From Bigelowiella natans CCMP2755 (taxonomy: Eukaryota > Protista > Cercozoa): a DNA stretch of 51,192 nucleotides. The DNA is taken from assembly GCA_000320545.1 (NCBI GenBank), contig ADNK01000763.1, positions 1-51,192 on the forward strand, given 5' to 3'. The position numbers and the translations under genes are program-made. Within the stretch, counting starts at the first letter, position 1. Each line of letters opens with the position of its first letter. Of this stretch, positions 1-51,192 are shown one piece after another. Below the pieces are notes generated by a model. It had not been told where the DNA came from and did not search any database. It worked only from the letters and a program-made list of their open reading frames with translations.

Positions 1-35
<35 letters not shown>

Positions 36-1437
36 CCAGCAGCTAGAAATGACCCCACCTTATACTCCGTCCGCACATCCACAAGAGAATGCTTCAAGGA
101 GTCCACAAAGTCTGGAGGTATTATCGGGAGGGGGGGAGGGGTGGGTGAGGGGATGATTGTTGAGCGAAGAGGTGAGAATCTGTATCTTGGTAAACGTAGC
201 TGCTGCTGCTGGTGGTGGTGGTGCTGCTTACTGTCAATGTGAGATTTGTTGGGATCGAAATGGGTCATCTCGGCAGGCTTGATGTCCAGGTTCAAATTGA
301 CGTTCTGCGTTGGTGATAAACAACATGACGAAAGGGAACAACGACGACAAGAAGCATGCCTCAGAAGTAGTAGCAGTAGTAGCAGTTGAAGTAGTAGCTG
401 TTGTTGTTCGTCACTAGCGTATCAATACAAATAAATAAATCTATATGTGTATGCATGCTTATCCTCTCTCTCTCTCTCTCTCTCTCTCTCCCCCCACTCT
501 CTCCCTCTGTGTATTCGTGTGTGAGCCTGTGTGGATAATAACAATAATAATAATAATACCCTCCCGTTGAATAGCGCTTCCCTGACGAATTCGGAGCTCA
601 ACACAAGTTGGTCCCGATGGATGTGCTCGCACGTCCCTGGCGCTCGGAGTGTGAACGTGTCGTTCTTGAACTTGAGCCGAGGATCCTTCGACTTTCCGCA
701 TTTCTTCCTCACACTGACCGTTGTTATTATCAGTAATATCACAAGAGATTCGACTCCGATTAGTATCGAGATCCTGAGCTTCCGTGTAGGTAGGTGTGGG
801 GGTGGGGTGGGGGGGGGATTCGAATGGAGACCTTGCCAACACTTTGTCGATGACCACAGCGCCAGTGAGCTTCGAGTCGAATGGCACCGCCGTCCTGTCA
901 CCAGTCATTATTTGAGACGGGGAAGGTGGGTAAGAGAGATATAAAATATAAGATATAATCACTTATTGGAAAGAATAATAAGCCAATTTCTGGAGAAATG
1001 AGAAACAGATCCTCCTCTTCATAGTCTCTACTCTCGCTGTCTATACTCCTCTCTTCGTTAAGCGCTTCTTACTTTTTGATCGGGACGAAGGGGAACACCT
1101 CTACGATGTATACGGTCATATTTTTGTTTTCGAACAGAGACTTGGGTAGAGGCGACTGGTGCTCATACTGGCGAACGCAAGGAACATATCCAAATCAGCC
1201 CATGTGACGTTAAAGCATGCATCCATAGATCTCTATCGAAATGAACAAATTTGGTATTCGTCACCGAGGGTACAAGCCACGGGAAGTCATCTTCCTTCGT
1301 TTCTCGTTTACGCTTCAATGCTGTCGCTTGGTAATGTTGCACAGCGTGATTATTGTAATCCCAGTCGCTCTCAGGGCGATCCTTCAAACGCAACAGAGGA
1401 TTAAATTCGAACAATGTGGAGATCATACACGCACACA

Positions 1438-1476
<39 letters not shown>

Positions 1477-1813
1477 TATTAATAACAATATACAAATATA
1501 TTAAAGAGGTAACTACCAGAAGTAGGCGAATCGAATTATCGGCCATATTTTTGACAATATCTTGCAGTTCATCCAACTGAGCGGAGATGACGTCTACCAC
1601 AGCACTTGCCCTCGGGGCTAAGAGCATCGTTGCCTGTCCAATTCTAGCCAGCCTTGCGCGCATGATGGCTATATTCGATATGATGTTGGTGGTTACAGAA
1701 GATCGTCTGTTATCCGGGATACCGGGGGAAGGAGCTCGCTTGTGTTCGCCATTCGGAAGACTGTTTCCATGTCCATCCGAGTTCAAAATTGATGCCTTGA
1801 TGTCTGACGCCAT
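1..1813 (-). CDS. Multi-exon hypothetical protein; 3' end probably beyond the left edge of the window
   Basis: ATG at 1813 opens a long first exon (MASDIKASILNSDGHGNSLPNGEHKRAPSPG...). Further GT-AG-bounded open segments (IMTGDRTAVPFDSKLTGAVVIDK; NVNLNLDIKPAEMTHFDPNKSHID; FVDSLKHSLVDVRTEYK) are separated by SSR-containing introns. No family recognised. Confidence 0.55.
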
Positions 1814-2819
1814 CGTGGCTGATCGGGAAAAATAAGGTCCTTTATCTCAGTGCTTTGCGAAAGCGTTCCTCGATACTTTCTAGCAATAATATTGTAATCG
1901 CACTGCTAGCAAATCCCGACCGTATTAGTCGCAGATGTGGTAGGTAGGATGTGGATGCGAAATGAAAAGAGTCACCTCGATCTAGACTACAACCGCAAGG
2001 TAGCTAACCAAGTTAGGCAATTTTATTTTTCGCTGGATAAGATCCCTCAGGGCTCCTCCTGCGACAGTGGGTCCAATGGATATGTCAAACACAAGTCAAA
2101 AAAGTGATGGGAGTAACATCACGTGTGAGTAGATCTTTTGAGTTTCGCCTCGTAGGAATCAAATTTCAAATAGCCCCATCTAGGGATCAATGTTTTCCGT
2201 TCCCGTTTTGTGGGTTCAATTTAAGAAGAGGGATGTCACCAGGGCACTAAGGGAAGTTTGGGGGGGGGGGAAGAATCTTACTCGGCCGCCCTAGGATTAA
2301 CTCCTTTGGCGTTCAGATTTTATTGAGTGAACCAGGAAATACAGTGCGTTTTTACAAAAACTACCGCAAATCTCCAGTCTTAGCACACAATCCATCACCC
2401 GCCGACCCGGCCGGAAACCGATGTATTTCGAGAAAACGACATGCAAGCTCAAGCGTCTCTATGCCTGAGAAACACAGGCACATTAAAGAGAAAACACTGT
2501 GCGTTTCCCACGTGCGACATAAAATTTCTTGCTCCTCAGATAAGCTTATCAGGGAACTCATCGGAGGAGTCGTGCGTGCACCGGCAACTTACACTTCGCT
2601 CCGCCCCGTGGCCACATCCGAAGGACCAGCAGCATTGGTAGATCGAGCCCCCGAAACGCCTCGGCATAGGTGAGCCTTATCATGATCTGAAAAATAAGAA
2701 ATGGACGAATGACGAGACTATGGGCGGTGGATGATGTGAATAGGAAGAGGAAATAGGGCGCGGGCGCGACGATACGTTCAAGACGTCTTTCGCTTATTTC
2801 CAACTGAAACCCTACAAAG

Positions 2820-3536
2820 ATGTACAAGCGTCTGAAGGCCCATGCGTCAATATATTTAACTGCTGAGGAACTTGGAGTCTCCGACTATGAGGACGAAGAT
2901 GGAGAAGATTTTCCGGGAGGAGAGGGGCTCATGGGGGATCTAGGGCCTCAAGTTTACGGGCTCGATGAGGACGAAGATGAAGAGGATGATGTCCCTCGGA
3001 GAATGGTAATTTTAACGACATCTAGTTAAGCATGCTTATTCGTGCATCATTCATGTTACCTGTAAGAAAACTAAGTTGCTCGAAAGAAGTTGTTGATCGT
3101 TATCAGCACCTTGCGTCTCTCGTTTTGCATTCATCTCTTACCTCAATCTGCCCGATAAGGTGTGATCCTCAGCCCCCTAACAACAACACCCCTGTAGATG
3201 TGCCGGATATGTCCCGAAAAGCTGTTAAATTCTGAGCAGGACGTGGAGAAACACCTGAACTCCCTTGTAAGGACACCACACCGATTTATTAAAAATTGAC
3301 GGCAGTGAAGAGATTAAGATGTTCGCAACGCAATATTACGCAATCTTCTCCTAACCGTAGGGCCATCTCAAGTCCATGAAATCTTACCTCAAAATAGTCC
3401 GTGAGGGTGAAGAGAAGGTCTTGAAATCATCCTGTCGCCCAATCCCGCCTGATGCGTCGATACTGTGTGCAACGTGCAGGAGGCAGTGGAAAGGGAAATA
3501 ACAGAGCTCGAGGTATCCTCAACCCAAAGCACATAT

Positions 3537-3581
<45 letters not shown>

Positions 3582-4194
3582 TGCACTACGAATAACATAG
3601 CATAACTGCCCCATCATCATTAGGAAAAGCTTTCGGAGAAGTGGAAAAATTCCAAGGGGACGGCAACAAGTGGGCAAAAGAAGAAGAAGAAGAAAAAGAA
3701 GAAGAAGAAGAAGAAAACGAAGTCGGAAGACGAAACAGAAGGAGAACAACCGAGGAAAAAGGTATTGGTGCGACACCCTGGATGCTTGCCAGGACCACTG
3801 AAAAACTCAAAATGCACCACATTTACAATGATATAGAAACAAAGGAGGGAGAAGAAGAAAAATGGGGGCGCTGACGACGATGAGAAAGATGCAACGAATA
3901 CGAAGAAGAAAAGGTAACCCAAAAATGCTAATACATGCTGGCCATTCACACCTACTTGTCCGTGCCTGCAGAAAACGGAAAGGAAAAAATACTCGCATGC
4001 GTGAGCGGAAAGAGAGAGAAGAAGCAAATAAAAGGCGGAAAACAAATCCTGATGACGATGCTGGCGAAGAAACGATTAGAAGCGTTGAAAAAAAGAAACA
4101 GCCTAAAGTGAAAAGAGCAAAAAAGAAAAAGACAACAAAGGGAGCGAAGCAGCAGCAGCGGCAGAAAACAGGGTCAAATAAGAAGGGGAAATGA
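2820..4194 (+). CDS. Low-complexity protein with acidic N-terminus and Lys/Arg-rich C-terminus (possibly nuclear/nucleolar); true start uncertain, may lie upstream
   Basis: Spliced exons: ELGVSDYEDEDGEDFPGG...DEDEDEEDDVPRRM / GHLKSMKSYLKIVREGEEK / EAVEREITELE / EKLSEKWKNSKGTATSGQ(K)n...PRKK / KQRREKKKNGGADDDEK / KRKGKNTRMRERKERE...GSNKKGK*. Stop at 4192-4194. Confidence 0.6.
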
Positions 4195-4700
4195 AGCGCA
4201 ACTCGGGTCATTATTATTGTGCACGTATGCACTCATAAATGTTACTTTATGCAAACTAAAAACATCATCGGAAAGCTCGGGCTCGCTTCCACGAGGTTTG
4301 CATACTATATAATGCAACATACATACAACGCAAACACGCATAGCTTGCAGATATATGGTGCAGTAGCTAGCTAGCGTGACAAAGAGTATTGCACGCGCAA
4401 TATCCGTCTTATTAAATATTAGTTCCGATGATGATTGCGATCCGCAGACTGACTGGGTACCGGTAACCACCATGCATGTGCAAGCTAGCAAGGTACAGAT
4501 GTGCGCCATCGATCGTATCAATCATGATCGCGACTGCAATATGAAGCGGCGGGGAAGGCTGCCATGTGTGAGCCGGCTACTAGTGTTATCACGATGCTCT
4601 AGCTATACATTAGCACTACTTTTCTTATGTCATCTAGATTATATGTATACGCTCTAGGCGCGATGAGGACCGTATGCTGGTAGTCACCTAGCATAACATT
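4195..4700. repeat. GCTAGC/CATG-rich tract between convergent gene ends
   Basis: gtagctagctagc, catgcatgtg, and CAAGCTAGCAAG at 4481-4492. Confidence 0.45.
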
Positions 4701-5189
4701 ATAGCTTCTTTATGCATACACTATATTGCTCAATATCATTTTTTCAGAAGGCTGTTGTGTTGATCGGGTGCTTACAATTTATTCCTAAATTATACTTTTC
4801 AAGCAAACTGCATGCGGCATCTGGAATGGAGTCGGCCGGGGACCGGTCGATTCGATATCAGAGCACATGATGTGGTTGTAAAATAAAGAAACGCGTCAGA
4901 GTGCGTTTTAAATTAAATATTCACTCATTTTCGAGGAAAGATAATGCTATATTTTGCCTGTGTAGATCGAACTTCAGGGGGCGCTGAAATCAACGTGTTA
5001 AACCTTCTCTTGGCGATATGCACGACCAGTCTTTCACACACCTCTCTGAAAGGCGAAGAATTTCCCCTTCTACTGTGAAAGCACGCTGCTACTGTGCAAG
5101 CGCACTACGTGGTCTCTATCTGCCTCGATCGCAGAAGAGGTAAAAATTGTCCTACGCCTTTCTTCCTATCATTATTTTTCTCTTTTTCC

Positions 5190-5460
5190 CTACATTGCTG
5201 CCGCAACCGTCTCCTCGGAAGACGGAGCGTTCACAGCGGGAGACGATGATGACGACGACGACGACGACGACGAGGACGGTTTATTATCCTGATACTGTCT
5301 TGGTGACACCTTGCACCACAATCCGTTGCGCGTGTGTATGGTGGCCCCTGTGTTCGTTCCCACCTGGAGAAGAAAAAGAAGGCAAAAAAGAAAGAAAAAT
5401 AAGAAAACGACGACGGGAGGCGTCAGAACCCAGGAGTACCAAGTAGCAACACATTAAAAG

Positions 5461-5506
<46 letters not shown>

Positions 5507-6396
5507 CATATAGTCTCTGTCATCACGAATGGTCGATGTTACATTGCCTACGGGGATGGGGAGAATTACTACCATCGACGGCTCGCTGGTTGGCGCTGTG
5601 AAGTCAAAGTCATACCTCCGAAGTATCATAGCGAGGGCCACAGTTGCCTGCACCAATAAAATCACCGCACACACAAGAAGGAGGGGGGGGGGGGGGGGGG
5701 AGAGTTTCAGAGCAATCCCTGCGGATCCAAACTGCTGCACCCTCCGCCTTGGCGCACATTGATTGTTTAAAAATAGATGAAGAATAAAAGGCACCTCGAG
5801 CATGGCGAACACGTCCCCGACGCATTTACGACTCCCGCCCCCAAATGGTATGTAGGCAAAGTCCGTGGAGTCCTCGGTCGGATATAATCTGGGATGGGGG
5901 GCGAGAGGGGGGGGTGAGCATTATTTTCGAGAGCATTGCTTGCGCCGGTACGCACTACTGCTGCTTCTTTGGCGTTTTTCCGTATACGAGTAGTACCTTC
6001 CCTTCCAAAGCTTAGGATCGTACCCTTTCCAATACGGCGCTGCTTCTGGGTTCTAATAGTAATAGCAGGAGATAGAGAGAGGAGGGGGGGGGGGGGGGAG
6101 ACGGAGGAGGGGGGGCGTTATGGGAAAACTCACGGAACATGTTATAAACAAAAGTCTGTTGCTTCTCCTCTTCCTCCTCCTCCTCCTCCTCCTCCTTCCC
6201 GATATCGTTATTTTTAAATTATCAAGGTGTGTCTATTATTACTATTATTGCCATTATCATTTATTATTATGGTTGTTGTTGTTGTTGTTGTTGTTGTTGT
6301 ACCTTAAACGGTTTGAAGAACCTTTCTGGGTTGAACCTATCTGGTTCCTCCCAAAACTGGTGGTACAGAGAAGCGCAAGCAACCCAGTTATTTTTC

Positions 6397-6436
<40 letters not shown>

Positions 6437-7651
6437 TGCAATTTCGTGAGGGGGGAGAGAATGGAAGCGGTATATTGGCTGGTGCTATTTACCGTACACA
6501 TTCTTCATACAACAACAACGACGACTACTACCACTACCGCTGCTACATTTCCTACTAACTACCAGTGGTGAGCGATGAAGGTTATACGAGGAGATGAAAA
6601 TATCAGCGCCTGTTCAGACGTAGCATACACAACAACAACAACAACAACAACAACAAACACGACTCAGTGAGAGGAATAAACGAGTGGTTTCTTCTTCGTC
6701 TCCCCCCCCCCCCTCTCGAACGAAGGTGTTCACAATTCTCGATCGCATGATACCTCGCGGCAATTTGGTCTCCTGCTCTGCCCCACCCTTCGGCAGCACC
6801 TGCAGCAAAACACCACGACATATCACATGATATTCGATAAATACACGTGCTAAGAGAAGCAAGAAAGCAACAACGCGTACCGTCGTGGCGCATGCTTACG
6901 ATGCGCGAATACTTAGGCTGTTTGCTCCTCACACTCTCTCTCTCTCTCTCTCTCTCTCACTCACTCACCGTCTCCTCCAGCGCTCTACGGATAAGCAGCG
7001 GCGGTTCTGGGTACATCCGCAGTGATTCTGCGATTGTAACGCGGACGAGGGGCATGTTCACGATGTCTTCGTAGGTCGGCGCGCGGTCGCCGATGACCTC
7101 ATCCACCTTTTCGGATAGTAGGTGTCAATCAATAGATGGCTTTTTTCAGTACGTGTCAATGCATACATGGAGATCTTACTATGAATTGGGAAGGGGAAAA
7201 AATAAATAGGGAATGATTTTCTATCCCCCCCGTTTCTCGAAGTCTCGTTGAGGCAGCTGGCAAGCGAGCGAGAAAGGAGGGGAGAGGAGTGGAGAGGGGG
7301 ATAAGAAGCGACGACCTCTTTCCGGATCTTCTGAAGCAGTTCTGGTTGCTGCATCAGCTCAAAGAGTGCCCATGTCAGCGCAGACGCCGTAGTTTCGTGG
7401 CCTGAGGAGCAGGAGCAGGAGCAGGAGGAGGAGGAGGAGGAGGAGGAGGAGGAGGAGGAGGGAGGGAGGGAGGGAGGGATGATGGTCAGAGATAGACTGA
7501 GGAAGGAAAAAGGTGCATCATCGTGGAAATAATTAATAGCATCGAGGGGGAAAGAGCACGGCGCGAGCGCTCATATTACGAAAGGACCCTCCTTTGCCCA
7601 CCCTTCAATTTTAACTGAGATTGATCGATGTGATTGTGCGTGTGTGTGCGT

Positions 7652-7720
<69 letters not shown>

Positions 7721-8113
7721 CGTGCGTGTGCTCTGGTGACCTGCAATGAGCATCGTCATTAGGTCGTCTCTCAGCTGCCGTGAGGAGGTAGGCTCATCAC
7801 GCATATCAACCAAGAACCTTAGGAGATGGAACGGTGATTAGATCGATCATCACAAACGGGGAACTCAATTATCATCACTCTATCTTGCCTCTCCATCTTA
7901 CCGCAATAGCGAAGGATTTTCCATTGCATTGTAGTCCCTATTTTCTATGGTCTCCAGATCTGCCTCGTCCCTGCTGCTCAGCGCAGCTAAATATAAACAG
8001 TCCTCAGCATCGCAATTTACATCAACACGCTCAAAAAGAAGTGTTGGGTGCAAAGAGAATAAGCATGTGATAACTAGCTTCGCTTGTAGATCGCTACACG
8101 AGAGCTGCCCGTC

Positions 8114-8153
<40 letters not shown>

Positions 8154-8298
8154 TGTGGCGATCGCTCGGAGTCTCTCAAACCCATGCACACGAATGAAGC
8201 AAGCAAAAATCCCACCTTCTATAGCGGTGTCGAGCTTTTCGTTCATGAGTGCCATGTTACTAGCGAACGCACGCTGTCTTGGGATCAAACGGTCTGCG

Positions 8299-8336
<38 letters not shown>

Positions 8337-9209
8337 CACGATGGTGATGGTGATGAGTACTATGAGAGTTGTTTCTCTACTCACGTTTGGTTTCAGTGGA
8401 AAGGCCACTATGTGTGACTGTTTGAGTGGGCGGGCATGAGGTTGGCGATTTTATTTTTCTTCCCCTTCATATGCATGATAATTACCCGCTAACGGCAGCT
8501 TCCAATATGGGAGGGGGATCATCGATCGATGCTCAGCCTAAGTCGTGTGTGGGAGGATGAGAATGAGTAGGAAGTGAGGGGGGGGGGGGGGGAGGAGGGA
8601 GAGGGGCCGACCGCGGCAGCCGGTGAAATCATCACAGAAATGGCAAGACGAAAAAGAGTGAGGGATTTTCCAGCTCAACAAGTAGTACATGCGACGCGTA
8701 GGGGAGGGGAGGGGGATGGCGGCGTTGTGCTGCTTGTGTTTACCTCTCTGAGTGTGTCGATCGCAGCCTTGACAACAGGCGATGTTTTCTGGGTTGATTC
8801 AAACTCGTAGTTGAACACCTGGGAGGAGGAGTAGTAGTGGAGTGGAGATAATAGTAGTAGTGGTAGTAGTAGCGGTGAGTTGAAGATAGACACACACGAA
8901 GACAGACAGGCAGACGCACAACGTGATGATCGTGCGCGATGAAGAGTGCTTCTTAGGGGTGTTACGAAGAATATTGACACATGTCTGTTAGAAGCAAGTG
9001 TCATCATCTTCTTTTACCGCTTTTCCAATAATGTCCAGGGCAACACTTCCAAATCTTTCTTCCATGTCGCGCGGTTCCCCTGACACGATGATTTTGGTAA
9101 ATTGGTGAGGAAGTATTGAGTATTGTAAGGAGCGCACAGGTCAATGTCAGAAATGAAACATCCCCGGGGGGGGGGGAACATGCATAATTTCGACTATGTT
9201 GTTTCTGTC

Positions 9210-9245
<36 letters not shown>

Positions 9246-11898
9246 CGTGTTATCATTTGCTTCGTACCCGTTGTGGCGGCAACGTCGAGGTCCTCGATGA
9301 GGGTACTTGAGGCACTGACAACACCACCACCATAATCGTAATTGAGTGGCGGACAACGAAGGTTCGATTTGGGATCAGGGAGAGAGGGGGGGACAAATTC
9401 CGATTTTCACGGACAAGAAGACGTATGGGATAATGGTGTGGGGTCCATTGCGCATCATTGCTTCGGAGTATCATCTTGATGTTTTTCTCTATGTTTCTTG
9501 TTTTACCGTCCGAAGACCGAGATCATTCCATCAAGCCAGCGCTTGTGGAACCCAGGAACGATAGCCCTCCTTCGTGGGGGGGGGAAGAACAACAAAGTAA
9601 TGTATTAGCGGAAGGAAAGATATACGCTATCGACCTTTGAAGTAGCTGGTGAATAGGAAACGTGACTGCCACCGCACGTTGTGTGCGTATTGTGTTTGCT
9701 GCTTCTGTGCATGTGCATGTGCATTGTGTGCATGTTCGGATATTACCTCCTCTGCTTCCATATGACTGGGTCTGCGGGGATGAGGCCTTTTCCCATAATA
9801 TCCTCCAATATTTCAGCCAAAACCCCTTTGTCATATGCCGTTGGCGGAGACCTTCCAATGTGATGTTGGGAGGAGGAGGAGGAGTAGGAGGGGGGGGGGG
9901 TTGGTAGTGGTGGTAGAGGAAAAGGAGAGGACGAATCAGATGATGGTAATGCAATCAGACAAAAAGTTGCACAGCAGCGTGAGCTGTGGTGTCGCTTCAT
10001 AATAAAATAGAGGGGAAGTAGTAGGGTCGTCGTGTACACATTACTTGAGGATCTCCTTCGTAATGACGGGATCAGAAACAACGATGAAAGACCTGATGGT
10101 TAGGAAAAGGGGGAAGATTTAGGTTGGGGCCTTCTTCGCAATGCTAACCACTGAAATGTCAAGAAGCGATTACTTTGGGCCAAAGCAGAGCTTATAGATA
10201 GGCCCGAACTCTTGCTGGAAGGCGTTTAGGGCCAAGTACATCGTTCCATCCGTCAGTCCTACACGATAGTCAGCAGCAGAATGATTGGTTGATTGACAGT
10301 TTGGACACTATTCACAGTAGGACAATAAGTTAATCGCAGCCAAGATGGCAAGCACGATCTCATCAGGGAGCAGCTGGTATTTTGACGGAGGACGGTGAGA
10401 TGTTAATGCAGCTCTTCTGTACTCACCGTCGAGACTTCCAGTAGCGATTGGAGTACCGTCTTTTGAGGGATATCCTCCGTATATCTTTAAGAAAAGATCA
10501 GTGTTAGAAATCGCCATCAAGCATCTGGGAGAGAGTAGAAAAAGAGGGGAAAGGGAGGAAGGGGGGACAGCTCCTTCGCATCGAAGAGACCTCTTCAATG
10601 TTAGCCTTGAAGATTTGCATCGTATCTCCCAGCCTCAGCTTCTCCCTTTATGAGAGAACAACGAGCCAGATGGTGGTCAGTGTCTTGCCATTCGTCATCA
10701 CACATACACTGACGACTGACGTTGTCGGAGCACTTGTAGTATATACGACGACGACAAACAACCATGGCATGCATCATTTCGTCTTTTACCCTGGCTTGCC
10801 TGGTTGTGTGAAAGGTAATTTCCAAAAATAGTTCCACCTATGTCGAGAATTGTCAAGGATGTATTCCAGTGAGCCCTTTGAATATGCATTGCATGCTAGT
10901 GTATTGTACGGCGTTCATGAATATACCAGAACGGTAGCCCGGCTTGATCTTGTTTTCCGTACACATTGAACAACTTTGTTTCAGCCGACAAACTGTTGCA
11001 TCATCAGACAATAGGATTAGATACGGAAGGATATATCGATTTACTTATCGATATAATTTCAACCTTGCTCCAGAAGTTCCGTTTGCTACTTTGAAAGTCT
11101 TATAATCAGTAGCATCCTGAAATGCAGCACACAACACGTAATTATCGTTATTGGTATTACATTTTTGCAAAGTGTGCCATTATACAACAAATCAAATACC
11201 GCAATACGTTGAAGGTTGACAGCACAGTTCTAATTCGCTAACGTTTCTCTTATACGAAAGGATGTACCCTACCTTTAGGAAGACGTTAGGCGGTGTTGCA
11301 GATTCTAACGACGATGTTCGCGGAACAACGGCTTTGTTTCTAGGATTACGTGGTGGCTCATTCAATCCAATTCCTCCTATCACTCGGTATGCTGCTCGTG
11401 TTAAAACAGAGCGGGAAGAGGAGAAGCGTGCAGTCGCAGGACGAAAAGAGGCAACAGATTCCAATCTGATGTTCACAACACATGTCAATTAATGCCACTT
11501 TATCCGAAAGTGACAGTGAAATCTTATAACATTAGTGTTTTTGGGGGAGGAGGGGCGTGTTGAAGTAGACACGTGCCGATGGTCATCAATCCATTATCCA
11601 CATCTACTTTCTTTTACCACCCAAACATGAAATGATGGAGCACATCATTCAAGACGGGGGGGGTTATGTATTTGCACTTGGATGTCAAATAAAACAGATG
11701 TAAAAAGTTTGGCAACGACGTCTCATCCAAACTCGTTCACGCCACACATACCCATCACAAGTCTAAACAAACGGTGAAGAACAACCTGGGCGTACGGGGG
11801 ATTCCCACAGCCAGAAAGAGAATGACAGAGGCAGCCACCACTAGAAATACTTTGTAGTGGGGTCTCGTCCTCTTAGGGCGGGCGAGGAGGGGGGCCAT
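5190..11898 (-). CDS. CYP97: Cytochrome P450 of the CYP97 family (carotenoid ring hydroxylase) with bipartite plastid-targeting leader; more than 20 exons
   Basis: Spliced motifs: [20 protein letters not shown]; [38 protein letters not shown]; [16 protein letters not shown]; I-helix [17 protein letters not shown]; K-helix [10 protein letters not shown]; FNPERF; haem motif [17 protein letters not shown] (~5815-5865); [15 protein letters not shown]; stop TAG at 5190-5192. Exon 1 (11786-11898) reads [34 protein letters not shown] (signal peptide). Confidence 0.93.
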
Positions 11899-12589
11899 AG
11901 TAGGTGTCAACGCCGTTGTGGACGAGAGACGCTCTTTGACTATGTCGCTCTACTCCGTGATCATGGCAAGAAATAGCACCCAGAACATCTTGTGCACACA
12001 GATCCTCGAATGCAACCATGACAACATAACTAACTACGGTTCGACCACCCCTGTCGTACTTTCAACTTACTCTACGTCCAACAGGGACTCAGTTTAGAAG
12101 AAATAAAGGTAGTTTTCGGGAACATGCCGCCTATGTAGATTGTCGCATGTCGGAATTAGCATCAATTTCTGTGGAGCTCCGGCCCATTAGTTCCTGCGGC
12201 CTGAAGTTTTGAGTGGATAGTCTTATTTCGTCGGGAGAACTCAAGAATTGAGTGAAATATCCTGTTTTAGGCCCCTACGTCTATGGAGTTCCTCAGACGC
12301 AGATTAAAATCATGTCAGTCGAAATCAACCGTCTAATAGTGTGCTGGAAATCTCCTGAAGGCAAGGTCACAAGAGAAGTCGCCGCTCTTACGTGGCGATG
12401 AGGGGATGAATCTTGCCATTTTTGTGAAAAATCCGAACAAACATCCAGGAATTTCCATTTTCATTTGAGCAACTAGGAGAACTAGGAGAACTGCAAGCAA
12501 CATTTTCATTCGGTTGGCTACGAGGGCTTCGTCTTCTTTTTTCTTTCTTCCATCGAATCCAGTTTGTTCTCACTTGGAGCATGTCACCT

Positions 12590-14030
12590 CTCTCTAGCTC
12601 TAGACCTTGTTGGCATGCCAGCATGGCGTGTCATGCCAAGCTAGCAAGTGAACGAATCTTGAAGTTTGAACCTCTGCACAGTTCTCTGTGATGCAGTTCC
12701 TTTCACAGCGAAACTGTTCTTCCTTTTTTCACCTGCAGCACAGCTAGACAGGTGGTCAGTTGGTTCACACTCGCCTGCTTTCGGTCAGTTTTTTGAGACC
12801 TCGCACCAAAGCGTGGCCAGTTTTTTTCTTTCACCTTGCTTGAGGCGTGTCTTCACGTCAGCAGCGCCAGAGCGCTCCAGCCTAGCAGCGCTGAGCGTGC
12901 AGTCTGGTGGCTGGCAGTGCACCTGCTAGCCTGTGTTGAGTGTCAAGTGTGCTGTGATCAACGTTTCACTGTTTCAACGTTTCTTGTGCTTCTTTTGCGT
13001 CGGTTCGCCGCCGGATCGTCCACAAGTGTCCTTTGCTGTGATGGTCCTCCGTTCCGCACCAGCACTGCCATGCAAGACTGCTGGACAGGAAGTGGTGCTG
13101 ACTGCTGGACCAGTGCTGGACCAGTCCAGCAGTCAGCACCACTTCCCAGCTTTGCACGAACGTCTGGGTCGTCTGGTCAGCTGGACGTTGATTGACACAG
13201 AAGAAGCAACATTGTTGCACGCTGGCACGAGTGCAGCGCAGCGCAGCGCTGTGCCGGCTAGCTAGCTAGCTAGCTAGCTAGCTAGCTAGCTAGCCAGTCC
13301 AGCAGCAAGGGCAATCTGGCAAGCTAGTAAGCTAGCAAGGCTGGCATGCTGGCATGCGCCAAACACAAACGCGCACTGCCATGCTAGTCTGCTGGACTGA
13401 CAGGCTAGCAGGCCGTGCCTGTGCCGATGAGGCCTGATCGAGCTAGCTAGCTAGCTAGCTAGCTGGCTAGCTGGTGCGCGACTCATCTAGTCATGCCAGC
13501 ATGGTTCTGGAGTCCGACATGCTAGCATGTATGCTCCAATGCAACGTGAGCTAGTGAGCAATTGTGGACACAGCAATGTTGCAATGGCACACTGCACATC
13601 ACATGCTGGCATATGTGATGCATCATGGACACAGCAATGGCACATGCATGATGCATGTGCCATTGCTGCATGTGACATCACATGTCCATCATGGCAACAA
13701 CAGCATGCACAAATGAGAACTCACAAGCTAAGTGTTCTAGTGTTGGTACGGTTCTTGCATGTGCGAGCCGCTGCTGTTTATTAGCTGTGCAATTGCGCAA
13801 CGCACATCCACATTGCTACCACATGCACAGATTGAGAGGCTTGCTAGCTTGCTGCGAGGCGAAATGTTCACTCACTTTGATGCGGTCAATTCATCGCCAA
13901 AACCAACATTCCAACATCCATGCGCAGGGGTGGGAATTTTTGGACTGTGTGGGATGCTCAACAATGATCCTCATCTAGCAATTTGGTTGATCAGCTGCAC
14001 TTGATTTCATCTGAGATTGTGCATTGCTGT
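12590..14030. repeat. GCTAGC/CATG/TGCA-rich intergenic tract with (GCTA)n arrays and a 23-bp perfect inverted repeat; possible decayed transposon
   Basis: (GCTA)9 at 13257-13292 and a shorter array at 13441-13470; hairpin arms at 13088-13110 and 13124-13146. ORFs here are Cys/His/Met-rich and have no recognisable domain. Confidence 0.6.
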
Positions 14031-14031
14031 G

Positions 14032-14560
14032 CTAGGAGCGAGCGCGATTGGATTCATCTTGACACATGCTCGTACTACCGGGGTTGTTTGTCGTGTGTGC
14101 CCATCGCGACTGTGTTCGTGGAGGGTTAGCAGAAGCAGGTCGTGTACTTCCTGTTGAAAACCTTTGCGAATGTTGAGATCGACGAGCGGATGACATGGAA
14201 GATGTCTCAAAACTGGTAAGGAATTTCACGAGTCCGTCAAGAGGTTTAATGAGATCTGCAACCTTCTCCACGTCGGAGCTATAACTCTGAATTAATGTTT
14301 TCGAATTTACTCAGATGTCCTTGCATTTAGATAGGTAAATTAATTGTATTATTTGGAACCTGGATTCTCTTGATTTCTTGTTTGCGCGCACTCTTTATTC
14401 TACTTAAACGTGTCTTTGCAGCAGCTGTCAGTTCGTTACCGTCGAATACTGAAAGATCGCAATCACGTTTGAGAGACAGTTTGAACTAATCATGGACCTC
14501 AAAATTTTCACGATTGCGCAAAACACGCACAAACAAGCTCATAGACAATGAACGTAATAT

Positions 14561-14596
<36 letters not shown>

Positions 14597-16393
14597 CTCG
14601 TAAACATAATTTCACTTGCGAATTGAAAGCTGCGGCGTAGATGCTTCGATTAATACTGATTCATTCTCAAAATCACCTGTGGTATCTATTGCGTCTAGCT
14701 CGAGAACCAACCGTTCGAAATCGTCAATCCTAATGTAAGGAAGAAAAGAGTGTATGCGTGATGAAATGTCGTTTCTTTTGGTTTTGAGTTACCATGACAA
14801 CTGTAATTTCTTGAACTGATTCAGAGACTCCACAAAACTGGGAATTCCTTCGCGGCGATCAATTGAAAAACAATAGGTTAATATTGTCTCAAAGTATCTC
14901 AAACGCGGATTACTTTTGCCTGTCGTGAAGCCTGACAGTAAGCTTGACAGGCCAGTTTGCTTTCTATCGCTCGGGCCTGATATTTGAATAAAAATAAATT
15001 AGGCGCTGAGAGGGTGTTACAGAGCTGAAACCTACTTTCTAGAATTGCGGCTTTGAGGGATGAGATACAAGCTGCAGGTTCCTTTTGCCATAGTGCATCG
15101 GTCTAGAAAGGTGGATTCGTTCAATTAGATGATGCGGGCATCAAACTTGAGAATAGCTCCATGAAATCACCTTATCCTTGATACTATATAAATTCCTCAC
15201 CATCTTATCCATTCGATCCATCTGTGAGCAAATTGAGTTGGATTCGTTGAATTTACCTCAACGAGAAAAATTGGAACCTGTTCATGCTCTTTTTTCCTTA
15301 GGCGATTTATTTTCAATCGGTCTTCAATACTTCTAAGCTTCTTCATTAGTTGCGATATCTACACCGAATAAGTAATTCTTTAGTTCAATGAATATATATT
15401 TGATTATTACTTCTAACCTTTCTTGCACAAGAAGTCGCCACATGTTCGTTCCCCTCCTTTAGATAAGTTATGTCTCATACATTTAATCCCTTGTGCACAA
15501 ATCTCTTTACCTTGAACGCCGATTCTTGTGCCCCTCGATATTTCTTTATCAAGTCTACTGTTCTAAAAAAGTAAAACCGGTTCGATGATTAGTGATAATT
15601 TTCCTGCTTTAAATTATCCTTCCTCTATGTCTAAAATGAGAAATACTTCTCTTGCTCGAGCTTCAGGTCATCAGGAGCGTCCCGTGGTTTTCCTGAGAGC
15701 CATAAAATTTATCATTTTCCAGTTATGCACTAAAATAAGGGATTTTTATCCGATTGTAATATATTATAACCCGAAAACATATGCTTCACGCAGGGAACCC
15801 GCTCGATCGTCTGTGAATGTGTTGGATGGGTGGATGCCGAAAGAAATTGGGCATAGATAGATCAGATGAAACTTTGCTCATTCATATCATCATAGAACAT
15901 GATAATGAAATCTCTCATAGAACATGAGAATGAAGAGAGAACAGCTTCTGACAGGATCGCCGATTCGCATGCTGGTTGCAGACATACCTGTGAGGGAGAG
16001 CTAATTAAGTTCTTCCAGTAGAAACTTAACCGCACACTGAAAAGGTGACTACCGTCATTCTTAATTAAATCCCGGGCGAATTTTGGTTCAGATTCCTTCC
16101 ACGTGCATTATTTGCCGAGCAATCGGAATAGCTGACCAGATTTCCAACTTGAGCACAAGAGCAGATGTCGCAGTGAAATTGTTGCCTTTGGTTCCTCCCC
16201 AGAAGGAAATGCCCGATAAAATTTCAGGAATTTACCCGAGAACTCGCGGTGGTTGCGGCACATTTGTCAGTCTCTTTGTCGATGAATATCCAGTTGATCC
16301 TGGATAAAACTTATTATATTTTTCTTCCTTAATGTGCTGCGACAAACAATATTTCTGATACCCTTCTGTTGATAAAAAAGCGTCTTTTGTCAT
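14032..16393 (-). CDS. Multi-exon hypothetical coiled-coil protein; start uncertain
   Basis: GT-AG-bounded exons: MTKDAFLSTEGYQKYCLSQHIKEEKYNKFYPGSTG... / ISQLMKKLRSIEDRLKINRLRKKEHEQ / IDDFERLVLELDAIDTTGDFENESVLIEAS / KTRLSRIKSARKQEIKRIQ / VEKVADLIKPLDGLVKFLTSF...NRARS*. Confidence 0.55.
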
Positions 16394-17144
16394 GAGATTG
16401 AATGTAGTTCTGGAATGAGAGTGTAGAAGAAGCCCTCAGACGTAACTTTGCTCCACAGAAGCGAAATTGCTTTTTCAAGGTGATTTCCTCGTGTGTGGGC
16501 TAAAAGATAAATTATTAAATTAGAATTATTTTATTAATAACGACATACTATATTTGACAATTATAGATTATTAATGCAGTTTAAATAGATCTATATAAAT
16601 TTTCGTGTCTCAATGCAAATGTCAAGATTATGTAAATACCCTGCGTTAAACTTAGATAGTGAGCAACGTTTTCTTATGGCATAATCTGAGAACTAGCACA
16701 AAATTTTCCAAGCGCACACCGAAGATGAGCGCAAAAGTCTTCATTAACGACAACAACATTTGCATAACGTCATAAGAATTTCGCCTCCATTTTGAAGCGT
16801 ATTTCGTAAAGCCAGGGAGAAGGTGCGTCCGCCTTGCTCCCCCTGACCACCCTGTTTCTACGGAAGAAAATGACCCTTAGGGAAATGTTTCTCGAATGCA
16901 TCATTTGCCTAAAAAGATGACAATCACAGTTTACAGTAGTTAGATGGATGTTGAATTTGCAGTTCATGTAGAGGGTTATTTGACTCTACTTTCACTTAAA
17001 AGATTGCTGAACATACTTAATATTCATTCGTTTATCATGCGTCCCGCAGAGTCTTGAACATTCAAAATTCACTTCTCAATCGAACTCTGTTGCCACAACT
17101 AATCCCAATCCCAATATGTTCGCACAGGATACCCATCAGAAAGA

Positions 17145-20100
17145 ATGTCGTATGGGAAATCGAAATATAATCACATAAATCTAAGCAACTCATTCACAAA
17201 ATCCAATAATCGTCATGGATCCGGTAATATTCTCCACGATTCTTTGACAAACTATCTTGGTAATGAGACTCTTCTCTAGGTCGCTTACTTCTTGGACGAG
17301 GCAGACGATCTACGAAGCCAATAAAAAAGACTCACGATCCAAAACCTTTCAACCTTCCCGCTTCCAGCTCCACCTTCGAGACTAGCAAATCTCTTGTTCC
17401 CCCAGGAAGTACAGGATGGGGAAGTCGGAATGTCGATCCCACACCCAAACCAGTGGTCAAGGTTACTATTTCCTTCTTACGTAGATACCAATCGCCAATG
17501 CGTTCGGAGTTAATGTATTTTCATTACAGCCTGCGGAAACAGCCCCACAGCCTGCCCCCAAGCCTGCATGGAAGGTACATTAAATATCCGCCACACTCTT
17601 CACGCCGATCCTCATCTCCGAACATTCAATTGCAGACGAAACCTGTCATGCCCCAACCAAGAAAACAAGTTGCTGCGGCGCTGAATTCGTTAAAATCGGA
17701 ACGTGCTAAAAAGCAAGAGAAGGAGTTTCCTTCCTTGCCTATGAACCAGCAAGAAGACACAGATGTGTAAGTGAGACGTCCGAAAGATTTTAGATAAATG
17801 CTGACTCGATTGATATCTTCAGGAAAGGGGAGCAAAAAGTGATTACGGAGCAAGTCGAGGGTAATTATTTGATTTGATGAAGCTACAGCAGTGAATGCAG
17901 AAGAGGGGGGGGGGGGGGGGGGGGGGGGTTAGGGTTAGGGGGGGGGATGTGGGAGAGAAAGAGAGAGAGACTATGAATTTCTGTTACTACCCCTCGTGAG
18001 ACAAGGATGATTATCAACTTCTCATTGATGACATATGTGCTCGTGAATGACAACCGCCATGCTAATCTGAGTCGAAGGAGTTCAATTGTAGACCTGAATC
18101 AGAGTTACATTTGTGTTGTGACTTCCCTCATATGCCTTTTCCTTTCCATCCAGACATGTCGGAGTTTATTAGCGAGTGGGGTGAAAGCGAAGGAGGGATG
18201 GATTTCGACCAACCTCTAATGTTTGGAGAAGAAAGTCAAGGTGGGCAAGGCATGGACGACGCAATTCCTGGGGAGCCAGAAGGTGTTGGAAGGGTTGATG
18301 CCCAGGAAACAAAGGAAGATAATGAAGGCGCTGACGATATGGGGGGTATACCGATGCCCTCTTGGGCTGATGATGAGGTCACCGACTTAGGCCCCTCCTC
18401 CTGGGCTGATGATTTGCCCCCTACTACAAATGCTACCGTCCTCGAAACTGTTAATCCAACAAAAACTAACATTAATGACGATCATCACCTACAACGTGAT
18501 TCGGGTGGAGAGTCGTTAGTGAAACCACCTGTAAGGAATGAATCTAGCACGTTACCACCTGAACCGGCACCGTTCCGTCAGCGTCCACCTGAGAAGCCTA
18601 GACCTGCAGAAAACAATAAGACTTTAGTTACATCTCCAGATGATCCGATAAAAAAGAGAACTGCCGAGGAGGAGGCAGAACTAGCTCAAGAGGAACAAAT
18701 GCGGCTCATGCGCGAAAAACAAAGACAAAGAATACAGCAACGGCGAGAGCGGGAGGAAAGGGAAGCTCGAGAGAAGAAGGAAAGATTGGAGGCCAAGCTC
18801 CGAGCTCTGGCTGGGAAGCCATCATCATCAAAGCCCAAACCAGCAGAACCAGCGGCAAGGCCTCCAAGGAGGCGAATTGATGATTTCTCGAGAGTGAAAG
18901 TGATGCGCAGACCATCTCAGAAATCTAGTAATGAGAATCAGCCGCCACCGCCAAACAAGCCTCCACCACCTTCCTCACAGCCTCCTAGTCGTCGCAGCGC
19001 GGTTGTGTCAGAGAGGAACAATAAGGGCGCATCTTCTGATAGCGCTGGAGCAGAAACCCAGGTGCGTCACATTGTGCGCCGACAAAAGAAAAGTGTCGGG
19101 GCAGACGAGGTACAAGATGATCCTAGGTACGCCCTGGCCAGATGGCCAGTAGGTCCTCGTGCCGGTAGCAGAAGGAAGAACGTGGGAACTGTCGGCGCTA
19201 ACTGTGAACCACGGCCATGGGAACATCCCACAGCAGCTTCTGGTGTAGGCCCTGCCCCAGCTCCACCTCCAGACCCAAACGAGTCCGTAATCATGTCACC
19301 TTACTTCATACACATCATCCAACCCGACCATGCACGCCCCGGCCTTCCAACCTCGGGACAAACACCCTCTCCTCCACAACCACCTTCAACATCGTTCCCG
19401 AACAAGATAGTCACCTCTCTGCAGGAAGTAGGCAACGTTGGGATTAATCAGCAACTGCATCAACTACAGCTCAACGAGGCTGCGGCTGCGCTGATGGGTA
19501 AGAACGCAAGCTCGTGGGTGAAAGAGCAAGCAGCTGCAACCGCGGCCGCGGCAGGGCTCAATGCGGCAACGGCGGCAGCAGCTGCCATCGGGGCCACAAC
19601 AGCAGGCAAAAGAAGCAAAGAATCCTCTACAGACGGAACCAATCGCGAAAACAGGAGAATTCCAGTTGGGGGGGCTGTACCAATGGTGAGCCCGGGCACT
19701 TCTCCATTCATGCATCTCGGCCCTACACCAAGCGTAGTCATAATGGGAGGAAGGTCAGAGAGAAAGGACGGAAAGGTAAGCGGTGACGGCAAGGTGAAGC
19801 ACCAGCCACAGACAAGCCCTCAGTCATCAATCTCAACTGCAACTCAACAGCAACTTCCCTCCACCACAGCCACCGCCACCACTACCACCCCCGCCACGCA
19901 ACTACCAGGCCTTGTACACGGAGTAGGCGCCTTTCCCCTTGGCCTGGCGAAGTGGGATAAGGATACGAGCACAGCAGCTACAAACACATCCGCAGCTACG
20001 CTTATACAGACACCGGGAAGCGGATCTTCTAATAGCGCGATTGAGAGACCGAATCCTACGGCTTCGTGGTCTCAATCGCCTCGTCTCGTTCCAAGCTTCG

Positions 20101-20567
20101 CGGGATTTCATCCTATCACACCCCAGCACACGTTCCTCAAGCAAACAGGCCCAGGAGGTTGAACAACAAGCCCAAACCATTGCTAATTATATTGGCTAAC
20201 AACCTAAAATGCCTTCCTCTTATGCGTGCTATGTGTGTCATGCTTTGCCTGCGTAACTGCATCATTTATTATTTTTTTAAGGAGAGGCTTCCTTCTTATT
20301 ATCACCAGTATGAAGAAGTATGCTAACAACCTCTCTCCTTATAACACCACAACTAGGTGCTACTACTACTACCGGACCATATTTGGCCACATTCCGCGCC
20401 GATGCCGTTCAATGGGGCTCGATGCCTACTCAAGCAGCGATGTTTGGAGGAACTGGACAGCAGATAGCGGAGGCGGTGAACAAGGCAGCGGCTTCGGGAA
20501 GCAACGCTGGCAACAGTTCTGCTGCTGCTTCGACCGCTACTACCGGAGCAGTAGGAGCACAGGAATT

Positions 20568-20604
<37 letters not shown>

Positions 20605-22445
20605 ACCAATGCGCGTAGTACCGGTGCCGGTAATCAAGCAAGCGGTAGTAGTAGCAGCAGTAGTAGTGGCGACAACAGAGGACGGAGGGCAAACACGGCT
20701 GCAGTCACACCTACCACATCAACTGCCAATACGAACAGCGGTGCTGGTGCTGGTGGGAATGGCGGATCAGATCTATCTTCCGCTGTTGCTGCCGCCGCTG
20801 CCGCGAACCCGTCATCGTCGCAAAGCAGCTGGGCCGCGCAAGCTGCCCACTTCGCACAGCAGCAGCAGCAGCAACAACAACAACAACAACAGCAAGCCCA
20901 ACAACACGCAGCAGCTACTACCCCTGCGCATTATGCCGTGAGGAACTACAATACCATCTTCCCTGGGCAAACCTTTGCGCGAGGATTCTCGCCGGGAATC
21001 CCTGGGGGTTCGATCCTTGTTAATACCCCGAGCAACTTCTTCCCGTCACAGCAACCCGGGATCTGGAAAATCCCTATGCCTTCCGCCACATCGGGTAAGG
21101 CAAATCAAAACGAAGGCAGCAGCAGCAGCAACACTAGCACTAGCAGCTCCTAGGCAAATAGATAGCATGTCTCCTCCTGTGATACTCCTTTCTAACTTAT
21201 GATGATGATGGTGATGCAGGAAACCAACCCTCTGGCCAGCAAAGCACCACTTCCACAGCAGGAGGCCCTGCTGGCACCACGAATGCTCAGACCATTTCCA
21301 GCCAAAATGCGAGCGCTGCAGGTGAGCTGAGATGATGGACTGCTGCTAAAGCAATGTGTGTTCCTCTATCAGAAATAATAATTGACAGTCAACTATTTAC
21401 CCACCACCTCAGCGAAGGGATTCGTTCCGACCGGGCAAATGTTCATGCAAAGTACGTAAATAATTCTACCTAAAACCACGCATGCATGGCATCAAAATCG
21501 TCGTCCAATCTTATTGCTCTCGTCCTTGTTCTTTGCAACGAATGAATGAATGAGCAGGTAATCTCAAGTCGCCGTTGGGATTCCCCACGACAGTCATCCA
21601 GGGCCAAGCATCAATACTGCCCACAACAACGGTGACCCAGGGAACAGCGGCAGCAGCAGCTGCGGCAGCAGCAGCCCAAAACGGCATAGTAGGTGGCAAC
21701 AGTCGGCTCCAGCCTCATGCTCAAATACTCCAGAACCACCACTTCATGAACATAGCGCTCAATCGTGCTGCGTTCCAGCAATCTGGAGCTCAGACCATAA
21801 CGTCCGTAGCAACCGCGCCGCAGCAGCAAGCGAGTGCGCAGCAGAAGCATGGCATGGCTAATGTGGCAAAAGCCGGGGGGGCAGGAGCCGATAGGATGTC
21901 TCAGCTGCAACTCAGCCAAGCTCAATTCCAACTTATTCACCAGCATCGCCTGAACCAACGTCAACAACAGCAGCAGCCTCACCCCCAACCCTACCATCAC
22001 AATCTCCACCACCAGCAGCAGCAGCAGCTCCTCCACCACCACCACGGCCAACAGGCTGATGTGAAGTCATCCCAGCTGCATCATCACAACCGAGCCCAGT
22101 CCCGCACACCAGCAGCAACCTCGAAACCCTTTGCGACCAATATCAAAGTCACCAAACACGGCATCAAAGCCTTTTCCCCCGCGACGGCAAACGGCAACAG
22201 CAGCCAAGCTGCCTTTGTCCCTGCTTCTCGGGGCGGCAAAAACAATGCAAGGCACGCAAAGCAAAATGGTGGCGGTGCCTCCAAAAGTGTGCCGGGTTCT
22301 TCTGCGAAACGGTCGGGAGGAAACGGCGCCTCTCAGGAAAATAGAAATAGCGGCAGCACCCGCAACTCGTCGCGGAAATTCACAAAGTCCACGCGCAGCT
22401 CTCGTGGAGGAGGTAGAGGGTCCGGTAGAGGAAGGGGCAGAGGGG

Positions 22446-22476
<31 letters not shown>

Positions 22477-22669
22477 AAGCAAAGGAGGTAGCAGCAACTA
22501 CGTGAGCGGTGGTGGTGGTGGTGGCAAACGTGGTAATGGCCATTCTAGCAGTGTCGGTGGTACGAAAGGAGGACATAGCGGTGGTGGGAGTGCTAGAGGA
22601 GGAGGCAGTAAGCCTAAGAAACGCTGGCAGGTCAAGACTCCGGCCAGTGCAGCAACACCGTCTTCATGA
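17145..22669 (+). CDS. PRRC2/BAT2 (plant MOS1)-like large, intrinsically disordered protein with BAT2_N motifs
   Basis: The N-terminus MSYGKSKYNHINLSNSF...RHGSGRLLLGR...KPFNLP...SLVPPGSTGWGS follows the BAT2_N pattern (KYxxLNL...PANLP...SLVPKDGTGW). It is followed by EFPSL, MDFDQPLMFGEE, SWADDE and the coiled coil RREREEREAREKKERLEAKLRAL, then polyQ/polyA/His tracts and an RG/RGG-rich end. Includes ORFs 18111-20162, 20320-21153 and 21575-22669. Confidence 0.75.
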
Positions 22670-22899
22670 TGCTTCACCAATCAGCCTGCTGTCAGGAAAG
22701 CAGAAGCGCAGTCGTGATGTGATTTTGATAGTAGAAGGTGGCTGACATGATCTACGTTATTGATGATCAGAAGACACAGTACCTACACCACTTGCTTCGT
22801 AATTGTTGGTCGTTAATCGATTCTGCATCGTGATAGCGCCCCATTCGTATCGCACGCGGGAATCATTGCACTATCCCGTCACTTATAAACACACCGACG

Positions 22900-23400
22900 C
22901 TGTGCAGTTGATTATGGCTTGCATGAATGCATAAAGTTCAGCCATCCGGTTGATCTAGCTAGAGATATGCGATGCGATGTTATGCAGCTAGCCAGATCGA
23001 CAATAGACATACGTATATTATTATATATATTATATATACTGTGTCTATAGTATCGATATAGATATGTCTACATATAGAGACCACAGCTAGTGGCTCTATA
23101 AGCGATTTGAGCAGATTTAGAGGCATATCTAGCACATAGGAAGCGTACAGCCGCCTCATGCTAGCATGTGTAGTTGCTGAGTGCAAAAGTAAAGCTAGAA
23201 AGTGCCGTGACGCGTTGCCAAATGAGGTTGATGACCAAGCTAGCAAGCTAGCAAGCAGCAAGATGCGAAGTGCAGCTGCATTTATTTGGTTTCACCATTG
23301 TAGCGTCACAGCTCTACTGCAAATCTAGAAATTCTTGACATGCTACGGCTGTAAATGCAACTTTATGTCGAGCTGCAGGCTACGATACGACACCAAGTCG
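22900..23400. repeat. GCTAGC/CATG-rich tract between convergent gene ends
   Basis: tctagctaga, catgctagcatg, and overlapping CAAGCTAGCAAG copies at 23236 and 23244. Confidence 0.5.
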
Positions 23401-23461
23401 AGCTCATTGTTAGGGAAAATTTTCGATAGATGCTGGGACTATCCCTTCTTCAGATCATGCA

Positions 23462-26417
23462 TCAAGGCCGGCTAGTAAATGCTGAGTCAAACGGTACACA
23501 CCACTCGTGGAAAAAGGCGTTAATTTTTGTAATTCTTTCGTCTTGAAGAACTTTGAGATATTCCTCTGCATCTGCACTGGGTTGTATACTCAGCGTTCGC
23601 ATATGATCGAGAAGCTTCCTTGCCACACTGGAATTTCGACGTCCAAATCTATTTAATGAAAGAGGAAAAGTAAGATTCTCAGGGGTGGTGTAGTAGCCAT
23701 TGCAATGCTCAGTAGTAGGGAACCTTAACATCAAATCCCAGTGATCTGCTGTTGCTTGTGATGACTCCACCAGCCGTTCAAATATCTATGTAAGATGAAT
23801 ACAACATCACCCGGAGCTATCTTCCCTTCGTGCATTCCAGATTAGTACACAGGCGGATGGAGGGTGATTGCATAGGGGAAAATATCAGCAAAAATCATAC
23901 ACACGCTTGTGGCAGCTCTGGGACGAACCTGCCACGCTCTTTCCGCATTCATGGCCCCGCGACGGCCCCGCAGGACATAGGCTATGTTTTCTTCCGGGAG
24001 AATGGTTTTCAGAGCACCCAACAGCTGAATCCCATTACTCTTTCCCTTGTGCGGAACGACCTTGCGCAGCACCTCCTCATCTGCTTCCGTTGGCCTCTTT
24101 GCTTCGACCAGAACGCTCAAGTACTTTGTGCGATAAGTGGCGAGTACTGCGGAAAATACACGCAAACGCCGTCCGATCAGTCACTCCTCTACACATCTTC
24201 CACATCTTTTGTAAGTTAACTTCCTTAAAAAAAAATGAGGGGAGGGGGAGAGCCAGCAAGGAAATAGTAGCGGTAGGGGTTAACGATGCTAATGAAGACG
24301 ACGAGGATGGTGATTATGATGATGATTATGATGATAGTTTTGATGACAGAGATCGTCTTCGAGCATCCTTGCCAGTTCCTGGCGTACTTCTGCAGCACAA
24401 GACTTCATCAACTCAAGGGTCGCCTGAGCAGCCATTCCGTCGGCCTGCATGATAGCATGGTACAGAATATCCGATAATGTCCCTGTCTCGACAATCCAGG
24501 GATGCAACTGAAAACAAAAACAAGGAGATGGAGAACATCAAAAAAGGAAGAGCATTTCCTCCTGAGAATCATTATTACGAGCAGCACCTTGATGGCATCA
24601 GGCATCTGTTGTATGGCTTCAGCGGGAGTGAGAATGCCCTCCTTCAAGCAGACGCAGATGGTCTGGGCAGAAACTGGGAGACCGATAAATAAATAACAAC
24701 ACCATCGAATGAGGCCTACTGCAGCAGGAATTGATGAATGGGAGGGTGATTGCGTACAATACGGAGGTGGTCAAGTGGAAAGGGATAGTGATGGTTGATC
24801 GGCAGGGAGGAGACCACTTTGCTACTACGTGGCACGTACATCGCCCTCGACTTATAAGCGTTGAGATCAGTTCGAATGCTTCATCACGTTTGCCCCTTCT
24901 TTGCCTACGTGGTTTATTGATTTCAGGGCTTTGGTCATCACCGCCGATGCTGTTGTGGTCAGAGAGAGGTGTAGTTAGTGGTGGTGGAAGAACACACAGC
25001 TCGAGCAGCCTGTCTTCGCGCATTCGGTGCACATGAATGTTGGTACTCCTCCCTACGTCGCTTAGCCGTGATATCCGTATCTGCATTCGAATTGAGGAGG
25101 AAAGGCAGGGCCAACGGCATAATCAAGATGGTGCTAGTTTCTCCAGGGCGATTGCGGTACGTGAGAACCCCACTCCAACTATGATTTTGGGGTACGTACG
25201 TACGTACGACGGAACACAAATTGGCCGTAGCGACCCAGCACATGTTGACCGCTTTGCAGGGATTCACCCGTCGGCGAGCTCAGCACCCGGTGGGAATCGC
25301 ACGAAATAGCATGATTTTGAAAGTACGTCAATGCGCATTCATACATCACAGACCATATTGTGTCCCAAGCTCACTTTATACTTCTCCATGTGGTGCGTCA
25401 GCTTTTTCGCCATAGCATAATCCCCCTCGATGATGCTCATGTTGTACTGGCATCAGCAAAGAACACAAGTCACGCCGATTGGATTGTGGAGGGAGGGAGG
25501 GAGGGGAGAAGAAAAGGGGGGGGGGGGGGGGCAGTGTTTGGAATCGGTTAATGAATCCCCACCAACGAATGGTAAGCGATCTTATCCGGCCAGACGTTAT
25601 TTCTAAGCATCTCAGTCCATAGCGGCAACGCGGTCCGCAGGCTCGGGCACACGGATTGAAACATGGTGTTGTACTGATACTTGTCTGCCACCCCAGCATT
25701 CTGGAGCTGACGGAACAATCGCCACACCTCCTTCTCGGCTGTTAAGCTGCCCCTCTTTGCCAGCCCACCCAAATGCGACAGCAAGCTGGTGCGACGGCGG
25801 GACAACTCTTCCTTAAAGGAGGAGGAGGAGGAGGAGGAAGAAGAAGAACCGGACGACGAGCAGTTCATTCCTGCTTCGATGCAGCATAACAGCAACGTTA
25901 TCATGAATATAATGTAGCGATAAAATGGAGAGTTGGGGTGGGGGGGGAGAGGCGTGACCTTTATCCTCCGCTCGCGGCTGCAATTTGAAGTTATGACGTC
26001 CCTGGCACAGGTCCAGGGCTGCGTTCGCGTGGTGGCTTGTCGGTGTTATTCCCCGCGATGCCATCTGCACATTATCATCATCCGCAACGCCGCTCTTAGG
26101 GGTGTTCTTTTGTCTCGCAGGGTAAGGAAGAAAGTAAGAGGTGATGCACAACAACGCTTCTACAAGGTGGTGGAAGAAGAAGAAGAAGAAAAGACGAATC
26201 ACAGCAGACCTCATCCAAAATCTTCACAATGTCTTCTATCCTATTTTCGACTGCTAGCGTAATTAGCGCGAGGTTATAATGCTTCTCTTCAGGTTGCAGC
26301 TGAGATTCCTTCTGCATCAGCTGTAACATCTCTGTCTTGCCACTCCCACAAACTGGAGCATAGCGCATGAAGATTTCTGGGATATCAATGCCTCTTTTTA
26401 ACTCAAATTTGATATGG

Positions 26418-26453
<36 letters not shown>

Positions 26454-27645
26454 TCATGCGAGGGTTCCGTTACTGCTATTGTTACTAGTAGTAGTACTAC
26501 TACCCCAGAGATAGGGACAAGCCAGCTTTCTCGCGACAAGAACATTATGGAAATACTTCGCAGCATGCCACGACTCATCGCTCCCCTTCTTGGCGTACAT
26601 CAGTAATAAATTCTGAATGAACCTGTCCGTGCGCAAGCAAACATAACGATGAACATATGCATGTATTTCACGTACGCATGTGTGGATGGATGGATGGAAG
26701 GATGGATTGGGAGCAAAAATTTGGTTGCTATGGCCTCCTGCCAGTAGATTAGGAATTTCATAGCACTCACGAGTTGCGTTGCTTGAGAACGTAGTCTGGT
26801 ACACCCCACATCTTTTGGTGAGGACGATTCCGCAGCCCGGTGCTAGCAAACCTCTCCTTGAGAGATTCTACGCATAGCATTACAAACATATTTTGTCCTT
26901 AATATCAAATTGAAAGCACTAGTACATGCTCGTCGTTGTGGTCCGCAATAAAATATCATACACTACTACTTTCAAGCTCCTTATCTCCTTCGAATCTTGC
27001 CCTCGCTAGGAGGATGCCATAAGTAGCAGCATTAGGCGCCACCCCCTCCCTCTCCATCAGGTCGAGTATGTTCAGCATATTTCTACAGGGTCCTATCCAG
27101 TACTTAAAAACAGCGTTGAAGTCAAATGTGGTAGCTTTTTTAATCAGAATGAGTTCCTTGAATAGTCTCATCGCCATGGAGCGGGTTGAGGTCCTTCCGT
27201 CCTGGAACAGGGTCCTCAGAATATCATCGCCAAGAACTGGGGGACGGCGCCGCGGGCTACCTGATGTTGTGATGGCACGGGTGAAGTGACCTTCCTTCGT
27301 ATCTTCGCCCTGTTCATGAAGAACATCGTTGTTTTGCCGAGCTGTGCTCATCCCTCGCCATATTCTATCGTATTTGAATTCGCTCGTCTTTGTTTGAGCT
27401 GTAAGTCTTGGAGAGGGTGAGTAGGACGATGTCGAGGACAAATGGTAGATGTGTGGATAGCAGTTTTGGACCCTTATCCCTTGTGCGCTCCGATCTGGTA
27501 TGTACACGGCTTCAACTTGGAGCTTCTTCGCCGGAATCCTTCTTCTCTTCCTTTCAGATTCGGTAACCACATTGTTCACAACGCAAGGGGAAGAGAATGA
27601 CACGCGATGTGTCACTCTCTTGACCAGAGCGCTTGAGGCTCTCAT
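23462..27645 (-). CDS. Pentatricopeptide-repeat (PPR)-like protein, probably organelle (mitochondrion) targeted; multi-exon
   Basis: PPR-like helix pairs: LDLMEREGVAPNAATYGILL; LMQKESQLQPEEKHYNLAL; VWRLFRQLQNAGVADKYQYNTM; LWTEMLRNNVWPDKIAYHSL; LLDHMRTLSIQPS. The N-terminus MRASSALVKRVTHRVSFSS is Arg/Ser-rich with no acidic residues. Confidence 0.75.
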
Positions 27646-28297
27646 GGGTCGTGAGCCACTTCCTCTGCAGGGGGCTGTGTACCCCTTCAGTCAGTCGTCG
27701 TGGAGGGTTGTCCTGTCCTGGTCTCTGCCCTTGCTGCTGATCAGGCAATATTTTAACCTGATAATATCTTATACATACATCCAAATATATGATAAACCAT
27801 ATCTTACGAAGAAACAAACGAATCTCTCCGCCCTTATTGTTTGATTTCACACATCCAAATAAGATAAACTGCCGTATATATTCTTGCCGAAAATATCGAC
27901 CAAAAACACGATTGCCATTGGACCGGAGGAGGGAGTTCCGAAAGGAAAATCTTCCCTCGAGGAAAGAAAACCATTCGTATTCTTTGCGCGACATCCTTAT
28001 TTTGTTGTCGCATGGATGCACTCACCAGCATTTCCCTCCGGATCACGTTGTGCCACCGCGCGGTGGTTAGATCCGAAGCAGCGCCATGAGGTGACCAAGA
28101 GGGAAAGGAGGACCTGGAGGGGGGGGGGGGGTGGGGATAACAGAGGGAAATATAAAGAAGATGAGAGAAGAATTTGAATTGTCATCGATGATCGCTGGGA
28201 AATCTTTGTTGGAACTCACCTTTTGTGATTCAAAGAGTTTTCATGAAAATTTCTCAGATTCTTTTTTGTGTGCTGTTTATACTGGTGCAGACGATGC

Positions 28298-29548
28298 ATG
28301 TCAGTAACTCTCCGCAAGCTCGCTGCGATGGGCAAATATGACAGGCGGCGGATAGGTGGTGGGACCATTAGATTTGTGCGCTACTTCTCCGACAGCAAGG
28401 AGTTTACATTAGAGGTACATGGACACAATCAGTAACAGTTCGAAGAAACCAAAGGAGCATGTTATTCGCGATCTAGGTGCCACAAATGGGAGACTCAATC
28501 ACAGAAGGGGATGTAGCAGAACTTATTAAAGGTTTTGACTTTCTGAATTCACAAAACGCATCGTTTGAGCAGGGCACTTCATCGTTGATATTTGCACATC
28601 TCAGGGATAGGCGATACTGTAGAATTGGATGAAGTTGTAGCGATAATCGAGACAGACAAGGTAGAAACAAAGAAACGAAAATATTGTATTGTAACGCTCA
28701 CGTGATGATGTATTTGAAGGTAAATGTTGACATTCGGAGCCCGGTAGCTGGCATAGTCACCTCGATGAGTGCAGCTGAAGGTGGTTTGCTGCTGATTTAT
28801 CGGCTAACAGTGGAAGTTGTGATGTTTAAAAACGCTCCCATTTTTTAGGTGATACCGTAGAAATTGGCTCACCACTCATGGTACTGGACCTCAGCGAGGG
28901 AGCGGTAAATTTAAGACTTGTCATCTGATCACAAATATGACGGAGACTTAAATTTGTAGGTCCCTCCTCCCCCCGCACAATCCAAGCCCCCCCCCACTTC
29001 AACAACATCTGACGAGAAAGAGCTTCCGAAGCCTGCCCCGGAAATTGTGTCTGAATCAAAAGGAGAGCCTTCTTTGGCTCAGGTAGTTCCCGAACAATGA
29101 TTAGATGAACGAGTATGGCGTTGTTATTATTATAAACACGACAGAGCCAGACCCAGCATCGTGTCCCTCTTATCAAATTCCGCTATGGAAAGCGAGGTAA
29201 TTACATCCTCTCCTAGTTTACTTTTCCCCACACTCTTCATTGGATAAGGCATCTCGTAAAATTTAGAGCCCGAAGATATATCACCAGTACTACCTGAGAA
29301 AAGCGTTGGGGAGACGGCCTCTTCAGATGCTATTCCGGTTTACATCTTCAGTGACCTCACATCTGCATTGTGATCTTAAATTTACTCTTTTAATTTCCAG
29401 TTCGCGGAGCTGCCTAAGATTTATCAGCGAAAACCATTGTCAGAGGTCCAATTATTTCTCAAAACATCTTTGTGATTCTGACCAAGCGAATGATAATGCG
29501 TAGGAGGCTATCGAACTTATCAATTCTGGTGGTGCGGAACCTTACTAA
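28298..29548 (+). CDS. Mitochondrial lipoyl-domain protein fused to a KGD4/MRPS36 (YMR31)-type 2-oxoglutarate dehydrogenase adaptor; 10 exons, no acyltransferase domain
   Basis: Spliced: MSVTLRKLAAMGKYDRRRIGGGTIRFVRYFSDSKEFTLE VPQMGDSITEGDVAELIKGIGDTVELDEVVAIIETDKVNVDIRSPVAGIVTSMSAAEGDTVEIGSPLMVLDL (E2o-type lipoyl domain), a Pro-rich linker, SQTQHRVPLIKFRYGKR, then FAELPKIYQRKPLSEEAIELINSGGAEPY*. TAA at 29546-29548. Confidence 0.85.
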
Positions 29549-29599
29549 AATACGTACCTAAGCTGCAGGAAATCCTTTTTAATAAAAAATGTAAAACGC

Positions 29600-30600
29600 G
29601 ACATTGCATGCTATTGTATCGCTATCTTAAGGTCTACAAGTTTCACTTAGGCATAGGAATACATGTGCATACCGATGCCAGACTTACGTACGAGGCCATA
29701 TGGCTTAATGTAGCCTGTATATGTGTACATGTTGTTGATCATATGTCTGCATGCTAGCATGGCTAGCCAGAATAAAGTGTATCTGTTTTTCGTTTCATTG
29801 TTAGTTGCGCGTCACCGATCATGCTGCGACATGCCGCTTGCATTGTGCTGCACGCGCACAACAATCAGCGCTAGACTAGTATGTACACACTAGTACTAGA
29901 GTACCGAATGCTGGCGGAAAGGTCTATTGGTTGTTTCTGCCAAGCTAGCAAGGTCACAATCCACAAAGGCTATAAGCTAGTAAGGCTAGCAGGTCAAACA
30001 ACAGTTGTTCCAGAGATGGGGTGCAACGTTGTCAATTCTGTCCACCGACACTAGCTAGGACACGTTGTCCGCAGCAAACTTGCACTTGCATGCATGCAGG
30101 CTAGCAGGACAATGTGGACCTTCATGCACCAGCAAGCTAGCCAGCGATTCCACTCATCCATTTGTCATGATTTTGCAGTGTTTATTTCAACGATGCTCTG
30201 CTAGCCTGGCTAGAGGCTTCTGCAATGTGCATGGGCAATGCTAGAATGGCGCGATGCTCTGGCGATGATATTTTTGCCATGTCATTTTGACAAAAGCTAG
30301 AAAGATCATTTTGATGTAAGACACGTGCTGTGCCCATGATTTTTGTCATGTCATTCTAGCAATTCATTCCAGCAGCAGCTAGAGCAGGCTAGCAGGTCCG
30401 CAGCAGGTGAAAATTTGGGTTGTGAATCTTGGGGCATTTTCCCTGCCACGAGCAGATAGGAATTCAAAATAACAGGCTAGCAGGGGTCAGGCATGTGGTC
30501 TGCTGCACACATGTATGTAGCAGCGCATAAGCTCACTGTCATTATCACAGCAAGACTAACATGCCGGTTGTGAAAAGAGAACATTTGATTTTGTGTTGTT
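29600..30600. repeat. GCTAGC/CATG/TGCA-rich tract between convergent gene ends
   Basis: catgctagcatg, repeated ggctagcagg, and CAAGCTAGCAAG at 29941-29952. Confidence 0.55.
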
Positions 30601-30650
30601 TTGTTTGATCATGGTTACGACATGGATTTTCTTGCTTGTACAGCAAACAT

Positions 30651-35269
<4,619 letters not shown>

Positions 35270-35627
35270 CTTTTTGTATGCTGTAGTTCAGTGAGGTGTT
35301 AAATGGCGAGGGGAGGTGATGTAGGACTAGTCCCTTTGTGTGGGGTTTGATTATCAGAATCTTCAGATGTTCTATGCAAATATGTACCAGTGCATATCAT
35401 TCATTATGCTGGTATGTGTCGAAAAATATATAGTCGCAAAGAATAAATACTATCCTTTTTTATAAATATCCACGATTCGAAATAGAAAAAAGGAATTAAT
35501 CGAATAAGTTCCACTTGATTTGCGCGCCAGATTGAGCATGTTGTCTTAATGTAGGATATTTATAAGTGAAGACATCAAAAAATAAGAAAAATATCGTGAA
35601 AATCACTTTCAATTTGCCAATGAAGTC

Positions 35628-35668
35628 TTTCCCGCCACATCGGAAAGGAAAGTGCAAAAGGCGGGAAA
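35628..35668. promoter_or_regulatory. Inverted pair of E2F/DP binding sites in the MCM5/CDP-DAG synthase divergent promoter
   Basis: TTTCCCGCC at 35628-35636 and its exact reverse complement GGCGGGAAA at 35660-35668, about 360-400 bp upstream of the MCM5 ATG. Both match TTTSSCGC. Confidence 0.65.
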
Positions 35669-36000
35669 CAGGAAATGCAGAACCCGCGCAAATTTTTTCA
35701 TCATTGTCGTCTTTGATGAATGACAGCTGACAGCTCCTCTTGAAAATACCGGATACTAACTGGGCATAGATCTAGTTGTGATTCCTTGATTCCCTTTTTT
35801 TCGAGAGCTGGAACTTTCTTCGGCTAAATACTTGGCAGTGCATGACGGCAAAACCGCTCATTTATAAGATAATTCAGTGATTTTGGATGTCGCATGAAAT
35901 AAGTAGTCGATTGTACTAGGATTCTTGAATGGGTCGTTGCCGATATTCAGCCTGAAACGGAAACATCACTACGAATCGAGTCCGACGATTAACCTCTCCC

Positions 36001-38103
36001 ATGCCGAATAATGACGAGCCTGAAACTAAAGAGCTCAAGCTCAAACGCGTAATGTCACGGAAAAGCATGGCAACTAAATCTAAAGTGGACTTATGCAGGT
36101 AATTTTAGATCTGCTTCGTTGTTTTTGACGTTCGACTTACTCTTCATTTGTTCAGGGAAAAATTCCGTGAATTAACACAGAAGTTGATCGACGAGACGGA
36201 AACGTCCACTGCGTACTTTGAGAGTTATTATGAAAAGTTCTCTACTTCACTGCAAGCCAAAAAGGAAGAATCAAAACGAGATGCCTGGGTATCTAACAAA
36301 TTTGAACGTATGACATTTTCCTTAATGTAAATGTTGCTGATCCAGATGGAAGAAATGAAGAAGCAGCTCATCGCACTTGAGAAGGTAGATAAATCCTGCA
36401 GTCATTCATGCCTTTCTTTGACATATCCATACAACAGACGCTGAAACAGTTGGAAAATGGTCCTGCGCTGAAGGAGAAAGAAAAAATCAAGGAGCAGACC
36501 GAGAAGAAAGAGCCGAAGAAATCCAATATTCAGAAACTTCTTACACGTCTACTATTTGGATTCATGATGATATTTGGGTAATTCTGTGAAGACATCATAG
36601 TTCTAAGTGCTTTCTAATTCACTTTATTCGGTAGATTCCTGGGAATCATAAACGCTGGCCACTTGTATGTATGTTTGCTCGTGGCCTTCCTCCAGATTCT
36701 TACATTTAGAGAGTTAGCGAACGTTCGTTTCAAGGCTTACAAAGCTCGTCATGTAATTATTTTATACAAATCAATATAAAACATTTCTGATCAGAATTTG
36801 GTAGGTTCCGATGTTCAGAACTATCCAATGGGGATGGTTCTATACGGCAATGTTTTACGTCTACAGTGACGGGATGCAGGGAATCTTTATGGTAGAAGAA
36901 GTATCTTCAATTATTCTGACCAAAAAGACTGAACAGTTGATGCTTTTAAACATAGTACTTCTCGAAGACCAACGAAAACCAGATAGCCTCCTTGCACACG
37001 TTCCTGAGTTTCAGCTTGTATGCGTCAATGTTTTGTATTACAGTCTTAAGGTTGGGCTTTAAATATGTGTACCTTTACGTCTGAGATTCATTAAAGAAAC
37101 TTATTTGTTTGTGCAGTTTCAAAAAAGGGTTTTACAAGTATCAAATGAAGCAGCTCGCCTGGACCTTTATCACGGTGTTCATGATCGTATTTCAGATGAA
37201 GTTTGCAATAGATAATATAAAGGCCGGAATGTTTTGGTTTCTCCTGCCATGTTCCCTGGTTATCTGCAACGACTGCATGGGTAGTGTCATTTAAATATGA
37301 TGATATGAGACATGGGCTAACATATTGTTGTTTTGAAGCTTATTTCTCTGGAAAAGCATTTGGCAAGAAGCTTATTAATTATCCATTTATGAAGCTTTCT
37401 CCAAACAAGACATGGGAGGGTAAGCAAAGATTCCCATCTATTTCGAATGGCATGTAATAATCATCGCCTTAGGTTTCATCGGCGCATACATTTTCACCTG
37501 TATCTTTGCTTTCGTCTACCCGTTGATCCTGGTGAAGTTTCGTTGGATTTTATGCACTCTCGGTACTCCACATTCTCTCTATAAAAGAGTTCCTCCATAG
37601 ATCTGATTTCTTGTCACACAGCCGACCTTGACAACGATCCTAGCGGAGCAACGTGTGAGATTGATAAGGTTTTCCTTCCAGAGGAATATGACATACCACC
37701 TTTCTTCACGGGAATTCTTGGAATCGAAAGCGTCCGTATGCTTCCAGTGCAGATGCATAGCGTACTGTTGGGAATGTTTGCAAGGTACATATAAACATGA
37801 TATTTGACCTCTCTCCTCCTTATATTGTGCCTCTTTCCTTTTCCCAGCCTTGTGGCTCCTTTTGGTGGATTTTTTGCCTCTGCAATAAAGAGAGCGTATG
37901 ACATAAAGGATTTCGATGCTCTGATTCCCGGTCACGGCGGCATTATGGTACCCAGCCAGTGAATAAATTGCGTCGGTAGGAAGCACTCACCTAGTGGTGT
38001 TGTTTTGCAGGACCGCATGGATTGCCAGTTCATCATGGCTATGGCCACTGGTGTGCATTATACCACTTTCATTCGACCAAAAGCAACCTGTCAGTGCAGG
38101 TGA
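36001..38103 (+). CDS. CDS1: Phosphatidate cytidylyltransferase (CDP-diacylglycerol synthase), eukaryotic type, with a charged helical N-terminal extension
   Basis: Spliced motifs: FRTIQWGWF; [16 protein letters not shown]; [28 protein letters not shown]; [13 protein letters not shown]; [43 protein letters not shown]. Several hydrophobic segments. The 3' end could extend if 38100 is a splice donor. Confidence 0.92.
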
Positions 38104-38159
38104 TAAGTATTCTATCTCACATGTGTTTTGATCGGAATTACCAACGATATTGAAGTTTG

Positions 38160-38860
38160 TGCGAACATGTTGCACATGTGTAACAAGCTATTGACTCAAG
38201 ACAAGAATACAAACAAGAAGAGTGTAGCGTAACATCAATTGCAGTGCAAATATGAAACATGTTCTGTCTAGCGTAGCTAGCCAGCAACTATTCACCACAC
38301 TAGAAAAACAATCAATCGTCTCCTTGCATTCTGATTTTTGAAATGTAAACGAGATGAAAGTTTACTCCTCATTGCATCATTCCAGCTTGTCTAGTTGTGC
38401 ATGCTATCTAGCTACACGCACTTCTATTTGCGCATATGTGTATGTGGCGCGGCGGTACTACATGCACTGCAGAGTCTGTCTAGCTGTGCTAGAATGTAAT
38501 GAGCATCGAGTGAAACAGTAAGTCTAGTATCACATGACATGCTAGCATGTATTAAGATCTGCCACACATCTAGACATGCTACAGGCAGTCACATTCTCAG
38601 AGCGTATCGATGCTGCACTCCATCAGCTGTGCATGCCTAGCGCTAGCTAGATGTATATATGTATTATGGCATAGCTAGATAGCTATAGTGTTAAACATAG
38701 TGCCGCCAGCCTATGTGCTGCGTAGGCTGCACGCGTGCTAGCTGACGTCAGCATTCTAACAGCATGCGATGCGGTGATGTGTACGTCTACTATTGAAAGA
38801 CGTTGCGTGTTTTCGTAAAAGGCGTGCTTGCTGAAAGCAGGCGCCTCCGCAGCGTAAATA
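38160..38860. repeat. CTAG/CATG/TGCA-rich tract between convergent gene ends
   Basis: gtagctagcc, catgctagcatg, cgctagctaga, and many tctag/catg/tgca words. Confidence 0.5.
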
Positions 38861-39106
38861 TTTTTTTAAAATTAGCACATGGACATATTTACATCTGGCG
38901 TTTAACATAGAAATTCAATGAACAGAATTACATACAACCTATATGACGTTTATATTTTTTTATTCATTTACAGACTATTTCCACTTTCTCTTTTAGAAGG
39001 ATTCCCTCCTAGCACTAGTGTCGTCATTCAAATGTAACGAACTTGGAACACTAATTTCTCTTGAGGAAAGAAGCCGAAATCCATCTTATTTTAAAGTTAT
39101 GATAAT

Positions 39107-42106
39107 TTAGATCTTCCCATTTTCTCTACCCTCTTTCCAGTAATTATAGGTCTCCTTAATGACACTCATGGCCTTCAGTGGGCCCTCCATCTCATCATTA
39201 GTGAGCTCATTGACAGCCTTACCTTCAGCAGTCTTATACATCTTGAGCCAGTCTGCCAAACGATCTTTCACGGCTGCGTCAATATCAGCTTCGGTATGCA
39301 TGGAGCTAGCGAGTGGGTCATCCTTGTTAATCACGATAATCTTGTAGTCAACCTCTCCCTGGTCAATGAGGGAATAGATGCCAAGAACCTTCACTTGAAC
39401 CACGGAACCTGTAGGTAGCTGCCTTGACCCGATCTCCATTACATCCAAAGGATCTCCGTCGCCGCTATGCCCGGCTTGGTCTTTCTTAGCTGGATTCTCC
39501 CATGTCTGTGGAAGCATACCGTAGTTGAAGAAGGGCACTCCATATTTGTAGTATCGAGGCTTTCCCTTTTTCGTATCCTGCTTGATGGGGTTGAATTCAG
39601 TCTCCTTGTTGACCTCGAGCTTCTCCATGCGCCCCATCGGAATCTCGACCATCATGGTGACAATTCTATCGGCTTGGGAGTGATCCTGGGAGTGCGGGTA
39701 TACAGGAACGTCGTGCCATGGAGAGATTCGTTCGCCGTTAGCATTCTGGAAGTACAGAGTCCAGGAAGGCTTGCCAAACTTGCCCATGGTGACGAAGTCC
39801 CCAGGAGCAATGAGAGGCTCAGACATCATGCGAGAGTATCCGATCCACTTCGTATTTGCAGGATCCTGGTAGTATTGAATCATTAGTTCCCAGCCGCGCT
39901 TCACCATAAATCCGTTAGGGATACAAGGCTTGGTTTCTTCCCAGTTGGCAGGGATACTGTCTGGACATGGCGGAGCTCCTTTCTTTGCAAGGGCACGCAT
40001 GGTGGATCCGGAGATAGAAAGGAAGTCAGACTTACGATTTTTGTCAGGGGGCTTCATCTTGTTGTCGAGCTTGTCATACACGACCTTGGAGAAGGAAAGA
40101 ATCTTCATCTCTCCCATGCCAGGAGATGTTTGAAGCACATAGCGTCCATGGTTTCCGTCGTAAAAGTCTCCCCCGACCTGCATCTGATTCTCGTTCTTGG
40201 ACCTCTTGATACCCGCAGGATCGCGGCCCGTGATGAAGAAACGGGCGCCGACGTTACGTCGAGATTTACAATGCCACTGGACTTCGGTTGGTCCAGCGTA
40301 GATCATAGGAGAGGGCCAGATTGCCATCACAGTGTCAGAAGGAAGCATTCCCTCCTCAATGATTACCTGATGCTGATGGATTCGCACATCCAGAGGCATG
40401 TCGTCGTCCTTGGTCCAGCCTCCAAGAGGAGTAAGCCAAAGAAGCGGTTTCTTATACCCCATAGCCTTCAGCTGGCGCCCAGCATCCTGCATTAGGTAAG
40501 CATGGCCAGCATGCGTCGGGTTTCGAGTCTGGAAGGCGTACACTGCATCGGTCCCCGAAGCGATGAAGCGCTCTCGAAGCTCTTGAGGAGTCAATCGGTA
40601 AGGATCAAGCCCATCATTGTAGCGGATACGTTCAAGCAGCTCGATCTCACCGCCAAGGAGGTAAGGACCAGCTGCCATCATTTCTTTGATGTAAGGATGG
40701 TCAGGGTCCATGCCACCGAAGACTCTGCTGATAACCTCCTCCTTTCTGAAATCGTAGATTTCTGGGTCTGTGAGAACGGCTATGGCCTTTCCGGTCGGAG
40801 CAATGAGGGTAACTTGGCGCGATGTAGTAATCAAGCTCCTAGTCGCAGCAGTGATCGGAAGGACAATTGGTACGGGCATATTGACACGGTCTCCCATCTG
40901 TAGCTTGGTGCTGTAATCGTCGAAGTTTGTTCGTAGCTGCGCAAAGTTCTGGTTACCAGTTAGATCAAATGGATCATTGAGCATAGAGTTGAAGTGGAGA
41001 GTTTGCAGAAGGACCCCTTCGCGCATGAACCCCTTCAGAGGAGCAGCCCACCCTTCTCCAATACACTGAACCCACTGGAGATCAATATCGCTCAGGAGCA
41101 CTGGAGGAAACTTAGCTGCTGCAGCGGCGGAGTACGTTGAGTACGCCGGAGGTTCCCATTGCATTCCTCCGTCAGGAGGAAGGAGAGCTGGATACCAGCT
41201 AGGAGTGTTGTCAGTTGCGGTCAGGATGCCTCTAGCCTGTAGCACCGAAATAATGGCTCGAACTCCTTCGTCAATAGTCATTTGGTGGCTTGGGAGCCGA
41301 ATGTCGGCGTTTAGGGGAGCTTCATATGGTGCGTCTAGCCCAGTAAATCCCTTGATAAGTCCCTTGCGTGCCTTCTTGTACAGACCCTTAGGGTCGCGCT
41401 GCTCAGCTGACTCGATAGGGACATCCACGAATACTTCCATGAAATCCAACTGTGCATCTTCGTGGATTTTACGAACTCGGTCGCGGTCAGCACGATAAGG
41501 ACTGATCAGAGAAGCAACGACGATGATTCCGGATTCTGCGAAGAGCTTTGCTACCTCACCAACTCGGCGTACATTCTCTGCCCTATCCTCTTTCGAGAAA
41601 CCAAGGTCAGAGTTAATTCCGAAGCGCAGGTTGTCCCCATCTAGACGATATGTATGCTTCCGAAAGTCTCGGACAAGGACCTACAAAAACCAACGAAGAT
41701 TGGTAAAAAATAGTACGATGTATCCTAGGGTGATAAATCCGACCTCCTCAAGCTTCTTTCCAATAGTAGACTTGCCTGAGCCCGAGTATCCGGTGAACCA
41801 AAGAGTGCAGCCTTTCATTCCGATGCTTTGGTAGCGCTCCTTCTTCTGCAACCCTTTTGCCCCGAACTTCTGATCCATGAAAATGTTTTTGGACTTGGTG
41901 TTTGCAGTCCCAAGGTCAGGGGTGGCGATTTTCTTGGACGCTTCGGACTTCACTCCGCTAGTTGCAACCAGTCCACTGGAGGCAACGAGGAAAATCATGG
42001 AGATCAGACATATTCCACAGAATGCAACAGTTTTGGGCCTATTCAATGTAGCGATCCGCAGGCGCCTGATCGTATGATTCAGTGTAACCTGGTTGGTGTA
42101 CGCCAT
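39107..42106 (-). CDS. PAPSS: Trifunctional PAPS synthase: APS kinase - ATP sulfurylase - family I inorganic pyrophosphatase, with an N-terminal signal anchor (about 978 aa, 2 coding exons)
   Basis: Exons 41744-42106 and 39107-41680 (63-nt GT-AG intron). APS kinase: WFTGYSGSGKST, LDGDNLRFG, RDPKGLY. ATP sulfurylase: FQTRNPTHAGH, GRDPAG. Pyrophosphatase: ISPWHDVP, NYGMLPQTWE, GDGDPLDV. Confidence 0.95.
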
Positions 42107-42563
42107 CTGACATGTATGTAGAAAATATGTCAAATCACATATTTCCTTTCTACAGAACAGCAATTAACAACTCTGTGGGAATCCGTATCATCTTGCTTAA
42201 CTCGTTTACCTTTGCTGTGCAGAGACGGGAATCCAGTGATTGGATCGTGTCAGAGGTTTGGTTTGTGGGAGTGTGTTGTGGTAGGTGAAAACAGGAGTAT
42301 GTCTCGCTGCGTGGCACTCTGTGTGTTTGTCATCACTTTGTCTGCATCGTGCTTTTAAAGATGTAGCAGGGACGCCGTAAATTTGAGCGCGAATCAATTA
42401 GAATGATCGTGTCGTTTGGTGTAAATCAATTACATAATTTCTTCTGGAATCTGACTACCCTGGTAAAAATCAGATTTTTCATCAGATCCCATAATTCCTG
42501 GGTCTGGAGGAAATCTTCCTCTGTATCTTTGAAACGACAGATATATAATGCATGTCGCTTTAC

Positions 42564-44105
42564 CTAATCAGCAGGCATTGAGCCCGCCTTCACAACAACG
42601 CAGAAGATTTTTCGCTGGTATTCTGCCCTTCGTTTGGAAGACCAAAAAAGCCGTAATTGAGCAGAAAACCTACAGGGACCCATCAAATCCATGTGGAAAT
42701 TCTCAACAGAAACCTGCGCACTTCCTAATGGGACTTCCAACATGTGAGGAAATGGAAAGCTACTCGTAAGACCAACGATGTTTTTCTGTTGTATTTCCTG
42801 ATTTCCCCCGGAATTCGTGAGATGCACCAGAGACGGCATTTTCTCGGGCTCTGAGTGTTTGACAAGTAGATCTAATAACGGCATCAACAACTGAGTTATG
42901 CGCGCGTTCTGTTACTGCACAATGAAAAATAGATCCAAATTTTTACTGCGACAACCTCGAAACTTCACCCGCTGGGCCGGGAAAAGATTCGTCGGAAAGA
43001 CATCCTCTGATTTTGAGCATGGGATGCGGCCAGACAGTCTGCGTTTATTGTCTGCGCCATGAAGAATCGTTGTCGCTGTCAAAGGCTAACGCGCTACAGT
43101 CCATGTTTGGTGTTTGGAATTATTGAACCCAATCCCCACCCCAGATACTCTTGAGTGAGCGACACAACGGAGCATCATCGCAGAGGAGTTGGGAGATAGA
43201 TTGGTAGATTGGTGTGTTTTTGTTCTGAATCGGAACATTGGAGCTAAAAGGAGGCAACTCTCGTGATCTCGGCCAGTCACGTTGAGTGTTGATTTCCTTC
43301 CGAGCTGTAAGGAAATTAGTTTGAACTGCGCAACCACGAGAGGCAGCAGGGTTCAGATCTCCGAAAAATGGCTGCAAAGGATACTGATTCCAATGGTATT
43401 AATGGGCGGAGTTTGGGTTGTGTTGCTATTGAAACATCTTCAGTGAAAACATGACTCATCTCATGCAGAGCTATTGCATTTACTGATTATTCTATATCGC
43501 CATGATTGTTAGTTCATGACTTGGAGATATACCTCAATGCGCACAAAGACCTTCCAAAGGCGGAGGTAACTTGAAACCCTAAATTCTTTATTTAATATCA
43601 ACGGTCTGATGGGGGACACTCGTCCAGGTGTTGAAGGCAATAGAAACCAAATATAGCAAAAGGCAAATCTATTCCCGAATCGCAACTTCACTTATTTCGG
43701 TAACCCAAAGCCTTGTGTATTTGATTTCCTCTTATGGATGACGATCTGCTCATCAGAACTAAAAACGTCTTTCTGAATAAATTGTGCAGGTAAATCCATA
43801 CTTACCAGTGGAAGCATACGACGAAAACACATACGAGGTAGGCTTCAGTGCAGTTCTCATCGGATAGTTTGCAATATCTTCGAACTACGTTGAGACATGT
43901 AATGTGGTAGAAATTCGATCCATGGGTTTACGAGGACATCCCGCCCCGGTCCCACGTTTTCGGGACTGCAAGGTCTGCATGCACATTGTTTTAAAGTAAT
44001 CGCAGTACTTGATTTTGCTTCGGGTGATTCAATATTTGCAGAGACGCTTATAGAAACTGTGTTGGATTCCAGCGGCAGAGGCATAACTGCGCAATAGTTG
44101 CTCAT
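42564..44105 (-). CDS. Possible multi-exon hypothetical protein
   Basis: A chain of minus-strand open segments with plausible GT-AG borders (ORFs 43857-44141, 43120-43377 and 42564-42890; exon PLTATTILHGADNKRRLSGRIPCSKSEDVFPTNLFPAQR). No domain recognised and frames not fully resolved. Confidence 0.35.
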
Positions 44106-44564
44106 GGTGAACACTAACCAATTATACAAATTTCGCAACATATATGATGCCTCTCTCTGTGCGTGTAACTGTGCGAAATTGCAGAGTTGTTTTTGTATAG
44201 TTTACACACACACTTACACACACACTTACACACACTCACTCACACTTACTTTATATATTTAATATCACACACATACTCAAACTTCCTGTATATATTTTTT
44301 ATCTTGTGCGTGCGGTTGTACTTGTGTGATGTCTCTTCACCGTATGCATTGGTTTCCAGGCATTTCAGGATCGGGGAAGACCGAGAACATTCGACTTGTT
44401 CTCAGATACATACTTCGAGCGTCGTCAAACGTCAGGAAAAAAAAGGTGGTGCGCTCGAATTGTCACCTTAAACTACTCCAATTTAACAATAGATGAGTCT
44501 CGCAAACACGAATGGAATTCCACTAATCTACCTTGCCTCCATCACCTCAAAGTTCAACTTTCAC

Positions 44565-45453
44565 ATGGGAGACACAAGGGGAATCGTGCATTTTGATAAA
44601 GTCACAACACTTTACGAGTACAAACCCCAAAGACCTGCGGTAAGCTCTTCTCATCACTTCTGCTTTTGTACCCATTCTAATGGCTATGGATTTTACGTGG
44701 GCAGGATCTCCACATAAAAAAGGGGGAAATGGTTCAAGTCTTGAAGAAAAATCCTAACGGTATATTATATTCTATATTCAATCATGTGCGGGATTCATGC
44801 CTCGCCTTTTCGGATGGGAGCGATTAATGTTATTTTCTCGATCTCAAACTGGTTCTTGGAAAATGGGGTGTTTTTTGTCGATGGAATATCTAAAATGTAT
44901 GGATTTTGGTGAGCAAGAGGGGGAATTTCCATCCCCGCCCCCGCCTTCTCGTCCTAAACCCCCAAAACATACATCATCATCATCATCCGCTGGAAGCAAA
45001 ATGAAGGGCAGCTTCGTTCGTAGCCAAGTGCGCGCTATGGAGCGTTCCCTCACCCCTTCATCATCATCATCATCATCATCGTCCTCCTCCCCCTCCTCCT
45101 CCTCCTCACTGCCATCCATGCACTCCCGAACACCGTCCGTTCCTACGCCGTCCATCCCGACGCGACAGAATCGTCGCCCAATGGACCATTACTTGAAGAA
45201 AATGAAGAGAGGAGGAGGAGGGGGAGGAGGAGGGGGGGGGGGGGGTAGAGCCAAGCATGAGACGGAAATTAGTGAAATTCATGACAAAAAAGGCGTCGAC
45301 GATAGTGTTCGGACAAGTAAAGAGGCGTGGAAAACCTTGGGTTGGGGAATAATCGGGGCTGGGAGCAAATTCGTCTCCTACCTAGTCATTATTTTCAGTT
45401 TATTTTATTGGGAGGCTTCATCTTACACTATTACTTCCAACAACTCTAGGAGC

Positions 45454-45490
<37 letters not shown>

Positions 45491-46006
45491 CTGTTCTTAT
45501 CAGGGTGAGATGAGGGTTTGATTGTCCTTGGCGCATAAAATGGATTTCCTCAGGTTGGTGGTACGGGAAAAATCTAAGGACAAATAGGTTGGGTTTGTTC
45601 CCTTCCAACTACGTCGAAGTAATAGCTGCGCCTCCTCGAAGTCGCGGCAAAGAGGAGCCGCCCGCTACACTTGAGGTAACATAGTTTATAAGCACTGCTA
45701 GCATCCCTCGGTTGGCGTGATGTTCGTACAGAAGCCCTTCGAACTACGGTGTGCTTCTCACGTACGGAAACCGGCAACGAGCAGCATTAAATATTGGTGT
45801 ATTATTGAAACTGGGGACTGAGCGAGCTGCTGCTTGTGCATATTGATGATAAGGATCATATCGATAATGATATTGATGATGATGATAAGAAGAAGAAGAG
45901 GAAGAAGAGCTGAACATATTCAATAACAATAACCCCTTAGGAAAAAGTTATGCACGCATTCTGTCTCTTGGAAACCTTCGGAAATGCGAAGTAAGTAGTA
46001 GAAGTT

Positions 46007-46040
<34 letters not shown>

Positions 46041-46286
46041 TCGTAGTAGCTCATGCCCACCTCTGCTGGCCCGCTGTCTTTATATTGTTGTTGTTATTTC
46101 ATCGTCATTTTCATAATTGCTCGGGAGAATGCCAGCAGTTGTCGGCTAACCAGCACTTTCGTATCGTATCGCTACAGGTTAATGGGAAATGACAACTCCA
46201 CTCGAGACGGCTGTGTCTTCACGCTTGCGGTTGACAGGCGAGGCCGCTTACGTCACGGAGCGGTTACAAATTTCATGGTATAGACA

Positions 46287-46335
<49 letters not shown>

Positions 46336-46935
46336 CTCTCAATCTCTATGTGTGGGCGTGCTCGCTTTGGGGGAGATCGCTCCGGATCGCTTTCCGCTTC
46401 GGAGTTGTATAGAGCTGCCTCGAACGCCGCGCAATCGATGTTTGCACCCTACCCCAAGTTTTCCATGTCCATATCCATCATCACCTCTTCGTTGCTCTTA
46501 TGATAATAATAATTAATAGTAATAATTATTATGTCTCTATCCCGCCTAGGTGGAGCAAATGAGAGTGACACACCAGGAATCCCACTGCTACGGTTTTCAC
46601 GTTGTCTACCGGTATAATATTATTATTGCAAAAATGCTGCTGCTGATTGATGCTGCTGCCATGCCGTGAACAGCTTGCAATAGCATGTTATTTATGGTTT
46701 ATGGCTGTACACAGTCATGCTCACTGTGTAGATGTGTGTGTGCGTGTGGGTGTTGAGTTCTCGATATATGATTCTTACTCGCTGTGTGGGTGATGAATTC
46801 TCCATATATGATTCTGACTCCCTGCATCGTATCCCAGGGTACTTGCCAAGGTGAACGCTCAAGGTATGAAGAACAACGAACCCCTTTCTGATGATATTTT
46901 ATGATGATGATGATGACGATGATGATGATAATGAT

Positions 46936-46975
<40 letters not shown>

Positions 46976-47521
46976 TGTGTGTGTGTGTGTGTCGCTACTC
47001 TACTCTAGGCACCAATGAAGAGAAGAAGCTGTTTCTTTCGCAGCCTCTTAATTTCCTAAGAAAGTCCACTACCGACATGCGTGAGGGTATGATGCCTCAT
47101 TACCATTACTTCTTTATTTTCATTATTATGATATGTGTTCCTTCTTTCCTGGTAGCAGCCTTGCTCTTCCTTTCCCCTAGAAGCATTTCTCTCTACTGTA
47201 TGTACGTGCGCAAGCTGATATCAGCGACATCAACAAACAACAGAATACCGTGGCTACGAAAACATGTGCGAGGACATGAGGAGGTAAAAACGGCTGGCGT
47301 TCTTAGCATTTTTCATGAGTTTGCTACTAATTACTATCGCTAATCGATGGTCCTCCCTCTCGCCCACCCCGGCTCTGGCAGAGGACCGAAGGAAAGCTGA
47401 TGAATATGTTCGTTGTTATTGCTCGTAGGATTGGATTTTCGAGCGATGATATGAAGGCAATTGAGGATGTGCTTAAAGGCATCTTGGCCTTGGGCAACAT
47501 CGACTTCGTCAACTTTGTGGT

Positions 47522-47557
<36 letters not shown>

Positions 47558-47952
47558 GTATGTGTGTGTGTATGTGTGTGTGTGTGTGTGTGTGCTGTGT
47601 GCTGTACGTGTGCGTTAGTTGTCGTTAAAAACACCGATTTAAGTAAGCTCCGCCAAAAATGTGGTTGAACAGAATGCCGGCACGGAGATCTCCAAGGAAT
47701 CTCGCCCATATCTTGAATTCGCATCAAGAAGGTAGTGTTATTTGACATGGTGCAGCATACCCTGGCAAGGCTGCTGGACAGGGTTTTTAAATCAGTTGCT
47801 TCCCCTCTAATTCTATCCATCCGCCTCCAATAAATAGTCTTGGAATCAAAGAGCAAATTCTAGAAGCACTGCTCACTGGTAACCTCCCCCCTCCCCCCCC
47901 ATCCGCCCCCGTTTCCGTGGTGCACGCACTACACGCAAGCACACAAATTCAG

Positions 47953-47995
<43 letters not shown>

Positions 47996-48040
47996 CATAA
48001 ATCTTCGATCATTACATACATCCCTTCTCTATCATCGTTG

Positions 48041-48073
<33 letters not shown>

Positions 48074-48282
48074 TCATCACCAGGCACATTATCCCCTGCG
48101 TATGGAGACAATCCTGGACGAATGCTGTGCAAATCGGTGCGACCCCGAATGAAAATATGAACTATATAAATAAACAAATAAAACTTAAGAAGGCTGGCGA
48201 TTGATTTACGATGCATCAATCCTCTCAAGCTGTTCGATCACAAATACGATTGAGTGAATGCACGGCTGCATAGAGGGTGTTG

Positions 48283-48321
<39 letters not shown>

Positions 48322-49059
48322 TGCTGCTGCTGCTGCCGCTGATGGCCTCCTACCCATCTCTCCCGTGTTTTACGTATATGTTTCTAATACCCACATGCAT
48401 CCCTGTCGACGTCTGCGTGTGCTGGTTGATTGCCCCCCTCCCTCAGATCGCCTCTGAAGCATTCAGCCTTGTGTTTGAATACGTCCTGCAAACTATCAAT
48501 GAGTCTCTAGGAGCTGGTAATGTATCATCGTCCTTGTTCCGCTGGGGGACATTTTATAGCAGCAGCAGTGTTCGTGCTTGTGATTCCCATGATTAGCGGC
48601 CTGTTTGATCTAATATATCTACTCCTACTCTTGCTTGTACTCCTTCGTTGCTGACGTTGTTCTGCTATGCTCCTCCTCCCCTCCTCCTCCTCCTCCTCCT
48701 CCTCCTCCTCCTTTTCTTCTTCTTCTTCTTCTCATTTGATGCTGCCATCTTTGCCAAGGCGGCAGCAACGGAGATATCAGCTCTGTTAGATATGCGGTCC
48801 TCGTGGATTTACCAGGTTGGTGGTGACGTAAGATCTTTCCACTTCTCTCCCCCCCCTCCCTGCGATGAACGACCGCCTTGTTCTCCTTCGTGGACAACGG
48901 CATTTTTTGAGATGATGATGATGATGATGATGATGACGATCACGACGACGTCGTCTATCTTGGCAATGACCATCGTGCAGTGAGTAGTGAGTTGCAGGAT
49001 TTGAACGTACATCTTTCCTGGCGCTCATTACTTCTGTCCGTGCGGAATTCTCTTCTGAC

Positions 49060-49098
<39 letters not shown>

Positions 49099-49380
49099 AA
49101 TGTGTGTGTGTGTGTGTGTGTGTGTGTCCGTAACAACAGGTTTTGAGTACCTCGGGGAGAAGAACACCATAGAGCAAGTTTCGATCAATTTCGCCAGCGA
49201 AGCACTCCAAAGCGTCTACGAGGAGCAGGTAAGGCCAAGTTCTCCAGATGAGAAAGATGGTGGTGGTGGTGGTGGTGGAGGTGGTGGTGATGATGATAGG
49301 AAATTGGGATGATGATGATAATGATGGATGATGATGGATGATGGTGATAAAGAAGTCGTCTTTTTCGTACGCGAACACTG

Positions 49381-49417
<37 letters not shown>

Positions 49418-49494
49418 GCGATCGGGCTTGTTGTTGGGGCCTTGAATATGGTGATGATGTGCCTATATGATCACATGTTGAAAGATACATATAT

Positions 49495-49525
<31 letters not shown>

Positions 49526-49688
49526 AGTATAGTATCCTTCATTTCTTCATTGATTTTGTTAATTCTATTGCTACAGCTAGAAGCCACGTTGCCGATTGTC
49601 GTTCTCGCATAAATTTGTCCGATGTCTTGATTTTGTCAGGTCGCTGAGAGTCCCAGATCAAACGTATGTAGAAAAGAGAGTGTGCTTG

Positions 49689-49731
<43 letters not shown>

Positions 49732-50250
49732 TATATATAGTACATAAATATAAATGTTCATTATATTTGATCGCTTGTCCTCCCCCGTGCATCCACTTCT
49801 TCCTACAGCGAAGCTCAACGAATAAGCTTGCGATGACAGATCTAAACCTCATCTTCAAGATCATAGAGGCAAGAGAACAATATAACGAATAATTCTTCTT
49901 GCTGATGATACTTGCTGACGATGATGCCGCTTTGTATGTTTTGTCACTCACCACAGTCACAAAAGGTTTTGAAAGACATTACGGATAGGTCTATCTTTGA
50001 CAAAGGTTTGCAAAGGAGAAAAAAAGGGGTGGAGAGGATAGACCAGAGTGGAGAACGATTATGTTATGAACGTGTATTAACCGAGATTACGCGTTGTTGT
50101 TGTTGTTGTTGATGATGTTGTCACACAGTGTGCGGAAGGCGGCCTCCAACGAGCAGCGAGATGAATACTCCTCGGAAAAGTAAAATGGTATTATGAGACA
50201 ACATCCATATCCAAGCTCGCACGTACGCCTTCATTACACGTCGCCAATCT

Positions 50251-50284
<34 letters not shown>

Positions 50285-50370
50285 CATCAAGATCACAACC
50301 ACCACCATCATCACCCATCATCATCATCATCATCATCCTTTTACTATTTTATGTTGACATGGTTACGCTG

Positions 50371-50446
<76 letters not shown>

Positions 50447-50767
50447 CGCATCATATCGTCGCAAAGTTTATGGTCGTGCACTACATGGGGAGGGTAACGT
50501 ACTCCCTGGACAACTTCACAACGCACTACGGCAATGAAATCTCCGATAAAGCCCGGAGCATTCTTAAGTCTAGCAAGAATGTAAATAGTCAAAAGCAGCA
50601 TAGTTGCGTAAAAAGAGAAGACCATGATTGAGTTTTCTTATCGTAACCATTATAGAAGGAATACATGCTTGTGAGAACCGCTCTCTCTCTCCTTCTCTCT
50701 CTCTCTCTCTCTCTCTCCACCCCCCTCCCCCTTCCCTCTTTATGTCTATGCGTGTGTGTGTGTGAGT

Positions 50768-50811
<44 letters not shown>

Positions 50812-50858
50812 TCCCTACTCCCACGCCATTCCTCTCATATAATACACACTCACCACAA

Positions 50859-50920
<62 letters not shown>

Positions 50921-50999
50921 GTATATATGTGTGTGTGTGTGTGTGGGTGTGGGGGATAATATGTGTGTGATTGAGGGGGGGGGGGGTGGTAGCGAGAGC

Positions 51000-51047
<48 letters not shown>

Positions 51048-51192
51048 CACACACACACAGACAGACAGGGACGGGGGGAGGGGGGGGAGAGAGGGAGAGA
51101 GAGAGAGAGGCACACCACCATCAATCTCTGGTCCTACTCCTTTTGCCATCCATCCATAAATCTATCCTCCCTCCTCCTCCTCCCTCGGTCTT
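44565..51192 (+). CDS. N-terminal SH3 domain followed by a divergent myosin motor-like domain; continues beyond the window
   Basis: SH3: KVTTLYEYKPQRPADLHIKKGEMVQVLKKNPNGWWYGKNLRTNRLGLFPSNYVEVI. Motor motifs in canonical order: LLETFGNAK; NDNSTRDG; VEQMRVTHQ...FHVVY; IGFSSDDMKAIEDVLKGILALGNIDF; FSLVFEYVLQTINESL; LVDLPGFE...NTIEQVSINFASEALQ; FMVVHYMGRVTYSLDNF. Confidence 0.85.
45880..51192. repeat. Very dense intronic microsatellites ((TG)n, (CT)n, (TA)n, (GAT)n, (GTA)n, (GTC)n, (GTT)n, poly-G); similar in CYP97, MCM5 and PPR introns
   Basis: Directly visible tandem arrays in most introns of these genes. Confidence 0.95.

What the first reader, a model, noticed from the sequence alone, without database searches (positions are those of the whole stretch)
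28298..29548. Stand-alone lipoyl-domain + KGD4/MRPS36 adaptor: an OGDH subunit with a swinging arm but no E2 catalytic core
Seen: a mitochondrial-type presequence, an intact E2o-like lipoyl domain (ETDK, Lys codon at 28658-28660), a Pro-rich hinge, then HRVPLIKF and a terminal ELPKIYQRKPLSEEAIELINSGGA followed by a stop. No acyltransferase exons follow; the next gene is convergent MCM5. Known: these two motifs are the conserved ends of yeast Kgd4/animal MRPS36, the small adaptor that recruits E3 to 2-oxoglutarate dehydrogenase, and those proteins carry no lipoyl domain. Inference: this is a lipoylated adaptor analogous to E3BP/protein X of pyruvate dehydrogenase, adding an extra redox arm to OGDH, and possibly an ancestral-type architecture. 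Automated annotation would probably call it a truncated E2. I cannot check how widely this architecture has already been reported.
Basis: partly seen in the sequence, partly recalled or inferred. Interest (0 to 1): 0.8.

Follow-up and report, generated by a model that had tools for sequence, protein, structure and literature searches.

The report
Lipoyl-domain-bearing KGD4 adaptor of OGDH
This alga makes one small mitochondrial protein that joins a lipoic-acid-carrying domain to the KGD4/MRPS36 adaptor of the 2-oxoglutarate dehydrogenase complex, and the same fusion, apparently undescribed in papers, occurs in many other eukaryotes.

Summary
A 10-exon, 226-aa gene (28298-29548, + strand) has nine GT-AG introns of 55-73 nt. 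Assembled RNA contigs from two studies cross all nine junctions in one molecule, so the lipoyl and KGD4-like exons are one mRNA.

The product has a basic N-terminal leader, one E2o-type lipoyl domain (Lys codon 28658-28660) and a Pro-rich linker. Then come the two KGD4/MRPS36 motifs, HRVPLIKFRYGKR and ...PLSEEAIELINSGGAEPY. No acyltransferase domain lies on this contig. A canonical E2o with its own lipoyl domain sits on contig C3320.

The spliced protein has no reference, so I sent it to no database tool. A search seeded with the genome's own E2o lipoyl exon recovered a family of 160-290-aa proteins with the same layout. Of 41 members, 41 match Pfam Biotin_lipoyl and 31 match Kgd4-YMR31. Named members come from diatoms, eustigmatophytes, raphidophytes, pelagophytes, chrysophytes and chytrid fungi, and are labelled "E2 component" or "lipoyl-binding domain protein". 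The window's exons match the family profile collinearly.

Lipoylation, E3 recruitment and ancestral status are inferred, not shown. Verdict: a new variant of a known kind.

The parts
27991..28090 (+). 5' UTR exon, as far as the RNA contig reaches. It holds upstream ATGs at 28012 and 28016, and an ATG at 28086 that is in frame across the UTR intron.
   Evidence: RNA contig X1 pieces and the joint 28088->28289 (cut +2) in X1 and X8; ATG scan.
28091..28290 (+). 5' UTR intron (GT..AG, 200 nt).
   Evidence: Joint seen in two RNA contigs from two studies.
28298..28414 (+). Coding exon 1: a basic N-terminal leader (8 Arg/Lys and 1 acidic residue in the first 30, no hydrophobic signal-peptide core), taken as a mitochondrial presequence, plus the start of the lipoyl domain.
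   Evidence: Translation; junction confirmed; targeting is inferred from composition only.
28477..28904 (+). Coding exons 2-5 (28477-28531, 28605-28660, 28720-28780, 28849-28904): the E2o-type lipoyl domain, with the family's near-invariant GDSITEG, ETDK and VxxG positions kept.
   Evidence: Pfam Biotin_lipoyl on the exon-3 piece (19.8 bits, E 7e-4). Family HMM hits on each exon piece in collinear order. tblastn of family members. All junctions in RNA.
28658..28660 (+). AAG codon of the predicted lipoyl-lysine in the ETDK motif.
   Evidence: T, D and K are invariant in the 41-member family alignment A2.
28960..29082 (+). Coding exon 6: Pro/Ser/Thr-rich flexible linker (41 aa).
   Evidence: Translation. 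The matching region of homologue P0004 is modelled as disordered, pLDDT about 53-57.
29145..29196 (+). Coding exon 7 with the N-terminal KGD4 motif HRVPLIKFRYGKR (29157-29195). In yeast Kgd4 the N-terminal part binds E3.
   Evidence: Family HMM 18.3-18.4 bits, E 2e-4 to 6e-4 among 2758 window pieces. It is the only hit of the KGD4-part profile in the whole 91 Mb genome. P, I, K and F are invariant in A1/A2. The same motif in LD-less P0173 aligns to Pfam Kgd4-YMR31 positions 2-41. Yeast data: PMC4214781.
29267..29337 (+). Coding exon 8: poorly conserved spacer between the two KGD4 motifs.
   Evidence: Translation; junctions in RNA.
29401..29548 (+). Coding exons 9 and 10 (29401-29445, 29504-29548) with the C-terminal KGD4 motif, reading ...ELPKIYQRKPLSE|EAIELINSGGAEPY, then TAA. 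In yeast Kgd4 the C-terminal part binds the E1-E2 core.
   Evidence: Exon 10 is the second-best hit of the KGD4-part HMM in the window, at 10 bits; exon 9 scores 6.4 bits. tblastn alignments to P0060, P0086 and P0021. The joined model scores 37.4 bits against A1 (local). The same region of family members aligns to Pfam Kgd4-YMR31 positions about 84-116.
29549..29739 (+). 3' UTR. Contigs end at 29710-29787.
   Evidence: RNA contig pieces and raw-read depth.

Best explanation
The gene encodes the KGD4/MRPS36 (E3BPo) subunit of this alga's mitochondrial 2-oxoglutarate dehydrogenase complex, in a form that carries its own E2o-type lipoyl domain.

Proposed mechanism:
- The leader takes the protein into mitochondria.
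- The C-terminal motif (...PLSEEAIELINSGGA) docks on the E1o-E2o core.
- The PLIKF motif holds the E3 dimer. This replaces the peripheral-subunit-binding domain that eukaryotic E2o lacks.
- The lipoyl domain hangs on a roughly 45-residue Pro-rich tether next to that E3. It is lipoylated on the ETDK lysine and works as an additional swinging arm, as the lipoyl domain of E3BP/protein X does in pyruvate dehydrogenase.

Shown: one mRNA, the domain order, homology of both halves, a separate complete E2o in the genome, and conservation of the fusion across distant eukaryotes.

Inferred: targeting, lipoylation, the two binding roles (by homology to yeast and mammalian KGD4) and catalytic use of the arm.
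For: - One transcript: contigs X1 and X8 span all nine junctions, from the 5' UTR to the 3' UTR.
- Family: P0004 has Biotin_lipoyl at 57.6 bits and Kgd4-YMR31 at 28.8 bits, above the cut-off of 22. Of 41 aligned members, 41 match Biotin_lipoyl and 31 match Kgd4-YMR31. More than 50 proteins share a lipoyl domain, PLIKFxGKR and a C-terminal ...EIEAIESGGA.
- Window membership: the family HMM's six best hits among the window's 2758 stop-free pieces are this gene's exons, in order. The joined model scores 167 bits against A2 and 37.4 bits against the KGD4-part profile A1 (local). The best full-length match is P0078, 39% identity over 217 aa, E 2e-36.
- The KGD4-part profile retrieves LD-less proteins of about 90-115 aa with presequences and PF10937 labels.
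- The genome has E2o with its own lipoyl domain and catalytic domain at C3320 and E1o-type genes. An E2o of a close relative (P0001) has no PF02817 E3-binding domain.
- The lipoyl T-D-K and glycine positions are invariant in the family. A model of homologue P0004 gives a lipoyl fold at pLDDT 93-97 and a C-terminal helix at 75-89.
- KGD4 roles come from PMC4214781 (N-terminal part binds E3, C-terminal part binds the E1-E2 core) and PMC9974300 (it replaces the missing PSBD).
Against: - The window's own protein could not be scanned against Pfam. Its exon pieces alone give no Kgd4-YMR31 match.
- Its nearest relatives are weak on Pfam: P0078 and P0086 give none, and P0060 scores 21.2 bits against a cut-off of 22.
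- One column that is invariant Glu in the family (E223 of P0004, in the C-terminal helix) is Ala in the window protein.
- No experiment or prediction here shows lipoylation or binding. The complex job gave no verdict.
- Raw reads of run X21 cover mainly exons 7-10 and the 3' UTR, so junctions 1-5 rest on assembled contigs only.
Confidence: 0.7

Rival explanations
1. The architecture and location are the same, but the lipoyl domain is not a catalytic arm. It acts as a second, non-catalytic contact, an anchor in an E3 or E1o lipoyl-binding site, that strengthens or regulates tethering.
For: PMC10203282 proposes that surplus, unloaded lipoyl domains may act as anchors on E1o and E3. The domain sits directly upstream of the E3-binding motif.
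Against: The lipoyl-lysine triplet T-D-K is invariant in all 41 aligned members. That is expected if lipoylation matters. An anchor role could still need the cofactor, so this does not exclude the rival.
Confidence: 0.2
2. It is an adaptor or arm of another 2-oxoacid dehydrogenase complex (2-oxoadipate, branched-chain or pyruvate) rather than OGDH.
For: Some database labels call family members branched-chain or generic E2 components. The genome has two E1o-type loci, one of which could be a 2-oxoadipate-type E1 that shares E2o.
Against: The lipoyl domain is clearly E2o-type, not E2p- or E2b-type. KGD4 is OGDH-specific in yeast and mouse (PMC4214781). Those labels are automatic.
Confidence: 0.06
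3. It is a gene-model artefact, a truncated E2o pseudogene, or a chance resemblance to KGD4.
For: Exon-level Pfam and PDB searches of the KGD4-like pieces find nothing. A whole-genome PF10937 scan finds nothing.
Against: Spliced RNA contigs from two studies cover the complete ORF, stop codon and 3' UTR. The same three-part layout is conserved in dozens of distant eukaryotes, and these pass Pfam Kgd4-YMR31. The exons match the family profile in order.
Confidence: 0.02

Closest known systems
KGD4 / MRPS36 / Ymr31 (E3BPo), Pfam PF10937 Kgd4-YMR31
   Same: It has the two short conserved motifs in the same order: a PLI[KR]F-type N-terminal motif and a C-terminal ...E-I/M-x-x-I-x-x-GG motif at the very end. 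It has a presequence and no catalytic domain. The expected role is to tether E3 to the PSBD-less eukaryotic E2o core.
   Different: The canonical proteins of yeast, Neurospora, Chaetomium and mammals are about 100-135 aa and are described without a lipoyl domain (PMC4214781, PMC9974300, PMC10203282). This protein has a complete E2o-type lipoyl domain and a Pro-rich linker in front of the KGD4 part.
E3-binding protein (E3BP / protein X, Pdx1) of pyruvate dehydrogenase
   Same: It is a non-catalytic subunit that carries a lipoyl domain on a flexible linker and recruits E3 to an E2 core. It appears to be derived from the cognate E2.
   Different: E3BP keeps a PSBD (PF02817) and an inactive acyltransferase-fold core domain that is built into the E2p core. 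The protein here has neither and would dock through a short C-terminal peptide motif.
E2o, dihydrolipoyl succinyltransferase (DLST/Kgd2/SucB)
   Same: The lipoyl domain is of the E2o type, about 51% identical over 45 aa to this genome's own E2o domain and sharing ETDKV and VDIRS. Automated pipelines name family members 'E2 component'.
   Different: It has no 2-oxoacid_dh catalytic domain (PF00198), either in the transcript or anywhere on the contig. The genuine E2o is a separate gene on contig C3320.

Membership tests
Lipoyl-domain + KGD4 fusion family (alignment A2, defined here) | Collinear full-length match: lipoyl domain, linker, PLIKF motif, spacer, C-terminal ...SGGA motif. | tested here: met
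   The A2 HMM's top six hits among 2758 window pieces are exons 2, 3, 4, 5, 7 and 10, at HMM positions 34-51, 52-72, 70-91, 91-110, 140-157 and 213-223. The joined model scores 166.6 bits over HMM positions 28-223. blastp to P0078 gives 39% identity over 217 aa, E 2e-36.
KGD4/MRPS36 (Pfam PF10937 Kgd4-YMR31) | Profile match above Pfam's gathering score (22 bits). | tested here: inconclusive
   The spliced protein has no reference, so it was not scanned. Exon pieces give no match. Family members do pass: P0004 28.8, P0085 31.3, P0229 37.9 bits, and 31 of 41 at E <= 0.01. The nearest relatives P0078 and P0086 do not, and P0060 scores 21.2 bits.
KGD4/MRPS36 | Conserved N-terminal motif (PLI[KR]F...), the E3-binding part. 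| tested here: met
   HRVPLIKFRYGKR lies at 29157-29195. P, I, K and F are invariant in A1. The same motif in LD-less P0173 aligns to Pfam positions 2-41.
KGD4/MRPS36 | Conserved motif at the extreme C-terminus (...E-I/M-E-x-I-x-x-GG), the core-binding part. | tested here: met
   The protein ends PLSEEAIELINSGGAEPY. It aligns to A1 HMM positions 53-83. The equivalent region of members aligns to Pfam positions about 84-116. One deviation: Ala replaces the family's invariant Glu.
KGD4/MRPS36 | Small single-module protein (about 100-135 aa) without other domains. | tested here: not met
   The protein is 226 aa with an N-terminal lipoyl domain. This is the point of difference, so I call it a variant, not a canonical member.
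KGD4/MRPS36 | Physically bridges E3 and the E1o-E2o core. | not testable with these tools
   The one complex job (E2o core trimer P0001 plus the KGD4 part of P0078) returned no verdict. There is no E3 sequence with a reference.
Lipoyl domain (Pfam PF00364 Biotin_lipoyl) | Profile match and the lipoyl-lysine in a (E/D)TDK turn. | tested here: met
   The exon-3 piece alone scores 19.8 bits, E 7e-4, below the 22.1 cut-off because it is only 20 of 73 positions. Four collinear exon hits to the family's lipoyl region. ETDK, GDSITEG and the glycines are kept. All 41 homologues pass.
E2o dihydrolipoyl succinyltransferase | C-terminal 2-oxoacid_dh acyltransferase domain (PF00198) with the DHRxxDG active site. 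| tested here: not met
   The genome's PF00198 matches lie only on contigs C3157, C3320, C1042 and C3581, none on this contig. The mRNA ends about 190-240 nt after the stop codon.
E3BP / protein X of PDH | PSBD (PF02817) and an inactive acyltransferase-fold core domain. | tested here: not met
   No PF02817 or PF00198 match in any of the 41 members or in 10 further members. hhalign of the KGD4 part against PSBD gives probability 0.2-0.6%.

The most novel reading that the evidence does not exclude
KGD4/MRPS36 did not arise de novo. It is what remains of an early eukaryotic duplicate of E2o, so OGDH has its own E3BP. On this reading the lipoyl-bearing form, seen here in a rhizarian alga, many stramenopiles, chytrid fungi and possibly green algae and haptophytes, is the ancestral state. 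Animals and Dikarya later lost the lipoyl domain. A more speculative extension is that the family's GVDFxxLxGGAxFGRP stretch is a relic of the peripheral-subunit-binding domain. In that case the PSBD 'missing' from eukaryotic E2o was partitioned to this paralogue rather than lost.
Probability: 0.3. Interest if true: 0.75.

Novelty: new variant of a known kind. Interest (0 to 1): 0.62.

Why it matters
KGD4/MRPS36 is described as a small adaptor, with no prokaryotic relatives, that replaced the E3-binding domain missing from eukaryotic E2o. Its origin is open.

A conserved form with an E2o-type lipoyl domain gives a concrete and testable origin: a duplicate of E2o, parallel to E3BP in pyruvate dehydrogenase. 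It also predicts one more lipoylated mitochondrial protein in diatoms, Nannochloropsis, chytrids and this alga.

It changes how OGDH stoichiometry and lipoyl-arm counts should be modelled in those organisms. It also corrects a recurring annotation error, in which these proteins are named 'E2 component' or 'truncated E2'.

Tried and rejected
- Whole-genome six-frame scan with Pfam PF10937: no match, and none in the control genomes either, so it is uninformative for exons this short.
- Pfam on nine stop-free exon pieces: only Biotin_lipoyl on one piece.
- phmmer of the two KGD4-like pieces against PDB sequences: only chance hits, or nothing.
- Search of 1.84 billion representative proteins with exon 1 (41 aa): no hit, so the alga's own protein is not a representative there.
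- Search of this genome for a second copy of either motif, or of the KGD4-part profile: only the window's own exon is found. Sensitivity is low, so a separate LD-less KGD4 gene is not excluded.
- Complex prediction, E2o core trimer (P0001:125-371 x3) with the KGD4 part of P0078: no verdict (score 0.14, mark 0.34). It is evidence neither for nor against binding.
- PSBD-relic idea. hhalign of the KGD4 part against full E2o and against PSBD alone finds the same register but is not significant (P 0.1-0.25). A small local PSBD HMM scores nine chrysophyte-type members (up to 14.2 bits) above all 835 shuffles (maximum 6.2). The family median of -1.6 is close to the controls, and those nine are close kin. 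Pfam shows no PF02817 in them. I keep it only as speculation.
- Paper searches for a lipoyl-bearing KGD4/MRPS36/E3BPo: nothing found. The supplement of PMC9974300 is not held.
- Left out: every database or structure step on the joined 226-aa protein (Pfam scan, homologue search, exact look-up, fold), because a spliced model has no reference. The joined translation was built from window.fa only inside local scripts, to check the frame and to score it against profiles made here.

Full report
**Gene model.** The region reads as a compact, intron-rich eukaryotic gene on the + strand. I placed the exon borders by frame and by GT..AG. There are ten coding exons: 28298-28414, 28477-28531, 28605-28660, 28720-28780, 28849-28904, 28960-29082, 29145-29196, 29267-29337, 29401-29445 and 29504-29548. 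The nine introns are 55-73 nt. The ORF is 681 nt, giving 226 aa, and ends in TAA.

**RNA evidence.** Twenty public runs from eight studies hold about 0.27-0.38 of the stretch's 31-mers, which fits spliced RNA. I laid four runs on 27900-29900.
- A 979-nt contig (X1) and an 882-nt contig (X8), from different studies, each carry all nine predicted junctions with no mismatches.
- Both also show a tenth junction. It removes a 200-nt intron from the 5' UTR (about 28091-28290) after a 5' exon at 27991-28090.
- The contigs end at 29710-29739.
- Run X16 (labelled organism B) shows the same junctions on two contigs that break in the Pro-rich exon.

Two caveats apply. The only raw-read run (X21) is strongly 3'-biased: it covers exons 7-10 and the 3' UTR and almost nothing upstream, so junctions 1-5 rest on assembled contigs. 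No in-frame Met follows the lipoyl domain, so an LD-less product from a shorter transcript is unlikely. An in-frame ATG at 28086, split by the UTR intron, could add MRRC. Two out-of-frame upstream ATGs lie at 28012 and 28016.

**What could not be done directly.** A spliced model has no reference, so I did not send the joined protein to any search, look-up or folding tool. I searched exon by exon instead.
- Exon pieces are 14-41 aa and mostly too short. Pfam found only Biotin_lipoyl on the exon-3 piece (19.8 bits, E 7e-4).
- PF10937 found nothing in the six-frame genome scan.
- PDB sequences gave nothing for the KGD4-like pieces.
- Exon 1 found nothing among 1.84 billion representative proteins.

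The joined translation was used only inside local scripts, built from window.fa.

**Genomic context.** The genome (91.4 Mb, 3736 contigs) has four acyltransferase-type E2 loci, none on this contig. Each has a lipoyl exon upstream. C3320 is E2o by its PDB matches and C3157 is E2p. E1o-type genes are present. This protein is therefore additional to a complete E2o, not a replacement for its arm. Together with the genome size, that suggests a chlorarachniophyte such as Bigelowiella. I did not test this.

**Finding relatives.** The E2o lipoyl exon of C3320 lies in a 214-aa stop-free stretch. I used it by reference, with the scored region limited to the lipoyl part. This returned four proteins, one of them P0004 (235 aa), labelled PF10937 + PF00364. 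A fresh Pfam scan of P0004 gives Biotin_lipoyl at 57.6 bits and Kgd4-YMR31 at 28.8 bits, above the cut-off of 22.

Searching with P0004 gave 1238 hits. More than 50 proteins of 160-290 aa among the 123 then in hand have the same layout: a presequence, a lipoyl domain, a linker, [R/H]xPLIKFxGKR, a spacer, and a C-terminal ...FGRPxLSxxEIEAIESGGA.

Named members:
- Stramenopiles: Nannochloropsis/Microchloropsis salina (TFJ86780.1), Thalassiosira rotula and T. gravida, Fibrocapsa, Heterosigma, Chrysophaeum, a pelagophyte, a parmalean, and the chrysophytes Epipyxis and Pedospumella.
- Durinskia, which I recall hosts a diatom endosymbiont (from my own knowledge, not checked here).
- Chytrid fungi: Boothiomyces and Terramyces.

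A language-model look-up of the window's closest relative also points to clusters whose commonest known phyla are diatoms, Chlorophyta and Haptophyta. That is a lead only.

**Family statistics.** In a 41-member alignment (A2), all 41 match Biotin_lipoyl and 31 match Kgd4-YMR31 at E <= 0.01. The lipoyl T-D-K, the P-I-K-F of the first motif and a glycine of the terminal GG are invariant.

A profile of the KGD4 parts alone (A1) retrieves 387 proteins. Many of those listed are fragments that begin in the last lipoyl strand. Others are genuine LD-less proteins of about 90-115 aa with presequences and PF10937 labels. In one of these, P0173, the PLIKF-type motif aligns to Pfam positions 2-41. In the fusion proteins, the C-terminal motif aligns to Pfam positions about 84-116.

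**Placing the window's gene in the family.**
- tblastn of family members against the window aligns exon by exon, including HRTPLIKFTHGK to exon 7 and C-terminal pieces to exons 9 and 10.
- A local HMM of A2, run against all 2758 stop-free pieces of the window, ranks this gene's exons first to sixth, in collinear order.
- The KGD4-part HMM ranks exon 7 first (18.3 bits), exon 10 second and exon 9 fourth.
- The joined model scores 167 bits against A2 and 37.4 bits against A1. It aligns end to end with P0078 at 39% identity, E 2e-36.
- In the whole genome, the A1 profile's only hit is exon 7.

Weak points:
- The nearest relatives are borderline or negative on Pfam PF10937.
- The window protein has Ala where the family has an invariant Glu in the C-terminal helix.

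**Type and history of the lipoyl domain.** The family profile scores the genome's E2o lipoyl exons at 57.9 + 28.3 bits, against at most 21 bits for the other three E2-type genes. The window's domain is about 51% identical to the E2o domain over 45 aa.

In a lipoyl-domain tree of 77 fusion rows and 20 E2 rows, the 'fusion' label needs 3 changes, against 17.5 for shuffled labels. An AU test does not reject a single fusion clade (p = 0.19). With 79 columns and mostly bacterial E2 rows, this is compatible with one old origin but does not prove it.

**Structure and complex.** An AlphaFold2 model of homologue P0004, built with A2, shows a confident lipoyl barrel (residues 39-114, pLDDT 93-97). The linker is disordered, and a short C-terminal helix (221-228) has pLDDT 75-89. 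The single complex job gave no verdict and is not used as evidence.

**Mechanism.** By homology to yeast Kgd4, the C-terminal motif should dock on the E1o-E2o core and the PLIKF motif should hold E3. In yeast the N-terminal part binds E3 and the C-terminal part binds the Kgd1-Kgd2 core (PMC4214781). The MRPS36 model has it replacing the PSBD that eukaryotic E2o lacks (PMC9974300). The lipoyl domain, tethered next to that E3, would be lipoylated and would serve as a further swinging arm. This makes the protein a functional analogue of PDH's E3BP. Chaetomium KGD4 has already been called 'E3BPo', but it is described without a lipoyl domain (PMC10203282). The main rival reading is that the domain acts as an anchor rather than a catalytic arm.

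**Novelty.** Six paper searches found no description of a lipoyl-bearing KGD4. The literature places KGD4 in fungi and animals (PMC4214781) or in eukaryotes generally (PMC9974300). The sequences and their Pfam labels are public, so the protein itself is not new. What appears to be new is the recognition that this is a conserved, widespread KGD4 variant. That makes the idea of KGD4 as an E2o-derived 'E3BP of OGDH' testable.

**A speculative extra.** The family's GVDFxxLxGGAxFGRP stretch falls in the same register as the PSBD loop in two hhalign runs, but without significance. A local PSBD HMM exceeds every shuffle only in one chrysophyte subgroup.

Noticed in passing
window 27991-28297: The mRNA has a 200-nt 5' UTR intron (about 28091-28290). 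Two out-of-frame upstream ATGs lie at 28012 and 28016. An in-frame ATG at 28086 is split from the ORF by the intron and would add MRRC. A run of 12 G lies inside the intron, near 28121.
   Followed up: partly
window 29039-29775 (run X21): The raw reads of the only RNA run kept as reads are strongly 3'-biased, with first mates on the + strand. They cover exons 7-10 and the 3' UTR but almost nothing of exons 1-6. This looks like a property of a 3'-end-type library rather than a second transcript, but I did not resolve it.
   Followed up: no
window about 30900-33400, minus strand: The convergent neighbour is an MCM helicase gene whose best PDB matches are MCM5 (76 bits, against 59 for MCM2). One of its introns holds TA/CA microsatellites, at about 32050-32330.
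   Followed up: partly
window 26956-27645, minus strand: A 229-aa ATG-started open frame lies divergent from this gene, about 350 nt from the mRNA's 5' end. It is probably the first exon of the upstream neighbour, so the two genes may share a short bidirectional promoter region.
   Followed up: no
alignment A1 (KGD4 parts) vs A3/A4 (E2o, PSBD): The family's GVDFxxLxGGAxFGRP stretch aligns in a fixed register with the PSBD loop GIDxxxVxGTGxxGRV. The match is not significant by hhalign. Nine chrysophyte-type members score 6.3-14.2 bits on a small PSBD HMM, above all 835 shuffled controls.
   Followed up: partly
proteins P0145, P0150, P0173, P0176, P0186, P0206, P0213: LD-less KGD4-type proteins of about 90-115 aa, with their own presequences, share the fusion family's exact motif style. 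The lipoyl domain has therefore been gained or lost more than once, or some lineages keep both forms.
   Followed up: partly
G000:C3320:19700-21815 (L004, L012): The canonical E2o gene has its lipoyl domain split over at least two exons. A close relative's E2o (P0001) carries no PF02817 E3-binding domain, like other eukaryotic E2o proteins.
   Followed up: partly
protein P0025 (334 aa): An E2o-type protein from an unnamed source carries two tandem lipoyl domains. Both are 52-54% identical to the window's domain.
   Followed up: no
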